This document shows positions 1-64,000 of a stretch of 64,000 nt of DNA, in pieces. The position numbers and the translations under genes were made by a program. The stretch lies in the NCBI GenBank assembly GCA_963922215.1, contig CAWUHY010000001.1, positions 1,246 to 65,245 of the forward strand. Direction: 5' to 3'. How positions within the stretch are numbered: position 1 is the stretch's first letter; each line of letters begins with the position of its first letter. The notes beneath the pieces are model-generated. The model was not told where the DNA came from and made no database searches. It saw only the letters and a list, made by a program, of their open reading frames with translations. The stretch is from an uncultured Gammaproteobacteria bacterium. Its GTDB lineage: Bacteria; Pseudomonadota; Gammaproteobacteria; Steroidobacterales; Woeseiaceae.

Positions 1-107
1 GACATACTGATTCTTCAAATGCTGTCCATTGGTCGTCTACTCCGCATATGGTCAGTATACTCACGACACGGCGCCGATCGGTTGGCAGCACTGAAAACGG
101 GAGACTC

Positions 108-1846
<1,739 letters not shown>

Positions 1847-1850
<4 letters not shown>

Positions 1851-3175
1851 GTACCTATCCGCCGTATCCGGAGTATCGTGATAGTGGGGTGGATTGGTTG
1901 GGGGAGGTGCCGGCGGAGTGGGACATCACCAAGTTGAAGAGAGTTGTCGACTTTACGACTGGCTGGACACCGCCTACAGGCGAGTCGCGGTTTTTTTCCG
2001 GAGAAAATCTGTGGGCGAATATTTCTGACCTCAAAGCGCCGCAGATTTCCGATACGGAGAAGCAGATAAGCGATGAGGCGGCATCGGACACGAGGATGCC
2101 GATAGTGCGCGCTGGGTCCTTGCTATTCAGCTTTAAGCTATCGATAGGCCAAGTCGCATTCGCTAGTACTGACATGTACACGAACGAGGCGATCGCTGCA
2201 TTTTCTCCTGACCAAGGTGTCGACCTTGGCTTTGCTTATTATGCCTTTCCATTGATGATTCCGAGAAACGCTGAAACGAACATATATGGCGCGAAGCTTC
2301 TGAGTCGAGACCGGATTCGCAATGCAGCGATCCTGTTACCACCAGCTAAAGTGCAAAAGTCAGTTGCAGATTTTCTGGACAGAATCACGGCCGATATAGA
2401 TCGCTTGATTTCGGAGCAACAGCGCCTGATTGGTTTGCTGCAGGAAAAACGCCAGGCCGTAATTAGCCACGCGGTGACGAAGGGCCTGAATCCGGATGCG
2501 CCGATGAAGCTGTCGGGCGTTGAGTGGTTGGGTGAGGTGCCGGCGCATTGGGATGTTACACGTGTTGGCTGGACCCTTACAAAAATTTCGTATGGCTTTA
2601 CTAACCCGATGCCAACAGAAGATGAAGGTCCATATCTACTTACAGCAAACGATATTGCCATGGGATTTGTTCGATACGATAGCGCCAGACGGACATCTGG
2701 AGAAGCTTTCTCTAACTTGCTGACCGAAAAAAGCAGACCGAAGAAGGGTGACATTCTTCTCACAAAAGATGGAACGCTTGGTCGGGTGGCCATCCACGAT
2801 GGATCCGACGCATGCATCAATCAGTCAGTCGCGCTGCTGCGCCCCGAAGTGGAAACAGCGAGCAGCGAGTTTCTCGCTCGCTTGCTCATGGGGGGCATTT
2901 ATCAAGCTCGCATGATCTACGAGGCCGGTGGAACTACTATCAAGCACATTTACATCTCCCGGCTAGCGAAAATGCCGATAGCGCTTCCGCCGCAGTCGGA
3001 GCAGGAACAGATAGTGAGCTTCCTTAGGGAGTCTACAGCTCGCTTTGACCATGCAATCGACAGATGTGAGGCATCGATCGATTTGCTTGAGCAGAGACGC
3101 AGTGCACTGATCTCTGCTGCGGTGACGGGAAAAATTGATGTCCGGGACTTTTCAGCCGGCAAGGCCGTTGCATGA
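1847..3175 (+). CDS. hsdS: Type I restriction-modification system specificity subunit HsdS (two target-recognition domains)
   Basis: 442 aa. Two variable halves each begin with GV(D/E)WLGEVPA.W. Each is followed by a conserved helical spacer (QRLIGLLQEKRQAVISHAVTKGL and IDLLEQRRSALISAAVTGKIDV). GC is visibly lower than in hsdM/hsdR. Overlapping start/stop on both sides (GTGA, ATGA). Confidence 0.92.
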
Positions 3176-6100
3176 GCGGAGTCGAAACCGTCCATCGCGA
3201 GGTTCACTTTGAGGATCACATCTTCGAGTATCTGACCGCTTCGTTGCCTGAGGACGAAAGGTGGTTGGCCGGCGATCCGGCGGCATATGACAAGGCTCGA
3301 GCGTTGTACGCTGAAGATATCGTCGGGTGGCTTCGCGAGACGGCACCGGAACAGTGGGTGAAGATTGAACGATTGCACGGCGACAGCACCGAACGGCGCG
3401 TGCTGGACGCGTTGGCGAAGAAGCTCGGCAACCGCGAGACAGGCGGGACGCTGGAGGTTTTACGGCGTGGCTTCTCGATGGCCGGTGCAGGCACACTGCA
3501 GATGAGCCAGAGCCTGCCAGAGGAGGGCCGCAACGAGGCTGTGTTGCGGCGCTACCGGGCGCATCGGCTGCGAGTCGTGCGGCAACTCAAATACAACCCA
3601 GCCCGGGAATGGTCGGTCGACCTCGTGTTCTTCGTCAACGGCATCCCGGTGGCGACCTGGGAGGTGAAGAGCGACTTCACGCAGGACGTCGAGTCGGCCA
3701 TCGCGCAGTACAAACGAGACCGTTCGCCTAGGTCGCCGACCGGGGGCGACGAGCCGCTGCTCGCGTTCCAGCGGGGCGCGCTCGTGCACTTCGCCGTATC
3801 GACGACCCAGGCGTGGATGTGCACGAAGCTCGAGGGCGACGACAGTTACTTTCTGCCATTCAACCAAGGCAATCACGGTGGTGCCGGAAACCCGCCGCAG
3901 CCGCCCGGCAGCGACCGCTATCCGGTCGCCTACCTGTGGGAGGAGACGTTCCGCCGCGACAACCTGTTGCGGCTGATCCACCGCTTCTTCATGTTCCAGC
4001 GGGAACGCCGCGAGGATGCGTCGGGCAAACGCTACTGGCAGGAGATCATGTTCTTCCCGCGCTACCACCAGTGGCAGGCCGTGACCCAACTGGACCGGGC
4101 CGTGCGCGAGGAAGGCGTCGGGCAGCGCTACCTGCTGGAGCACAGCGCGGGCTCCGGCAAGACGATGACCATCGCTTGGCTATGCCATTCGCTGATCCGG
4201 ATGAAGGCCGAGAGCGGAGACGACCTATTCTCGTCAGTAATTGTCGTAACAGATCGGACGGTGCTCGACGACCAGCTGCGCGAAGCGATTCAGCAGATCG
4301 ATCATCAACAAGGGGTGGTCGCGGGCATCGAACGGGACAAAGGATTCGGAGGAGTACCGAAGAGCCAGCGGCTCGCAGAGGCGCTGCTGGCCGGCACGCC
4401 AATCGTCACCGTGACCATACAGACCTTCCCGTACGCGCTGGAGGCCATCGCCGGCGAAGGCGGGCTGGCCGGGCGCAACTTCGCCGTCGTCATCGACGAG
4501 GCGCACACGTCGCAGACCGGGCAGGCCGCCAGCAAGCTGCGCGCGGCGCTGACCATCGATCCTGAAGAGGCGAAATCGCTGATGCCCGATGAGGTCATGG
4601 GCATGCTACAGGACAAGCGTCTGTTTCCGCCAAACGTCTCCTATTTCGCGTTCACGGCGACGCCCAAGCACGAGACGCTGACGCTGTTCGGGCGACCCGA
4701 TGCCGACGGTAAGCCGCGGTGCTTTCACCTCTACAGCATGCGCCAGGCGATCGAGGAACGCTTCATCCTGGACGTGCTGCGTGGCTACATGCCGTATCGC
4801 GTCGCCCGCAAGCTCTCCGAGGCTGTTGAGAAGGACGAGCGGGTGGATGCCAAGCAGGCCTCCCGGGCACTTGCACGCTGGACCGCGCTGCATCCGACTA
4901 ATGTCTCGCAGAAGATCGAATTCATCGTCGAGCACTTCCGACGCAACGTCGCGCACCTGCTAGATCACAGTGCGAAGGCGATGATCGTCTCCACCTCGCG
5001 CGCACAAGCTGTGATGTACAAGCATGCATTCGATGACTATGTGCGACGGCAGGGCTATGCAGACTTGAGTGCACTTATCGCCTTCTCAGGAACGGTGTCC
5101 GGCGACAGCGCACCCTTGGCGGAGCATTATCCGGCGCTTTCCGGTGCCGAGTTTACTGAGGCGTCATTGAACGACGTGACGGGTGATCTGAGGCAAGCTT
5201 TCGATACGGATGGCTACCAAGTGATGATCGTTGCTAACAAGTTTCAGACGGGCTTCGATCAGCCAAAGCTTTGCGCGATGTATCTCGACAAGCGGGTATC
5301 CGGCGTTGAGGCCGTGCAGACGCTGTCGCGCCTGAATCGGATGAAGTCGGGTAAGGACACGACCTTCGTTATTGATTTTGCCAATGATCCAGCGGAGATC
5401 GTCAAGGCGTTCCGCATTTATTTCGAACAGGCTGAAGTCAGCGAGCCGCAGGATCTTGATGTTATCTATGAGCTCAAGGACAGGTTGGACCAGTCGGGGC
5501 TTTACATGCCACAGGAGGTCAATGCGGTCGCCGGCATTCTTGCCGGGACGCTGGATGCTTCGAAGGCCAATGCGAAGCTGATCAATGCGGTCGAGCCGGC
5601 AGTTAGGCGATTTAACGAGAAACTGAAGGAATTGAACGACACAGTCGCGCGTTGGGAGATAACCGTAGCGCAGGCCGACGCACGCGGCGATGCCAAGGCG
5701 GGCGAAGAGGCTGAGGCGCGGCGTTCGGAATACGCGAAGGAACGCGACGGACTTATGCAGCTACGCGACGGCATGCGGAAGTTCGTGAGGTTGTATCAGT
5801 ACATCGCGCAGGTGGTGCCGCTAGCCGATGCGTCCCTTGAGAAGCTCGTGCGGTTCATTCGGCTTTATGTGAAGCGACTTCAGAACGTGCCTATGCGGGA
5901 CATCGATCTGGCCGGGCTGGAAATGACGCATTACAAAATCCTCGAGCGTCCGAACGTGGATACCGACTTGGGCGCGCAAGAGGACGCTACGCTTCGGCCC
6001 GCCAAAGGAACAATCAGCGAAGGCCGGGATCGGCAGCGGGAAAGAATTAGCGAAATCATCGCGGCCGTGAATCGAATATTCGGGGAAGGCGCGACTGAGG

Positions 6101-6396
6101 CGCAACAGCTGAAACGGATTGGTGTTTTGGCGGCTATGGGTGAAAGCTTGCGACGCAACGGCACGGTGCGAGCCCAGATTGATGCCGGCAATAGCGACGA
6201 CCAGATCATGCAAGCCGGAGACGCCGTAGACGAAGTTCGTCGTCAGGTGATCGACCAGATGCTGAATAGCACGGACCAGGCGGATGCCGAACGATTACTC
6301 TCAGATCGTGAAAATCTGATCCGGTTTGCGACCGTGGCGCTGAAGTTGGCGAGAGGTGATGTAGATACACAGGCACTGTTGGAGTCTATGTCCTGA
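3172..6396 (+). CDS. hsdR: Type I restriction enzyme endonuclease/translocase subunit HsdR
   Basis: 1074 aa. N-terminal PD-(D/E)xK nuclease motif (SVDLVFF ... WEVK), Walker A HSAGSGKT, DEAH box VIDEAH, helicase C-terminal region (FQTGFDQPKL, TLSRLNR), and a long helical C-terminal region. Confidence 0.95.
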   Translation: MSGVETVHREVHFEDHIFEYLTASLPEDERWLAGDPAAYDKARALYAEDIVGWLRETAPEQWVKIERLHGDSTERRVLDALAKKLGNRETGGTLEVLRRGFSMAGAGTLQMSQSLPEEGRNEAVLRRYRAHRLRVVRQLKYNPAREWSVDLVFFVNGIPVATWEVKSDFTQDVESAIAQYKRDRSPRSPTGGDEPLLAFQRGALVHFAVSTTQAWMCTKLEGDDSYFLPFNQGNHGGAGNPPQPPGSDRYPVAYLWEETFRRDNLLRLIHRFFMFQRERREDASGKRYWQEIMFFPRYHQWQAVTQLDRAVREEGVGQRYLLEHSAGSGKTMTIAWLCHSLIRMKAESGDDLFSSVIVVTDRTVLDDQLREAIQQIDHQQGVVAGIERDKGFGGVPKSQRLAEALLAGTPIVTVTIQTFPYALEAIAGEGGLAGRNFAVVIDEAHTSQTGQAASKLRAALTIDPEEAKSLMPDEVMGMLQDKRLFPPNVSYFAFTATPKHETLTLFGRPDADGKPRCFHLYSMRQAIEERFILDVLRGYMPYRVARKLSEAVEKDERVDAKQASRALARWTALHPTNVSQKIEFIVEHFRRNVAHLLDHSAKAMIVSTSRAQAVMYKHAFDDYVRRQGYADLSALIAFSGTVSGDSAPLAEHYPALSGAEFTEASLNDVTGDLRQAFDTDGYQVMIVANKFQTGFDQPKLCAMYLDKRVSGVEAVQTLSRLNRMKSGKDTTFVIDFANDPAEIVKAFRIYFEQAEVSEPQDLDVIYELKDRLDQSGLYMPQEVNAVAGILAGTLDASKANAKLINAVEPAVRRFNEKLKELNDTVARWEITVAQADARGDAKAGEEAEARRSEYAKERDGLMQLRDGMRKFVRLYQYIAQVVPLADASLEKLVRFIRLYVKRLQNVPMRDIDLAGLEMTHYKILERPNVDTDLGAQEDATLRPAKGTISEGRDRQRERISEIIAAVNRIFGEGATEAQQLKRIGVLAAMGESLRRNGTVRAQIDAGNSDDQIMQAGDAVDEVRRQVIDQMLNSTDQADAERLLSDRENLIRFATVALKLARGDVDTQALLESMS

Positions 6397-7244
6397 TGAG
6401 TAACCCGATAACGATCAAGCTTTTCCTCGCTAGCGGCCGATCCACAGGAATTCGCACCGCAGAAATATCGAATTGGTCCGGAATGGCGCTCGCTGCACCG
6501 AAGACAGAGTTCCCGGCATTTTTGGCTCGGCCGGAACTGGAGGGTAGCGGAGTCTATTTTCTGATTGGACAGGATCCCGCTTCTGGCAACAACGCTGTAT
6601 ATATCGGTGAGGCAGAGACTTTACGCAAAAGACTCCCGACCCATCGCGACAAGGACTTTTGGGTTCAGGTCGTCGTTTTTACAAGTAAGGATCAGAACCT
6701 TAGCAAGGCGCATATCCGATACCTTGAGGGACGGTTGATCTCAATTGCTCAGGAAATCGGCCAGTCCGAAGTTCGAAACACCCAGGCAAGCGGGTCGAAG
6801 TTGTCGGAGTCTGATACAGCCGACATGGAGATCTTCCTCAGCCGCATTCGGCAGCTACTTCCGGTGCTCGGTTCCGGCGTCCTGACGCCAATTGCTGGTC
6901 CAAAGACCGGAAACTCAGATACGGTGCCATTGGTTTGCAGAATTCACGACCTCGAAGCGAGGGGCGAGCGTACAGAGTCAGGCTTCGTTGTTTTTTCCGG
7001 TTCTCAAGCAGTGCGAGAGGACCGTCCGTCAGCCGGAGCATGGTCGATAGAACTTCGCAAACTCCTCCTCGAAAAAGGAGTATTGGTCGATAAGGGCGAT
7101 CACTTACATTTCGAGAAAGACTACGAGTTTTCCAGCCCCAGTGCCGCTGCCGGTCTAATTCGTGGTGGTAATACCAACGGTTTAACGTCCTGGCGTCATC
7201 CTACTACTGGCGAACGGCTTAGGGAGATTGAGTCTGGTGAATGA
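6396..7244 (+). CDS. GIY-YIG nuclease-like N-terminal domain fused to a DUF4357-like C-terminal domain; R-M-associated accessory protein
   Basis: 282 aa. GIY-YIG-like motifs GVYFLIG ... AVYIGEAETLRKRL. The C-terminal part (GFVVFSGSQA ... SPSAAAGLIRGGNTNGLTSW) resembles DUF4357. ATG overlaps the hsdR stop by 1 nt (TGATG). Confidence 0.75.
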   Translation: MSNPITIKLFLASGRSTGIRTAEISNWSGMALAAPKTEFPAFLARPELEGSGVYFLIGQDPASGNNAVYIGEAETLRKRLPTHRDKDFWVQVVVFTSKDQNLSKAHIRYLEGRLISIAQEIGQSEVRNTQASGSKLSESDTADMEIFLSRIRQLLPVLGSGVLTPIAGPKTGNSDTVPLVCRIHDLEARGERTESGFVVFSGSQAVREDRPSAGAWSIELRKLLLEKGVLVDKGDHLHFEKDYEFSSPSAAAGLIRGGNTNGLTSWRHPTTGERLREIESGE

Positions 7245-8086
7245 GAGTTTGCTTTCGTGCTGTCTCAGATGTGGCGCAAAGGATGACAGCAACCATATTG
7301 CGGTATGGGCTCTTTTCTCCGCGTATTCCAATCGCACGTACACTCCGCTGCCACCATCAGGGCGGCCACCACCGCATAATGCTCAAATAGCTTCCGACGA
7401 TTTTTTGCCTCGCGTTCTGCAAGCAGCGGCACTGAACAGGGCGTGAGGCGACTTGAAATAGGCGGAGTTCTCACGACTCCCGCACGGAAATTCGCACAGC
7501 AAGTCGAGCGGGCGAAGCCGGCATTTAGTTAAACGGTTTCATCGTTTCCGCAAGCACCAGGGAGGCGACTTGCACTCTCTCAGTATTCTTTCGCGCATCT
7601 CTTTCGGCGCAGGTTATTACTCAAAACGACCTAGGGTCTAGTGGCGACCAAAGGGACTATTCACCGGCGTCGGCTGAAGCTCTAGATCTGCTAGTAATTG
7701 CCGAAGAATTGATAGCAGTGGACTCCGCCAACACTCTACCGCGTCGTGAGTTGGAGGCTGTTCATATTCTGCGCCTGTTTTCTAACTTCCGGTGGCCGGC
7801 TCATCTCATTCTTCTTCAAAAATTTTTGTGTTTCGAAGTCGGCGCCGCTATCAACGTTTAGCAGCATCAGGTGTCGGTATATGTGACAGGCTACACGCAA
7901 ATTCCTCTATTGATCCAGTACTGTCGACAAAGGCGCCCAGTCAGCCGGTGGTTGCTGTGAGCGTCAGATATCCTTGACCTCCCTATGGCCAGTCAAATTT
8001 AAACGGACTATCGCCAATTAAATGTACGAGTGCGGATGTAGATCAGCCAGCAAGCAATTCGTACCAGCGTGGATCGGAGTAACACA

Positions 8087-8830
8087 GTGCCAGTAAAATC
8101 GATTGTGATACTCGCGAACTCGTTTAAGCACCGTCGCCGCTGCATAGCTGGGAAAGAGGTTCACCAATCTGCGAATAACCGTTGGCGCCTTACGCAGGAT
8201 TGGTATCGGCCGGTCACAATCGACACCGCAACGCACGGCGCAGTTGATTTGGCAACGTGCACCGACCGAGCGTCCGGACGCGAATTCCGACTAATGGATA
8301 TAGTCGAAATAGAATTCGATGCACCAGCGCCGGAACAAGGTCAGCCGGAGAACTGGACATTCAACGCCGATTCTCCGTGGACCAAAGTGGGTCGTTTTCA
8401 AGCAGCCGTGGCGCTTAACTTATTGGACAGGCCATCCGACGTTTGGAACGACCCTTTCTCTGCGAACATAAGCTTGGTGAGCGAGGCTTACACAGTTGCG
8501 GGCCAGGTTGAGCAGTCGCTCGCATTGATTCAACCGGAAGAGTTTAGGTTGAATCTGAGCAATGACCACAACCCGTGGGATTGTGGGTACAAGAGAAAGT
8601 TGCGCGCAGCGTTCGTTTACAATGGTGTCGAGTACTCGGGGATCGGAGTAACCGATCCGAACGTATGGCGCTATTGTGAAGACCGATTTCCGGGGCCGGG
8701 CCACCCTAGCGAAGAAATTACACTACCAGGTGGAGACAGGTACAGCCTTTGCCTGTCGCTTGCTCCGCCTTTTCCTGACAACAACAACACCCAGTCAAAG
8801 CTCGTCGCTGGTGTTATTAAGCAACGCTAA
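8087..8830 (+). CDS. Hypothetical protein, first gene of four-gene cassette (N-terminal S.K....CIAG / W.RPV motifs; no family recognised)
   Basis: ORF 8069..8830 (GTG). An in-frame GTG at 8087 has GGAG 8 nt upstream and is preferred. No TM segment or signal peptide seen. Sits in an AT-rich context. 18-nt gap to the next gene. Confidence 0.7.
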   Translation: MPVKSIVILANSFKHRRRCIAGKEVHQSANNRWRLTQDWYRPVTIDTATHGAVDLATCTDRASGREFRLMDIVEIEFDAPAPEQGQPENWTFNADSPWTKVGRFQAAVALNLLDRPSDVWNDPFSANISLVSEAYTVAGQVEQSLALIQPEEFRLNLSNDHNPWDCGYKRKLRAAFVYNGVEYSGIGVTDPNVWRYCEDRFPGPGHPSEEITLPGGDRYSLCLSLAPPFPDNNNTQSKLVAGVIKQR

Positions 8831-8847
8831 TTCCAGGTCGTGTAGAC

Positions 8848-9288
8848 ATGAATACATTTACTATCGGTTTTACCAAAAAGAGCGCCGAAGACTTTTTCAG
8901 TTATCTTCGCCAGAACAATGTCGTTCGGTTGATCGATGTTCGTCTGAACAATGTCTCGCAACTGGCCGGCTTTGCGAAACGAGATGATCTGAGATTCTTT
9001 CTTTCGGAGATTTGCGGCGCAGACTACTTGCACGTCCCAGACCTCGCGCCAACAAAAGATTTACTCGACGCATATAAAAAGAAGAATATTCCTTGGGTTC
9101 AGTACGAAGATCAGTTTCTTAACCTAATGGCCAAAAGAAACATCGAGCGCATAATTGACCGATCTACTCTTGATCGCGGCTGCCTTTTGTGTAGCGAACA
9201 CGAACCTCATCACTGCCACCGGCGGCTTGTAGTGGATTACTTAAACGATTCGTGGGGATCGATCTTAAAGGTTAAGCACCTGTATTGA
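8848..9288 (+). CDS. DUF488 family protein
   Basis: 146 aa. N-terminal FTIGFTKKS...LIDVR and C-terminal LLCSEHEPHHCHRRLVVDYL match the DUF488 signature (IGH/DVR ... C.E....CHR). Confidence 0.8.
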   Translation: MNTFTIGFTKKSAEDFFSYLRQNNVVRLIDVRLNNVSQLAGFAKRDDLRFFLSEICGADYLHVPDLAPTKDLLDAYKKKNIPWVQYEDQFLNLMAKRNIERIIDRSTLDRGCLLCSEHEPHHCHRRLVVDYLNDSWGSILKVKHLY

Positions 9289-9899
9289 TGATGAATACTG
9301 TCCTGATCCTCTATCCTTCCCTGTTTCGATGCAAAAGTAAATTTCGCAGAAAAGTAGTGAACATTACCGCAAAAATGGGTGTTTTCGATGTGGTTTCTCC
9401 ATCCGACCCGAATGGACTAGTAGCGGAGTTTGTAGAGATTAACCCTCAAGCTAAGAATTGCACTATTGAGGTGTATTGGAAGGAAAAGCGTGCGCTAACA
9501 CACGCCATTGTTTTTGACGACGGGGAAGAATTTCCACGAGAGCTCGAATGGCTCCAATTAAATAATGTCCCGACCCGATCAATAAGAACACCGCTTACCA
9601 GAGTCGTAAACATAAAAGACGATCCGGAATATAGTAAGAAAGGAAATACGGCGAGCTATGAGTATATTGGCCGCGGATCGTATTGGGGAAACCCGTATTC
9701 CATGTACGATTCGGGCGAGAGTCGAGAACAAGTTATCGCCAAGTACAAGTACGATTTCGAGCGCGACCTTTTTCCAAACAAGGAAAAGTCGAAAGCCCTT
9801 GGTCTGATCGGCAAAAGACTAGGGTGTTTTTGTAAACCAGCGCCTTGCCACGGAGATGTATTGGCAGACTATCTAAACAGCTACGACGACGGCCAGTGA
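9288..9899 (+). CDS. Unknown N-terminal domain fused to DUF4326 domain
   Basis: ORF 9285..9899 (TTG). ATG 9288 overlaps the upstream stop (TGATG). The C-terminal half (YEYIGRGSYWGNPY ... LIGKRLGCFCKPAPCHGDVLADYL) matches the DUF4326 signature. The first ~100 aa are unassigned. Confidence 0.75.
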   Translation: MMNTVLILYPSLFRCKSKFRRKVVNITAKMGVFDVVSPSDPNGLVAEFVEINPQAKNCTIEVYWKEKRALTHAIVFDDGEEFPRELEWLQLNNVPTRSIRTPLTRVVNIKDDPEYSKKGNTASYEYIGRGSYWGNPYSMYDSGESREQVIAKYKYDFERDLFPNKEKSKALGLIGKRLGCFCKPAPCHGDVLADYLNSYDDGQ

Positions 9900-9917
9900 C
9901 GTCCGCTTCCCCACACA

Positions 9918-11546
9918 ATGTCTGAGAAGAAATCATGGCCCTTGACGATCTTTCTAGCTCGTTCAGATATGGACGCGCCGGAAGACACAATAAAGGTGGA
10001 GGATTCGGCTAAAAGTATTGATTTAGCAATACCCGGATGTGCGCAATCCAAGTTGTACGTTAAGCCGAACACGCCGAAGCAACCAAAGTGGGCAAATCTG
10101 TTCGCGGACAACATAGATGTAAGTGAGATTGGCAAATCGTCAAGTGTTTCGGCAGCGCTATTCGTCAAGATTAAGAACGATTCATTTGTGCTCACTTTCG
10201 GCTATGGACGCCACCTTGTTCGAGAAGATACTTGTGAAGAGCGCTTTGGCCTTATTTGTACGCTGAACTCTGTTCATCCAAATAGTTTGAGATGCGTCGA
10301 CATTCAGTCGCTCGATGCAATTCAAAGTCATTCGCGCATTCAGTCTGGTCTAGAGATCCCCGCTGATCAATTCGGTCTGAACGTTGAGCAGGACATGTTG
10401 AAAGCCGTTGTAGGCGCACCTAGTGACGGAAGCCTCGGCGCACGGATGACTGGAACTGATGCATTGTCTGTGTCGGTGCGGATGGATTTGACGGATCTCG
10501 CAGTCTTACTCCGATCCTATCGGGACCAGTACCACAAGGACCTTAGCGCTACAAACTATGCATGGGTCAACAACATAAATCTAGTTAAGGGTTCATCATC
10601 GTTAGTGCCAGTTCTTGACGAGTATGTTGTTGCAAAGTTCAAAGATGAGGACTATGAGGACCTTTGGTTGGCCATCCCAGAGATCATAGACTGGAATCAT
10701 GTAAGCGGATTCAAGTATCAGGCTGGGGGCAAGGCCATGTACCCCGATATCAATCTCGAAGGCTTTCTTTCAACAATCTCACCAAAAGACGATTTGACCT
10801 GCGATTTGCTTAGGAATCGCAAGGTGTATTGTGTCGACGAGGATCACAACAGGACGGGCAAGTCCTGGTCAATTTACAAGTGTTTGTACGCTGAGGTAGA
10901 GCACGACGGTCAGAAATACATTTTTAACGGAGGGCTCTGGTACCGAGTTGACAAAAATTTTGTAACCAAGACCAATCAAGACTATTCGAAGATCCCAATT
11001 TCTTCGTTATCGCTTCCCCTGTACAGCGGTGGTGGCGAGGGTTCTTATAACCAAAGCGTTGCGGCGACGGACCCTGACAGATTTGATCTATTGGATGATA
11101 AGAAAAAAGTATTTCACGGTGGCGGACATGGCCAAGTAGAAATTTGCGATTTGTTTACAAAAAATCGCGAACTCATTCATGTAAAAAGATACGGAAAATC
11201 AACTGTTTTGAGTCACCTTTTCGCGCAAGGGTTTGTCTCGGGCCAACTACTCCAGCTAGATCCTGAGTTTCGCAAAAAGGTAGCGGGCAAGTTGAGCGAT
11301 GGATTCAGTGAACTAATCGATGTCGACGAAAGACCGGCGGATAAGGCATACACAATCGTTTACGCGATCATAAGCGAATCGATGTCACCGAAATTACACC
11401 TTCCGTTTTTTTCGCGTGTGAACCTTAACAACACTTTTCGCCAATTGGATGGGTTCGGGTACAAAGTGGAGTTGCTAAGGATCGGAGTGGATCCCGAATA
11501 CTCGAAAACGAAGAAACTGCCTCCGGAGAAAGAAAAGAAACTGTGA
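9918..11546 (+). CDS. TIGR04141 (DUF6119) family sporadically distributed protein; possible PD-(D/E)xK-like nuclease core
   Basis: 542 aa. The overall layout and the C-terminal block HGGGHGQVEICDLFTKNRELIHVKRYGKS recall TIGR04141. 18-nt gap after the DUF4326 gene. Last gene of the cassette. Confidence 0.7.
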   Translation: MSEKKSWPLTIFLARSDMDAPEDTIKVEDSAKSIDLAIPGCAQSKLYVKPNTPKQPKWANLFADNIDVSEIGKSSSVSAALFVKIKNDSFVLTFGYGRHLVREDTCEERFGLICTLNSVHPNSLRCVDIQSLDAIQSHSRIQSGLEIPADQFGLNVEQDMLKAVVGAPSDGSLGARMTGTDALSVSVRMDLTDLAVLLRSYRDQYHKDLSATNYAWVNNINLVKGSSSLVPVLDEYVVAKFKDEDYEDLWLAIPEIIDWNHVSGFKYQAGGKAMYPDINLEGFLSTISPKDDLTCDLLRNRKVYCVDEDHNRTGKSWSIYKCLYAEVEHDGQKYIFNGGLWYRVDKNFVTKTNQDYSKIPISSLSLPLYSGGGEGSYNQSVAATDPDRFDLLDDKKKVFHGGGHGQVEICDLFTKNRELIHVKRYGKSTVLSHLFAQGFVSGQLLQLDPEFRKKVAGKLSDGFSELIDVDERPADKAYTIVYAIISESMSPKLHLPFFSRVNLNNTFRQLDGFGYKVELLRIGVDPEYSKTKKLPPEKEKKL

Positions 11547-11846
11547 CCGACACGAGATTGCGTCTTGAATTTTTCGGAAATGGGCTCCGCCGAGTCTCGT
11601 GCGGTGGTACAAACTAATTACAGAGCCCCTTTAATCCAATGAAAAACATAGCCAAAGGCCGACTATCGATCGATTCAGAATCCACGTGTCGGTGATTTGA
11701 TTCCCCCCCTGAGGACCAGTCCGTTCGATCACTCTAGGAATCCGTCGCGGGCACATCCTGAGACTCGCTAACTAGTGAGTTGAATCTCAGGGTTTACGGT
11801 CAGAACTGCTGATGCGGTTCGCCTTGCAGAGAAATAGCCTAAATGC

Positions 11847-12821
11847 TCAGTCTGCATCGTCACAATGCAGCGTTCGAAATCCTGTCGGTGTTGTTCCAAA
11901 CTTCGCTGCGAAGGCAGTACGGAACGCTGCCTCGGAACGGTAGCCGACGGCACTTGTAATCTGCTTGATGGGCATGCCGGCCTGGAGCAGGTCTCGTGCT
12001 CGGGTCAGGCGAGCATTCTCTATGTACTTGGCTGGCGGCTCGCCCATTGCGGCAGAAAACTTCCGAAAGAAAGTGCGTTCGCTCATACCTGATTTCTCCG
12101 CGAGATCCGCAATACGGATCGGCTGGCTGAGGTTTTTGTCGATCCAGCGAAGCGAATCCTCGAACGGGTGTCCGGACTTTGTCTGTGCTTTCAGGACGTC
12201 AGAGAACTGCGATTGATTTCCCGGGCGATGGGAATACACGACAAGCATTCTCGACACGAATGTCCGCGCCTCAGATCCAAAATCTCGCTCCAGCATCGCG
12301 AGCGCCATATCAATGCCGCTGGTGACGCCCGCAGACGTCCAGACGCCGTCGTCTTCGACGTAGATCGCGTCCTCGTTCAAGTCGACGTTGGGATACGTCC
12401 GCTTGAATTCATTGCACGCGCCCCAGTGCGTCGCTACCGTTCTGCCGTCGGCAATACCGGCGCTCGCGATCACAAAACTGCCTGTGCAAACGGACGCGAT
12501 CCGCGACCCGGCCGACCGAGCCTCGCGAAGCCAGTCGCGGAGTTCTGAATCCTTGCAAACCTCTTCCACTGCGGTCTTGAAGCCGCCGGTTACGATGACA
12601 GTGTCATTCCGGCCTGGATGAGCTTTTCGAACTGGGCTGGACTGGATCGTGACGCCCTCGAAACTCTCGATATCGCCGCCACTGGATGACACAGGCGTCG
12701 TCCGATACGCGGCCCGCTCAAGAAACTTGTTCGCCGTGGCGAAAACGCTGGCAGGGCCACACAGGTCGAGCAACTCGAACCCTGGATAGGCCACGATGTA
12801 AATCTGTTTCGTCTCGCGCAT
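11847..12821 (-). CDS. GlxA family transcriptional regulator (DJ-1/PfpI domain + AraC-type HTH)
   Basis: 324 aa. N-terminal DJ-1/PfpI-like domain (IASVCTGSFVIASAG). C-terminal AraC HTH (ERTFFRKFSAAMGEPPAKYIENARLTRARDLL ... VGYRSEAAFRTAFAAKFGTTP). Confidence 0.88.
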   Translation of the reverse strand: MRETKQIYIVAYPGFELLDLCGPASVFATANKFLERAAYRTTPVSSSGGDIESFEGVTIQSSPVRKAHPGRNDTVIVTGGFKTAVEEVCKDSELRDWLREARSAGSRIASVCTGSFVIASAGIADGRTVATHWGACNEFKRTYPNVDLNEDAIYVEDDGVWTSAGVTSGIDMALAMLERDFGSEARTFVSRMLVVYSHRPGNQSQFSDVLKAQTKSGHPFEDSLRWIDKNLSQPIRIADLAEKSGMSERTFFRKFSAAMGEPPAKYIENARLTRARDLLQAGMPIKQITSAVGYRSEAAFRTAFAAKFGTTPTGFRTLHCDDAD

Positions 12822-12908
12822 GTGGCGGAATATAGTCGAAAGTTGTCATTTCTGCCAAGCCCTGTGCGGCGTAACCTGTCATTCAACGTTCTAATCGTGA
12901 GACAGGAA

Positions 12909-13325
12909 ATGATCGTCCTTCCAGCGTCGCTTCGATATGCCTTCGCCCTCGCTTATTCGTACGGCGCTGCAGTGCACTGTATGAACATGCTGGACATGAC
13001 CGGGTTCGACTGGAGCGCTGCGCCAGCCAAGTGGCAGCTGCTGGATGTCGTCTATTTGATACTCGACATCGCAGTCGTGGGCTTTCTTCTTAGCGGGCGA
13101 GCGTTGGGTACGGCTCTGCTCGCGGTTGCTGCCGTCAGTCAAATTGTCCTGTACACACTGTTCCGCACGTGGGTTCTCGACGTGCCCGCCGCTTACCGGG
13201 TCGATCCCGCGGCCGAAAGCTATCTCGATGGACTGATCGCATTTCATGGTGTGACGCTGATTTCTATTCTGGTCACCGTGTTATTGCGAACGAGTCCACT
13301 TCTAAAGAGGGCGCAACACACATGA
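12909..13325 (+). CDS. Hypothetical membrane protein
   Basis: ORF 12822..13325. ATG 12909 is preferred (AGGA upstream), because GTG 12822 abuts the divergent regulator start. About 4 hydrophobic helices. The stop overlaps the next start (ATGA). Confidence 0.5.
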   Translation: MIVLPASLRYAFALAYSYGAAVHCMNMLDMTGFDWSAAPAKWQLLDVVYLILDIAVVGFLLSGRALGTALLAVAAVSQIVLYTLFRTWVLDVPAAYRVDPAAESYLDGLIAFHGVTLISILVTVLLRTSPLLKRAQHT

Positions 13326-13792
13326 CCCATAAGAACCGAAGTCAGATTGCACTTTCCTTTGTGATCCCTTTTCTTGTGCTATCTGCGCCCGCGGCCTACC
13401 CACAGTCGGAGAGCCAACGACTGCATGGAACCTACGTCTCGCCGGGAATGGCAATGGTCGTCCACTTCGAGCCGTGTTCCGAGAGTGCGCGTCATACTTG
13501 CGGCGAGCTTCTCTGGTCCTGGCATGGCGAGAGCGAACTCGAGCTCGGTTATGGCTCCGACGTGATTGTCGATCTCGCTGCCAGCGACGACGGCTGGCAG
13601 GGCAGCCTGATCGATCCATCGAACGGTCGACGCTACCGCGGAACGATCAAGCGCGTTGGAACGGACACGCTGGAACTCAAAGGATGCGCCGGTTTCTTTT
13701 GCCGGTCCGAAGTGTGGCACTCGCTCGAGCATGTCGCGGCGCGAATCGACTCGCTGCAGGGCATGACGAGCATCGAAGAGGCGCAGCCGTGA
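13322..13792 (+). CDS. DUF2147 domain-containing secreted protein
   Basis: Signal peptide MTHKNRSQIALSFVIPFLVLSAPAAYP. DUF2147-like pattern: G.Y...... CG.LLW...... W.G.L.DP.NG..Y.G.I......L.L.GC.G.FC..E.W. Confidence 0.65.
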   Translation: MTHKNRSQIALSFVIPFLVLSAPAAYPQSESQRLHGTYVSPGMAMVVHFEPCSESARHTCGELLWSWHGESELELGYGSDVIVDLAASDDGWQGSLIDPSNGRRYRGTIKRVGTDTLELKGCAGFFCRSEVWHSLEHVAARIDSLQGMTSIEEAQP

Positions 13793-14322
13793 GCCGTCGC
13801 GATGCTTCGACACACAGAACAGATCGACAGACGGTCTCGGCAATGCTGCTTCTGGCCGCCTCTTTGAGCGCTTTGCTGGTAGTGCCAGGACTCCCGGCTC
13901 TGCAACTGCACGACCCCGGTCATTGGGGACTTCTTGCGTTTCTCGCTGCGGTCGCCCTTTTTCTCTGGAAACGACACGCCTCGTGGAAGCCGCGGAGCAT
14001 GAATCGCTTCAACGCACGGTGCGTTCTGGTCGGCATGCCGATCATCTACATCGCATACGCGCTGGTGAACAAAGGCAGCGGCCTATTCGTCTTGTTAGAG
14101 CTCTCCGGCCTTGTCTTCTGGGTGGTCCTGGTGATCATGGCTGGACGCCGTCTGGAACTCGTCTGGATCGGCGTACTGCTTCACGCCGCATGGGATGCGG
14201 CTCACTTCGGTCGAACGGACTACGTACCCGATTGGTACGCGGCAGCCTGTCTCGTCGCGGACATTGGTCTGGCTGGCTTCATCTGTATGTCGTTGCATGC
14301 AACACGGGGTGAAGGTAATTAG
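13789..14322 (+). CDS. Hypothetical membrane protein
   Basis: Part of ORF 13474..14322. Start is either GTG 13789 (GTGA overlap with the upstream stop) or ATG 13843. Multiple hydrophobic helices. Confidence 0.45.
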   Translation: MSRRDASTHRTDRQTVSAMLLLAASLSALLVVPGLPALQLHDPGHWGLLAFLAAVALFLWKRHASWKPRSMNRFNARCVLVGMPIIYIAYALVNKGSGLFVLLELSGLVFWVVLVIMAGRRLELVWIGVLLHAAWDAAHFGRTDYVPDWYAAACLVADIGLAGFICMSLHATRGEGN

Positions 14323-14367
14323 GCATACGGACTTCGCATTTTGAACAAAGCCAAGCCCGGCTTGCCG

Positions 14368-15684
14368 CTACCGCAAAACCTTCCCTTCCGTCTCCGGCAA
14401 AAACAACGCAGCTACAAACGTCGCGGCGAGAAATGCCGAGATAAAACTTACCGTCTGCAGGAAGCTGCTGGTCGCGAGCATCGCGCCGATGGCGATCGGT
14501 GCGACCGCGTTTGCGATGCGTTGCGCGGAGATGCCCCAGGCGACGCCGGCGCCGCGGATGTCGGTTGCGTAGATTTCGCCGAGCCAGGTGTTCCAGACGC
14601 CCCAGGCGCCGAGGCTGAAGAACGAGAGCGCGAAGTTCCACGCGTACATTTCGTTCATCGTTTCGGAGTTTGCGAAGCCGAAGCCGGTGACCGCGGCAAC
14701 GAAGACGAAAGAGGTCATCACCTTCTTGCGACCGAAGCGCCCGGTCAGGAAGCTCGCGGCGATGTAGCCGGGGAACATGAACAGCGCCGAGATCGCCATG
14801 AACGAAAGCCCCTGTGGTGCCGAAAGTCCCTTCTTGGCGAGCAGCAGCGGCATCCACGAGGTCAGAGCCCAGTAACCCCATGAGAAGCAGAAATTAATCA
14901 GAGTCTGCAGCGCGGTGACGCGGATGATGGGTCGGTGGAAGATGTCGAAGAACGAAGCGTCCGCCTCGCCGCCGACGCTTGCAGGCATCGGGCTGACGTG
15001 GGCATCGACATGGTTCGCCGACAGCCGTCGAATCGCAGCTTCTGCTTCGTCCGTGCGGCCCTGTTTGGCCAGCCAGTAAGGCGACTCGGGGACGCATTTG
15101 TAAACCACAATCGCCCACAGCCCCGACAGTGCGCTGAAGCCGATGACCCAGCGCCAGCCGAGATCGCCAAGCAGCGAGGTCACGCCGATCGCAACGAGGA
15201 CGCCGAGCGGCCAGCCCGCCGACAGATACACTGTTGCCTTGCCGCGAACGCGAACGGGGACGAGCTCCTCGAAGAAGGGAAATGTCACCACCAGCGCACC
15301 TGCCAGCACAACGCCACCGATGCCGCGCAACAGCAGCAGCATTTCAAAGGTCGGCGCGACTGCGCTTAACAAGGGAAGCGGCCAGTAGAGCGCGAGGCTC
15401 AAGACGAGACTTTTGCGTCGACCAACGCGGTCGACGAGGCGGCCCCAGATCAGCGCGCCCGGGATCATGCCGATAAACATCGCGCCGATCAGCCGGCCGA
15501 TGTCCACGGTCGAGAGCTCGAACTCGGCGCCGACCGATGCGCTGTTGAAGATGATGATCATCATCTCCCAGGACTCGATAACGAAACTGACAAACAGCAC
15601 GAGGCCGGCAATCCAGTGCGCTCTCGTGAGCGGCATCTCCTCGAACCACTGGCCGACGTCTTTCTGGTTTACCGCTGTCGTCAT
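14368..15684 (-). CDS. MFS transporter (sugar-porter-like metabolite:H+ symporter)
   Basis: ORF 14368..15702. ATG 15684 is preferred (AGGAGAG 7 nt upstream). 12-TM pattern, MFS loop motif GRLVDRVGRRKS, and PESPYWL after TM6. Confidence 0.85.
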   Translation of the reverse strand: MTTAVNQKDVGQWFEEMPLTRAHWIAGLVLFVSFVIESWEMMIIIFNSASVGAEFELSTVDIGRLIGAMFIGMIPGALIWGRLVDRVGRRKSLVLSLALYWPLPLLSAVAPTFEMLLLLRGIGGVVLAGALVVTFPFFEELVPVRVRGKATVYLSAGWPLGVLVAIGVTSLLGDLGWRWVIGFSALSGLWAIVVYKCVPESPYWLAKQGRTDEAEAAIRRLSANHVDAHVSPMPASVGGEADASFFDIFHRPIIRVTALQTLINFCFSWGYWALTSWMPLLLAKKGLSAPQGLSFMAISALFMFPGYIAASFLTGRFGRKKVMTSFVFVAAVTGFGFANSETMNEMYAWNFALSFFSLGAWGVWNTWLGEIYATDIRGAGVAWGISAQRIANAVAPIAIGAMLATSSFLQTVSFISAFLAATFVAALFLPETEGKVLR

Positions 15685-15702
15685 CAGACTCTCTCCTGGC
15701 AC

Positions 15703-16671
15703 TTACAAACCGGCGTCTCGAAATTCATCGGATGCGCGAACAAGCTCAATTGCCATGCCCGGATCCATGGGTGAATGCGCGCCGTCCGGAACGATCTTGA
15801 GCGTCGATTTCCTCAAAGCCTTGTGCAGTTGCCACGCCGAGATCGGCGGGCAGATCGTGTCGTAGCGGCCGTGCACGATCGAAGTCGGGATCGTCGACAG
15901 GACGTCGGCGTTATCGAGAACGTAGTTGTCACTCTCGACGTAGAAATTGTGCGATGCAAAATGCGACTCAATACGCGCGATCGACAGCGCGGAATTGTCT
16001 GCGAGCATCTGTGCGAGCTGGCCTTCGTCGGGGAACAGCGTGTTCATCACACCTTCCCAGCGCGCCCACGCTCGCGCGGCGTTCAATGCAAGTTCTTCAT
16101 CATCGCCGTTGAGTATTTCGCAGTAGGCCGCGACCGTGTCGCTCGCCTCGCCGACCGGCGCCCGAAACTTTTCGTACTCGTCGGGATAGATGCGTGCAGC
16201 GCCCTCCGAACCGTACAGCCAGTCGATCTCGAATTGCCTGCCCAAGAAAATGCCGCGAATGATCATGCCGGCGACACTGTCGGGATGCTGGATCGCGTAG
16301 CAAAGCGCAAGAATGCTGCCCCAGCTTCCGCCCATGACAATCCAGTCCTCGATACCGAGGTGGTCTTTCAGCGCCTCGAGATCATTGATGATGTGCTGCA
16401 TCGTGTTCTCACGGATCTCGCTGTGCGGCGTGCTGCGCCCGGCACCCCGCTGGTCGAGCAGCACGATGCGGTAATGCGCCGGGTCGAAGAACCTCCGATA
16501 GCCCGGTGAGATGCCGACGCCCGGACCGCCGTGCAGGAACAGCGCAGGACGCCCGTCGGGATTGCCGACTTCCTCGTAAACAAGGGTATGCAGATCGGAG
16601 ACCTTAAGTTTCGAAACTTCATAAGGCTCGATCTCCGGATACAGCGGATCATCCTGGCGGGCTGTGTTCAT
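15703..16671 (-). CDS. pip: Prolyl aminopeptidase (proline iminopeptidase)
   Basis: 322 aa. LFLHGGPGVG...DQRGAGRSTPH and the nucleophile elbow GGSWGS are typical of Pip (alpha/beta hydrolase, S33). Confidence 0.9.
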   Translation of the reverse strand: MNTARQDDPLYPEIEPYEVSKLKVSDLHTLVYEEVGNPDGRPALFLHGGPGVGISPGYRRFFDPAHYRIVLLDQRGAGRSTPHSEIRENTMQHIINDLEALKDHLGIEDWIVMGGSWGSILALCYAIQHPDSVAGMIIRGIFLGRQFEIDWLYGSEGAARIYPDEYEKFRAPVGEASDTVAAYCEILNGDDEELALNAARAWARWEGVMNTLFPDEGQLAQMLADNSALSIARIESHFASHNFYVESDNYVLDNADVLSTIPTSIVHGRYDTICPPISAWQLHKALRKSTLKIVPDGAHSPMDPGMAIELVRASDEFRDAGL

Positions 16672-17192
16672 GCGGGTTCCTCGTCGATCGCGACCGCGCG
16701 GATCGGAATCGGTGACTCAAGAAATTCGTCTGGCTCGGCCTGCGCGTATATCCTTTCCAGCGTTTCGAACCCGTCGACAACCTCGCCGAAGGCCGCAAAG
16801 CCCTGGCCGTCCGGCTGTCTTTTGCCGCCGTAGTCCAGCGATGGTTCATCGCGCATGCAGACGAAGAAATTGCCGTACAGCTCTCGCCGGTCGAATCGTG
16901 CGGCTGAGACCGTCCACTTTTTGTGCGTGAGTCCGGTCAGCTTCGTGTTCTCGTGGTCGATGCGATGGCGGGGGCCGGTTAAGGCCTGCTTCGGACCCAT
17001 CTGCACGACATGAATAGGGCAGGGGTCGTCGTCGCGGTGATTGGCGGGACTGACAATGCGAAAAACGCTCGACGCATCGAGAAAGCCGCTGCGTGCGAGA
17101 TAAGCGAAGTAGGCGCAGGTGGCCGGGGCGCGGTCGTCGAAAAAGTGAATCGTGAACGTTCCTGCGGCAGAGTGGATATCGAGATGCGTCAT
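16668..17192 (-). CDS. Cyclophilin-like peptidyl-prolyl isomerase family protein (divergent)
   Basis: 174 aa. Cyclophilin-like blocks (FDDRAPATCAYF, VFRIV, GNFFVCM, FAAFGEVVDGFETLERI). The canonical FHRVI..FM.QGGD block is divergent. ATGA overlap with pip. Confidence 0.6.
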   Translation of the reverse strand: MTHLDIHSAAGTFTIHFFDDRAPATCAYFAYLARSGFLDASSVFRIVSPANHRDDDPCPIHVVQMGPKQALTGPRHRIDHENTKLTGLTHKKWTVSAARFDRRELYGNFFVCMRDEPSLDYGGKRQPDGQGFAAFGEVVDGFETLERIYAQAEPDEFLESPIPIRAVAIDEEPA

Positions 17193-17221
17193 CGTGTCCG
17201 CCGGTGCCGGGTCGTCCGGGC

Positions 17222-17842
17222 CTACTTCTTCTTTTTGCCGTCGAGGCTGGACGGAAACAGGACCGGGGTGCCGACCCAGAGGATGACGGCGACGTCGTCC
17301 GTGTGATTCGTCATCAGGTGGTCGATCTGCGTGTTGTGGTGTGCCGCGTCACCAGCCTTCAACACAAACTTCTCGTCGCCGAGCACGTACTCCACCTCGC
17401 CGCTGATGACATAGAAGAAGTCTTCGCCTTCATCGCGGTGCACGGCGGGCAGGCCGGTGCCGGGCGGCATCTCCATCAGTAGCGCATTCATCTTCTGGTT
17501 GCGAAGCTGCGCGTCGATCCGCTTGTAGATCACCGGCGAGTCGATATCGACGTAGCGGGGATCGTCGGCGCGTCGCACGAGGCTCGTCGGTTCCGGCGGC
17601 GTCAGGAAGTAGTTCACGTCGGTGTCCAGGGCGGCGGCGATGTTGATCAGCGAGACGATGGACGGCGTCGCCTTGCCGCGCTCGGCCTGGGACAGGAATG
17701 CGGCGGAGAGTTCGGATCGGTCTGCGAGCTCCTGCAGCGTGAAGCCCATTTCGAGACGCTTTGCCTTCAAGAGGCCGCCGATGGACCGTTTTAGTGTTTC
17801 TTTCGGATTGCGTTGCGGTCTGGCCACGTGCTGCTCCCCCAT
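17222..17842 (-). CDS. XRE family transcriptional regulator with C-terminal cupin domain
   Basis: 206 aa. HTH_3 segment (LKAKRLEMGFTLQELADRSELSAAFLSQAERGKATPSIVSLINIAAAL). Cupin_2 segment (HRDEGEDFFYVISGEVEYVLGDEKFVLKAGDAAH). Confidence 0.88.
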   Translation of the reverse strand: MGEQHVARPQRNPKETLKRSIGGLLKAKRLEMGFTLQELADRSELSAAFLSQAERGKATPSIVSLINIAAALDTDVNYFLTPPEPTSLVRRADDPRYVDIDSPVIYKRIDAQLRNQKMNALLMEMPPGTGLPAVHRDEGEDFFYVISGEVEYVLGDEKFVLKAGDAAHHNTQIDHLMTNHTDDVAVILWVGTPVLFPSSLDGKKKK

Positions 17843-17897
17843 GCGCTACCCGTGCATTCTATCGACATTTTTCATAGTGTCAAAAATTTCTTGCATC

Positions 17898-17913
17898 ACT
17901 TAAAATTTTAAGT
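17898..17913. promoter_or_regulatory. Perfect 16-bp palindrome ACTTAAAATTTTAAGT in a divergent promoter region; candidate operator
   Basis: Read directly from the sequence. Flanked by a direct repeat TCATAGTG (about 17871 and 17913). Lies in the AT-rich 169-bp region between the XRE-cupin regulator and the TonB-dependent receptor. Confidence 0.5.
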
Positions 17914-18011
17914 CATAGTGAAATTTGAAGTGACGGTAGTTCCGAATTTCGCGGCCTGCCAGTCACGGATCACAACCGCATGACTCTTGATTCAAGAGGG
18001 GGAGGACGAGC

Positions 18012-20231
18012 ATGTTGATTCTCAGACTGGCACTGCCCGCACTGGCTGCCACCTTTTTCGCTGTCTCTGCCCTGCCGGCTTCCGCACAGGATGCCGACGG
18101 AGCCGACGACGCCTCACTGGAAGAAATCATCGTCACGGCACGCCGCCGCGAGGAATCGATCCAGGAAGCGCCATACGCCGTCACCGCCTTTAATGCCGAA
18201 GCCGTCCAGGATGCCGGGATTGACCGCGTCGAAGACTTCGTCGCGCTGACCTCGAACGTCACGCTGGCGACGTCGCAGGGCATTGGCACGAGCTTCCTGA
18301 GTATCCGCGGGCTCACCCAGGTTCGAAACGGCGAAGCACCTGTCGCGACGATCGTCGACGGTGTCCTGCAGTTCAGCGGCATCCAGTTCCGCCAGGAACT
18401 CTTTGATATCGACAGCATCCAGGTCGTCAAGGGTCCGCAGGGCGCAATCTACGGACGCAACGCGACCGGCGGCGCGATCATCATCAACACGAAGCGTCCC
18501 GGCGAAGAAACCGAAGGCTATTTGTCTGCCGGTGTCGGCAACGGCGACGAGTACTCGCTCGAAGGCTCGATCGGCGGGTCAATAGGTGACGGTCTCTACG
18601 GACAAGTCTCCGCGCGCTACATTGATCGCGAAGGCTACCTCGACAACATCACCCGCAACGAGAAGGCCGACCGTTTCGAAGACCTCACCCTCCGCGGCCG
18701 ACTGATCTGGGAAGCCTCCGACGCGGTCAGCGTCGATCTTCGCGGCAGCCTCCAGGCGCACAAGGGCCGCGGCATCGGCTTCCAGTACCAGGCTGTCGAC
18801 CTCGCCGCCGACGGCATCACCGCGATTGGCTTCGGAACGGACACGGGTCCGATCGATGCCAATAATGTGCTCGAAGTTCGCGACAACAACGTCGATCTCG
18901 GGGAACGCGACATGACCGACTTCTCCGTCAAGGTCGACTGGGAGACAGATGCGGGTACGTTCACATCCACAACGTCCTACACGACAATCGAAGAGTGGGC
19001 CGACTCTGACCAATTCCCCTACACCAACGCTCGCAGTTCGCCCGCGCTCTTCGGTTTCGACGGAACGCAGACCGGCTGGTTTGACCTGAGCGCGTTAAGC
19101 CAGGAACTCCGCTTCACTTCACCCTCGGAGCAGCGCGTGCGCTGGGAAATTGGTGCCTATTACCTCGACTGGGACCGCTTCGTCTCGCTATCCACCGGTG
19201 TCGACACGGGGGCAGGCATCATCCGTCTTGAGCGCCAGCCGACGACGGATCCCGCGAACCCGACGACCTCCTTCCTTGCGGACGATAACGACAACACGGC
19301 CAAGGCCATCTTCGGCCAAGTCAACATCGACCTCACCGACATGGTCGAGCTGTCAATCGCCGCGCGCTACGACGAAGAAGAGCGTGTGCAGAACGTCTCG
19401 CCCCTGCAGTTCCCCGCGGGACAGCCGGGCGCGCGCAATGAAGCAACCTTCGACAAGCTGCAGCCCAAGATCACGCTGCGCTATCAGCCCAGCGATACCG
19501 CCAACTGGTATCTGACCTGGGGCGAAGGCTTCCGCAGCGGGCAGTTCAACCAGAACGGCATCGCGGCAGTTGCAGCCGGCGCTGGCATCAACGGTGTCTC
19601 GGACATCGCAGACCAGGAAGACTCGGAGTCCATCGAAGTCGGCTTCAAAGGCCAGTTCGCGGATGACCGCCTGCGCCTCAGCGCGTCGATCTTCTCGACC
19701 GACGTCGAAGGCCAGCAGTTTTTCTCCTTCATCGGTGCGATCAGCGCACAGATACTGACGAACATCGACCAGGTCGATCTGCAGGGTGGCGAGATCGATC
19801 TCGTCTACCGCGCCACAGAGTACCTCGACTTGTTCGCGTCCTACGGCTACACCGACTCCGAGATCAAGGCGTATAACGTCGACCCGGCCGCGGTTGGCAA
19901 CAAGGCGCCCTACATCGCCGAAAACACGATCAACCTGGGCTTCCAGTGGGAGTACCCCTGGGATATCGGCGATACAAACCTGTTCACGCGCGTCGACTTT
20001 GAACGTCGTGGCGAGCAGTACTGGGATGTCCTGAACTCAACGGCAAGAGACGAGCTGGATCTTCTAAATCTGCGCTTCGGTGTCGAAGATCGCGAGGGCC
20101 AGTGGTCCGCCATCGCCTCTGTCGACAATGCGACCGACGAGCTCTACAACTCCGAATGGGTTGCGGGCGGCTTCTCGGCGCGCGCTCCCGGACGGATCTG
20201 GCGCGCAGAATTCCGCTACAACTTCTACTAG
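18012..20231 (+). CDS. TonB-dependent outer-membrane receptor
   Basis: 739 aa. Signal peptide, plug domain (EEIIVTARRREESIQEAPYAVTAF ... IDSIQVVKGPQGAIYGRNATGGAIII), beta-barrel, and an aromatic C-terminal residue (RYNFY). Confidence 0.93.
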   Translation: MLILRLALPALAATFFAVSALPASAQDADGADDASLEEIIVTARRREESIQEAPYAVTAFNAEAVQDAGIDRVEDFVALTSNVTLATSQGIGTSFLSIRGLTQVRNGEAPVATIVDGVLQFSGIQFRQELFDIDSIQVVKGPQGAIYGRNATGGAIIINTKRPGEETEGYLSAGVGNGDEYSLEGSIGGSIGDGLYGQVSARYIDREGYLDNITRNEKADRFEDLTLRGRLIWEASDAVSVDLRGSLQAHKGRGIGFQYQAVDLAADGITAIGFGTDTGPIDANNVLEVRDNNVDLGERDMTDFSVKVDWETDAGTFTSTTSYTTIEEWADSDQFPYTNARSSPALFGFDGTQTGWFDLSALSQELRFTSPSEQRVRWEIGAYYLDWDRFVSLSTGVDTGAGIIRLERQPTTDPANPTTSFLADDNDNTAKAIFGQVNIDLTDMVELSIAARYDEEERVQNVSPLQFPAGQPGARNEATFDKLQPKITLRYQPSDTANWYLTWGEGFRSGQFNQNGIAAVAAGAGINGVSDIADQEDSESIEVGFKGQFADDRLRLSASIFSTDVEGQQFFSFIGAISAQILTNIDQVDLQGGEIDLVYRATEYLDLFASYGYTDSEIKAYNVDPAAVGNKAPYIAENTINLGFQWEYPWDIGDTNLFTRVDFERRGEQYWDVLNSTARDELDLLNLRFGVEDREGQWSAIASVDNATDELYNSEWVAGGFSARAPGRIWRAEFRYNFY

Positions 20232-20240
20232 GCGCCGACT

Positions 20241-22265
20241 ATGACTCATTATCACGTCTCTGCAGATATTGGCGGCACGTTCACGGACATCGTCATTCAG
20301 CCGTCCGACGCGCCGGTCTACGTTGGCAAGGTGCCAACAACACCTGAAAACCCAGCGAAGGGCGTCATCAACGGCATCAACCAGCTCGTGCCGGACCTTT
20401 CGGACGTCGAGTTCTTCGTCCACGGCACGACGGTCGGGTTGAACGCCTTCCTCGAACGACGCGGCGAACGCGTGCTGCTCGTAACGACGGCCGGTGCTCG
20501 CGACAGCTACACGATCGCCCGCGGCAATCGCCACACGCTCTATGAACTACGATACTCAAAGCCCGAGCAGCTCGTTCCCCGACGGGACGTCCACGAAGTA
20601 CGCGGACGACTTGCGTGGGACGGCGAGGTACTCGAACCGCTGAACCGCGACGACTTTCAGCCGATCATCGAAAAGGTGAAGGCAGAGGGCATCAATGCGG
20701 TTGCGGTCTGCCTGCTGCACGCCTACGCCTATCCGGAGCACGAGCTCGAGGCGCGCAAGATTCTGAAAGAAGCGCTGCCCGGTGTTTCGATCTCACTGTC
20801 GCACGAGGTGGCTCGCGAGTGGCGCGAGTACGAACGCGCGTCGTCGGCGGTAATGAATGCCTACGTCGCACCGGTCGTCGAGCGCTACTTGAGCAGTCTG
20901 CAAGAGCAGCTCGTCGACATGGAGATGCAGGCACCGGTGCACATCATGCAGTCCAGCGGCGGCGTAACGACGGCGGAAAGCGCGCGCGAGAAACCGGTCT
21001 TCACGCTGCTCTCCGGTCCGGTCGGCGGAACGATCGCCGGGACGTCGCTCGCGGAGTCCGCGAACCGACCGAACCTCCTTTGCGTCGACATGGGCGGCAC
21101 TTCTTTCGACTTGAGTCTCGTCATTGACGGCAAGGCCAGCACAACGCTCGAAACAGAGCTCGAAGGCCTTCCGCTGCTCATGTCGATCGTCGATATCCAG
21201 ACGATCGGAACCGGCGGCGGATCGATTGCCTGGATGGACAACGGCGCGATGCGCGTCGGGCCACACAGCGCGGGATCGATTCCCGGACCGGCCTGCTACG
21301 GCCGTGGTGGAACCGAGCCGACGGTGACAGACGCAAACCTCTTTCTCGGGCGACTCGGCGCCAAGTCGCTACTCGGCGGCGACATGTCACTCGACGAAGA
21401 CGCGGCCAGGAAGGCGATGGAGAAACTCGCGCCCGAAGCAAACCTTGATCCGACTGCATTCGCCGAGGGCATCCTGGCAATCTCCAATGCGGCGATGGCC
21501 GATGCGATGCGCACGATCACCGTCAGCCAGGGCGTCGACCCGCGTGAGTTCACACTAGTCGCCTTTGGCGGTGCCGGACCGATGGCGGCGGCATTCCTCG
21601 CACAAGAACTCGACATCCGTGAAGTCCTGATCCCGCGCTTCCCCGGCACATTCTCCGCCTGGGGCATGCTGCAGACTGATTTACGTCACGACTTTACGAT
21701 GAGCTTCTTCCGCGCGGCAGACGGTGTCGACGTCGATGAACTGGATGCGGCCTACAAGGATCTTGAGGCGGAGGGTAAGGAATCGGTCCTCAAGGAAGGC
21801 ATTGCCGAGAAGGACATTTCCTACCAGCGTTCCGCCGACATGCGTTACACGGGACAGGAATACACGATCAATGTGGCTGTCCCGTCGACGGTAGACATGG
21901 ATGAAGTCATCAAGAACTTCCACGAGGCGCATCAGCGCCGCTACGGTCACTCCAGCCCCGGAACCCCGATCGAGTTCGTCAACATCCGTGTTGCCGCGAT
22001 CGGAACGGTCGGCAAGGTCGCTGCGTCAGAAAAAGTTCAGGACAAGCAGAGTGACGATGCGGTACTCGGTGAACGCGAGGCGATCTTCGACGGCAAGTCG
22101 CATAAGACACCCGTTGTCGCAAGAGACCGGCTTGGCACGAAAGACCATATCGACGGACCGGTCATCATCGAGGAACAAAGTGCAACGACGGTGGTGCCGC
22201 CCGGCTGGAAGGTTTCGGTCGACGATAAAGGCAACGTCCTGTTGAAGCGGGAGGCAAACGCATGA
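20241..22265 (+). CDS. hyuA: Hydantoinase/oxoprolinase family protein, A subunit (HyuA-like)
   Basis: 674 aa. N-terminal DIGGTFTD and central DMGGTSFD motifs of the hydantoinase_A/ASKHA fold. Starts 10 nt after the receptor stop. Confidence 0.9.
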   Translation: MTHYHVSADIGGTFTDIVIQPSDAPVYVGKVPTTPENPAKGVINGINQLVPDLSDVEFFVHGTTVGLNAFLERRGERVLLVTTAGARDSYTIARGNRHTLYELRYSKPEQLVPRRDVHEVRGRLAWDGEVLEPLNRDDFQPIIEKVKAEGINAVAVCLLHAYAYPEHELEARKILKEALPGVSISLSHEVAREWREYERASSAVMNAYVAPVVERYLSSLQEQLVDMEMQAPVHIMQSSGGVTTAESAREKPVFTLLSGPVGGTIAGTSLAESANRPNLLCVDMGGTSFDLSLVIDGKASTTLETELEGLPLLMSIVDIQTIGTGGGSIAWMDNGAMRVGPHSAGSIPGPACYGRGGTEPTVTDANLFLGRLGAKSLLGGDMSLDEDAARKAMEKLAPEANLDPTAFAEGILAISNAAMADAMRTITVSQGVDPREFTLVAFGGAGPMAAAFLAQELDIREVLIPRFPGTFSAWGMLQTDLRHDFTMSFFRAADGVDVDELDAAYKDLEAEGKESVLKEGIAEKDISYQRSADMRYTGQEYTINVAVPSTVDMDEVIKNFHEAHQRRYGHSSPGTPIEFVNIRVAAIGTVGKVAASEKVQDKQSDDAVLGEREAIFDGKSHKTPVVARDRLGTKDHIDGPVIIEEQSATTVVPPGWKVSVDDKGNVLLKREANA

Positions 22266-23995
22266 GCAAGGTTGATGCAATCACGACAGAGATTATTCGC
22301 AACGCGTTTATCTCGATCGCCAACGACATGAATGCAACGCTGATCCGCAGCGCATTCACGCCGGTTATCTACGAAGGCAAGGACTGTTCGGTCGCGTTGA
22401 TCGATGAAAACGGCGACGTCCTCGGGCAGTCACTGGGACTCCCGCTTTTCCTCGGCAATCTCGAGATTTGCGTGAAGCTGATCGCCGAAGAACACGGCTG
22501 GGACTACTTCCAGGACGGCGATGTGTTCTACATGAACGATTCCTACATGACCGGTACGCACCTGAATGACTCGACGATCATCATGCCGATCTTCTGGGAG
22601 GGCGAGCGAGTCGGCTTTGCGGCCTCGCGGGCGCACTGGCTGGACGTGGGTGCGAAAGATCCCGGCACGCCGGTCGACTCGCATGAGATCTACCAGGAGG
22701 GCACACGCTGGGGTCCGACGCGACTCTACGATGCCGGCAAACCGCGCTGGGACGTCATCGACCTGCTGCGGCGTAATAGCCGCTTCGGTGAGGCAACGAT
22801 CGGCGACATGAACGCCCAGATTGCAGCCGGACGCACCGGCGAGCAACGACTGCGTGCGCTGTTCGATCGCTTCGGAAAAGATGCGATCCGCGCAGCGCGG
22901 GATGCGATCTTCGAGCAGACCGAAAGCCGCGAGCGCGAAGCGGTCGCGGCACTGCCCGACGGCGAGTACGAGGCCGAAGGTTTTCTCGACAACGACGGTC
23001 TCGGCAGCGATCCGCTGCCGGTGAAGCTTACCGTCCGGAAAAAGGGCAACTCGATGACGGTCGACCTCACAGGGTCGGCAGCGCAGGCGAGGGGCCCGGT
23101 CAATTGCGGCATGACGCAGACGATCGCCGCGGCACGCGTGGCTTACAAGCTGCTGATCTGTTCCGACGTTTCGCCAAACGGCGGTTCGTTCCGCGCGCTG
23201 GAGGTGACGGCACCAGACAAGACGATCTTCTCCGCGCAGGAGCCGGCCGCTTGCGGCTGGTATTTCTCCTCGCTCGGACTCTTAATCGATCTCTTGATCA
23301 AGGCGCTCGCTCCGGTCATGCCAGACAAAGCAGCCGGCGCGCACTACGGCGACTCGATGGTCATCACGATCGCCGGAGCCGATCCGCGCAACAACGATGA
23401 GTTCTACCTGATGATCGAGCCGACGACAGGAGGCTGGGGTGCATTCGACGGCGGAGACGGCGCGAACTCGCTGATCAACAACGTCAACGGAAGCTTTAAG
23501 GATCTGCCGATCGAAGTCTTCGAGAGCAAGTACCCGCTGCGCATCCTCGACTATGGCGTACGCCAGGACTCCGGCGGCGCCGGCAAGTATCGGGGTGGCA
23601 ACGGTACCTACCGGGAATACGAAGTGCTCGCCGACTCCGACCTTTTCCTCTGGTTTGAACGCTCCGAAACGACAGGCTGGGGCATCTTCGGCGGGGAAGA
23701 CGGTGCGCCACCGAACGTCATGGTCAATCGTCCCGACGATGAGACGCGCGAGTACCTGAAAGTGAACGGCATCAAGGTTGGCAAGGGCACCGTGATCAAA
23801 TCACTGACCGGCGGTGGCGGCGGTTACGGACTCGCCGTCGAGCGCGACCCGGAAGCCGTCCGCCAGGATGCAATCGACGGCTACGTGTCGATCGACCGTG
23901 CTGCGGAAGCCTACGGCGTCGTATTGACCGACGCACTCGAAGTCGACGAGACAGCAACCAGCAAACGGCGCGAGGCGATGCAAGCCAGCGCGTGA
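22262..23995 (+). CDS. hyuB: Hydantoinase B/oxoprolinase family protein (HyuB-like)
   Basis: 577 aa. Hydantoinase_B blocks (IRSAFTPVIYEGKDCSVAL, NDSYMTGTHLND, GGWGA, GGGGYG). 4-nt overlap with hyuA. Confidence 0.9.
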   Translation: MSKVDAITTEIIRNAFISIANDMNATLIRSAFTPVIYEGKDCSVALIDENGDVLGQSLGLPLFLGNLEICVKLIAEEHGWDYFQDGDVFYMNDSYMTGTHLNDSTIIMPIFWEGERVGFAASRAHWLDVGAKDPGTPVDSHEIYQEGTRWGPTRLYDAGKPRWDVIDLLRRNSRFGEATIGDMNAQIAAGRTGEQRLRALFDRFGKDAIRAARDAIFEQTESREREAVAALPDGEYEAEGFLDNDGLGSDPLPVKLTVRKKGNSMTVDLTGSAAQARGPVNCGMTQTIAAARVAYKLLICSDVSPNGGSFRALEVTAPDKTIFSAQEPAACGWYFSSLGLLIDLLIKALAPVMPDKAAGAHYGDSMVITIAGADPRNNDEFYLMIEPTTGGWGAFDGGDGANSLINNVNGSFKDLPIEVFESKYPLRILDYGVRQDSGGAGKYRGGNGTYREYEVLADSDLFLWFERSETTGWGIFGGEDGAPPNVMVNRPDDETREYLKVNGIKVGKGTVIKSLTGGGGGYGLAVERDPEAVRQDAIDGYVSIDRAAEAYGVVLTDALEVDETATSKRREAMQASA

Positions 23996-24026
23996 TGAAC
24001 GACGACGGCCGGAGGGGGAGACCGAC

Positions 24027-25034
24027 ATGCACCGAGCCTGGGTATTACACGAGTACAGCGGCTTCGAGGGCTTGAGTCTCGAAGAGTTTCCAGACGAAGA
24101 ACCGGGTCCGGGCGAGGTTCGCCTGCGCGTCGAGGCCTTCGCACTCAACTGGGGCGACATGGACTTGATGGAGGATCGCTACTCCTACAGTTTCTCGAGC
24201 TTCCCTGCGCGTATTGGAATGGAGGCCGCCGGCATTGTTGACGCGATCGGACCCGACGTTGAGGGGATCGAGCTCGGCGAGCGTTACAGCACGCTGCCGC
24301 ATTTCTACGACAATCGCGGAGCGAGCGGCGAGTCGCTGGTCGTCAAGGCACGCTATCTCACCAAATCGCCGAAGAGTTTGAGCGCCGTCGAAAGCGCGAG
24401 CATCCTGATGCAGTACCTGACGGCTTACTACCCGGTCGTCGAGCTCGCGAAGGCGGGACCGGGACGTCACATCCTCGTGACCGCGGCGACGAGCACGGCG
24501 GGCACAGCCGCCCTCGAAATCGGTCGGCTGTTCGATGCGACGATGATCGGAACGACACGTTTCGACTACAACCGCGAGTACCTCGAGAAGGCCGGTGCCG
24601 ATCACGTCGTGCTGACTGACGACTCAAACGAAGGTCTCGCCGATGAACTGAAGCGCATCACCGACGGCCACGGCATCGATGCGGCGTATGACGCAATTGG
24701 CGGCGGGTTGATGAATCACTACGTCGGCGCGCTGGCGAAGAATGCACGTATCTTTTTTTACGGCATGCTCGACAGCACCTTCCCCGAGATTCCCTATCAC
24801 GCGCTCTTCCAGTCGAACGCGCTGTTCCAGGCGTATTCGGTGTTCAACTATCTCGAAGACGACGAGATGTGCGCCAAAGGGATCAAGTGGCTCAACGAGG
24901 CGCTGGAAGCAGGACAGATTCGCCCGACAATCGATCGTGTTTACCCGCTCGAGGAATACCAGGAAGCGTGCCGGTACATGCGCCAGCCACGCAAATCACA
25001 CGGGAAGGTCGTGATTGAAACGGGTGTGAGTTAG
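24027..25034 (+). CDS. Medium-chain dehydrogenase/reductase, NADPH:quinone oxidoreductase-like
   Basis: 335 aa. ADH_N/ADH_zinc_N layout (GEVRLRVEAFALNWGD ... ILVTAATSTAGTAALEI ... HGKVVI). Confidence 0.8.
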   Translation: MHRAWVLHEYSGFEGLSLEEFPDEEPGPGEVRLRVEAFALNWGDMDLMEDRYSYSFSSFPARIGMEAAGIVDAIGPDVEGIELGERYSTLPHFYDNRGASGESLVVKARYLTKSPKSLSAVESASILMQYLTAYYPVVELAKAGPGRHILVTAATSTAGTAALEIGRLFDATMIGTTRFDYNREYLEKAGADHVVLTDDSNEGLADELKRITDGHGIDAAYDAIGGGLMNHYVGALAKNARIFFYGMLDSTFPEIPYHALFQSNALFQAYSVFNYLEDDEMCAKGIKWLNEALEAGQIRPTIDRVYPLEEYQEACRYMRQPRKSHGKVVIETGVS

Positions 25035-25068
25035 CTGCTCGGACTGCCGATGATTCGGCAAAAAACCT

Positions 25069-26358
25069 TCAGCCTTCCACGTGAACAACCATCGGCTCTT
25101 CGATAGATTCCTGCAGCTTTAAAAGCCGCGCGAGCAGCGCATCAGTCACCGTCTGGCCGCGGGCCAGGATCAATACATCATTCTCGGTGAAGAGGTCGCG
25201 GGACATGGTCATGCCGACGCGGAGCTTGTTGAGCTCCAGCTTGAGTTCACGAGCGTCGTCAGCGCGCCGCCGTTTGTCATCAAGCCAGGCGACAAACACG
25301 TCGACGACGGCAGGATCAAACCATTTGCCCTTCTCCTCTGAGAGGTAAGAGCGCGCCTCAACGACAGTCATGCGTTCTTCGAAGATTTTCCCGTCCAAAA
25401 GGTCTGCGTACGCCTTGCACACAGCCAGTATTCGGGCGGCCAACGGAATCTCCTCGCCGGGAATCTTGTCGGGAAAGCCTCGGCCGTCAAATCGCTCGCA
25501 GTGCTGTCGTACAATGGCGGCCGCACTCGCCAATGGTTCGAGACTGACGAGCGTTGTCTCTGCAATCACCGGGTGTCGTTGGAAATTGCGCTGCGCGTTG
25601 ACGTCGAGGTCCGTGTAGGGTTCGGCGACGGCTGAGTCGGGGAGGGCAAGCTTGCCGATATCGCAAAGAAGACCTGCTTCGTAGAGAGCCTGGCACTGCG
25701 CGTCGTCTAGATGCATCAGCCCGCCCACAGCCTTCGCATCGTGAGCAACTGACAAACAGCTATCGCGGCCGTTCCGTGTATTCACCAGTCGGGAGAAAAT
25801 TTCAATCGTCGTTCGGTAGCTCGCCTGCAGGTCCTCGTGTGCCGCTGCGAGCGTCTGCCGGGCTTCTTCAATCGCACGCGTTCTGTCAGCGACCTTTTTC
25901 TCGAGGCTGTCGTTGAGCGCACGAAGCTCCTCGTTCTGTTGCGACGTCAGCGCTTCCAGCCGGGTTTTCTCCTGCGCCAAGCGTCGCGTCTCAATCGCCT
26001 GCTCGATCGACATGACGATGTCAGCATCTTGCCAGGGTTTCGTCAGATAACGAGAAATCGACCCATTGTTGATCGCATTGATCGCGGACGTCAGATCGGC
26101 ATAACCGGTCAAGAGCATACGAGTCGTCTCCGGCCACTGCTCAGAGACGTTCGTCAGGAATTCTGCGCCGTCCATTTCGGGCATGCGCATGTCGGACACC
26201 ACGACGTCGATCGGCTGCTCGCTCAGAACATCGAGCCCCTCCGCGCCGGAGTTCGCGATATGCACTTTGTGGCCGGTCGGACGAAGCAGTCGTTTTAAGG
26301 ACCGCAGCACCGGCGCCTCGTCGTCGACAAACAGAATGTGTGCCGTATCCGCACTCAT
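25069..26358 (-). CDS. Response regulator: REC domain + degenerate HD-GYP domain (HnoD-like)
   Basis: 429 aa. REC (ILFVDDE ... VVVSDMRMPEMDG ... TKPW). In the HD-GYP region the signature residues are substituted: CDIGK for HDIGK, HCERFDGRGFP for HHE..DG.GYP. Confidence 0.85.
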   Translation of the reverse strand: MSADTAHILFVDDEAPVLRSLKRLLRPTGHKVHIANSGAEGLDVLSEQPIDVVVSDMRMPEMDGAEFLTNVSEQWPETTRMLLTGYADLTSAINAINNGSISRYLTKPWQDADIVMSIEQAIETRRLAQEKTRLEALTSQQNEELRALNDSLEKKVADRTRAIEEARQTLAAAHEDLQASYRTTIEIFSRLVNTRNGRDSCLSVAHDAKAVGGLMHLDDAQCQALYEAGLLCDIGKLALPDSAVAEPYTDLDVNAQRNFQRHPVIAETTLVSLEPLASAAAIVRQHCERFDGRGFPDKIPGEEIPLAARILAVCKAYADLLDGKIFEERMTVVEARSYLSEEKGKWFDPAVVDVFVAWLDDKRRRADDARELKLELNKLRVGMTMSRDLFTENDVLILARGQTVTDALLARLLKLQESIEEPMVVHVEG

Positions 26359-27164
26359 GCGTGAGCCTCCTCGCCAAACCCTAACTCTGTCTCAAGCGCT
26401 TCGACGCGCGACGCGAGACCGATCCGGAACGCATCGGTGTCGGCAGGTTCAAGCCCGAGCAGGTCGAGAGCCGGTTGCAGCTCACCGTCGTCACATGAGG
26501 CTTCCGCGTCATGCGCATAGCCCGCACGAATCGCGACCTCGTTTGCGATTACAAGAGATGCATTCAATGGGTCTATTGACGGGTTGGAGGGATCGTGGTG
26601 GTGTTGGCGAATCGCGGAAACCAGGCAATCCGCCAGCCCCAGCAGCTCTGCAGCCTCGGCCCCAATCGCAGCGTGCAGTTCGAAGTCCGTCGACGCATCG
26701 CCACAGGCCAATATCGCTGAGACGCCGATGTCATGCAGTAGTCCTGCGACAAACGCCTGCAAGGGTTCCACTTGTCGGTGCGCCTCCGCGATCATCTGCG
26801 CCGCGATGCCCGTCGCCTGCGCGTGCCGCCATATGGAGGGATCGCCATGTCTTGGGTTGGCCATCAGCGCGCGCGACAGCTGGGTCGCAGCAAGCCGCCG
26901 CACCGTCTCCGCGCCAAGCACAACAAGAGCGCTGCGCAGCGATGCAATCGTATGCCGTTGCGAGTAAAACGCCGAGTTCGCAAGTCCGAGCACGCGTAAC
27001 GAGAACTCGGGATCGTTCGCGATGGTCGCTTCGAGCTGATGGACTGGCATCTCGCGTAAGTCCTCCTGCGCGAGACTCAGGATGGTTGGAGAAACTGACG
27101 CTGCGCCGTCAACGAATCGTGCCGCAATCGACCGCGCCCTGACGGTCGCCGCGTCACCGGTCAC
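26355..27164 (-). CDS. HDOD domain-containing signalling protein
   Basis: 269 aa. HDOD-like pattern (FSLRVLGLANSAFY ... LRSALVVLG ... HA.ATG ... AGLLHDIG). 4-nt overlaps with both neighbours. Confidence 0.8.
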   Translation of the reverse strand: MTGDAATVRARSIAARFVDGAASVSPTILSLAQEDLREMPVHQLEATIANDPEFSLRVLGLANSAFYSQRHTIASLRSALVVLGAETVRRLAATQLSRALMANPRHGDPSIWRHAQATGIAAQMIAEAHRQVEPLQAFVAGLLHDIGVSAILACGDASTDFELHAAIGAEAAELLGLADCLVSAIRQHHHDPSNPSIDPLNASLVIANEVAIRAGYAHDAEASCDDGELQPALDLLGLEPADTDAFRIGLASRVEALETELGFGEEAHA

Positions 27165-28186
27165 GGTTTCGCTCCCGAGATCGGAAGCCGAATCGTGAAC
27201 TCGGTTCCGACGCCTTCTTCGCTCTCTACTTCGATCGTGCCGCCGTGGTCCTGAACAATGCCGAACGAGATTGACAGCCCCAGCCCGGTGCCGGAGCCTA
27301 CGGGTTTCGTCGTGAAAAACGGGTCGAATATCGAGCCGATTTTATCGGACGGTATCCCGCTTCCGGTATCGCGAAAGCGCAGTACTGCAAGATCTCCTTC
27401 AACAGCTGTCTTGATTCGAAGCGTTCCCTGAGAATCTATCGCCTGCGCGGCGTTGACGATCAGGTTCATGAATACCTGGTTCAGCTGAGCGAGATTGCAA
27501 AGGACCGGTGGCAATTCACCAAACTCCTTCACAACTTCGCACTTGTACTTGATCTCGTTGTCGACAACTTTCAGCGTTGATTCGATGCCGGCGTGCAAAT
27601 CCTCTTCGCACATCTGCGCATCGTCCACGCGCGAAAAGCTCTTTAATCCCTGGACGATATCCTTCACGCGCTTCGATCCTTCGATCGAGTCGTGCAGTAG
27701 ATCGCCGATATCTTCGAGAACGAACTCGATGTCTTCCTCGTCCTCAAGAGTCTTCATCGCCTGAAGAATTTCAGGGCGCGGTGATTCCTCCTGCACGTTT
27801 CTCGCATAGTCACGGTACCCGTCGATGAGCTTGTGCATGACGTCTGTGTAGCTTTTCAGCGAACCCAGGTTGCTCATGATGAAGCCGATCGGGTTGTTAA
27901 TTTCATGCGCAACGCCGGCTGCGAGCTGGCCGACAGATGCAAGTTTCTCGGACTGTACGAGCTGGGCTTGTGCCGACTTCAGTGCAGCGTGAGCCTGCTC
28001 GAGCTCGACGTTTCGGCGCTGGACCGTTGCATGTTCCTTCTTGAGCGCCTCACTGGCGAGATAGAGCTCACGCGATTTCGACTCAAGTAACGACTCCGCG
28101 CGCTCGCGCGCAGCGCGCTCGCGACGAATCGCACGTTCCAGCGCCGCGACGGCGCCGTCCGGTGAGGCTGCGGATGTCTCAGCCAA
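27161..28186 (-). CDS. Cytoplasmic sensor histidine kinase (HisKA + HATPase_c), H-NOX-associated (HnoK-like)
   Basis: 341 aa, no TM segment. Coiled-coil N-terminus, H-box LAAGVAHEINNP, N-box NLIVNAAQA, G-boxes DTGSGI and GTGLGLS. 8-nt overlap with the H-NOX gene. Confidence 0.9.
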   Translation of the reverse strand: MAETSAASPDGAVAALERAIRRERAARERAESLLESKSRELYLASEALKKEHATVQRRNVELEQAHAALKSAQAQLVQSEKLASVGQLAAGVAHEINNPIGFIMSNLGSLKSYTDVMHKLIDGYRDYARNVQEESPRPEILQAMKTLEDEEDIEFVLEDIGDLLHDSIEGSKRVKDIVQGLKSFSRVDDAQMCEEDLHAGIESTLKVVDNEIKYKCEVVKEFGELPPVLCNLAQLNQVFMNLIVNAAQAIDSQGTLRIKTAVEGDLAVLRFRDTGSGIPSDKIGSIFDPFFTTKPVGSGTGLGLSISFGIVQDHGGTIEVESEEGVGTEFTIRLPISGAKP

Positions 28187-28718
28187 ATCTGAGCTCCAGG
28201 CGACAGTTCTCGGCTCCGTCGTGCATGCACTGTGTGTGATCTACCGCGATGGGTTGTTCAAAGACTTCTGCGACTCCGTCGATCAAGCCCTCCGCAAGCG
28301 GGCAAAGTTTCCGCTCGGATGTATAGATCATCGTCAGTTCATCCGACGACGGATCTTCATACTCGAATGTTGGCAGCAAGGAATCGGGATGTAGTTTCTT
28401 GACCTCGACGTGAATGACATCGTGAACGCTCGCGAGGAAAGACTTCGCACTGTGACCTTCCATGAATTCGGGATGGATTGATTGAAACCTGTGCATCATG
28501 TACTTGCCAAACGCGCGGATGAGTTCCGGACCGGAGGCGCCGGTAATCTTGGAGAGTTCTGTTACATAGGCGACCAGTTCTTCGTCCGGGTAGACATCGC
28601 TGCTCGTGTAGATCGCCTCAGAATCCGGCTGCGTGCGTTCGATCAGCTGGTCCCAGGTTTCCCAACCAAAGTTGTCGGTGACGAGGTCACCGAAAATATT
28701 GAATACCATTCCTTTCAT
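28179..28718 (-). CDS. H-NOX (heme nitric oxide/oxygen binding) domain protein
   Basis: ORF 28179..28784. ATG 28718 is preferred because it avoids overlap with the upstream gene. The N-terminus MKGMVFNIFGDLV is typical of HNOB. A candidate proximal His lies in FLASVHDVIHVEV. The heme-propionate motif Y.S.R is present (YTSER). Confidence 0.88.
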   Translation of the reverse strand: MKGMVFNIFGDLVTDNFGWETWDQLIERTQPDSEAIYTSSDVYPDEELVAYVTELSKITGASGPELIRAFGKYMMHRFQSIHPEFMEGHSAKSFLASVHDVIHVEVKKLHPDSLLPTFEYEDPSSDELTMIYTSERKLCPLAEGLIDGVAEVFEQPIAVDHTQCMHDGAENCRLELRFG

Positions 28719-28740
28719 GGGTACGTCCTCGTCAATTTGT

Positions 28741-29505
28741 TTAGCCAGCGACAGTTGCGATGAGGGTGTGCGCCTGGCCGCCAATCTCGACTTCGGCGAC
28801 GTGCGCTGAATACGATGTTTGGTCGACCGTTAATTCAAATCGTCCAGCCGCAACATGTTCTGCTGCGGTCCGCCACGGGGGGGCTGCGATCTCACCGAGC
28901 CCGGCTCCCGGCAGGTGGCCGAACTGGTTTGCGAACCGTTCGTTGGCGTAGATCAGGCGGCTGTCCACATCGAGTGCCGCAATTGCGATCGGAAGCCGTT
29001 CCAGCACGTCGCGCGACGAATTCAGGAGCGCTTCCTGCAGCTGGAGCATTTCCGCCTGGCGCTGTTGCTGCTCCTCCAGGTCGGACGCGCGACGATTGAG
29101 ATCGTCCACCGCATCTCTTTCAGCCGCGATTTCCGCAGCGCGCTCAAGGCAGTGTTGAACTACCGCCGTCAGTTCTTCGTCGTCCCAGGGCTTGGCCAGA
29201 AAACGGTAAACATTGCCGTCGTTGATTGCCGCGACCACCGATTCCATCTCGGCGTAGCCCGAGAGGATGCAGCGGACGGTGTTCGGGAAGCGTTCGCGAA
29301 CTGTCTTGAGAAAATCTGTTCCGCGCATGCCCGGCATTCTTTGATCAGCGAAGACCAGTTGCACTTCGTGCGCCTCAAGCAGCGCGAGACCCTCCGTCGC
29401 GCTCCCGGCGGTCAGCACCGTCAGGCTGCTCTTGCGAAAAAGGCGCTTCATCGCGCGCAGAACGCCAGCGTCGTCATCGACAAAGAGGACCGTCGGCGTT
29501 GTCAT
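28741..29505 (-). CDS. Response regulator: REC domain + coiled coil + PAS-like C-terminal domain
   Basis: 254 aa. REC (VLFVDDD ... LVFADQRMPGMRG ... AKPW). The C-terminal ~90 aa are PAS-like (LERLPIAIAALDVDSRLIYANERFANQFG). Confidence 0.8.
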   Translation of the reverse strand: MTTPTVLFVDDDAGVLRAMKRLFRKSSLTVLTAGSATEGLALLEAHEVQLVFADQRMPGMRGTDFLKTVRERFPNTVRCILSGYAEMESVVAAINDGNVYRFLAKPWDDEELTAVVQHCLERAAEIAAERDAVDDLNRRASDLEEQQQRQAEMLQLQEALLNSSRDVLERLPIAIAALDVDSRLIYANERFANQFGHLPGAGLGEIAAPPWRTAAEHVAAGRFELTVDQTSYSAHVAEVEIGGQAHTLIATVAG

Positions 29506-30743
29506 CCGGCGCTCTCCGGCTGACCGTTTCTGATCCAGCTATCAATGTCACCGTGGCTCGTCGGTTTTCCGAAGTAGTAGCCCTGCGCCGTATTGGCACC
29601 GAGCTCCTGTGCCGCGGCGGCCTGTTCTTCCGTTTCAATTCCCTCGACGGTGGTCTTCATCCCGAGGTCGCTCGCCATCTCCAGCACTTTGGCGACAATG
29701 GTGTTGCCCTTTTCTGTTCCGAGCTGCTGGGTCAGTGACCGATCGAGTTTGAGTACGGTGAACGGAAGGTCGGTCAGGTATGACAGGGTTGTGGCGCCTG
29801 CGCCAAAGTCGTCAATGGCAAGTTCGACGCCGATTTCCGACAGTCGATTAAGCCTGTCGAGCGTTCCCTCGTCACAGTTGACTGCCTGCGACTCCGTGAT
29901 CTCGATTTGCATCGACGAAGGAGGAATCGGGTGCTCGGCGAGTAGTTTCTCGAGATAGGTCACGAGTGCGTCGTCCCGCAGATCGACCGGCGAGACGTTC
30001 ATGCCGACCCGGCCCTGCGGCCACTCGCGCAGCCACTGCTCAGCGCGATAGCAGACCTCGCAGACAACCCAATGCGTCAAAGCCGTCATCGCGCCACTTC
30101 GTTCCGCAAGGCCGATAAATCGATCCGGCCGCACGTTGCCGATGCTGGCTTCCCAGCGCAGCAGCGCTTCAACGCCACTCATGGATCGCGTCGCCAGATC
30201 GACCTGCGGCTGATACTGCAATGACAAGGATCCATTGCTTGCCGCGTGATGCAGCTCTCGCGTGAGTTTGCGGTCTTCGTCGAACTCGGCCCACGAAAGC
30301 TCACGATCGCCGCTTCCTTGGTCGTTGGAGGCGGTCCCGCCAGTACCGCCGGCGAAGGACTCCATCACGTGCCGGAACGAGGCCCGAAGATCCGCTTTCA
30401 GAATGGCGTCGTCCCACGGCTTCATCATGAATTTGTGGATGGCACCGCTGTCGATAGCGCGAGCAACTTCCTCCGACTGGAACCGGCCGCTGATCATCAA
30501 GCGTCGCTGCTGTGGGAATCGCCTCGCCGCTGCCGACAAAAACTCGATCCCGCTCGTGCCGGGCATGTCCTGATCGCAAATGATTACGTCGACAGCATCG
30601 TCTTTGAGAATGCGCTCAGCCGCTTCAGCGTCCTGCGCAGTTTGAATCTGATAGCCTTCGTTCCGCAGCAGACGCTTCAACGCACGCCGGACCGACGGCT
30701 CGTCGTCAACAATCAAGAGGCTCCCGGCGTTTGCCGCAACCAT
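29502..30743 (-). CDS. Response regulator: REC domain + EAL c-di-GMP phosphodiesterase domain (HnoB-like)
   Basis: 413 aa. REC (LLIVDDE ... VIICDQDMPGTSG ... MKPW). The EAL domain has intact signature residues (GVEALLRW, EITES, DDFGAG, KLDRS, EGIETEEQ). Confidence 0.9.
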   Translation of the reverse strand: MVAANAGSLLIVDDEPSVRRALKRLLRNEGYQIQTAQDAEAAERILKDDAVDVIICDQDMPGTSGIEFLSAAARRFPQQRRLMISGRFQSEEVARAIDSGAIHKFMMKPWDDAILKADLRASFRHVMESFAGGTGGTASNDQGSGDRELSWAEFDEDRKLTRELHHAASNGSLSLQYQPQVDLATRSMSGVEALLRWEASIGNVRPDRFIGLAERSGAMTALTHWVVCEVCYRAEQWLREWPQGRVGMNVSPVDLRDDALVTYLEKLLAEHPIPPSSMQIEITESQAVNCDEGTLDRLNRLSEIGVELAIDDFGAGATTLSYLTDLPFTVLKLDRSLTQQLGTEKGNTIVAKVLEMASDLGMKTTVEGIETEEQAAAAQELGANTAQGYYFGKPTSHGDIDSWIRNGQPESAG

Positions 30744-30998
30744 TCCTGCATCTCCTTCCGCATCTACGCTCCAATATCGGCATCCTTCGAGATTTCTTTA
30801 TTCGTCGATTCGTGGCTTCCTGGCCCGTGTTCCGAGCTCTTAGGCAGATCGTCAAAACCTGCAGGAACCCGGCATCTGGTATCAGGCGAACGCCTGGCGA
30901 GGCGGGGTTCTCGGGACACGGAGGACAGCGTTTTCAGGACAGGCTCATCAGCGCCGGCGCCTGGGCTCCAGGCTTACCGCGAAAGAACGGTCACGGGT

Positions 30999-31025
30999 TA
31001 TCCCGGGCCGGTTTGGCCCGGGATA
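30999..31025 (-). terminator. GC-rich hairpin (11-bp perfect stem TATCCCGGGCC / GGCCCGGGATA, 5-nt loop) downstream of the M14 peptidase gene
   Basis: Read directly from the sequence. About 77 nt after the stop of the minus-strand gene 31102..32421. No clear U-tract follows on the minus strand, so assignment as an intrinsic terminator is tentative. Confidence 0.35.
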
Positions 31026-31101
31026 GGAATTACGTGGTGCGGCAGTACGAAAAGCCGGGGAAACGTTCCGCGACGATGCGGCGCACGTCGAACCTTTGCG
31101 A

Positions 31102-32421
31102 TCAGTCAGAAACGGCCGATGGCACCCCGGCCTCGACGCGTATGATCGTCTCCTCATCGCGTCGAAGGTCGAACGTGATGTCGCGATAGAGCGTGTCGAG
31201 ATCGACAGGGCAGCGCTCAGCCGGCGGACAGTCCGCGGTCGTCAGCGTCATGCCAGTCGCATCGATCTCCTCGTAGCCGCCAAAGGTTGAGAGGTCGCCC
31301 CAGTCCCTGATTGTTGCCGGGCGCGCGTCGCCGTCGGCGACGGGGCTGACCGGGTTGCCTTTGAAGTTGATGCCGACGTCCGTCAGGTAGTCGCTGCCGT
31401 TTTCGAGCACGACGGTTGCATTGCGGACGAGGACATCGAACAACCGCGTCCTGTTGAACGGGATTGCTTCGTAAGCGTCGAGTTCGACATCGCGGTATGA
31501 CCCGTCGGCAATAGCGTCGAAGCTCAGGATCAAGGATGCGAACGTCAGCTCGCGCGGCAGTTCGCGGCCCGGGTCATCGGGGCTGCCGCCGGCCTCGATC
31601 AGGATTGTGCTGGTCCCCCAGCCCTGGATGTTGTCGCCGAATGCACGCGGTTCCCAGGTGTCGTTGTAGCGGCCGATCTGGCCGGGTATCACCGGTTGAA
31701 GCTCTTCGTTCAGGAGGCCGATGAGCTGCATCGCGCGTCGGCGCACCGCATTGACCGTCTTGTCTTCGTCGTAGGCGGGTGCGAGGAACGACATCGTCGC
31801 CGGTTGGGACGGGGAGGCCGCCGAGTAGAAGCGGCCCTGGTCGTGCAGGTTGAAGCCGAACACCGGCTGCCAGCGATCGACGGCCGCTTTCAGGACTCTG
31901 CCTTCCGGTGTCTGCAGGCGCCGCGCGTCGCGATTGACGTCGATGCCCTGGACGTTGCGGCGCTTGAAGCGTGCTGCCCCGTCGGGGTTCAGCATCGGAA
32001 TAAAGCGCAGCGTCAGCTCGTCGTGCCAGTGCTCGACCTGTTCCCGGTTCTTCGGGTCGGCCATGTAATGAAACAAATCGAAGATCGCCGCCGTCGCGGT
32101 TGGCTCATCACCGTGCATCTGCGACCAGAGCAGGATCTCTGTAGGCCCGCGACCGACGCTCATCACGTAAATCGGCCGGCCTTCGACGGATTCACCGAGT
32201 TGTTCCATCGCGACGCCTGGCTTGCCGCGGATGCCTTCGATCAGCGCGTAGACCTGTTCCGGTGTGAAATCGTAATTGTCGAGTGTCGGCTCACGATAGT
32301 CGGCATGGCGCGCGACAAGATCCGCGCCGGTTGCTGACAGGCTCTTGATGCTCGTCTGGCTGCAGGCCGAGACCGCGACAAGGCTTAACGCAGCGAACAA
32401 AAGTCCTTTGCACCGGATCAT
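31102..32421 (-). CDS. M14 family zinc carboxypeptidase, lipoprotein (MpaA-like murein peptide carboxypeptidase candidate)
   Basis: 439 aa. Lipobox LVAVSAC. Zinc motif H..E in WSQMHGDEPTAT. M14-like core. Confidence 0.8.
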   Translation of the reverse strand: MIRCKGLLFAALSLVAVSACSQTSIKSLSATGADLVARHADYREPTLDNYDFTPEQVYALIEGIRGKPGVAMEQLGESVEGRPIYVMSVGRGPTEILLWSQMHGDEPTATAAIFDLFHYMADPKNREQVEHWHDELTLRFIPMLNPDGAARFKRRNVQGIDVNRDARRLQTPEGRVLKAAVDRWQPVFGFNLHDQGRFYSAASPSQPATMSFLAPAYDEDKTVNAVRRRAMQLIGLLNEELQPVIPGQIGRYNDTWEPRAFGDNIQGWGTSTILIEAGGSPDDPGRELPRELTFASLILSFDAIADGSYRDVELDAYEAIPFNRTRLFDVLVRNATVVLENGSDYLTDVGINFKGNPVSPVADGDARPATIRDWGDLSTFGGYEEIDATGMTLTTADCPPAERCPVDLDTLYRDITFDLRRDEETIIRVEAGVPSAVSD

Positions 32422-33179
32422 CGCGTCAGCTCGCGTCGAAATGCGGTCATGAAGCAGTCGCCCGGATCGGATTTTTCAGAGCGGTAGTCGGGCTTGTCCT
32501 CGACGAACAGTTCGTGGCCGGGGTGTGCCGGATTCTCGAAGTCCCTGTACTCCTGGTGGCCGATGGCCCATTCGAGACTGGGGTAACGGCCGGCGAGGTA
32601 CTTGACGAGCGCAACGTTCGCGGCGACCTGCGCGTCCGTCATCGGCAATTCCGCATCGCTGCACAGGTCGCCGTCACCGATGTTCTCGATGCCGACCGCC
32701 ACATGGTTCAAACCGATCGTATGCCTCGCGATAAGCGTTTCCGGATACAGCCCGTAGATTGACCCGTCGCGGTCGACGACGAAATGAATGCCGACGTTCA
32801 AGCGCCCGTTCTCGTGGATCGTCGCGCGAGCCGCTTCGATTTCTTCGCGAGCAAAATAGTTCAGCGTTTTCTCGAGTGTCGGTATGACCGTGTAGTGCAG
32901 CACGACGACACGCGGTTCGAAGCGGATCGCATCGACCCCTTCTACATTCCGACGCTCGTCATACAGCTCCTTGTGATGCCGCTCCAGGTAGTCAAGCGTC
33001 AAATCAATGCGGGAGTCGCTCATGCGCGTGCGATGCGACTCGATGATCTCGGGCCGGGGGCCGTCCAGCGTGTCGGACAGGCGCTGCTCCGACCAGTCGG
33101 GCTTGGCACAGGCGCTCAGCGGTGCAGCCGCGAGCGGCAGCGCGACAAGAGCGCTTCGAAGAATTCTTGTCAGCAACAT
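32418..33179 (-). CDS. N-acetylmuramoyl-L-alanine amidase (Amidase_2/PGRP fold), lipoprotein (AmiD-like)
   Basis: 253 aa. Lipobox PLSAC. Amidase_2 blocks (VVVLHYTV, HFVVDRDG, HTIGLNHVAVGIEN, GHQE). Confidence 0.8.
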   Translation of the reverse strand: MLLTRILRSALVALPLAAAPLSACAKPDWSEQRLSDTLDGPRPEIIESHRTRMSDSRIDLTLDYLERHHKELYDERRNVEGVDAIRFEPRVVVLHYTVIPTLEKTLNYFAREEIEAARATIHENGRLNVGIHFVVDRDGSIYGLYPETLIARHTIGLNHVAVGIENIGDGDLCSDAELPMTDAQVAANVALVKYLAGRYPSLEWAIGHQEYRDFENPAHPGHELFVEDKPDYRSEKSDPGDCFMTAFRRELTR

Positions 33180-33223
33180 ACGACGAACTCCATTCGGCGG
33201 ATCGTCATGGTATTCGGCGGACC

Positions 33224-34036
33224 ATGTCGATTGCCAGCGGCAAACTGATCGAATTCATTCTGTCCGGATATAATCGAGCGTCGAAAAGCACTGCTGATGC
33301 GGAGAAACGATTGGAACAGACTGTCCACTACGAGCTGAGCGACGGTGTTGCAGTGATCCGCATCGACGACGGCAAGCGCAACGCGCTGTCACCGGAGGTT
33401 CTCGCGGCCATCGACGCGGCGCTGGACCGTGCGGAATCCGACGGGGCGATCGTGATTCTCACCGGTCGCGAGGATGTGTTTTCTGCCGGCTTCGATCTCA
33501 AGGTCATGAAGCGTGGCGGCAGCAATGCGCTGCGCATGCTGCGCCGCGGCTATTCGATGACGGGCCGCGTGCTCGCTTACCCGTATCCGGTGATCGTTGC
33601 ATGCCCCGGACACTCGTTCGCCATGGGTGTTTTCCTGATGCTGTCCGCCGACCACGTGATCGGGACAGAAGGCGAGTACAAGATTGCAGCGAATGAAGTC
33701 GCGATCGGGCTGACGATGCCGCGCACGGCCGCAACGATGCTGAAGCATCGACTGACCCCGTCGGCGTATCAGCGTGCCGTGACCGTGTCTGCAGTCTTCG
33801 ACGTGCCGTCGGCGCAACAGGCCGGATTCTTCGATGAAGTCGTCAACGCGGACGCACTACTGTCGAAGGCGCGCGAGCGTGCGGCAGAATTCAAAGCGCT
33901 GGACGCGCGAGCGCACACAGAGTCGAAGCGCCGCATCCGCGGCAAACTGATTCGACGAATCCGCTTCACTGTCTGGCTAGACCTGCTGGATGCGATTCGT
34001 CTGGGGATGCGCGGCACGAAACCGAGATCGGGTTAG
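33224..34036 (+). CDS. Crotonase/enoyl-CoA hydratase superfamily protein
   Basis: ORF 33122..34036. ATG 33224 is preferred. Crotonase pattern VAVIRIDDGKRNALS ... VILTGREDVFSAGFDLK ... PVIVACPGHSFAMG. Confidence 0.82.
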   Translation: MSIASGKLIEFILSGYNRASKSTADAEKRLEQTVHYELSDGVAVIRIDDGKRNALSPEVLAAIDAALDRAESDGAIVILTGREDVFSAGFDLKVMKRGGSNALRMLRRGYSMTGRVLAYPYPVIVACPGHSFAMGVFLMLSADHVIGTEGEYKIAANEVAIGLTMPRTAATMLKHRLTPSAYQRAVTVSAVFDVPSAQQAGFFDEVVNADALLSKARERAAEFKALDARAHTESKRRIRGKLIRRIRFTVWLDLLDAIRLGMRGTKPRSG

Positions 34037-34057
34037 CGGCAAGTTGCCCGCGCGACG

Positions 34058-35629
34058 TCAGGCCGGCGATTCGTCCTGTTTCAAATACTCTTCAGCGCGA
34101 CTTGCGAAACCGTGGCCGGCTTCGCTGAACATGTTGAAGCTTTCGATATCGTATTTCTCGAGTTCGTCGGCCTCATCGGCGAAGCGGACGATTGCCGTGA
34201 TGTGGCCCTTGTAGCCGAGCTCACGCAACTGTTTGCCGACCAGCTTGTTCTCCGCGTGGTTGGTCAGCGCGAGCATGACCTGCTCAACCTCGTCCAGGTT
34301 GATGTTCGCCCAGAAGTCCGGATCACTCGCGTCGGCATCGACGACGCGTCGGCCTTCTTTCCAGTGCTCTCTCAGTTTCGCCTGGTTCTCGTCGACGCCG
34401 AGCAGCGCATCGCCGCGTTTCTCACGCATGATGTCGTAGGTGCCCGTGCCAACGCGTCCCATGCCGAGAACGATTGCATGCACGTTGCTCGTATCCGGCT
34501 TGTCCACGTCAAGCTCGGGGCTGCGATAGGCGGCGAGTTTCGTCTGCCAGCGCTTGTAAAGGGAGTGTGCACGCACGTTAATGCCGGACGACAGCAGGAA
34601 ACTGACAGCGATCGCAAGCGACAGGGTTGCCGACCACTGCGGATCGACGACGCCCTGAGTTGCGGCGATCGCGATAACGATCAACCCGAATTCGCTGTAG
34701 TTGGACAGCGCAGACGAGCTCAAGAACGCAACGCGCGGTTCCGAATACAGGCGCGTCATCAGCCAGAAATACAGCGGTGCCTTTAGCGGCGCGAGCACGC
34801 CCAGGATCGCTGCGATCAGGATCAGTTCCGGTGCCGGCCAGCCGAGAAGGCCGATGCTGACAAAGAAACCGACCAGGAACAGGTCTTTAAAGTGCAGGAG
34901 GTTCTTGGCTAGCTCTTTGGCGATCCGGTCGCCCGCCAGCAGCGCACCAAGAATCAGGGCGCCCAGATCGCCCTTGATGCCAACGGACTCGAACACCTCT
35001 GCGCCGAGAATTGCGAGTGACAGTCCGAACAGGGTGAAGAGTTCGCCGTGACCGCACATCGACAGCATGCGTCGAATCAGCGGGCGGCCTGGAATCAGCA
35101 GCAGGAGCCCGAGCGCGGTCCACTCTGGCACTTTTCCGGTGCTCGCGCCGATGTATAAAACCGCTGCGATATCCTGCATCAGCAGCACGCCGATCGCGAG
35201 ATTTGCGTGGCGGGATGCCATCTCGCCACGCTCCTGCAAAACCTGGATCGCGAAAACCGTGCTGGAGAATGACAGCGCAAAGCCGATGGTGATTGCCTGG
35301 GTCCAGCCGAAGGCCTGGTCCGTCGCGAACACCAGCATCAGGACGAGAAGAATCGGTGCGAGAACCAGTATGGTCAGCAGCATGTGCACAAGTGATGTGC
35401 CCCAGACCGCTCGCGCGAGCAGGTCGGCTGGCTTCAGTTTGAGACCGATCGTGAAGAGCAGGAGCGTAACGCCCATGTCCGCGAGCTGCGGCAGCAGCGC
35501 GCCTTCCTGCGCGCCCAGCTCGTGCAGCAGGAACCCGGCGGCGAGGTAGCCGATCAGCGCAGGCAGCCCGACACTGCGGGCCAGGAGGCCGCAGACGAGA
35601 GCCGAAACGATGATCAGTGGATCAAACAT
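34058..35629 (-). CDS. CPA2 family monovalent cation:proton antiporter with C-terminal TrkA-N (RCK) domain (KefB/YbaL-like)
   Basis: 523 aa. Na_H_Exchanger membrane domain followed by a Rossmann-type segment (HAIVLGMGRVGTGTYD). Confidence 0.88.
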   Translation of the reverse strand: MFDPLIIVSALVCGLLARSVGLPALIGYLAAGFLLHELGAQEGALLPQLADMGVTLLLFTIGLKLKPADLLARAVWGTSLVHMLLTILVLAPILLVLMLVFATDQAFGWTQAITIGFALSFSSTVFAIQVLQERGEMASRHANLAIGVLLMQDIAAVLYIGASTGKVPEWTALGLLLLIPGRPLIRRMLSMCGHGELFTLFGLSLAILGAEVFESVGIKGDLGALILGALLAGDRIAKELAKNLLHFKDLFLVGFFVSIGLLGWPAPELILIAAILGVLAPLKAPLYFWLMTRLYSEPRVAFLSSSALSNYSEFGLIVIAIAATQGVVDPQWSATLSLAIAVSFLLSSGINVRAHSLYKRWQTKLAAYRSPELDVDKPDTSNVHAIVLGMGRVGTGTYDIMREKRGDALLGVDENQAKLREHWKEGRRVVDADASDPDFWANINLDEVEQVMLALTNHAENKLVGKQLRELGYKGHITAIVRFADEADELEKYDIESFNMFSEAGHGFASRAEEYLKQDESPA

Positions 35630-35698
35630 GGAGTAACTCCGGAACGTCTACTCTGTGTCGGCACGTCTCGTAATTGCTTTAGGAACAGACCCTTATCT

Positions 35699-37855
35699 TC
35701 AGTTCTTCTCGCGCGGCGGCAAGCCCGTGTGCTGTGTGAGGACTTTGCCGCGATTGACGCGTCGCCGATGCGCTTCTTTCGTGTTCTTGCGGCGCGACGA
35801 CTTCGCCCGGTAGCCCTTCGGCTGGTCGACCGGCACGAGTTTGTCGGGCCCGGAGCCGATCAGGTGCTCAAGCTTCATGTCCTTCAATGCGTCGCGGATC
35901 ATCGGCCAGTTGTCCGGATCATGGTAACGCAAGAGCGCCTTGTGCAGTTTTCGCTCGACCTTGCTCTTGACGATCTCGACCTTCTCGCTGTTGTAGGTGA
36001 CCTTGCGCAGCGGATTCTTGCCGGAGTGATACATCGCCGTCGCGGTCGCCATCGGTGACGGGTAGAACGCCTGCACCTGGTCCGCGCGGAAATTGTAACG
36101 TTTCAGCCACAGCGCGAGGTTCACCATATCGAGATCGGTCGTGCCGGGATGCGCGGCAATAAAATACGGAATCAGGTACTGCTCCTTGCCCGCTTCCTTG
36201 CTGAACTTCTCGAACAGCTCCTTGAACTCGTCGTAGGTGCCGATGCCCGGCTTCATCATCTTGTCGAGCGGGCCGCGCTCGGTATGCTCCGGCGCGATCT
36301 TCAGGTAGCCGCCGACGTGATGCGTCACGAGCTCCTTCACATACTCCGGATCCTTGACGGCGAGGTCGTAGCGCAGGCCGGATGCGATTAGCACCTTCTT
36401 GATGCCGGGCAGTTCACGCGTTTTGCGATACAACTTGGTCAGTGCCGAATGGTCGGTGTTGAGGTTCGGGCAGACACCGGGGTAAACGCAGCTCGGTTTG
36501 CGGCAGGCAGCCTCGATCTCCTTACTCTTGCAGGCGAGTCGGTACATGTTCGCCGTCGGCCCACCGAGGTCCGAGATGACGCCCGTAAAGCCCGGAACCG
36601 TGTCGCGAATTTTCTCGACTTCCTCGAGGATGGATTGTTCAGAGCGGCTCTGGATGATCCGGCCTTCATGCTCGGTGATCGAGCAAAACGTACAGCCGCC
36701 GAAACAGCCGCGCATGATGTTGACTGAAAACCGAATCATCTCGTAGGCGGGGATGTTCGCGTCGCCGTAGGCAGGATGCGGGACGCGTGCGAACGGCATG
36801 CCGAACACGTAGTCCATCTCTTCCGTCGTCAGCGGCTCGGCCGGACGGTTGAGCCAGAGTTCCTGCTTACCGTGCGCCTGCACGAGCGCGCGGGCATTGC
36901 CCGGATTTGTTTCGAGGTGCAGCACCCGGTTCGCATGCGCGTAGAGCACCGGGTCGTTGCGGACTTTCTCGAACGATGGCAGGCGAATGACCGAGCGTGA
37001 GCGGTTCTTCTTCGCGTCCGGAACGAAGCGCAGCACGTTGCCGCTTTGTTCCGCGCTGTCTGTTTCCGCCTGCTTCGTCGCGCACGCGGCGGTGTCCTGC
37101 GTGTTGACGTAGGGGCTGACGATCGCGTCGACCCGGCCCGGTCGATCGATACGCGTCGAGTCAATTTCCCACCAGCCCTCCGGTGTGTCGGAGCGCAGGA
37201 AGGCCGTGCCGCGAATGTCGGTCATGTCCTCGATGCTTTCACCGCGCGCGAGGCGGTGCGCGACTTCGACAACGGCGCGTTCCGCGTTGCCGTACAGCAG
37301 GATGTCCGCGTGTGCGTCGACGAGGATTGAGCGCCGTACCTTGTTCTGCCAGTAGTCGTAGTGCGCGATGCGCCGCAGTGACGCCTCGATGCCCCCAAGC
37401 ACGATCGGCACATCGCCGTAGGCTTCCCGCACGCGCTGCGAGTAAACGAGCGAACAACGGTCGGGGCGCTTGCCGCCGACGCCGCCGGGTGTGTAGGCGT
37501 CGTCATTGCGGACTTTTCGATCCGCGGTGTAGCGGTTGATCATTGAGTCCATGTTGCCGGCCGCGATGCCGAAGAAGAGGTTCGGCTTGCCGAGCGCCTC
37601 AAAGGCCTGCGTGGACTGCCAGTCCGGCTGCGCGATGATACCGACGCGGAAGCCCTGCGCTTCGAGAAGCCGCCCGATGATCGCCATGCCAAAGGACGGG
37701 TGATCGACGTAGGCGTCGCCCGTCACGATGATGATGTCGCAGGAATCCCAGCCGAGCGTGTCCATCTCGGCGCGCGACATCGGCAAGAACGGTGCCGTGC
37801 CGTAGCACTCGGCCCAGTAGGGGTCGAAATCGTAGATGGCTTTCGCGGTTCGCAT
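35699..37855 (-). CDS. ygiQ: YgiQ family radical SAM protein (UPF0313)
   Basis: 718 aa. Radical SAM cluster motif C...C..C in [13 protein letters not shown]-terminal YgiQ-type domain and a basic C-terminal tail. Confidence 0.9.
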
Positions 37856-37949
37856 GGCGCGATTGTAGCGGACTTACCCTGACTCGCGCGCGCTAGCCCC
37901 GGTCGCGATCGGTTCGCAAAGCCCTGAAATCGGGCGATTTTCAGAGAAT

Positions 37950-39557
37950 CTAAAAGGGCCGCTGCTCGCGAACGATGGTCTCGCCGTCCGGATAGCTCAC
38001 CGTGTACTGGTGACGAATGCGCCAGGTGTCGCCACCATCCAGCGATTTCCGCCACAGGAACAGGCCCGGCTTGTCGTCGATAGCGCGTTCGGTCGGCGAC
38101 GTGGCGGAGCGCGGCACCACGACCTCGATCTCGTCGTTGCGCGCGACCGGGATGCGGTCCAGTACTTCGACCACCGTCGGCTTGGAGCGCCGATTCACGA
38201 TCTCGAACAGGTAGTCGGTCGCCTCGACCTTGCGACGGCTCAACAGACCGCTTTCGCTGTCCTTCCCGCCCTGCGATTCCGACGTCACGACAATGCGCCT
38301 GTCCTGTCCCATCGGGATCACGACGTTCGCGCCGGGCATGACCTCCGGCAGGTTCGCGTTCCCGGAGAATACGCCGTCGACGTAGACGCGGACGGTGCTC
38401 GCGAACAGCGGCAGATCTTCTTCGTAGGTAAAGCGGGCGGTGAGATAGGCCTCGGTGCTCTGGCGCGGAACGACGCGCGTGACGAGCTCGGAGCTTGTCG
38501 TGAAGCTCGTGAGGTCGAGGGTGACCGCCTCGTCCACGTCGTTCGGAATGCTGGTCCGTCCGGGGATGTCAAAGCTGGTCGCGAAATTGCCGATCGTTGG
38601 TTCTACTTCGCGGTTTGCCGTGACAACAATTTCCTGCACGCTCGGGACGGCCATGTATTCCTTCTTAAATGCGCGTGAATCCATTTCCGGCTGCGGTTTT
38701 CGAAGATCGATGAACTCCGGCGAGAGCTGCGGCGCTTCGAGGCGGCCACTCGGGCGACTCGTCGACAATGTCAGGCGAATGTTGTTCCACGGCTGGTCAG
38801 TGTCCTGACTGACCTCGGCTTGCTGAGAAAGCTTCAGCTCGCCTGTCTCGCTGTCGAGACGGGCTTCGTAAATCGGGCGCCAGTAGGCGTCGTAATTGAA
38901 GTAAGTCACACGAACTTCGGTGCGCGTGTTCTGCCTTGCACCCAGCGTCACCTCGACTGTCTTTGATTGCAGACCACCGCCGCGCAGGTCGTTCAGTTCG
39001 CGCTGCAGCAACGAGAGATCCTTCTCGAGCTCCGCCCGCTTTGCCTGGTTGTCGCGCTTGAGTTCGCCGGCTGTTTCGGCACCGCGCTGCAGGAGGCTCA
39101 AGACCTGCTGCAGGCTCTCGACGCTGAGCGTGCCGCCGTCATTCACGGTTTCGCGCGAGTAACCCGCAGCAATGCCGTCCAAAAACTTGAGCCGCAGCTC
39201 TGCACCGGCCGTGCTGTCGTCGACCTCCTGGATCTCCATCTGCTTTGCGGCAATCGCCTGCTCGAGTTCGGCGATGTCGTCGCGGGCTGTGCTTCTCGCC
39301 TGCTCGCGCGACAGCCGGACCTGCCCGATCGTCACCGACGAGTCCGACACGGAGACCTGCAGATACTGCGGGTCGAGTTCGTCGTCGAGGCCGGTCAGGC
39401 TGATGGTGTTTTCCCCGGGTGACAGACTGACCGTCGCGACCCGCGTCAGGAGGGCGCCCTGCGGGTAGACGGTGGCCGACTCGAGACGTGACTCTGTGTC
39501 ATTCGCAAGCGCTCCTGCGGGCAGGAGCATGGACAGGACGAACAGGCGCTTCAGCAT
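37950..39557 (-). CDS. DUF4140/DUF4139 domain protein (mucoidy inhibitor MuiA-like family), secreted
   Basis: 535 aa. Signal peptide, an N-terminal segment, a central coiled coil, then a large C-terminal beta-rich domain, as in DUF4139 proteins. Confidence 0.65.
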   Translation of the reverse strand: MLKRLFVLSMLLPAGALANDTESRLESATVYPQGALLTRVATVSLSPGENTISLTGLDDELDPQYLQVSVSDSSVTIGQVRLSREQARSTARDDIAELEQAIAAKQMEIQEVDDSTAGAELRLKFLDGIAAGYSRETVNDGGTLSVESLQQVLSLLQRGAETAGELKRDNQAKRAELEKDLSLLQRELNDLRGGGLQSKTVEVTLGARQNTRTEVRVTYFNYDAYWRPIYEARLDSETGELKLSQQAEVSQDTDQPWNNIRLTLSTSRPSGRLEAPQLSPEFIDLRKPQPEMDSRAFKKEYMAVPSVQEIVVTANREVEPTIGNFATSFDIPGRTSIPNDVDEAVTLDLTSFTTSSELVTRVVPRQSTEAYLTARFTYEEDLPLFASTVRVYVDGVFSGNANLPEVMPGANVVIPMGQDRRIVVTSESQGGKDSESGLLSRRKVEATDYLFEIVNRRSKPTVVEVLDRIPVARNDEIEVVVPRSATSPTERAIDDKPGLFLWRKSLDGGDTWRIRHQYTVSYPDGETIVREQRPF

Positions 39558-39783
39558 CGGAACTCCTCATGCGGGTGTCCTCGCATCTTGCCCCGCTGCC
39601 CGCGACGGGACAAGTCAGCCCGGATGTGGCGATTTGCTACGCGCGTTGTGGACAAAAGGCGTCGTCAGTGGTGAGAATGCCGTTAATGTCCCAGATTCAG
39701 ATTCTCGAGCCGCTTCGCGTGCCGGGCACCGCAAGCGTGCTGGCTTCCCGTTGCCTGCCTTCGACCGCGCCGGGCAACGCCGC

Positions 39784-40476
39784 GTGAGCGATCGGCTGCT
39801 CGATACCACTTACGACATCGCGACACCGGAAGGCGTTGAGCTGCGACTGCCGGTCGCCGGATTCGCGCCCCGCTGTCTCGCCTGGATGATCGACGCGCTC
39901 ATCAAATACACCTGCCTGCTCGTCGCCTCCATCGTCGCCAACATCATGGGCGACTTCGGCATGGGTCTGATGTTGCTCGCGGCGTTTTTCCTTTTGTGGC
40001 TGTATAACGTCATCTTCGAGGTGATGTTCAACGGCGCGACGCCCGGAAAGAAGGTCTTGAGCCTCCGCGTCATGAACGTCGACGGCACGCCGGTGGGCTG
40101 GTCCGGATCGATCATTCGCAACCTGATTCGCTTCATCGATGTGCTGCCCGGTGCGTATCTCTTCGGCATGCTGAGCATCACGCTCACCAAACGCATGCAG
40201 CGCCTCGGCGACCTGGCAGGCGACACGCTGGTCGTCTACCAGCCGAAACAGCCGGCGCGCGGCAAGCTCAACACGGTGTCCCCGACACCGCTGACGCTGC
40301 CGATGAGCCCGGACGAGCAAAAGGCCCTCGTCAGCTTCGGCGAACGTGCCGCACTGCTGAACCAGGATCGTGCGAACGAGCTCGCGCGCATCATCGCGCC
40401 GCTGACCAATGACGCGTCGACGGACACGCTGCGCAGCCACGCCGCCTGGATTGTTGGCAGGAGAGACGACGAATGA
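39784..40476 (+). CDS. RDD family membrane protein
   Basis: Part of ORF 39472..40476. A GTG at 39784 is chosen because upstream in-frame starts overlap the convergent DUF4139 gene, but the start is uncertain. RDD-like pattern A.F..R.LA..ID ... G.TPGK......V. Confidence 0.7.
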   Translation: MSDRLLDTTYDIATPEGVELRLPVAGFAPRCLAWMIDALIKYTCLLVASIVANIMGDFGMGLMLLAAFFLLWLYNVIFEVMFNGATPGKKVLSLRVMNVDGTPVGWSGSIIRNLIRFIDVLPGAYLFGMLSITLTKRMQRLGDLAGDTLVVYQPKQPARGKLNTVSPTPLTLPMSPDEQKALVSFGERAALLNQDRANELARIIAPLTNDASTDTLRSHAAWIVGRRDDE

Positions 40477-41459
40477 AGCAGGAAGTCTTCGAGTCTCGCC
40501 ATCGCGACGAGTGGTACGTCTTCGAGCAGTGGCTCAAAAGCCTGTCGGGCAGCAAGATCACCGACCGGCCGAAAACCGACGAGCCGTTTCCGGTGCTGTA
40601 CCGCAAGATCTGCCACCATCTCGCACTTGCGCGCACACGCCAGTACAGCGCGGCGCTCCAGGAGCGTCTGCACCACCTCGCGCTCGAGGGGCACCAGTAC
40701 CTTTATAAGAATCGCAACAGCATGTTCCTGTCGTTCGCGCGCTTCTTCGTTCGCGATTTTCCGGCGGCGATGCGGCGGCACGGCCGCTACCTGTTCTGGT
40801 CGTGTCTCGCGTTTTTCGGGGTTGGCTTTGTTACTGCGTGGGTCGTGCAGGTGAAGCCCGAATTCATCTACATGCTGATGGATCCGACCCAGGTTGCGAG
40901 CATGGAGTCGATGTACGAGCCGGGGAACGAGGCGATCGGCCGCGAGCGGGGATCGGACTCGGACGTCATGATGTTCGGCTACTACATCTACAACAACATC
41001 TCGATCGGCTTTCGCACGTTTGCCGGTGGGCTCGTCTTCGGCATCGGGAGCCTGTTCTTCCTCGTGTTCAACGGCCTCGTCATCGGCGGCATCGCGAGCC
41101 ACCTGACGGCCGCGGGCATGTCCAGCACGTTCTGGCCGTTCGTGTCCGGTCACAGCTCCTTCGAACTCATCGCGATCGTAATCTTCGGCGCAGTCGGGCT
41201 CGCGATCGGTCGGCAGATGATCGCGCCCGGGCGTAAGACGCGCTGGGGCGCCGTGGCCGACCAGGCGCGCGACAGCCTGCCGCTGATCTACGGCGGCATA
41301 ACGATGCTGCTGATCGCGGCATTTGTTGAGGCCTTCTGGTCATCGACAACCTGGCCGCCGAACTCGATGAAATACACGGTTGGTATCTCCCTCTGGGTAT
41401 TACACATCCTCTACTTCACGCTCCTGGGCCGCCATGAATCTCGAAAACGTCACGGTTGA
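40473..41459 (+). CDS. SpoIIM-like (DUF95) integral membrane protein
   Basis: 328 aa. Cytoplasmic N-terminal helical region followed by ~5 TM helices (NNISIGFRTFAGG ... SFELIAIV). 4-nt overlap with the RDD gene. Confidence 0.65.
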   Translation: MKQEVFESRHRDEWYVFEQWLKSLSGSKITDRPKTDEPFPVLYRKICHHLALARTRQYSAALQERLHHLALEGHQYLYKNRNSMFLSFARFFVRDFPAAMRRHGRYLFWSCLAFFGVGFVTAWVVQVKPEFIYMLMDPTQVASMESMYEPGNEAIGRERGSDSDVMMFGYYIYNNISIGFRTFAGGLVFGIGSLFFLVFNGLVIGGIASHLTAAGMSSTFWPFVSGHSSFELIAIVIFGAVGLAIGRQMIAPGRKTRWGAVADQARDSLPLIYGGITMLLIAAFVEAFWSSTTWPPNSMKYTVGISLWVLHILYFTLLGRHESRKRHG

Positions 41460-42960
41460 GCTCAGGCCGAGAGGCGAGTGGGAGGCGGCGGAACTTGGCG
41501 GCCGGATGGTGCGCCGCGACGCCGGCACAATCTACCGCGTCTGGTTTGCGATGACCTTGCCGGCCGTCTTGCTGATGGGACTCATCACATGGTTCACAAA
41601 CTGGGGCGGCCTCGCGCTGCTGCTTTACTGGTGGCTGGAGCCGATCACCGACGGCCCGATTCTCCGCATCATCTCGCGCCGACTGTTCGGTGAGGAGCCG
41701 GACACGCGTTCGACCTTGAAAGCAGTTTTCTCTACAGCTTGGCGAAACAAGATCTACTGGCTGTCACCGCACCGCCTGCACTTCGCGCGCTCGACAATGA
41801 TGCCGGTGACCCAACTCGAAGGTTTAAGCGGCGCCCGCCGCCGGGCGCGCGCAAAAACTCTGGGCTCGCGCATCTTCAGCCACGGTGTTGGTGTGACCGC
41901 CGTTTATCAGCATCTCGTTCTCGCGCTGTACGTCGGCATGATTCTGCTGGTCTTCATGCTGATGCCCGAGTCCGTGCAGCAGTCTTGGGGACAGGACTGG
42001 TTCTCGATGTTCTGGGATACCAGCACGAAAATGACCGAGATTACGAACCTCGTCATTTTCTATCTTGCGCAGTCGGCCCTCCATCCGTGGTTCGTCGGCG
42101 CGGGCTTCGGCCTGTACATCAACTGCCGGACGCAGCTCGAGGCCTGGGACATCGAAGTGGCGTTCCGGCGCATGCTGCAACGCCGCGCTGCGATGACGGC
42201 CGCCGCTTCACTGCTTCTCGTTATTTTCCTCGTGCCAGTGCCTGGCTTTGCTCAGGAAACGGAACTCGCTGAGGAGACGACGCAACAGATTGAAGGCTAC
42301 TGGACTGACGAGGAGCTCGAAGCGCCGCTCGAGTCTGTTGGCAAGCTGGAAGAACTCGACATCTACGAGGAAGTCGACGACTGGCAACGCATCCAAAAAG
42401 CGAAAGAGCGTGAGGATGAAGAGGAAAGCAATTTCTCCGGCGACGCGATTGAGAATTTCTTCGAAGGTCTCACGCAGGTCATCTCCCTGATTGTCGAATT
42501 TGCTCTCTGGATCGCGGTCGCGCTGTTGCTGCTTGTCATCTTCTTAAGCCGCGAACGCTGGCTGCCTTATCTCAAGCCTTTCGATCTGCAAAAGACCAGC
42601 GCCCCGCGAGTCATCCTCGCCGGCGGGGAAGTTCGCGCCGAGGAATTGCCCGAGGATATTCCGCAGGCCGCGATGTCGCTGTGGAAAGAAGGCAAGCGGC
42701 GTGAGGCGCTCGCGCTGCTGTACCGCGGCACGGTATTCGCCGCGGTGGCGCACTACAACGTGAGGCTGCCGAAGAGTGCAACGGAGAACATGTGTGTCTC
42801 GGCTGTTGCGCGGTCGACCGGTGAAGAACAGACCGCTTTCTTCCGCCGCGTTGTCTCCGCCTGGATTCGCTGCGCGTATGCGTCGGAACTGGTCGATGAG
42901 GAAACGGTTGCCGCGCTCTGCCGCGACTGGCCGTCGCATTTCAAGGCGGTGCAGCAATGA
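41434..42960 (+). CDS. Membrane protein with C-terminal DUF4129-like domain
   Basis: ORF 41380..42960, ATG 41434 preferred. Several TM helices, an acidic linker, and a C-terminal block (ALALLYRGTVFAAVAHYNVRLPKSATE ... FRRVVSAWIRCAYA) resembling DUF4129. Confidence 0.6.
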   Translation: MNLENVTVELRPRGEWEAAELGGRMVRRDAGTIYRVWFAMTLPAVLLMGLITWFTNWGGLALLLYWWLEPITDGPILRIISRRLFGEEPDTRSTLKAVFSTAWRNKIYWLSPHRLHFARSTMMPVTQLEGLSGARRRARAKTLGSRIFSHGVGVTAVYQHLVLALYVGMILLVFMLMPESVQQSWGQDWFSMFWDTSTKMTEITNLVIFYLAQSALHPWFVGAGFGLYINCRTQLEAWDIEVAFRRMLQRRAAMTAAASLLLVIFLVPVPGFAQETELAEETTQQIEGYWTDEELEAPLESVGKLEELDIYEEVDDWQRIQKAKEREDEEESNFSGDAIENFFEGLTQVISLIVEFALWIAVALLLLVIFLSRERWLPYLKPFDLQKTSAPRVILAGGEVRAEELPEDIPQAAMSLWKEGKRREALALLYRGTVFAAVAHYNVRLPKSATENMCVSAVARSTGEEQTAFFRRVVSAWIRCAYASELVDEETVAALCRDWPSHFKAVQQ

Positions 42961-44102
42961 GGCAGACGACGCTGACGCTCCTGGTCATTCTTGCTGCGAC
43001 ACTGTTCGCCTCGTGGTGGTTCTCGAACTTTGAAAGAACGACCCGGCAGGAGTATGTCGGCCTGAGCGGTGAGGCACGCTACAACGACTACTTCGCCGCG
43101 GAGGCGCTCTTGAAGGAAGTCGGGATCGACGCGGACGGGATCGCCACGCTCTCGCCCGACACCTGGCTGCCGCCGACCGACGATACGCTGGTTCTGTCAC
43201 TCGACGAGGTCTTGCTGCTCGAAGCCGTCGCGCTCGACACCTGGGTGCAGGGCGGCGGCCACCTCGTGATTACGCCGGGGCGCGAAGACGGCTCACTCGA
43301 GCGCTACCTCGGCGGGGCGCTCGCAGCAAAGTATGTTTCGATCGATTCAGAAGCTGTTGTCCAAGAGGTCGCCGATGCCGTCGACGCGGCCGTTGAAGAG
43401 GACATCCCGGCGGACGAGGTCTTAGAGGACCATGACTACTTCTGGTGGGGCGACTCGCGCATCGAGCTCATTGATGCCAGCGCCGCTGTCGCGACAATGG
43501 AAGACGACTACGGGATCACCGTGGCTCGGCTGTTGCGGGGTCAGGGGATCGTGACGATTCTCTCGGCTGACTGGATGTTCGCAAACCTGCAGCTCACCGA
43601 GGCTCGAAACGCGCGGCTGTTGCTCGACATCGTCGACGGCTACTACGAGCCGGGCAAAGTCTGGTTCGTTTACAGCAACAGCTTCGACTCGCTGATCGCC
43701 TATATCGTCAAGACGATTCCGTTTACTGTTCTCGCGCTCGTCATCGCGTTAGCGTTGTGGCTTCTCTCAATTTTGCCGCGCTTCGGTCCGCCGATCAGTC
43801 CGACCGTGCGGGAGCGACGATCTTTGATCGAACACATCGCTGCCGCGGGTTCTTTCGAATGGAAACACGCCGAGCGTGAGGCGCTGGCCAGCAGCTCGAT
43901 CAGCCTGCTGCTGCACACTGCGGAGCGCCGCCACCCCGGCATCGGACGTTTGCCCCTGAAAGAACAGGCGACGCGTCTCGCATCGATCACGGGCCTGCCC
44001 GCTCAGGATATCGCTGACGCGCTGGCGACGCTGGACGGACACACGCCGCGAGGCTTCACGAAACACATGCAAATACTTCAGAAAACACGAGACAGACTAT
44101 GA
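42957..44102 (+). CDS. DUF4350 domain-containing protein
   Basis: 381 aa. N-terminal TM helix, a GGGHLVITPG block, a second TM helix and a C-terminal helical region. 4-nt overlaps on both sides. Confidence 0.6.
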   Translation: MRQTTLTLLVILAATLFASWWFSNFERTTRQEYVGLSGEARYNDYFAAEALLKEVGIDADGIATLSPDTWLPPTDDTLVLSLDEVLLLEAVALDTWVQGGGHLVITPGREDGSLERYLGGALAAKYVSIDSEAVVQEVADAVDAAVEEDIPADEVLEDHDYFWWGDSRIELIDASAAVATMEDDYGITVARLLRGQGIVTILSADWMFANLQLTEARNARLLLDIVDGYYEPGKVWFVYSNSFDSLIAYIVKTIPFTVLALVIALALWLLSILPRFGPPISPTVRERRSLIEHIAAAGSFEWKHAEREALASSSISLLLHTAERRHPGIGRLPLKEQATRLASITGLPAQDIADALATLDGHTPRGFTKHMQILQKTRDRL

Positions 44103-45073
44103 GCGAGTACGAATCACACATCGCAAGCCTGAGCCAGAAACTCGAGACACTACGCCAGGAGATCGGCAAGGCATTCGTCGGGCAGCCGGACACGGTCAAC
44201 AGCGTTCTCTTGAGCCTGCTCGCGGGTGGGCACGTCCTGCTCGAAGGCGTACCGGGACTCGGTAAAACGCTACTGGTGAAGGCGCTCTCGCGCTCCATCG
44301 GCGTCGAGTTCGCGCGCATCCAGTTCACGCCGGACATGATGCCAAGCGACGTCAGCGGCCATGCCGTGTACGAGCCAAGCAAAGACAGTTTCCGCGTTCG
44401 ACGCGGTCCCGTCTTCACCAATCTGCTGCTGGCCGATGAAATCAACCGCGCGCCGGCGAAGACGCAGGCCGCGCTGCTCGAGGTCATGCAGGAAGGGCAG
44501 GTCACGATCGAGGGCACGCCGTCAAAGCTCGAGCCGCCGTTCATGGTTGTCGCAACGCAGAACCCGATCGAGCACGAAGGCACGTATCCGCTACCCGAAG
44601 CACAGCTCGACCGCTTCCTGCTGAAAGTCCTGATCGACTACCCGGAACAAACCGACGAAGTGCGCATTGCCGCGGCGGCTACGGGAAATCGCGTTGGCGA
44701 CGCGCTGTATGTTGATTCGCTCGAGCCCGTCATGCGCCGCGAGGACATCCTGATGGCGCAGAAGCTCGTCGCCGCAGCGACGGTCGATGAAGCCGTTCTG
44801 GATTACGCCGTGCGGATTTCCCGCCAGACGCGCGAGGCCTCCGGCATTCGAATCGGTGCCGGACCGCGCGGTACGATTTCGATGATTCGTGCGGCGCGCG
44901 GCGCTGCCGTGATGCACGGTCGGCACTTTGTCACCCCGGACGATATTCGCGAAGTTGCGATTCCGGCCCTGCGGCATCGCATCGCCTTATCGCCCGAGCT
45001 GGAGATCGAGTCCTACAAGCCGGACGACATCCTCAAAGAAACGATCAAGGAAGTCATCGCCCCACGCCAATGA
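44099..45073 (+). CDS. MoxR family AAA+ ATPase
   Basis: 324 aa. Walker A LEGVPGLGKT, Walker B LLADEINRA, VVATQNP, and a MoxR-type C-terminal lid. Confidence 0.93.
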   Translation: MSEYESHIASLSQKLETLRQEIGKAFVGQPDTVNSVLLSLLAGGHVLLEGVPGLGKTLLVKALSRSIGVEFARIQFTPDMMPSDVSGHAVYEPSKDSFRVRRGPVFTNLLLADEINRAPAKTQAALLEVMQEGQVTIEGTPSKLEPPFMVVATQNPIEHEGTYPLPEAQLDRFLLKVLIDYPEQTDEVRIAAAATGNRVGDALYVDSLEPVMRREDILMAQKLVAAATVDEAVLDYAVRISRQTREASGIRIGAGPRGTISMIRAARGAAVMHGRHFVTPDDIREVAIPALRHRIALSPELEIESYKPDDILKETIKEVIAPRQ

Positions 45074-46374
45074 TCCCGACGCGACGCTTCATCACCGCGA
45101 GCCTGATTCTCGCCGCACTGGGTCTCGTCCCGCTGTGGTACGAGCAGTTCGCCGCGCTGTGGATTTCGGCGCTTGCGCTGCTGCTCGTCGTCGCGCTCGG
45201 CGATTTCCTGGTGTGGAGAGGTCATTCGGTGACAGTCGTGCGCCAGGTGCCGCTCGCTGTTTCGCTCGACAGCTGGGTCGACGTGACGCTGCAGGTGTCG
45301 AACGCAGAGAACGGTCGCAAGCTCGCGCTCGAGCTGTTCGACCACTACCCCGAGACCTTCGAAGCGGAAGGCATGCCCGCAAACCTCGTCATTGAGCCGG
45401 GCAACAGGGCGGAAGTGACCTACCGCGTCCGGCCGATGGAGCGCGGGCCGGCGGAGTTCGGCGGAACGGACCTGCGCCTCGAGTCACTGTTCGGACTGTG
45501 GAAGCGGCGGGCGCGCATCGGCGAGCCTTCGACGGTGCGCGTCTATCCAAATTACTCGACCGTGTCGAAGCAACTCGCCTACCAGGTCGACAGCAACCTG
45601 CAGCTCGCGGGTCTCAAGATCCGCCAGCGACGCGGCGAGGGCACGGAATTTCACCAGCTTCGCGACTACCGCGAAGGCGACGCGTTTCGCTCCATCGACT
45701 GGAAGGCGACCGCGCGCGTCGGACGGCTGATCGCGCGCGAATACCAGGATGAGCGGGACCAGCAGGTTGTCGTCCTGCTCGACACCGGCCGGCGCATGCT
45801 GGCGAAAGACTTGAGCTTGAGCCACTTCGATCACACGCTGAACGCGATGCTGCTCCTGTGCTACGTTGCGCTGCGCCAGGGTGACGCCGCGGGAGTCATG
45901 ACGATGGGCGACGGCCGACGGTTTCTGCCGCCGAGGAAAGGTGCGAGTGCGATCAACAGCATCCTGAATCACGTCTACAGCATTCAGCCGGACAACTCGG
46001 AAACCGACTACATCGCAGCGGCGACGGACCTCGCCGTTCGCCAGCGCCGGCGTTCGCTGGTTGTGATGCTGACGAACGTACGCGAGGAAGATTCGGACGA
46101 ACTGCAGGCCGCCGTGAATTTATTGCGCCAGAAGCACCTCGTGATGATCGCGAGCCTGCGCGAACGCGTTCTGGACGACACGCTGGATCGGCCGGTCCGG
46201 AACTACAAAGAGGCGCTGACGTTTGCGGCGACCAACCAGTATCTCGACGCCCGGCAGGACGCGCACAATCTGCTGCGCGCCGCCGGCGTCTACGTTGAAG
46301 ACTGCCTGTGCGAGGATCTGCCGGCGGCGATTACGAATCGCTATCTCGCGATCAAGCGTGCCGGAATGCTTTGA
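45070..46374 (+). CDS. DUF58 domain-containing protein (vWA-like, MoxR partner)
   Basis: 434 aa. Two N-terminal TM helices. DUF58 signature G.EF..LR.Y..GD..R.IDW.A.AR (GTEFHQLRDYREGDAFRSIDWKATAR). Confidence 0.88.
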   Translation: MIPTRRFITASLILAALGLVPLWYEQFAALWISALALLLVVALGDFLVWRGHSVTVVRQVPLAVSLDSWVDVTLQVSNAENGRKLALELFDHYPETFEAEGMPANLVIEPGNRAEVTYRVRPMERGPAEFGGTDLRLESLFGLWKRRARIGEPSTVRVYPNYSTVSKQLAYQVDSNLQLAGLKIRQRRGEGTEFHQLRDYREGDAFRSIDWKATARVGRLIAREYQDERDQQVVVLLDTGRRMLAKDLSLSHFDHTLNAMLLLCYVALRQGDAAGVMTMGDGRRFLPPRKGASAINSILNHVYSIQPDNSETDYIAAATDLAVRQRRRSLVVMLTNVREEDSDELQAAVNLLRQKHLVMIASLRERVLDDTLDRPVRNYKEALTFAATNQYLDARQDAHNLLRAAGVYVEDCLCEDLPAAITNRYLAIKRAGML

Positions 46375-46379
46375 TTAAT

Positions 46380-46537
46380 GAATCGGGGCTGAAGCCCCTC
46401 CCACAGTACTGCAAAAGACGCCTGTGGGAGCGGCTTCAGCCGCGATTCTTTTAACAACGGCAAAGGTGCGTTCATTCAGCTTGCGCGAAAACTGAATGAT
46501 TGCCGCATTCGCTAGCTTGGCTTCAGCCGCGATTCCT
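46380..46537. repeat. REP-like extragenic repeat cluster in a convergent intergenic region
   Basis: An inverted pair of 27-nt units: GAATCGGGGCTGAAGCCCCTCCCACAG at 46380-46406, and its near-reverse-complement at 46422-46448. Next to it is an ~85-nt element (46451-46537, inverted orientation) related to the copies at 48.03 and 49.4 kb. That element contains an 8-bp-stem hairpin at 46472-46499. Confidence 0.8.
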
Positions 46538-46542
46538 CCCGG

Positions 46543-47052
46543 CTAAGCCCGAACGACGTGCGTCCCCGCGATCAGATCGTGAATACAGCGACGGTCTTCG
46601 CGGAAAATAAACAGCGCATTGATCAGTCCGAAGAGACCGCCGATAAGCGGGATCGCTCCAACAATCCAGACTGGGAGATAGCGCAGACCGACAACTTTGC
46701 CAAGAGGAAGAATCTTGCCGTCCTGTACCGCCACGATGCGCACACTCATGATCTTCTTGCCGACGGTCTGCCCGCTGTTCGCAAGGAAGTAGCCGTTGAT
46801 CAACAGGAAGGCGCCCATTCCGAGCAGTGTGCTCGTGATCGCCGTGCCGAGCGCGGGCCCGGTCGCCGCCGGGTCGATCAAACCGAGCATGAACATCAGC
46901 GGAATAGCAACGACCATAATCAACAGGCCGTCGATGATGACCGCAACGAGTCGCGCTCCCCGACCCGCCAGCTCGTCAGCGAGCGGCGTGTCCACGTCGG
47001 CATCAGGCGCCGAATAGAGGTTTTCTTCACTCATTCCCATCCCCTTGTCCAA
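46543..47052 (-). CDS. RDD family membrane protein
   Basis: 169 aa. N-terminal NLYSAPDADV motif. RDD-type core (GRGARLVAVIIDGLL ... GQTVGKKIMSVRIV ... RCIHDLIAGTHVV). Confidence 0.8.
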   Translation of the reverse strand: MDKGMGMSEENLYSAPDADVDTPLADELAGRGARLVAVIIDGLLIMVVAIPLMFMLGLIDPAATGPALGTAITSTLLGMGAFLLINGYFLANSGQTVGKKIMSVRIVAVQDGKILPLGKVVGLRYLPVWIVGAIPLIGGLFGLINALFIFREDRRCIHDLIAGTHVVRA

Positions 47053-47153
47053 AGTGTGAATGGGATCAGACCAACTTCAAGGATGTCGGTCAAGTAACGA
47101 TCGCGTATTCTTCGTCACCGGGAGATAACGCTTCGCTTCTTGGGGAGAGCAGC

Positions 47154-48023
47154 ATGAGCACTGAAGACCAGTCCATTTACAGCGCACCGGATTCCGATAC
47201 GTCCGTTGCATCATCTGACAATTTGATGGCGGCTTACGTCGGTCCCAAGCGGGCCGAGTATTACGCCGCACGCTTCCAGAACATCGAAAACGGCCAATCC
47301 CTTTCCTGGCACTGGCCGGCATTCTTCATTTCGTCAGCCTGGTTCCTGTACCGCAAGATGTGGCTGATGGCACTGGGCTACTGGATCGGGTTGCCGGTGG
47401 CGCTGACCGTGATCCAGCTTATCCTGACATCGCTGGTAAGCCCGGCCGCGGGTTCAATCGCCTACTTTGTGCTCTACCTCGTTATCGCGTTTATGCTTGT
47501 GCCGATGTTTGCGAACAAGCTGTACTACGATCACGTGTCCGCGAAAGTGCAGAAGATTAACCAGACCGGACTGAGCTACGAACAGAAATCCGAAGAGCTC
47601 GCGCGAAAGGGCGGCACGAGCATCATCGCCTACTTCCTGATCCTGATTCCGTTGATCGGTATCCTCGCAGCCATCGCGATTCCGGCCTACCAGGACTACA
47701 CGATTCGTGCGCAGGTGTCGGAAGGTCTCAGCCTGTCGCAAGGCGCGAAGTCTGCAGTTGTCGAGTATGTGCAGAACAACCCGGACTGGCCCGTTGATAA
47801 TGCAGCGGTCGGCTTGCCGGACGCAGCGGAAATCAACGGCAACTACGTGCAGTCAGTCGCGGTTGAGCAAGGCGACATCGTGATCACTTACGGCGGGCAG
47901 GCGAACAGCTTGATCCAGTCAAGTGAGCTCGTTTTGACGGCGAATGCTATCGATGGAGTTCTTGAGTGGGGCTGCTACTCGGACGACATCGAGCGGAAGT
48001 GGTTGCCGGCGGCTTGTCGCTAG
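47154..48023 (+). CDS. DUF2628-like membrane domain fused to a type IV pilin-like globular domain (no prepilin leader)
   Basis: 289 aa. N-terminal SIYSAPDSD motif and a DUF2628-like region (WHWPAFFISSAWFLYRKMW). The C-terminal GILAAIAIPAYQDYTIRAQVSEG... pilin alpha1-C/globular domain ends in a Cys pair (WGC ... AAC). The G/FTLIE cleavage site and Glu5 are absent. Confidence 0.7.
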   Translation: MSTEDQSIYSAPDSDTSVASSDNLMAAYVGPKRAEYYAARFQNIENGQSLSWHWPAFFISSAWFLYRKMWLMALGYWIGLPVALTVIQLILTSLVSPAAGSIAYFVLYLVIAFMLVPMFANKLYYDHVSAKVQKINQTGLSYEQKSEELARKGGTSIIAYFLILIPLIGILAAIAIPAYQDYTIRAQVSEGLSLSQGAKSAVVEYVQNNPDWPVDNAAVGLPDAAEINGNYVQSVAVEQGDIVITYGGQANSLIQSSELVLTANAIDGVLEWGCYSDDIERKWLPAACR

Positions 48024-48030
48024 ATTAGTG

Positions 48031-48172
48031 AATCGCGGCTAAAGCCAAGACCTAGGCCGCATCAGTCTTACACGTCACGCCGTAGCTGATCGAACGCACC
48101 TGTGTCGTAGTGAGTAGAATCGCGGACAAATCCGCTCCCTCAGGCACCTTTGCACTGTGGGAGCGGATTCAC
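48031..48172. repeat. REP-like composite element (copy downstream of the ompA-like gene)
   Basis: GAATCGCGGCTAAAGCCAAG ... ACACGTCACGCCGTAGCTGATCGAACGCACCTGTG ... followed by a unit pair (GAATCGCGGACAAATCCGCTCCCTCAG / CTGTGGGAGCGG). Roughly 80% identical, by eye, to 49407-49494 in the same orientation. Confidence 0.75.
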
Positions 48173-48183
48173 CGGAAATGCGA

Positions 48184-49359
48184 CTACCGCTCCGTGACGC
48201 GTAGCACGACGCGGCGGTTTTGCGCCTTGCCGGTTGCGGTCGAATTGTCTGCAATCGGCTCTGACTCGCCGTAGCCGCGCGTCGTCATGCGATCTGCTGC
48301 AACGCCCCGGGCCTGGAGATAGGCGCGAACAGTTTCAGCGCGTCTCGCTGACAGATCCTGGTTGTAGGCCGCTGCGCCATCGCTGTCCGTATGCCCGGCA
48401 ACTTCAACCTTGATTTCCGGATTGCGGCGGAGTGTCTCCGCGGCATTGTTCAGTACTGTCTCGGCACCCGGCAGCAACGTCGCACGATTGGATTCGAAGT
48501 TGACACCTGGCAGCTTGATCTCTTCCTTGATCTCGCAGCCGGCGACGTCCACCTGCGCACCCTCACGCGTATTCGGGCAGCGATCCAGTCGGTCCACAAC
48601 ACCGTCACCGTCGCTGTCGAGTTCGCAGCCGTTCGCATCAACCGCGGCACCGCGTACGGTACCCGGACACTGGTCCTGATAGTCGGCCACTCCGTCGCCG
48701 TCACTGTCGACCGGGCAGCCGTTGGCATCAACGGAAACACCGGCCGGCGTGCTCATGCAGCGATCACGGCTGTCCGGCACGCCGTCACCGTCGGAGTCGG
48801 GGTCAACGGGCTCCGGCGGAGGCGTCGGTATCGACGGGCGCCCGCCAAAAGATTTTTGCAGGCCTAAAGAAATAAATTGATCGCCAAAGTCGGAATCGTC
48901 TGCGCGGTAACGGTATTCGCCGCGCAGCGATACGCCGGAGTCACCAAACACGTCAGCCAGAATTCCGAGGCCGGCGCCGAGCGCTGCGCCGTCGTCACCC
49001 GGCTGGTCCCGGATGTCAGTCTCAAGTTTGCTGAGACCGACGAAGGCATACGGAGAGAGCGTGCCGTCGCGATTGAAAACGCGCTGCAGGTCGAAACCGA
49101 ATTCGTAGTGCTTTTGCGGGACGAAGCCATCAGCGTCGTTCAGCGTGAGCATGGCTTCGACGTTCCAGTTTTCGTTGAGGATAAAGCCAAAACCAAGACG
49201 CCCGGCTGAAACGCCATCGTCGGCAAGACGGTCCGGGTCATCGTCGTAGAAGCTGATCATTCCCGAGATGAAGTTAGTGTCGTCCGTGTCGGCGTAAGTC
49301 GTGGCTGACAGAGCCAGCGCGCCGGCAAAGAGAAGGCTTGCGAGAATTCGAACAGTCAT
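48184..49359 (-). CDS. OmpA family outer-membrane protein with thrombospondin type 3 (calcium-binding) repeats
   Basis: 391 aa. Signal peptide, N-terminal beta-barrel region, repeated D.DGDGV.D..D.CP motifs, and a C-terminal OmpA domain (NFESNRATL ... GHTDSDGAAAYNQDLSARRA). Confidence 0.9.
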   Translation of the reverse strand: MTVRILASLLFAGALALSATTYADTDDTNFISGMISFYDDDPDRLADDGVSAGRLGFGFILNENWNVEAMLTLNDADGFVPQKHYEFGFDLQRVFNRDGTLSPYAFVGLSKLETDIRDQPGDDGAALGAGLGILADVFGDSGVSLRGEYRYRADDSDFGDQFISLGLQKSFGGRPSIPTPPPEPVDPDSDGDGVPDSRDRCMSTPAGVSVDANGCPVDSDGDGVADYQDQCPGTVRGAAVDANGCELDSDGDGVVDRLDRCPNTREGAQVDVAGCEIKEEIKLPGVNFESNRATLLPGAETVLNNAAETLRRNPEIKVEVAGHTDSDGAAAYNQDLSARRAETVRAYLQARGVAADRMTTRGYGESEPIADNSTATGKAQNRRVVLRVTER

Positions 49360-49406
49360 CGGTCACTCCAGAAAAAGTGTGTGTTTCACCCGGCGGATTG
49401 AAATTT

Positions 49407-49510
49407 AGCGAAGCCAAGCCGAAGGCCTGATCTATCGTACACGTCACGCGGCAGCTGATCGAACGCACCAGTGTCGTACTTCGTAGAATCGGGGCTTCAG
49501 CCCCGACAAA
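49407..49510. repeat. REP-like composite element (copy upstream of the ompA-like gene)
   Basis: AAGCCAAGCCGAAGG ... ACACGTCACGCGGCAGCTGATCGAACGCACCAGTG ... GAATCGGGGCTTCAGCCCCGAC. Direct-repeat partner of 48031-48125. Confidence 0.75.
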
Positions 49511-49523
49511 CGCATCCGCAGCG

Positions 49524-51995
49524 TCAGCCCGCCAGATTCTCCGCGATTCCCGTCAGCGTGGCTGCCAGTGCTTCCGCGCGATTCGTCGCCGCTGCGTCAC
49601 CGTCCAGTTTACGTACATCGCGTGCCAGACGCTTCAGCGCCTTTGCGACGCCGCGAATGTCCTTGCCAGACTCCAAAGCAGCCTCCGACTGGTTTAGAGC
49701 AGCGGTTAATTCCTGTTCCATTTCCGCCGACAGCATGTCGTTGCGCTTCAGCTGGTCGATGTACGCACGTGCGACGACCGGCTCCGCCGGCCAGGCGACC
49801 GGGAACTGCTGCTGCGGATTGAACACGCCGCCCTGGTCGGCGAGCGCCGCGGCGGCGATCTCGTTTTCTGTCAGGTGTTCGCTCGGCAGCAGCGCGAAGA
49901 CGTCGAGGCCGCGCGAAATTTCGGTGGCGTAAATGCGTCCGTTGTACCAGTAGCTCGACCAGTAGCCGCCGAGGATCATTTCCTCCGAGTCGATCGGGCC
50001 GCGGTCGAAGTAGGCAATTTCTTCAGGGTTCGCCGAATCCGTGAAGTCGACGACTGAAATGCCGCCCTGGTACCAGGACTGAACGAAGATGTCGCGTCCC
50101 GGCACGGGGATGATCGAGCCGTTGTGCGCGACGCAGTTTTCCTGCTCGCTCTGCGGGGCCGGCATCTTGTAGTGGCTGCGGTAAATCAGCTCGCCGTCGA
50201 CGATGTCGTAGATCGCATCGGCGCCCCAGTCCAGCGGGTCCCAGGCGCGACAGCGCGGACGGCCGCCGCCGCCCCACTCATCGGTGAAAATGACTTTCGT
50301 GCCATCGTTGTTAAACGTCGCGGAGTGCCAGTAGGCGAATCCCTTGTCCTGCACAACGTCAAGCCGCTTCGGCTTCAGCGGATCGGAGATGTCGAAGATG
50401 ATGCCGTTACCGGAGCACGCACCGGCCGCCAGCTTGGCCGACGGAAACACGGTGATGTCATGGCATTCATCGGTCACCTGCGTTTCCTGCGTGCCGTCGC
50501 CGTGGTCGCCGCCGCGCCAGAGGCCGGCCAGCTCGCCGGTTTTCTCGTCCGCAAAGACAGCGGGGCTGTCGACGATGCGGGCTTTCGACGGATCGTCCAC
50601 CGGAATTTCGATGACGTCGATCCGGAACAGCGCGTTCCGGGAGTCGCCGGGCACATCGATGCAGCCCGCGAGCTCTTCTTCCGGCCGGATGGACGAGGTG
50701 CCGGAGTTGTAAACGATGATCTTGCCGTCGTCGCCCGGGCCGGAGACGACGGAGTGCGTGTGCGAACCGCGGCAGGTCTGGACCGCGCCGACCTGGCGCG
50801 GGCGACTCAGGTCACTGATGTCGAAAATACGCAGTCCGCGGAAGCGCTCGTCGCTGACGTCTTCGCTGATGCCCTGCAGCCCGCAGTCGAGACGACCGCG
50901 GGTTTCCTGCGCCGACATCAGCAACAGGTCGCCGACAATCGAGACGTCGCCCTGGCCGCCCGGGCAGACGATCGAGCTCAAGAGCGATGGCACGCCCTCG
51001 TTGGCCAGCTTGTAGATGTTGTAGCCGTGGTAGTTGCCCGTAATTAGCGTGTTGCCGGCAAAGGCCATGTCCGTGTTCGCGAAGCTTAAGAGCGGGGAGC
51101 GCTCTTCGTCTTCCATGTCCTTGTCTTCAAGCTCGATCTCGGAAATCGGCTCGCCGCGCTCTTCAGCGAGCACTTCTTTCAGGCGACTGAGCGGCAGACC
51201 GGCCGGGTTGGCCGGATCGTAGAAACCAACCGGCTTCGGCTGTTCGCTGACCAGTTCGAGGTTCGAGATTGCCGTGCCTGCATTGCGGAAGCCGGCGGCG
51301 AGGCTGGCACGGGGGTCGTCGGAGAGGCTGCGCAGGACGGCGTGCATGCGTTCGATTTCCGCGTTCTGGTCATTCTTGACGTCGCTCGTGAAGTCGTAGA
51401 GCACCGGATCGTAGGCGGACCCCGGTTGTTCGAGCAGGTCATCGACCATCGTAATCGCGCCTTCGTGGTGGCGGATCATCAGCTCGAGGAACAGTCGGTC
51501 GAAATCCGTGGCTTTCGAATTCGCGAGCTCTGCCATCTGTTCGGGTGTCGCCATGCCATCCATCTTCGGCATGTCGTGCCCGTGGTGTCCGTGATGCGCC
51601 ATCGGGTCGGCCGGCTTCTCGCCGCGCGCCTCGAGCCAGCCCTGCATGAATGCGATCTCATCGGCCTGCGAAGCCTCGATACGCCCCGCGATCTCGACGA
51701 TTTCCGGGCGGTTCGTTCGTTCGCCTACGAGCTCGGCCATTTCCAGCGCCTGCTGGTGATGGGGAATCATGCCGCGCATGAAGGCGACGTCGTCCGCCGT
51801 GTAGCCGGTATCGGCGATATCGATCGCTTCGTCGGCGGTCAGCTCACGCGTGTCCTGTCCGGGAGCGCCCGGCTGGACAATCTTCGGCTGCTGCGTCGCA
51901 TCCTGGGCAAAAACGGTTGCCGCGAGGAAGAGGGGCAGGGAGCAAAGGAGAAAAAGCTGTGTCGGCGAAAGTCGACGGCGGACCAGGGTTTTCAT
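49524..51995 (-). CDS. Secreted DUF305 (duplicated MIPHH-type four-helix) domain fused to an LVIVD-repeat beta-propeller protein
   Basis: 823 aa. Signal peptide. Two DUF305-type motifs (MIPHHQQALEMAELV, MIRHHEGAITMVDDLL). A long beta-rich region with LVIVD-like repeats (GDLLLMS, GKIIVYNSG, IYATE). Helical C-terminal tail. Confidence 0.6.
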   Translation of the reverse strand: MKTLVRRRLSPTQLFLLCSLPLFLAATVFAQDATQQPKIVQPGAPGQDTRELTADEAIDIADTGYTADDVAFMRGMIPHHQQALEMAELVGERTNRPEIVEIAGRIEASQADEIAFMQGWLEARGEKPADPMAHHGHHGHDMPKMDGMATPEQMAELANSKATDFDRLFLELMIRHHEGAITMVDDLLEQPGSAYDPVLYDFTSDVKNDQNAEIERMHAVLRSLSDDPRASLAAGFRNAGTAISNLELVSEQPKPVGFYDPANPAGLPLSRLKEVLAEERGEPISEIELEDKDMEDEERSPLLSFANTDMAFAGNTLITGNYHGYNIYKLANEGVPSLLSSIVCPGGQGDVSIVGDLLLMSAQETRGRLDCGLQGISEDVSDERFRGLRIFDISDLSRPRQVGAVQTCRGSHTHSVVSGPGDDGKIIVYNSGTSSIRPEEELAGCIDVPGDSRNALFRIDVIEIPVDDPSKARIVDSPAVFADEKTGELAGLWRGGDHGDGTQETQVTDECHDITVFPSAKLAAGACSGNGIIFDISDPLKPKRLDVVQDKGFAYWHSATFNNDGTKVIFTDEWGGGGRPRCRAWDPLDWGADAIYDIVDGELIYRSHYKMPAPQSEQENCVAHNGSIIPVPGRDIFVQSWYQGGISVVDFTDSANPEEIAYFDRGPIDSEEMILGGYWSSYWYNGRIYATEISRGLDVFALLPSEHLTENEIAAAALADQGGVFNPQQQFPVAWPAEPVVARAYIDQLKRNDMLSAEMEQELTAALNQSEAALESGKDIRGVAKALKRLARDVRKLDGDAAATNRAEALAATLTGIAENLAG

Positions 51996-52072
51996 AAGCA
52001 GATTCCACGGCGTTTTCGTTAGCCGGCTAAATTAACAAAAGTTGCTGTTTCTCGCGTAACCAAATGTTGCTG

Positions 52073-52260
52073 CTCCACAAGAGCTGCAACGTCCTGATTC
52101 AGCCCCGCACAGGCGCTTTCGATGGAGCGTGAGCGAAGCCCATAGGACCTTCTGACCTTCAAGTTCCTCCCACAGAAACTGCAACGTACTGATTTGGCTC
52201 CGCACCGGCGCCTTCGATGACGTGTCAGCGAGCCGGATTGGACCATGCGACCCTAAAGTT
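52073..52260. repeat. Two tandem copies of a 94-nt extragenic repeat related to the REP-like family
   Basis: Unit 1 is 52073-52166 and unit 2 is 52167-52260 (CTCC(C)ACA.A..CTGCAACGT.CTGATT ... TTCGATG ... AAGTT). About three quarters of positions are identical by eye. A third partial start (CCCACACTGC) runs into the 3' end of the GNAT gene. Confidence 0.75.
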
Positions 52261-52771
52261 CCCACACTGCTTTCGACAGCGCGTACACCACGTGCGGCGC
52301 GCCGGCGCGTTCTTCCGTGCTGCTCCGCAAGCGCGCGCCGAGTTTCTCGACGGCGCGGCGCGACCGGATATTGTCCTCACCGACCCAGAAGATGACCGTG
52401 TCGACGAACCGGAAGGCGTGGTCGAGCATCAGCTGTTTGATCGCACGGTTCGTTTCACCGCCCCAGTGCGACCGGGCGAGAAACGTCCAGCCGATTTCGA
52501 CTTCGCGCTCGACAGCGTCGAACCCGTTGTAACGGCTCGATCCGATCAGGTCGCCCGACGATCGGTCGACCACCGCGAAAGCGCTCTTGCTCGCCATCGC
52601 ATCTCTGAAGAAAGCGTCGAACACTGTCCGTTTCCAGCGGTCGTGGGCTGGGTGTTGGGCCCAAATCTCAGGATCGCTTGCGACCGCATACAATGCTTCG
52701 AAGTCGTTCTGCATCAGCGGCCGCAGTAGGACACGGTCCGATTCGAGAGTTGGCTGCATTTCAAAATTCAT
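52253..52771 (-). CDS. GNAT family N-acetyltransferase (RimJ/RimL-like)
   Basis: 172 aa. Acetyltransf_3-like pattern (RVLLRPL...DFEALYAV ... EIGWTFLARSHWGGETN ... VGEDNIRSRRAVEKLGA). Confidence 0.85.
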   Translation of the reverse strand: MNFEMQPTLESDRVLLRPLMQNDFEALYAVASDPEIWAQHPAHDRWKRTVFDAFFRDAMASKSAFAVVDRSSGDLIGSSRYNGFDAVEREVEIGWTFLARSHWGGETNRAIKQLMLDHAFRFVDTVIFWVGEDNIRSRRAVEKLGARLRSSTEERAGAPHVVYALSKAVWEL

Positions 52772-54515
52772 TTTTGCAAACGCCTTTGAAGAATTGCGTT
52801 TCGCCGACGTTCGTTTTCGGCCCGAGGTGATTCAACGAGTGATCAATGCCGCCATACCCGCCAGCGAAGGTCGTGATGTTTTCAATGCAGATTCCCTTTT
52901 TTGCCGGTGTCTCAATAGCTGTTCCCAAACGGACCCCCGGATCGCGCGGCTCGCGCACGCCGAAGAAACTGTAAATACCGAGGCCGACCGCGTAGTGGTT
53001 ATCAACAGTTTCGGCGACGCGATAGGACGCGAAGCCCTTCTCGGGTCCGTTCATCCACTCGCTCTGCGACGGCGGATCGTAAGGTATTTCGGACTGGTAG
53101 AAAAATACACGTCCGCGCTCGCCATTCCAGACGGTCTGGTGCTTCTGGAAGTGCTCGTTGAACAGACCGTAGATCGTGACGTCGTCACCGTTTACAACGA
53201 GGCCGTGGTCTGCCTCGTTGTCGGTCCAGCGCGCGCCGGCCCCATGATCCGCGCGCCAGAGCCACGTGTGATCGAGAATTACATCGTCGCTGTTGATCTC
53301 GAGGCAGGTGCCGGCGCGTCCGACAATCGCGCCGCCCACCCGGCAGTAGACGTCGTGCAGGGAGATCGGATTCCGGGAGTGATCGGTCCTGCTGTCCCGC
53401 TCGCCGATTCGTACAAGTACCGGCGAGAGCTCTGGACCGGCATCCACCATAATGCCGGCAATGACGACTCCCGAAACATCGTCCGTCGTCACCGCGGCAT
53501 TGCCGTTCGTCGGCACCAGGGTCGCAAGGCCGAGACCGAAAATCAGTGTGTTGGCATGACGCACCCGGAGCGGTGCGTCGAGCGAGTAAATTCCGGGCGT
53601 TAGCAGCAGGTGCTTTCCACCATAGAGAGCCGCGTTCAGGGTTTGCGCGCTCTCAGACGGGTGTGCAATGTGAAACTGAGAGAGCGGGATATGTTGTCCG
53701 TCCTCACCGCCGGTTTTCCAGGAGACTCCGCGCGTGTTGTGTTGGAGCGACGGTCGAAAGACGCTCCACTCACTGTCACGCAACACGAGGAATGGCTTGT
53801 CCCGGATCACCGGTGTCCTGTCTACGACGGTAGTCGGCTGCGCAGGAAAAGTTTCTGACGGAGCACCGATCGCCCCGACGAAGGTGCGATTCCAGTTGCC
53901 GCCTGTCCATCCGCCGAGCTCCGCATTGCGTGTCAGCCACTGCTGGCCGGTCGTCAGCCCGGCCGTCCCGTCGACAATTGAATTCGCGAGCAGGCCGCCG
54001 CTCGCCCAGCCGCCGAGATCAAATTGCAGGTCTCCGGCGATATGCATCCGACGGTAGGGTGCCGCCTGTGAAACAGCCCAGAAAACCGGATTCTTCGACG
54101 GTACGACCCGAAAGTTTTCGGCTGACCGCCAGAACATGATCGTCACACGATTCTCGCGCGTCGTCGCAATGGACTGCACGGTGCCTTTGATTACGACGTC
54201 GCCCGGGACCTGTCCGAGCCCGGCGGCCTGGACGTAGTAGTCCACCGTTACGTCGAGGTCGTATTCGCCGGGCGCAAATAACAACGCGTAGCGACGCGCG
54301 CTGAACTCGTCATTAGCCTGCCGCGCATGCAGCGCGTCGAGCGTGCGCTGAATTGCGTCCATGTCCATGTCCGGCCTGAACAGCAAGACAGCGTCGCCGA
54401 ACGGCGATCCAAAGCGAGAGGAATCCGTCATGTTCTCCGATTGACCGGAAGCTGTTGCGACTGAGAGTGCGCAGAGTACAGCGCCGATGACGGAGCGGTA
54501 CATTGCTTGCAACAT
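52761..54515 (-). CDS. Secreted right-handed beta-helix (pectin-lyase-fold) protein, putative polysaccharide-active enzyme
   Basis: 584 aa. Signal peptide. Repetitive beta-strand pattern and conserved blocks (FWRSAENFRV, WLWRADHG, FYQSE.PY) that I associate with beta-helix glycoside-hydrolase-like families. The exact family was not determined. Confidence 0.5.
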   Translation of the reverse strand: MLQAMYRSVIGAVLCALSVATASGQSENMTDSSRFGSPFGDAVLLFRPDMDMDAIQRTLDALHARQANDEFSARRYALLFAPGEYDLDVTVDYYVQAAGLGQVPGDVVIKGTVQSIATTRENRVTIMFWRSAENFRVVPSKNPVFWAVSQAAPYRRMHIAGDLQFDLGGWASGGLLANSIVDGTAGLTTGQQWLTRNAELGGWTGGNWNRTFVGAIGAPSETFPAQPTTVVDRTPVIRDKPFLVLRDSEWSVFRPSLQHNTRGVSWKTGGEDGQHIPLSQFHIAHPSESAQTLNAALYGGKHLLLTPGIYSLDAPLRVRHANTLIFGLGLATLVPTNGNAAVTTDDVSGVVIAGIMVDAGPELSPVLVRIGERDSRTDHSRNPISLHDVYCRVGGAIVGRAGTCLEINSDDVILDHTWLWRADHGAGARWTDNEADHGLVVNGDDVTIYGLFNEHFQKHQTVWNGERGRVFFYQSEIPYDPPSQSEWMNGPEKGFASYRVAETVDNHYAVGLGIYSFFGVREPRDPGVRLGTAIETPAKKGICIENITTFAGGYGGIDHSLNHLGPKTNVGETQFFKGVCKNEF

Positions 54516-54558
54516 CGGTAGAGCGGCCGCGAGCTGATGCTGCGGCCGCTACCCTCCG

Positions 54559-55125
54559 CTAAGAACCCGGCCAGAAGCCCGCAAACGCCCCTGCAATCAC
54601 CGCGCTGTAGATCAAGGCATCGAGCAGGTACTTACCAGTCACCGACCACTGGATTCCATACCAGATGCTATACGGGATCGACGCCCAGCCGAACGTCAGA
54701 AACGCCGCTGTCATGACGAAGCGGAAGACTTCGTAGTAGCCGGCGCCCGGCATCAGGGCGAGGCTCGCGACGTAGGCGACCAAAAACGTGCCGATCAGAA
54801 AATGCAGGATCTGCTGGACCATCAGCTTGCCCATCGGCGGCATGCCGTTCGGAAGCAGAATCACGAAGCCCACGGGTCCATTTGCAAACTTAGTTTGCGT
54901 CGATTCTTCATTCATCTCCTTGAAGTCGACGCAGTGCGGCATCGAGTGGACGCCAAGCCCCGGGTTTCCCGCACGCACGGCGTCCATGACGGCATCCTCG
55001 TTCGACAGCTTCTGGTAGTCGCTGTTGTGATACTTCAGCAGCATGTGGATAAGCGCACTGGCAACCCAGGCCAGCACGGTGCCCAGTAGTATGGGCAGCC
55101 AGAGTGAAAACAGACTGATATTCAT
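54559..55125 (-). CDS. Hypothetical integral membrane protein
   Basis: 188 aa with ~4 TM helices. No family recognised. Confidence 0.5.
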   Translation of the reverse strand: MNISLFSLWLPILLGTVLAWVASALIHMLLKYHNSDYQKLSNEDAVMDAVRAGNPGLGVHSMPHCVDFKEMNEESTQTKFANGPVGFVILLPNGMPPMGKLMVQQILHFLIGTFLVAYVASLALMPGAGYYEVFRFVMTAAFLTFGWASIPYSIWYGIQWSVTGKYLLDALIYSAVIAGAFAGFWPGS

Positions 55126-55325
55126 GGTGACATCCCCTGTTGTTTTTCTTCTTCGGGGCCGACGAGCGCCGCATCCCCGCCCGACAGTTTACCGCCGTTG
55201 CACAGGCGATGATGTTTTTCCGGCTCGATTCGGGCGGCCTTGCTGACGTGGCTATCGTCTCGGACGGTAATTTCGACTATCGTTTCGCACGACTGCGGAT
55301 AGCCGCGCTGGTAAGGGACAACCGA

Positions 55326-55568
55326 ATGCACGATGACAAGCCAGGACGCTCGACAGGCGCGCTTGCCGAGGTTGGAAACTTTTTCAAGGATCTTGGGAAA
55401 TCGATCATCAAAGGACTCGTCCAGTACGTGATCGCATTTGCCGTGGGCACCGGGGCGGGTGCGCTCGTTTGTCTGTACTACGGTGTGCCCCTCGTGTTTT
55501 CGCTGATCGGCGGCTTCATCGTGCTGGGGCTCGCGCTTGCACTAATGTCGGACAGTATTTTTTCCTGA
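55326..55568 (+). CDS. Hypothetical small membrane protein
   Basis: The internal ATG of ORF 55140..55568 gives an 80-aa product with two hydrophobic helices. The upstream part of the ORF is Arg/Ala-rich and looks non-coding. Confidence 0.35.
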   Translation: MHDDKPGRSTGALAEVGNFFKDLGKSIIKGLVQYVIAFAVGTGAGALVCLYYGVPLVFSLIGGFIVLGLALALMSDSIFS

Positions 55569-55828
55569 CTCCGAAATCGGAACGGCCGGTGCGCCGGGCT
55601 TTCCACATCGCTTGAGCCACCGGGTGTAAGTCGCAGATTTGGAAAATAAACCTGTGATTCCCTGAAATAGCTGTTAGAGTCCGCCCCGTCCTGGCGCACA
55701 TCGGTCTGCGCCATATCCTCCACCCCGCACTCCTGCGGCCTGTGGAGCACATCCAGAACTTACAGCCTGGGCCGACGCTTTAGCGGTTTATGTCGCCATC
55801 GTGACAGGCAGTTCGGAGTTACAAATCA

Positions 55829-57103
55829 GTGTTATTCAAAGATCTTGGCCTTTCGGCCGAACTCTTGCGTGCGGTTGAAGAACAGGGCTACAGCAAAGCG
55901 ACCCCTGTCCAGCAGCAGGCAATTCCCCTCATTTTGAAAGGCGGCGACGTCCTCGCGGGCGCCCAGACGGGCACCGGCAAGACCGCCGGCTTCACGCTTC
56001 CGCTGCTCCATCGTTTGCAGCACGGCAGCAAGAACCGTCGGCGCATCCGTGCGCTGGTCCTGACCCCCACGCGCGAGCTGGCAGCCCAGGTGGCGGACAG
56101 CGTGCGCGACTACGGTCGGCATCTGCCGTTTCGTGCGGCCGTGATCTACGGCGGTGTCAGCATCAACACGCAGATCGCCAAACTTAAGAAAGGTGTCGAC
56201 ATTGTCGTCGCGACCCCCGGACGCCTGCTCGACCATCTTCAGCAGGGCACGATTGATCTCGACGCTGTCGAGCTGCTCGTGCTCGACGAAGCGGATCGCA
56301 TGCTCGACATGGGCTTTATTCGCGACATTCGCAAAGTGATGAAGGCGCTTCCCGCGGAGCGGCAGAACCTGTTGTTCTCGGCGACGTTCTCTCCGGAGAT
56401 TCGCAAACTCGCGAACGACCTCCTGAAGAACCCGCAGGAAATCCAGGTCGCCGTCAACGGGAAACCGGCAGACGGTATCAACCAGCTAGTCTTCCCGGTC
56501 GACAAGGCGCGCAAACGCGAACTGTTGTCAGAGATGATCGGCGCGAATAACTGGCAGCAGGTCCTGGTCTTCACGCGCACCAAACACGGTGCGAACAGGC
56601 TGGCCAAGCAGCTCGACGCCGATGGCCTCTCAACCGCGGCGATCCACGGCAATAAGTCGCAGTCCGCGCGTGTGAAAGCGCTGAGCAACTTTAAGGACGG
56701 CAAGGTTCGTGTGCTCGTCGCGACAGACGTCGCGGCGCGCGGCATCGATATCGACAAGCTCCCGCACGTCGTCAACTTTGAGCTCCCACATGTCGCGGAA
56801 GACTACGTGCACCGCATCGGTCGCACCGCGCGGGCAGGGCAGAAGGGCCATGCCGTCTCGCTGGTCTGCGTCGATGAACTGAAACTCCTCGCGGGCATCG
56901 AGAAGCTGCTTGGTAAAACGATTCGGCAAGAGATCGTGCCGGGCTACGAAGTCGATCCGCGCATCAAGCCGGAGCCGATCGTCAACGGTCGCGGCAATCG
57001 ATCGCAGGCCAATCGGAACCGCACCCGCACGAAGCCTGCGTCACGGCGTCACGCCAAGCCGAAAGGCTCGGGTGGGTCGGGTCGCCGGCGCTCACGCGCT
57101 TAA
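55829..57103 (+). CDS. rhlE: ATP-dependent DEAD-box RNA helicase RhlE
   Basis: 424 aa. Q-motif region, [18 protein letters not shown] (VLDEAD), [13 protein letters not shown], and a basic C-terminal tail. GTG start with GGAG 8 nt upstream. Confidence 0.92.
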
Positions 57104-57114
57104 GGTTTAAAAAG

Positions 57115-57144
57115 AACGCCGGGTATTTGCCCGGCGTTTTTTTA
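57115..57144 (+). terminator. Rho-independent terminator after rhlE
   Basis: AACGCCGGG-TATTTG-CCCGGCGTT, a 9-bp stem, followed by a T7 run. Read directly from the sequence. Confidence 0.85.
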
Positions 57145-57177
57145 TTGCGTCGGGCGTTTCGTTCATAATCCGGAGCT

Positions 57178-58191
57178 ATGCTTTCGACCATTGGTTTTGT
57201 CACCGATCTCCTGATCGGCTTCTCGATCGTCGCGTCGGCAATCCTGCTGGTCGCCTACCTCTTTCTGCTGAAGTCGGTGCAGCGCACGCGCGTCGGAGCG
57301 CTGTCCTGCACGGTTCTGCTGTTTTCTCTGTCTGGCCTGCAGCTTTTTCACTACGGCGTCTGGCAGTCCGAGCCGGCGCTATTCGATTCAAAAGCCTATA
57401 TCCAGCTCCTGTTGCTGACGCCGCCGGCGTTCTATCTCTTCAGCCGTTCGGTGCTGCTGCCGGATAAAGACGTCCACTGGCTGAACGTCCTGCACTTCGT
57501 ACCGGCGCTCGCGAACCCGTTCCTGCCGTCCGACTTCATCATGATTGTCGCGTTCGCGCTCGGTGCCGGTTATTCACTGTGGTTCGTCAGCTTCGTCTAC
57601 GGCATGCGCCGCTCCGTCAGGCGGTTTCGCTTCGAGATGTTTTTCTTTAGTTTTTTCGCCGCGCAGGCGCTGCTGGTGTTTCTGCTGGCAATTTCATTGC
57701 CGTATCTCGATGAAACCGTCTTCCATCTCGTTTACGCAAACTTCACCGCCATCGCGCTGGTTCTGATCGTCGCGACGCTGATCGTGTATCCGGAAGTCTT
57801 GAACGAACTCTCGAGTGCGGCGCAACTTGCCTACAGCAAGTCGACGCTGACGAACGTTGACGTCGACGATGCCCTGGCGCGGCTCGAGCGCCTGATGTCG
57901 GAGGAGCGGCTCTACCAGAACGAGAGCCTGAACCTTGCGATGGTTGCGGAGGCGTTGGGTATCGGAGCGCACCAGCTCTCCGAACTCGTGAACACACACC
58001 ACGGCCTGTCCTTCTCCCGGTACATCCGGGAACGACGCGTCGAAGAGGCGAAACGATTGCTGCGCGAAGATCCGCGGGCCTCAGTGCTGTCGATCAGCAT
58101 GACGACGGGCTTTCGCTCGCAGTCGAATTTCTATGCTGCCTTCCAGGAACTGACCGGTGAGTCGCCGGGCGCTTACCGAAAACGCTCCTGA
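57178..58191 (+). CDS. AraC family transcriptional regulator with N-terminal multi-pass membrane domain
   Basis: 337 aa. About 6 hydrophobic helices, then an AraC HTH (LAMVAEALGIGAHQLSELVNTHHGLSFSRYIRERRVEEAKRLL ... GFRSQSNFYAAFQELTGESPGAYR). Confidence 0.82.
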   Translation: MLSTIGFVTDLLIGFSIVASAILLVAYLFLLKSVQRTRVGALSCTVLLFSLSGLQLFHYGVWQSEPALFDSKAYIQLLLLTPPAFYLFSRSVLLPDKDVHWLNVLHFVPALANPFLPSDFIMIVAFALGAGYSLWFVSFVYGMRRSVRRFRFEMFFFSFFAAQALLVFLLAISLPYLDETVFHLVYANFTAIALVLIVATLIVYPEVLNELSSAAQLAYSKSTLTNVDVDDALARLERLMSEERLYQNESLNLAMVAEALGIGAHQLSELVNTHHGLSFSRYIRERRVEEAKRLLREDPRASVLSISMTTGFRSQSNFYAAFQELTGESPGAYRKRS

Positions 58192-58337
58192 TTCTTCCGG
58201 GATGATCATCCCGGAACGCCGCAAGCCCCTGTTAAAACTTGGTTTTTAATAATTCTGTTCCGCCTTCTGCAAACCGGAAGCGACGGCGATGCATGAACAA
58301 CTAGCGTGGAGTCTCACCCAAACGAAAGGAGACTCCC

Positions 58338-58832
58338 ATGCTGAATTCCGCAAATAGCCTCAGAACAAGCGAACCAACTCTTCTCGAGAAACTCGTCACG
58401 TTTCTGGTCGCTGTGATCCCTGCGACCCTGCTTCAGGTTTTCACCCTGATGGGCTTCTTCATGGGCATTGGGGCGCTGATGGACGGCGAGCCGGCACTGC
58501 TGTTGCTGATGCTCTGGTCTGCCGGCGGCATCTTCGGTGCACTGGCTCTCTGGGGAATCCTTTTCAACAGCCGTTCCGCCTGGGTCGGGTTTGGGCTGAT
58601 CTCAGGCTTTCTCGCGATTCTTCCTCTGTCTGTTGCCACGGTCATCGATGGACTGACCCCCCTACGAATCGATGAGCTGGTGCCGTTGGTCTGGGCCGTG
58701 GGACTGCCGGTCTCGGCCATCTACTGGTTGTTCCGCATCGATTGGGCCGCGCCGGAGGACGAACCACCGCTGCTTCTTGAATATCGCCCCAATGACGGTC
58801 ACAGTGATTGGCCGACACTGCATGAACGGTGA
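58338..58832 (+). CDS. Hypothetical integral membrane protein
   Basis: 164 aa with ~4 TM helices. No family recognised. Confidence 0.5.
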   Translation: MLNSANSLRTSEPTLLEKLVTFLVAVIPATLLQVFTLMGFFMGIGALMDGEPALLLLMLWSAGGIFGALALWGILFNSRSAWVGFGLISGFLAILPLSVATVIDGLTPLRIDELVPLVWAVGLPVSAIYWLFRIDWAAPEDEPPLLLEYRPNDGHSDWPTLHER

Positions 58833-58838
58833 TCCATC

Positions 58839-59831
58839 ATGGTTCGAATAGGCCTCCTCGGTGCGTCGCGTATCGCCGTGCCCGCCGTGGTGAAGCCCGC
58901 GGCCGACCAGGCGAATGCGGCAGTCACAGCGGTTGCTGCCCGCGATGCGAGCCGGGCGCGCGAGTACGCGAACGAGCACGGAATTGATTCAGCTTTGCCG
59001 GACTACCGCGCGATGATCGAAAGCCCGGACGTCGACCTCGTCTACAACGGACTGCCGCCGAGCGAGCACGCCGAGTGGACGATCGCAGCACTCGAAGCCG
59101 GCAAGCACGTCCTCTGCGAAAAGCCGTTCGCGATGACGTCGACAGAGGCGGAAGACATGGTCGCTGCCGCAGAGCGAGCGGAGCGCGTCCTGCTCGAGGC
59201 CTTCCACTATCGCTTCCATCCGTTGTTCTTCCGCGTGCTGAAGATTCTCGGCTCGGGCGCGATCGGCACGATCCAGACTGTGAATGCGCACTTCAGCGTG
59301 CCGATCAAGTTCTCCGAAACGGAGATTCGCTACAAGCCGGAGCTTGGCGGCGGCGCCCTGATGGATCTCGGCTGCTACCCGGTGCACTGGGTGCGGACGC
59401 TGCTGCAAAGCGAGCCGGTCGTGAAATCTGCAACGCGGAAGATGCACGCATCAGGTGTCGACGTCTCGACGGTCGCCGAGCTCGAATTTCCAGGCGGCGA
59501 ATCGGCGCGCGTCAGTTGCGCGATGAACGAAGATCTTGAAGGCGGACTGGATGCGCAGCTCAGCGTGATCGGCACAGACGGTCGGCTTGAGGTCGATAAC
59601 CCGCTCGCACCGCACAACGGCAATCGGATCACCCTGACGAACGCACGCGGGCTCGTCGGTGAGGAAGTCGACGGGCATTCAACCTACTATTACCAGCTCG
59701 AACACATGCTCCGCCTCGTCGAGGGTGTCGGGGAGCGCATCCTGCCGCCGGAAGACGCAGTCAACAACATGCGCGCGATCGAGGCGATCGTTGCGGCGGC
59801 AAGTGCTCGGGAAGCGGCGGGGGACGGTTAA
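58839..59831 (+). CDS. Gfo/Idh/MocA family NAD(P)-dependent oxidoreductase
   Basis: 330 aa. N-terminal Rossmann segment (VRIGLLGASRIA) and the EKP motif (VLCEKPFA). Confidence 0.88.
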   Translation: MVRIGLLGASRIAVPAVVKPAADQANAAVTAVAARDASRAREYANEHGIDSALPDYRAMIESPDVDLVYNGLPPSEHAEWTIAALEAGKHVLCEKPFAMTSTEAEDMVAAAERAERVLLEAFHYRFHPLFFRVLKILGSGAIGTIQTVNAHFSVPIKFSETEIRYKPELGGGALMDLGCYPVHWVRTLLQSEPVVKSATRKMHASGVDVSTVAELEFPGGESARVSCAMNEDLEGGLDAQLSVIGTDGRLEVDNPLAPHNGNRITLTNARGLVGEEVDGHSTYYYQLEHMLRLVEGVGERILPPEDAVNNMRAIEAIVAAASAREAAGDG

Positions 59832-59871
59832 CCCGGAATTCGACAAGTAGCAGCAATTTATCTGCGACGTA

Positions 59872-60243
59872 TTAGATCGGATACTCGCTGTTCGCCGGAA
59901 TATCCAGCGCGCCCAGAACAACACCGTACTCGTCAATTACTTTGAATAGCTCAGCCTCTGAGAACGCTATCGTACTGGCTTTGTCTTGAAGTTCGGATTC
60001 TCCGATCCAGACATCGTTCTCAAGCAGCTCTCGATTAACGCTGAATCTTCGAATGTGGTACGCGGTGCCTAACTTCGGGACAATCTCAATGCCATGATTG
60101 AAGACAAACTCTCGCGATCTTTTCGTCGAGAGGTCAAGTGGGTAGACGCCGACGAATGTAGGTAGCGACGTTTCGCATCCGGTAACTTCTGCCGCAAGGT
60201 GCTTACCATTACGTAACGCATTCAAGGCAGCATTTTCGTCCAT
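59872..60243 (-). CDS. Hypothetical protein (orphan, AT-rich islet)
   Basis: 123-aa ORF with lower GC than its surroundings. No motif recognised. Confidence 0.4.
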   Translation of the reverse strand: MDENAALNALRNGKHLAAEVTGCETSLPTFVGVYPLDLSTKRSREFVFNHGIEIVPKLGTAYHIRRFSVNRELLENDVWIGESELQDKASTIAFSEAELFKVIDEYGVVLGALDIPANSEYPI

Positions 60244-60284
60244 ATCGAAAGAAGATGTCGTCGATGTCGTGGGGAAATGAATAT

Positions 60285-60369
60285 GGTGTCAGGTCTATTT
60301 TTGTGTGGCGAGAAAATTCAATACCAGAATCGTCGCGTCGAGCGGAAACCGAAAAATAAACCTGACACC
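60285..60369. repeat. 18-nt inverted repeat (GGTGTCAGGTCTATTTTT / AAAAATAAACCTGACACC, 17 of 18 complementary) separated by 49 nt
   Basis: Read directly from the sequence. Lies between the two orphan minus-strand ORFs. Confidence 0.6.
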
Positions 60370-60458
60370 TTTTTCAAGTCCGATTACCGGCGAGAGTTGC
60401 TGCGGAAAATCTGAATTAGGTTGGTATCCGGAGTCGGCTTTCGGCCAGAAGCGGAATC

Positions 60459-60683
60459 TCATTTTTCGGAATTTCTACGCTGAATCTCTATCAGCGACTG
60501 TTTTGCTTCCTCGACGATGTCTGGATCTTCAGCGGGATCGCTTATCACACTTCGCAACGCTTCAGTCGCTTCCGGTTCATCGTAACTCTGGAGATCCATG
60601 GCCGCGTCATGCCGGTCGCCGAACTCTCGCGATCGATCAAGAAGGACAGAGATTAGGCCAGCAGGTTGCTTGGTCTTAGACAC
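60459..60683 (-). CDS. Hypothetical small protein, single HEAT-like repeat
   Basis: 74 aa. The pattern DRHDAAMDLQSYDEPEATEALRSVISDPAEDPDIVEEAKQSL resembles one PBS-lyase/HEAT-like repeat. Flanked by a direct repeat AAGCGGAATCTC. Confidence 0.4.
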   Translation of the reverse strand: MSKTKQPAGLISVLLDRSREFGDRHDAAMDLQSYDEPEATEALRSVISDPAEDPDIVEEAKQSLIEIQRRNSEK

Positions 60684-60755
60684 GCTACGAGCGTCGCCTT
60701 TAAGTCAAAAGCGGAATCTCGTCATACTCTCAAAGAAGCCGCGCCCCTGAAACAC

Positions 60756-61502
60756 TCAGTTCAGGTCTTTCTGCGCCTCAAGCGCAGCGCCGATGATTCC
60801 CGCATTGTTGCGAAACTCGGCGATGTGGATCGGGATGTCGATCGTGATGCGGTGTTCGTACCTGTCGAATTTCTTGCTGGCACCGCCGCCCAGGATGAAG
60901 TGATCAGGCATGAAGACGCGGACCGTCTTCTTCAGGAAATAGTTGAAGCGTTTGCCCCATTCGTCCCAGCTCAGGTCGTTGACCTTCCGTGCGCGATCGC
61001 CCGCGTAGCGTTCCATCGGCATGTCCTTGTCGCTGGGCATCCAGCCGATCTCGAGGTTCGGGATCAGCCTGCCGTTGTAGTACATGCCGCTGCCGAGCCC
61101 CGTCCCGATCGTGATCAACAGTACCATGCCGTCGAGACCTTTGCCGGCGCCTAACTCCATCTCGGCGACCGCCGCCGCATCCGCATCGTTCAAGACGGTG
61201 TATTGGTGGCCGGTCGCCTCCGCAAAGGTTTCGCCAACGTGCGTGCCCAGCCATTCATCGTCAATGTTGCCCGCGGTTCGTGCCTCGCCGCGGATGATCA
61301 CCGCGGGAAAGCAGCAGCCGATTGGGCCGTCGTAGTCGAAGGTTGTCACCAGCTTTTTTACTGTCGCGGCGACTTTTTCCGGCGTGGAGTCCTTTGGCGT
61401 ATCGAGTCGGCGGCGGTCTGTCTGTAATTCACCGGTCGCGGTATCGACGATCGCTGCCTTGATACCGGATCCCCCGATGTCGACGCCTAAGATGTGGGCC
61501 AT
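60756..61502 (-). CDS. ppgK: Polyphosphate glucokinase (ROK family)
   Basis: 248 aa. N-terminal LGVDIGGSGIK, ROK/ASKHA fold blocks, and similarity in layout to PpgK. Confidence 0.85.
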   Translation of the reverse strand: MAHILGVDIGGSGIKAAIVDTATGELQTDRRRLDTPKDSTPEKVAATVKKLVTTFDYDGPIGCCFPAVIIRGEARTAGNIDDEWLGTHVGETFAEATGHQYTVLNDADAAAVAEMELGAGKGLDGMVLLITIGTGLGSGMYYNGRLIPNLEIGWMPSDKDMPMERYAGDRARKVNDLSWDEWGKRFNYFLKKTVRVFMPDHFILGGGASKKFDRYEHRITIDIPIHIAEFRNNAGIIGAALEAQKDLN

Positions 61503-61566
61503 GCCGGCTCCTTGTGACGAACAGGTTAAGGCGATCAGGATAACAAGACGGGCTGCGGGGGAATAC

Positions 61567-62109
61567 TCAGCGCTTGATGGGATAGAAGGCGAGCATCACC
61601 CCGGCTTCGTGTGTCGCCTCCGCTGCGTCGTCGTCCTCCTGGCTCTGAGCATCTGCGAGCCACTGTTCCAGCGACGCCTGCAGTTTCTGCAACTGTTCTT
61701 GAGTTCCACGAACCCGAAGGCGAGCGAACATCGGCTGGGAATCTTCGTCGGCGTTCGCGAGTGCGTCGAGAATTTCCTGCTCGCCACCGCGAATCAGATC
61801 GCGAGCCGTGTCGACGCTGTCGTTGCCTTCCGCGAACAGCGAATGTTCGACGTCGAAGCGCCGCGCGACGGCCTCGAATGTGCGTTCTACCGTGCCGCGT
61901 TTCGGTTCTTCGGCGGTGACCCGAATGAGCCCGGCATCGTGCAGCGCGTCGATATGTCGGTAGAGCTTCGTCAGTTTCTCGCCCGTCGCCTCGGCGACGT
62001 CCCGGGCGGTCTTCGGCCCCTCTGCGAAGGCCTGGATCAGCTTCAGTTTGAGCGGATCCGAGAGCAGGCGAACGTGCTCAAGGTCCTGAATAACATGGAG
62101 TTCTTTCAT
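61567..62109 (-). CDS. ArsR-like winged helix-turn-helix transcriptional regulator
   Basis: 180 aa. N-terminal wHTH (LSDPLKLKLIQAFAEGPKTARDVAEATGEKLTKLYRHIDALHDAGLI) and an acidic helical C-terminal region. Confidence 0.75.
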   Translation of the reverse strand: MKELHVIQDLEHVRLLSDPLKLKLIQAFAEGPKTARDVAEATGEKLTKLYRHIDALHDAGLIRVTAEEPKRGTVERTFEAVARRFDVEHSLFAEGNDSVDTARDLIRGGEQEILDALANADEDSQPMFARLRVRGTQEQLQKLQASLEQWLADAQSQEDDDAAEATHEAGVMLAFYPIKR

Positions 62110-62190
62110 TTTTCGCCCACTGGCCTTGATTATTCACTACAACGTGAATATTATTGTTCACGCTTTCGTGAATAAAGAGTACCGCCTGCC

Positions 62191-62922
62191 ATGACTATTG
62201 TCGATTATCTTTTGCTCGCCTTCCTCGTCGTCGTCTTTCCCGTTGCCGGGACGATTTCCTATTTCCGCTACGTCCGCCGCATCGAGCGCGGCGAAGACCC
62301 GGAGCGCGTCAAGCAATACCAGTCCACATTCCTCGTCGAGTGGTCGCTGTTCGCCGTTCTCGTCGCACTCTGGATCTGGGCCGGTCGTGACTTCGCACTC
62401 CTCGGATTCACAACACCGAGCGGAGCGGGCGAGATTGCTGGCGCGCTTCTCGTCGCCGGACTTGCTGTCTTCCTGATCTTCAGTCGGAAAAAGGCGGAAC
62501 GCGCGACAGAATCGGAACGCGCCGACTATCGCAAGGCGCTGGGCACCGTGCGCTATTTCCTGCCCGTCAATCGACGCGAACTGAAATTCTTCTACGGTCT
62601 ATCCGTGACCGCCGGCATCGTCGAGGAAATGGTCTACCGTGGCTATCTCTTCTGGCTGTTTGCGCCGCTGATGCCGGTGTGGGCAGTCGTGATTGCGTCC
62701 GCCGCAGTCTTCGCGCTGGCGCATCTTTACCAGGGCATCAATGGAGCGCTGCAGGTCTTTCTCGTCGGTCTAGGATTCGGCGGGCTCTATCTTCTGACCG
62801 GTTCAATCTGGATCCCGATTCTTGCTCACGCGCTGATGGATATCCTGCAGGGTCGCGTGCTCTACGAATATCTTCGCGGCGCGGACGAAGACACGCCGCC
62901 GGGCGCTGCACCGGCGGCGTAG
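62191..62922 (+). CDS. CPBP family intramembrane glutamic endopeptidase (CAAX protease-like)
   Basis: 243 aa. Motifs EEMVYRGYLF, FALAHLYQG and HALMD in TM helices. Confidence 0.88.
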   Translation: MTIVDYLLLAFLVVVFPVAGTISYFRYVRRIERGEDPERVKQYQSTFLVEWSLFAVLVALWIWAGRDFALLGFTTPSGAGEIAGALLVAGLAVFLIFSRKKAERATESERADYRKALGTVRYFLPVNRRELKFFYGLSVTAGIVEEMVYRGYLFWLFAPLMPVWAVVIASAAVFALAHLYQGINGALQVFLVGLGFGGLYLLTGSIWIPILAHALMDILQGRVLYEYLRGADEDTPPGAAPAA

Positions 62923-62927
62923 GCCTC

Positions 62928-64000
62928 CTATTCCTCGATGCGAGCCGCGCGCTGGTTGATGGCGCCCTGTTTCAGAACCAGCGCGTTCACTGACCCGTCC
63001 GCGTCCCGCTGGAAGCGCAACTCGGCGTCGACGATCTTGTAGTAGAAGACGTCGTCGCCGGCTGCGTAAATCGGGAAGAAGGGTTGCCCCGTGAGCATCG
63101 CTTCCAATCCACCCTCGCGCTCACGAATCACGAACTTCGCGTTCGCATTGATCGCAAACTCGCCAACGTAGTCCTTGAGCTGTTCGTCGCTCAGGGACAC
63201 CTCACGACGCGACTCCGCCGCAGCCTCATCCGCGACTTTCTTCGCCGTTTGCAGCATGCCGTTCTGCGCCAGCTCGAAGGCGACGACTTCATCATCTTCA
63301 CGAACAAAGCGAATGCTCGCATCCGTCACGTCGAATGCGTACCAGTCGTTGCCCAGCGACGTCAGCCCGAATGCCGGCTGACCGGTGAGCTGCCCCAGGA
63401 GCTGCCCGTCGCGTTCGAGGATGCCTGCGCCAATCTCGGGCGTTAGCTGATACTGGCCGAGAATGGATCGATCGATGTCCTCAGGCGGAGGGTTCGCAGC
63501 GACTGCCTGCGTTCTGCCGAGCCAGTCGAGACCTTTGCCAGTCGGACCGTCGCGGCCACTGACCAGAATCGCGATCGCTGTTTTCGTGTCAGGCCGGTAG
63601 CCGAAGAAACTGGAGTAGCCGCCCGTCCCTCCGTTGTGCCAGAAGATCGGTTGCTCGTCTGCGTAGGACACGTGCCAGACTCGCGTGACGCCAAATCCGC
63701 GTCCCGATTCGGCCGCGACAACTTCGTCGTCTGCTTTCTCGTGTTCAAGCGGCCAGTCCGACTCGTCGAGAACGATCGAGGCGAGCGTCGCAAAATCTCC
63801 GACCGAACCCCACAGGGCGCCGGCAGCCGCGATCGCGTCCTCAAACGTCCAGGCTGGCACCACGCCGCCGTCGCTGAAGCCCGCCGAGTAGTCGTCGCCG
63901 CGTTCGAAGGACACATTCTCGAGGCCCAGCGGCACAATTACATACTCGGTGACCGCCGTCGCATAGTCGGACTCGTGCACGAGTCCCAGCAGATGCCCGG
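62928..64000 (-). CDS. Serine hydrolase (beta-lactamase-related) family protein, partial; N-terminus lies beyond the window
   Basis: The reading frame stays open to the window edge. The middle part resembles the C-terminal lobe of class C beta-lactamase-like hydrolases (WHNGGTGGYSSF). A C-terminal extra domain follows. Confidence 0.6.
   Translation of the reverse strand, partial: GHLLGLVHESDYATAVTEYVIVPLGLENVSFERGDDYSAGFSDGGVVPAWTFEDAIAAAGALWGSVGDFATLASIVLDESDWPLEHEKADDEVVAAESGRGFGVTRVWHVSYADEQPIFWHNGGTGGYSSFFGYRPDTKTAIAILVSGRDGPTGKGLDWLGRTQAVAANPPPEDIDRSILGQYQLTPEIGAGILERDGQLLGQLTGQPAFGLTSLGNDWYAFDVTDASIRFVREDDEVVAFELAQNGMLQTAKKVADEAAAESRREVSLSDEQLKDYVGEFAINANAKFVIREREGGLEAMLTGQPFFPIYAAGDDVFYYKIVDAELRFQRDADGSVNALVLKQGAINQRAARIEE

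Follow-up and report, generated by a model that had tools for sequence, protein, structure and literature searches.

The window (the whole 64,000-nt stretch of DNA analysed) begins with a type I restriction-modification operon, followed on the same strand by a PADLOC candidate gene and then by a run of four genes, the subject of this analysis.

48-1850, + strand: hsdM (PADLOC MTase_I, 2e-253)
1847-3175, + strand: hsdS (PADLOC Specificity_I, 9e-114)
3172-6396, + strand: hsdR (PADLOC REase_I, 2e-33)
48-6396, + strand: type I restriction-modification operon hsdM-hsdS-hsdR (PADLOC profiles and Pfam domains, same contig)
6396-7244, + strand: DUF4357 / PADLOC candidate PDC-S14 gene (PDC-S14, 3e-99; Pfam DUF4357, 4e-18)
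8069-8830, + strand: gene 1, DuOB, 253 aa, GTG start
8848-9288, + strand: gene 2, DUF488-N3a, 146 aa
9285/9288-9899, + strand: gene 3, mSLOG-DUF4326, 204/203 aa
9918-11546, + strand: gene 4, DUF6119/TIGR04141, 542 aa

The hsdR stop codon and the start of the PDC-S14 gene overlap by a single base, the final one of the stop codon. The first-pass annotation had named it a GIY-YIG gene; it matches DUF4357 and PDC-S14, and the GIY-YIG model stays below threshold (E 0.086). From its stop to the start of gene 1 we measured 824 nt, bearing out the earlier estimate of about 820 bp. All four genes lie on the + strand, as annotated, with spacings that had been given as an 18-nt gap, a 1-nt overlap and an 18-nt gap; the overlap and the last gap stand, but the first gap is 17 nt. 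The 1-nt overlap (TGATG) applies if gene 3 starts at ATG 9288, the other options being ATG 9291 and TTG 9285. No terminator-like site was found in the 18 nt between genes 3 and 4, and given this spacing the two are likely to be co-transcribed in this contig. Base composition had been put at 35-47% GC against about 63%. The direction is right but the difference is smaller: GC is 0.534, 0.449, 0.454 and 0.463 for genes 1 to 4 (0.33 to 0.58 over 60-nt windows), against 0.604 across 12822-64000. The analysis upholds the picture of a region whose base composition is foreign and whose surroundings are those of a defence island, with type I restriction-modification, then PDC-S14, then the four genes.

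Gene 1 had been considered an orphan, yet residues 10-249 match the Pfam dual OB-fold family DuOB (PF22557, 4e-40), and the PADLOC profile PDC-M45A matches at 7e-39. The pattern S.K....CIAG / W.RPV singled out earlier proves to be its conserved core (S18, K20, C25, A27, G28, W45, R47); C25, R47 and S150 are invariant among homologues. It is the fastest-evolving component, with a mean pairwise identity of 0.42 against 0.68 for gene 2 and 0.58 for gene 3, and its best identity to any other sequence found is at most 59%. Gene 2, rightly assigned to DUF488 (Pfam, 4e-25), also matches DUF488-N3a (2e-11; 44.5 bits, cut-off 27) and, over its full length, PADLOC PDC-M45C (5e-70). It belongs to the rhodanese-phosphatase superfamily with its Cys/His/Arg motif LLCSE...CHRR intact, and conservation is 95% or higher at C112, C115, E117, C123, H124, R125 and R126.

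Gene 3 is a fusion whose DUF4326 domain (residues 123-194, 3e-18), likewise of the rhodanese-phosphatase superfamily, had been correctly recognised. The N-terminal portion of about 100 aa, listed at that time as unknown, is the Pfam domain mSLOG (PF22565, residues 3-108, 9e-31), a minimal SLOG domain predicted to bind nucleotide ligands. Homologues form 1157 clusters at 90% identity, with both domains in all listed ones, and carry the invariant motif YEYIGRG...WGNP...GKRLGCFCKP..CHGD. No other sequence found exceeds 61% identity to gene 3, which matched no PADLOC model.

Gene 4 is a full-length member of the DUF6119/TIGR04141 family, as first called (Pfam DUF6119, 5e-138; TIGR04141 'sporadically distributed', 9e-142), and its start at 9918 is supported by N-terminal conservation that sets in at residue 4. 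The confident AlphaFold2 model (pLDDT 84.8 at full length, 88.9 for the C-terminal domain) gave no Foldseek match at E<=1e-3 in the PDB or BFVD, the best structural hint being the CdiA-CT DNase 4g6u_A (probability 0.54-0.63, TM about 0.3, E 0.03). The invariant residues include E374, E408, D411, H421 and K423, which may make up an unproven catalytic centre in the C-terminal domain, of nuclease-reminiscent alpha-beta-beta-beta-alpha form; the case for a nuclease function of DUF6119 is weak. No function or structure was found for the family, and PADLOC has no model of it.

A survey anchored on gene 3 covered 85 loci, 80 from metagenomes and five from a viral collection. Of 75 testable loci, 73 have DUF488 as the gene immediately before gene 3 (4-nt overlap in 34, 4-nt gap in 20). 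A DuOB-type gene precedes DUF488 in turn in 56 of 58 testable loci; 47 of these were detected by tblastn, and nine of the remaining 11 loci have a divergent 234-aa ORF that keeps the C-x-A ... R-P motif. In precomputed Pfam calls, contigs of Alteromonas australica and Thiomicrorhabdus are among those that carry all three genes as a unit. The cassette is the sole recognisable cargo of a 4167-bp mobilizable plasmid (NZ_CP056340.1), has further carriers in IncP, Acinetobacter and Moraxella plasmids and prophage-type contigs, and is flanked by integrases and transposases. Judged qualitatively, genes of defence systems and mobile elements abound among its neighbours (Mrr, integrases, defence reverse transcriptases, PIN, RAMP/Cmr1, AbiE, ZorD, DpdE, ABC-3C). 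There is no fourth conserved gene, the biggest neighbour cluster being present in 4 of 57 loci. Genes 1 to 3 (8069-9899) form a conserved cassette of DuOB, DUF488-N3a and mSLOG-DUF4326, in which the order and the overlapping or near-touching frames are constant in many unrelated bacteria while the neighbours always differ.

This combination had been thought undescribed, but genes 1 to 3 carry Pfam domains (DuOB, DUF488-N3a, mSLOG) created for exactly that association (PF22557, PF22751, PF22565), in which DUF4326 (PF14216) is the second domain of gene 3, and all three proteins score above the curated Pfam cut-offs. Burroughs and Aravind, of the Aravind laboratory, reportedly defined these three domains in 2023. 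The copy in the window has the gene order and tight coupling seen in more than 70 other loci and intact Cys/His/Arg motifs; it is a diverged member with no structural difference, set apart by the unrelated DUF6119 gene 18 nt further on and the type I restriction-modification operon nearby. Existing tools assign it in part. Genes 1 and 2 match the A and C profiles of PDC-M45, an unvalidated candidate in PADLOC-DB v2, whereas a primary PDC-M45B match is missing, the DUF488-like PDC-M45B model giving only a secondary match to gene 2 (7e-14). Since gene 3 also has no PADLOC model, the PDC-M45 model either omits the third gene or represents a sister variant. The cassette is an already catalogued but unvalidated candidate phage-defence system, partly listed as PDC-M45; PDC systems in general are unvalidated candidates chosen by 'guilt-by-embedding' (PMC10855318).

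The four genes had been read as one candidate system, with co-localisation of the four families in other genomes as the check. For gene 4 this check fails: DUF6119 occurs in none of the 85 cassette loci (0/35 among those with at least 1.8 kb downstream), and genes 1 to 3 occur in none of 44 DUF6119-anchored loci at 27-70% identity (37 genome loci plus contigs of homologues at 67-70%). Among the loci surveyed, gene 4 adjoins the cassette in this contig only. A new four-component system, in which DUF6119 is the nuclease-like effector while sensing or modification falls to the DuOB, DUF488 and DUF4326 subunits, would account for the common strand, the gaps of 17, -1 and 18 nt without a terminator-like site between genes 3 and 4, and the similarly low GC of genes 2 to 4 (0.45-0.46); it would also give a cassette with no obvious effector a partner with an invariant acidic/His/Lys cluster. 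We nevertheless consider it highly improbable, as the co-occurrence counts largely refute it: the association is missing even around the closest homologues of gene 4 (67-70% identity) and in contigs reached through homologues of gene 3 (58%) and gene 1 (43-45%), the cassette stands alone on the 4.2-kb plasmid, and each unit has its own, different neighbourhoods.

We are therefore confident that 8069-11546 comprises two mobile modules with separate evolutionary histories, arranged head to tail within a defence island, the second being a stand-alone DUF6119/TIGR04141 gene (9918-11546) that moves alone. Nothing was found in favour of functional coupling of genes 3 and 4; a functional link between the cassette and gene 4, acquired locally in this contig, is possible. 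The whole reading, in which two conflict modules lie side by side, the cassette being a cysteine-dependent phosphotransfer system and DUF6119 a stand-alone factor, has in our estimate a probability of about 0.6.

A literature search found no experiments on any of the four families, in either module, in agreement with the first-pass annotation, which could name no experimentally established function for any product. The conflict or immunity role then proposed is a reasonable inference given the foreign composition and the defence-island setting, and for the cassette we lean slightly towards a conflict or defence role. DUF4326 is described as a clade of rhodanese-phosphatases that occurs in fusions with SLOG, Macro or NADAR domains; the prediction is that it acts on terminal phosphates of the ribose in ADP-ribose and links NAD-based signalling to DNA modification (PMC9503650; PMC7824862). 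Both cassette enzymes, DUF488-N3a and DUF4326, keep their Cys/His motifs. Enzymes of the RapZ-C/DUF488/DUF4326 clade are said to have been predicted by Burroughs and Aravind in 2023 to process DNA ends in nucleic-acid-modifying conflict systems. From the families and the Aravind-laboratory predictions we infer that the cassette works by cysteine-dependent phosphotransfer, with nucleic-acid ends or ADP-ribose-type ligands as its targets. The fast-evolving DuOB protein would bind the invader's single-stranded nucleic acid or nucleic-acid ends, and the mSLOG domain a nucleotide or ADP-ribose-type ligand; DUF488-N3a and DUF4326, as cysteine-dependent enzymes of rhodanese-phosphatase fold, would remove or transfer phosphates, terminal or sugar-linked, that these ends or ligands carry, and the DNA or RNA of the invader would thereby be blocked or marked. 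Because no separate toxic or classical effector is encoded in the cassette, the two enzymes are proposed to be the effector themselves. This specific version of an end-processing mechanism is tentative.

Sole carriage on small plasmids and stand-alone DUF4326 in phages fit a counter-defence or element-benefit role equally well as host defence. The cassette might then protect its carrier plasmid or prophage, with SLOG-DUF4326 and DUF488 destroying or remodelling immune signals derived from nucleotides or ADP-ribose or, in a variant, repairing ends of DNA or RNA that host defences have damaged or ADP-ribosylated. Such a role would suit the plasmid and prophage-type carriers, as well as the abundance of DUF4326 on its own in lytic phages, T4-like ones included (1572 of 50,697 genomes), although none of the 1572 matches reaches 80% coverage of gene 3, so that the full mSLOG-DUF4326 fusion is found in no phage genome of the collection. 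Fusions of SLOG, Macro or NADAR with DUF4326 in jumbo phages and giant viruses share with gene 3 the DUF4326 catalytic domain and its pairing with a nucleotide/ADP-ribose-binding domain (PMC9503650, PMC7824862) and are predicted to process ADP-ribose derivatives on the viral side (PMC9503650); in amoeba viruses, homologues of ORF83, a LOG/SLOG-like anti-Avs protein that binds AMP, have a C-terminal DUF4326 (bioRxiv 10.1101/2025.06.06.658234). Across the DUF4326 domain, gene 3 and its phage counterparts show 40-47% sequence similarity, but the viral versions, mostly DUF4326 alone or other fusions, lack DuOB and DUF488-N3a partners. Chromosomal cassettes, moreover, sit among host restriction-modification, CRISPR type III, Zorya and DRT genes, PADLOC picked the cassette genes through their embedding among defence genes (PMC10855318), and a fast-evolving DuOB resembles a recognition subunit more than a signal scavenger. 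A counter-defence or self-benefit module in place of host immunity is on balance unlikely.

Less probable still is a housekeeping or stress operon for nucleic-acid repair or nucleotide salvage, without a conflict role and incidentally placed. DUF488 is a broad family that many genomes carry away from any defence setting, rhodanese-phosphatase enzymes also serve metabolism, and the first-pass annotation itself named modification or repair as an alternative; the distribution, however, is sporadic and patchy, the GC foreign, and the cassette travels on plasmids and has integrases and transposases at its flanks, with a rapidly evolving DuOB subunit and no conserved metabolic neighbour.

Turning to the other conflict module of the preferred reading, gene 4 could be a single-protein defence or conflict factor, and we give a defence role even odds. 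It resembles its relatives in being a single gene whose surroundings vary and, judged qualitatively, are rich in defence genes, but only here does it lie directly 3' of the three-gene cassette. Type I restriction-modification genes adjoin or surround DUF6119 in five surveyed loci (L002, L004, L007, L019, L215), as in the window, and DarT follows it directly in two (L004, L214). PrrC is a defence gene embedded between hsd genes of type I restriction-modification operons. DUF6119 fills the same kind of slot in hsdS-DUF6119-DarT-Macro-hsdR (L004), hsdS-DUF6119-Schlafen-like ATPase-hsdR (L007) and hsdS-hsdM-DUF6119 (L002); it has no sequence or fold relationship to PrrC, and its position in the window is outside the operon, about 3.5 kb past hsdR.

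The four same-strand genes reported in the first-pass annotation as one candidate new defence-type system are present in the window, which belongs to a 69.5-kb metagenome scaffold; an independent gene caller returned the identical four genes. They form two separate units, 8069-9899 and 9918-11546, rather than one operon, and the unit of study is corrected accordingly: a cassette of genes 1-3 (module A) and a single gene, gene 4 (module B). The features are as follows; PDC denotes a PADLOC candidate system, computational and unvalidated.

48-1850: hsdM, upstream of genes 1-4
1847-3175: hsdS, upstream of genes 1-4
3172-6396: hsdR, upstream of genes 1-4
6396-7244: PDC-S14/DUF4357 gene (PADLOC PDC-S14, 3e-99)
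8069-8830, + strand: gene 1, DuOB, 253 aa, GTG start
8848-9288, + strand: gene 2, DUF488-N3a, 146 aa
9285/9288-9899, + strand: gene 3, mSLOG-DUF4326, 204/203 aa
9918-11546, + strand: gene 4, DUF6119/TIGR04141, 542 aa

Gaps of 17 nt and 18 nt separate genes 1 and 2 and genes 3 and 4, respectively, while genes 2 and 3 meet at TGATG, the ATG at 9288 having one base in common with the gene 2 stop. GC content is 0.534, 0.449, 0.454 and 0.463 for genes 1-4 and 0.604 for 12822-64000, so that the compositional contrast first estimated by spot counts is real but smaller than those counts implied (0.449-0.534 versus 0.604). Scans for Rfam families, tRNAs and repeats were negative for RNA genes, for repeats resembling attachment sites and for island borders. 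A promoter and terminator scan of 7200-12000 yielded fewer sites than shuffled controls, with none between the genes. Given the 18-nt gap and the lack of a terminator-like site between genes 3 and 4, read-through transcription is likely, and nothing else ties the cassette to DUF6119 in this window. Genes 1-3 and gene 4 are low-GC insertions within a variable stretch past the type I restriction-modification (R-M) operon.

Co-occurrence was examined from both ends of the putative operon, using gene 4 and gene 3 as anchors. The DUF6119 profile gave 37 loci on one-genome-per-species contigs (27-58% identity, flanks of up to 10 kb); by tblastn, none of them held a homologue of genes 1-3. The contigs of four of the closest gene 4 homologues (P0002, 70% identity; P0005, 68%, two contigs; P0004, 68%; P0003, 67%) carry DUF6119 without DuOB, DUF488 or DUF4326 neighbours. 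In total, genes 1-3 were found in 0 of 44 DUF6119 loci.

The mSLOG-DUF4326 profile gave 80 metagenome loci and five viral-collection loci with the full-length fusion. A DUF488 gene (59-71% identity) lies directly upstream of gene 3 in 73 of the 75 loci long enough to tell; the two genes overlap by 4 nt in 34 loci and are 4 nt apart in 20. By tblastn the DuOB gene is placed upstream of DUF488 in 47 of 58 loci, a number that rises to 56 when divergent forms are counted. Across unrelated genomes, genes 1-3 are thus same-strand neighbours in a constant order. DUF6119 occurs in none of these 85 cassette loci, 35 of which extend 1.8 kb or more downstream. Pfam-annotated contigs (Alteromonas australica, Thiomicrorhabdus and several metagenomes) show the three-gene unit set between unrelated genes, often adjoining integrase fragments, transposases, Fic or PIN genes. 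When the two nearest genes on each side were clustered, the largest cluster covered four of 57 cassette loci and three of 39 DUF6119 loci, revealing no conserved partner. From the co-occurrence counts and the neighbour clustering we conclude that the conserved unit is genes 1-3 and that gene 4 is an independent neighbour; co-localization, on which the headline four-gene system depended, fails for gene 4 from either anchor.

A direct search for DuOB homologues gave only 11 proteins, the family being too divergent for the word index, and the spread of DuOB was therefore judged through the gene-3-anchored loci. True absence of DuOB from the 11 tblastn-negative loci was considered and rejected, since nine of them carry, at that position, an ORF of 233-266 aa with an N-terminal C-x-A ... 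R-P, a divergent DuOB subfamily. This form replaces the usual one at L041:419-1120, L067:656-1360, L108:1851-2552 and six similar loci among those retrieved by homology; it is about 234 aa long, begins MRKVIITDLTRFS..VCTA..TGECIRP.PY, is followed by typical DUF488 and mSLOG-DUF4326 genes, and escapes tblastn and the main-subfamily HMM alike. Two loci are exceptions to the rule (L073:7998-8606 and L117:3093-3713), with mSLOG-DUF4326 and no detectable upstream DUF488 or DuOB.

All three cassette proteins match described domains. Gene 1, at first labelled an orphan, matches DuOB (‘dual OB-containing domain’, PF22557) over profile positions 1-210 of 210 (4e-40, 138.4 bits, cut-off 27) and contains the core S-x-K...C-x-A-G...W-x-R-P. 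Gene 2 matches DUF488 (4e-25) and the ‘active’ DUF488-N3a model (PF22751) at 44.5 bits (cut-off 27); its 18.2 bits against the inactive N3i model fall under that model's cut-off. In gene 3 a single polypeptide joins an mSLOG half (PF22565; 9e-31, 106.7 bits, residues 3-108) to a DUF4326 half (PF14216; 3e-18, 66.7 bits, residues 123-194). Conserved residues include S18, K20, C25, A27, G28, W45, R47, Q92 and N95 of DuOB, C112, C115, E117, C123, H124, R125 and R126 of gene 2 (each at least 95% conserved), and C181, C183, C188, H189, G190 and D191 of gene 3. Because the window copy retains all of these, its cassette looks functional. Mean pairwise identity among 57 cassettes is 0.42 for DuOB, 0.68 for DUF488 and 0.58 for mSLOG-DUF4326, the lowest value marking DuOB as the fast-evolving partner. 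DuOB, mSLOG and DUF488-N3a were reportedly introduced by Burroughs and Aravind in 2023, whose abstract is said to predict that enzymes of the RapZ-C/DUF488/DUF4326 clade act in DNA-end processing within nucleic-acid-modifying conflict systems.

Comparison with PADLOC-DB v2 used the HMM library only, so its PDC-M45 matches are per gene and not a system call: gene 1 matches PDC-M45A (6.7e-39) and gene 2 matches PDC-M45C (4.9e-70). PDC-M45B is the best match of no gene and only a secondary match of gene 2 (7e-14, profile positions 6-130 of 204); gene 3 matches nothing in the library at E<=0.01, and gene 4 has no match there either. PDC entries are unvalidated candidates from ‘guilt-by-embedding’ (PMC10855318). 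The combination was called undescribed in the first-pass annotation, which these domain and PDC-M45 matches contradict: the window holds a computationally described kind of candidate and an uncharacterised neighbour, not a new system, and so adds one more instance of a catalogued candidate with an adjacent DUF6119 gene. The defence-island setting does stand (type I R-M, PDC-S14, then genes 1-4), as does the statement that no member has an established function, since literature searches found no experimental study of the cassette (DuOB, mSLOG, DUF488-N3, PDC-M45) and no relevant experimental paper on DUF6119 or TIGR04141. None of the four proteins had a sequence or profile match among PDB sequences.

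We put the probability of a conflict role for the cassette at roughly 55%. A more specific mechanism, by phosphate processing on ends or ligands, is a tentative proposal. The dual-OB protein would recognize single-stranded nucleic acid or its ends, mSLOG would bind a nucleotide or ADP-ribose-type ligand, and the two cysteine-dependent phosphatase-fold enzymes would process phosphates on those ends or ligands. As the cassette encodes no other effector, the phosphate chemistry would itself do the work, with invader nucleic acid being blocked or marked. In the literature, both the phosphate chemistry at nucleic-acid ends or on ADP-ribose-type ligands and an anti-invader phenotype are matters of prediction only (PMC9503650, PMC7824862). 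Both candidate enzymes have the cysteine phosphatase fold, unlike the usual nucleases or NADases, and a role of the cassette in immunity or counter-immunity, if confirmed, would bring in a new biochemical principle.

The cassette is widespread and mobile: gene 3 falls into more than 1,100 protein clusters at 90% identity, and the unit is found on plasmids as well as on chromosomes and metagenome contigs. Small Enterobacteriaceae plasmids are among its carriers. On the mobilizable 4167-bp Citrobacter plasmid NZ_CP056340.1 (L211) the cassette is the only recognisable cargo, its DuOB gene crossing the record origin; pA172 (NC_010259.1; L212, 8197 bp) has the same backbone, with an ISEcp1-blaCMY-31-blc-sugE unit inserted in the 3′ end of DuOB. 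The IncP plasmid pLNU-11 carries the cassette intact. Chromosomal and metagenomic neighbours vary and, judged qualitatively, are rich in defence and mobile-element functions, for example Mrr nucleases, integrases, defence-type reverse transcriptases, PIN, RAMP/Cmr1, AbiE, ZorD, DpdE and ABC-3C.

The DUF4326 domain alone was found in 1572 of 50,697 phage genomes, T4-like coliphages included (e.g. H25-H36 of the phage collection matches), and in none of the 1572 does the match cover the mSLOG half. Many viral contigs, too (loci L126-L200), have DUF4326 without mSLOG, DuOB or DUF488. Hosts, plasmids and phages alike thus make use of this enzyme domain. In amoeba viruses, homologues of the anti-Avs protein ORF83 have a C-terminal DUF4326 (preprint, bioRxiv 10.1101/2025.06.06.658234). 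The main rival to a conflict role, that the cassette is a counter-defence or element-benefit module, draws on its carriage by small plasmids and on the abundance of DUF4326 in phages; we rate it as improbable and retain the conflict role as the preferred reading.

Gene 4 is a full-length member of its family, matching TIGR04141 over profile positions 1-516 of 516 (9e-142, 473 bits, cut-off 35) and DUF6119 (PF19614) at 5e-138 (461.5 bits). The family comprises 1263 clusters at E<=1e-5 among scored candidates, is represented on replicons of rhizobia and Burkholderia and in a single temperate Pseudomonas phage, and has a PHROG counterpart of unknown function. Its neighbours are variable and repeatedly defensive, with type I R-M adjacent or surrounding in five loci.

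L002:2957-7486: hsdS-hsdM-DUF6119
L004:387-7492: hsdS-DUF6119-DarT-Macro-hsdR
L007:172-9171: YhcG-hsdS-DUF6119-Schlafen/HATPase-hsdR
L019: DUF6119 with type I R-M adjacent or surrounding
L215:1-7521: DUF6119 divergent from hsdM-hsdS-M78-DUF4411-hsdR

Further neighbours are GmrSD, AbiEii-like ATPases and resolvases. DUF6119 is repeatedly found within or immediately next to a type I R-M operon, in the interval from hsdS (or hsdM) to hsdR, where DarT-Macro and a Schlafen-like ATPase are other inserted defence genes next to it. PrrC-type genes are inserted in type I R-M operons at a comparable position. DUF6119 is followed directly by DarT at L004:1762-5160 and L214:1301-4238, with the antitoxin Macro in one and NADAR in the other; in the closest homologue, P0002, DarT and NADAR come next. 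The adjacency to DarT may reflect a functional link or mere island clustering.

The AlphaFold2 model of full-length DUF6119 is confident (pLDDT 84.8, pTM 0.81; residues 341-542 alone, pLDDT 88.9), residues 131-145 being the only low-confidence internal segment. Foldseek at E<=1e-3 found no match for the full-length and C-terminal models in PDB or for the full-length model in BFVD, and so we do not call DUF6119 a nuclease. The top nuclease match, and the only suggestive one, is the CdiA-CT DNase 4g6u_A (probability 0.54-0.63, TM about 0.3; one match at E 0.037, probability 0.54 and TM 0.30-0.32); Mus81 reaches a probability of 0.15-0.2. Invariant E374, E408, D411, H421 and K423 sit on an alpha-beta-beta-beta-alpha segment, making a nuclease-like centre in the C-terminal domain possible; PD-(D/E)xK nucleases have a canonical (D/E)xK, whereas DUF6119 has E408, D411 and H421-x-K423. 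For DUF6119 as a stand-alone conflict gene we see an even chance. With its large family, a structure without a match and recurrent type I R-M and DarT neighbours, DUF6119 could be entered in defence screens at little cost as a single gene.

That both modules are real, mechanistically new immune systems is, as a joint reading, doubtful. The cassette could defend cells or carrier plasmids through cysteine-dependent phosphotransfer on invader nucleic-acid ends, and could do so without a nuclease, NADase or pore effector, which would be a new mode of immunity. DUF6119 could be a single-protein defence factor whose fold has no solved counterpart, and could favour sites within type I R-M operons and beside DarT, perhaps cooperating with both. 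The overall interest is moderate; the cassette biochemistry and the DUF6119 leads merit a screen.

Adjoining hsdR, the gene at 6396-7244 begins on the final base of the hsdR stop and, given this one-base sharing, its translation is probably coupled to that of the type I restriction subunit; an 824-nt spacer separates it from gene 1. Its confident matches are DUF4357 and PDC-S14, and the GIY-YIG label that it first received corresponds to a sub-threshold match to PF01541 (E 0.086, 13.6 bits, cut-off 22.6, residues 52-86). Within hsdS, an imperfect 38-nt direct repeat (1886-1923 and 2516-2553, 84% identity, 630 nt apart) resembles the duplicated conserved region commonly present between the two target-recognition domains.
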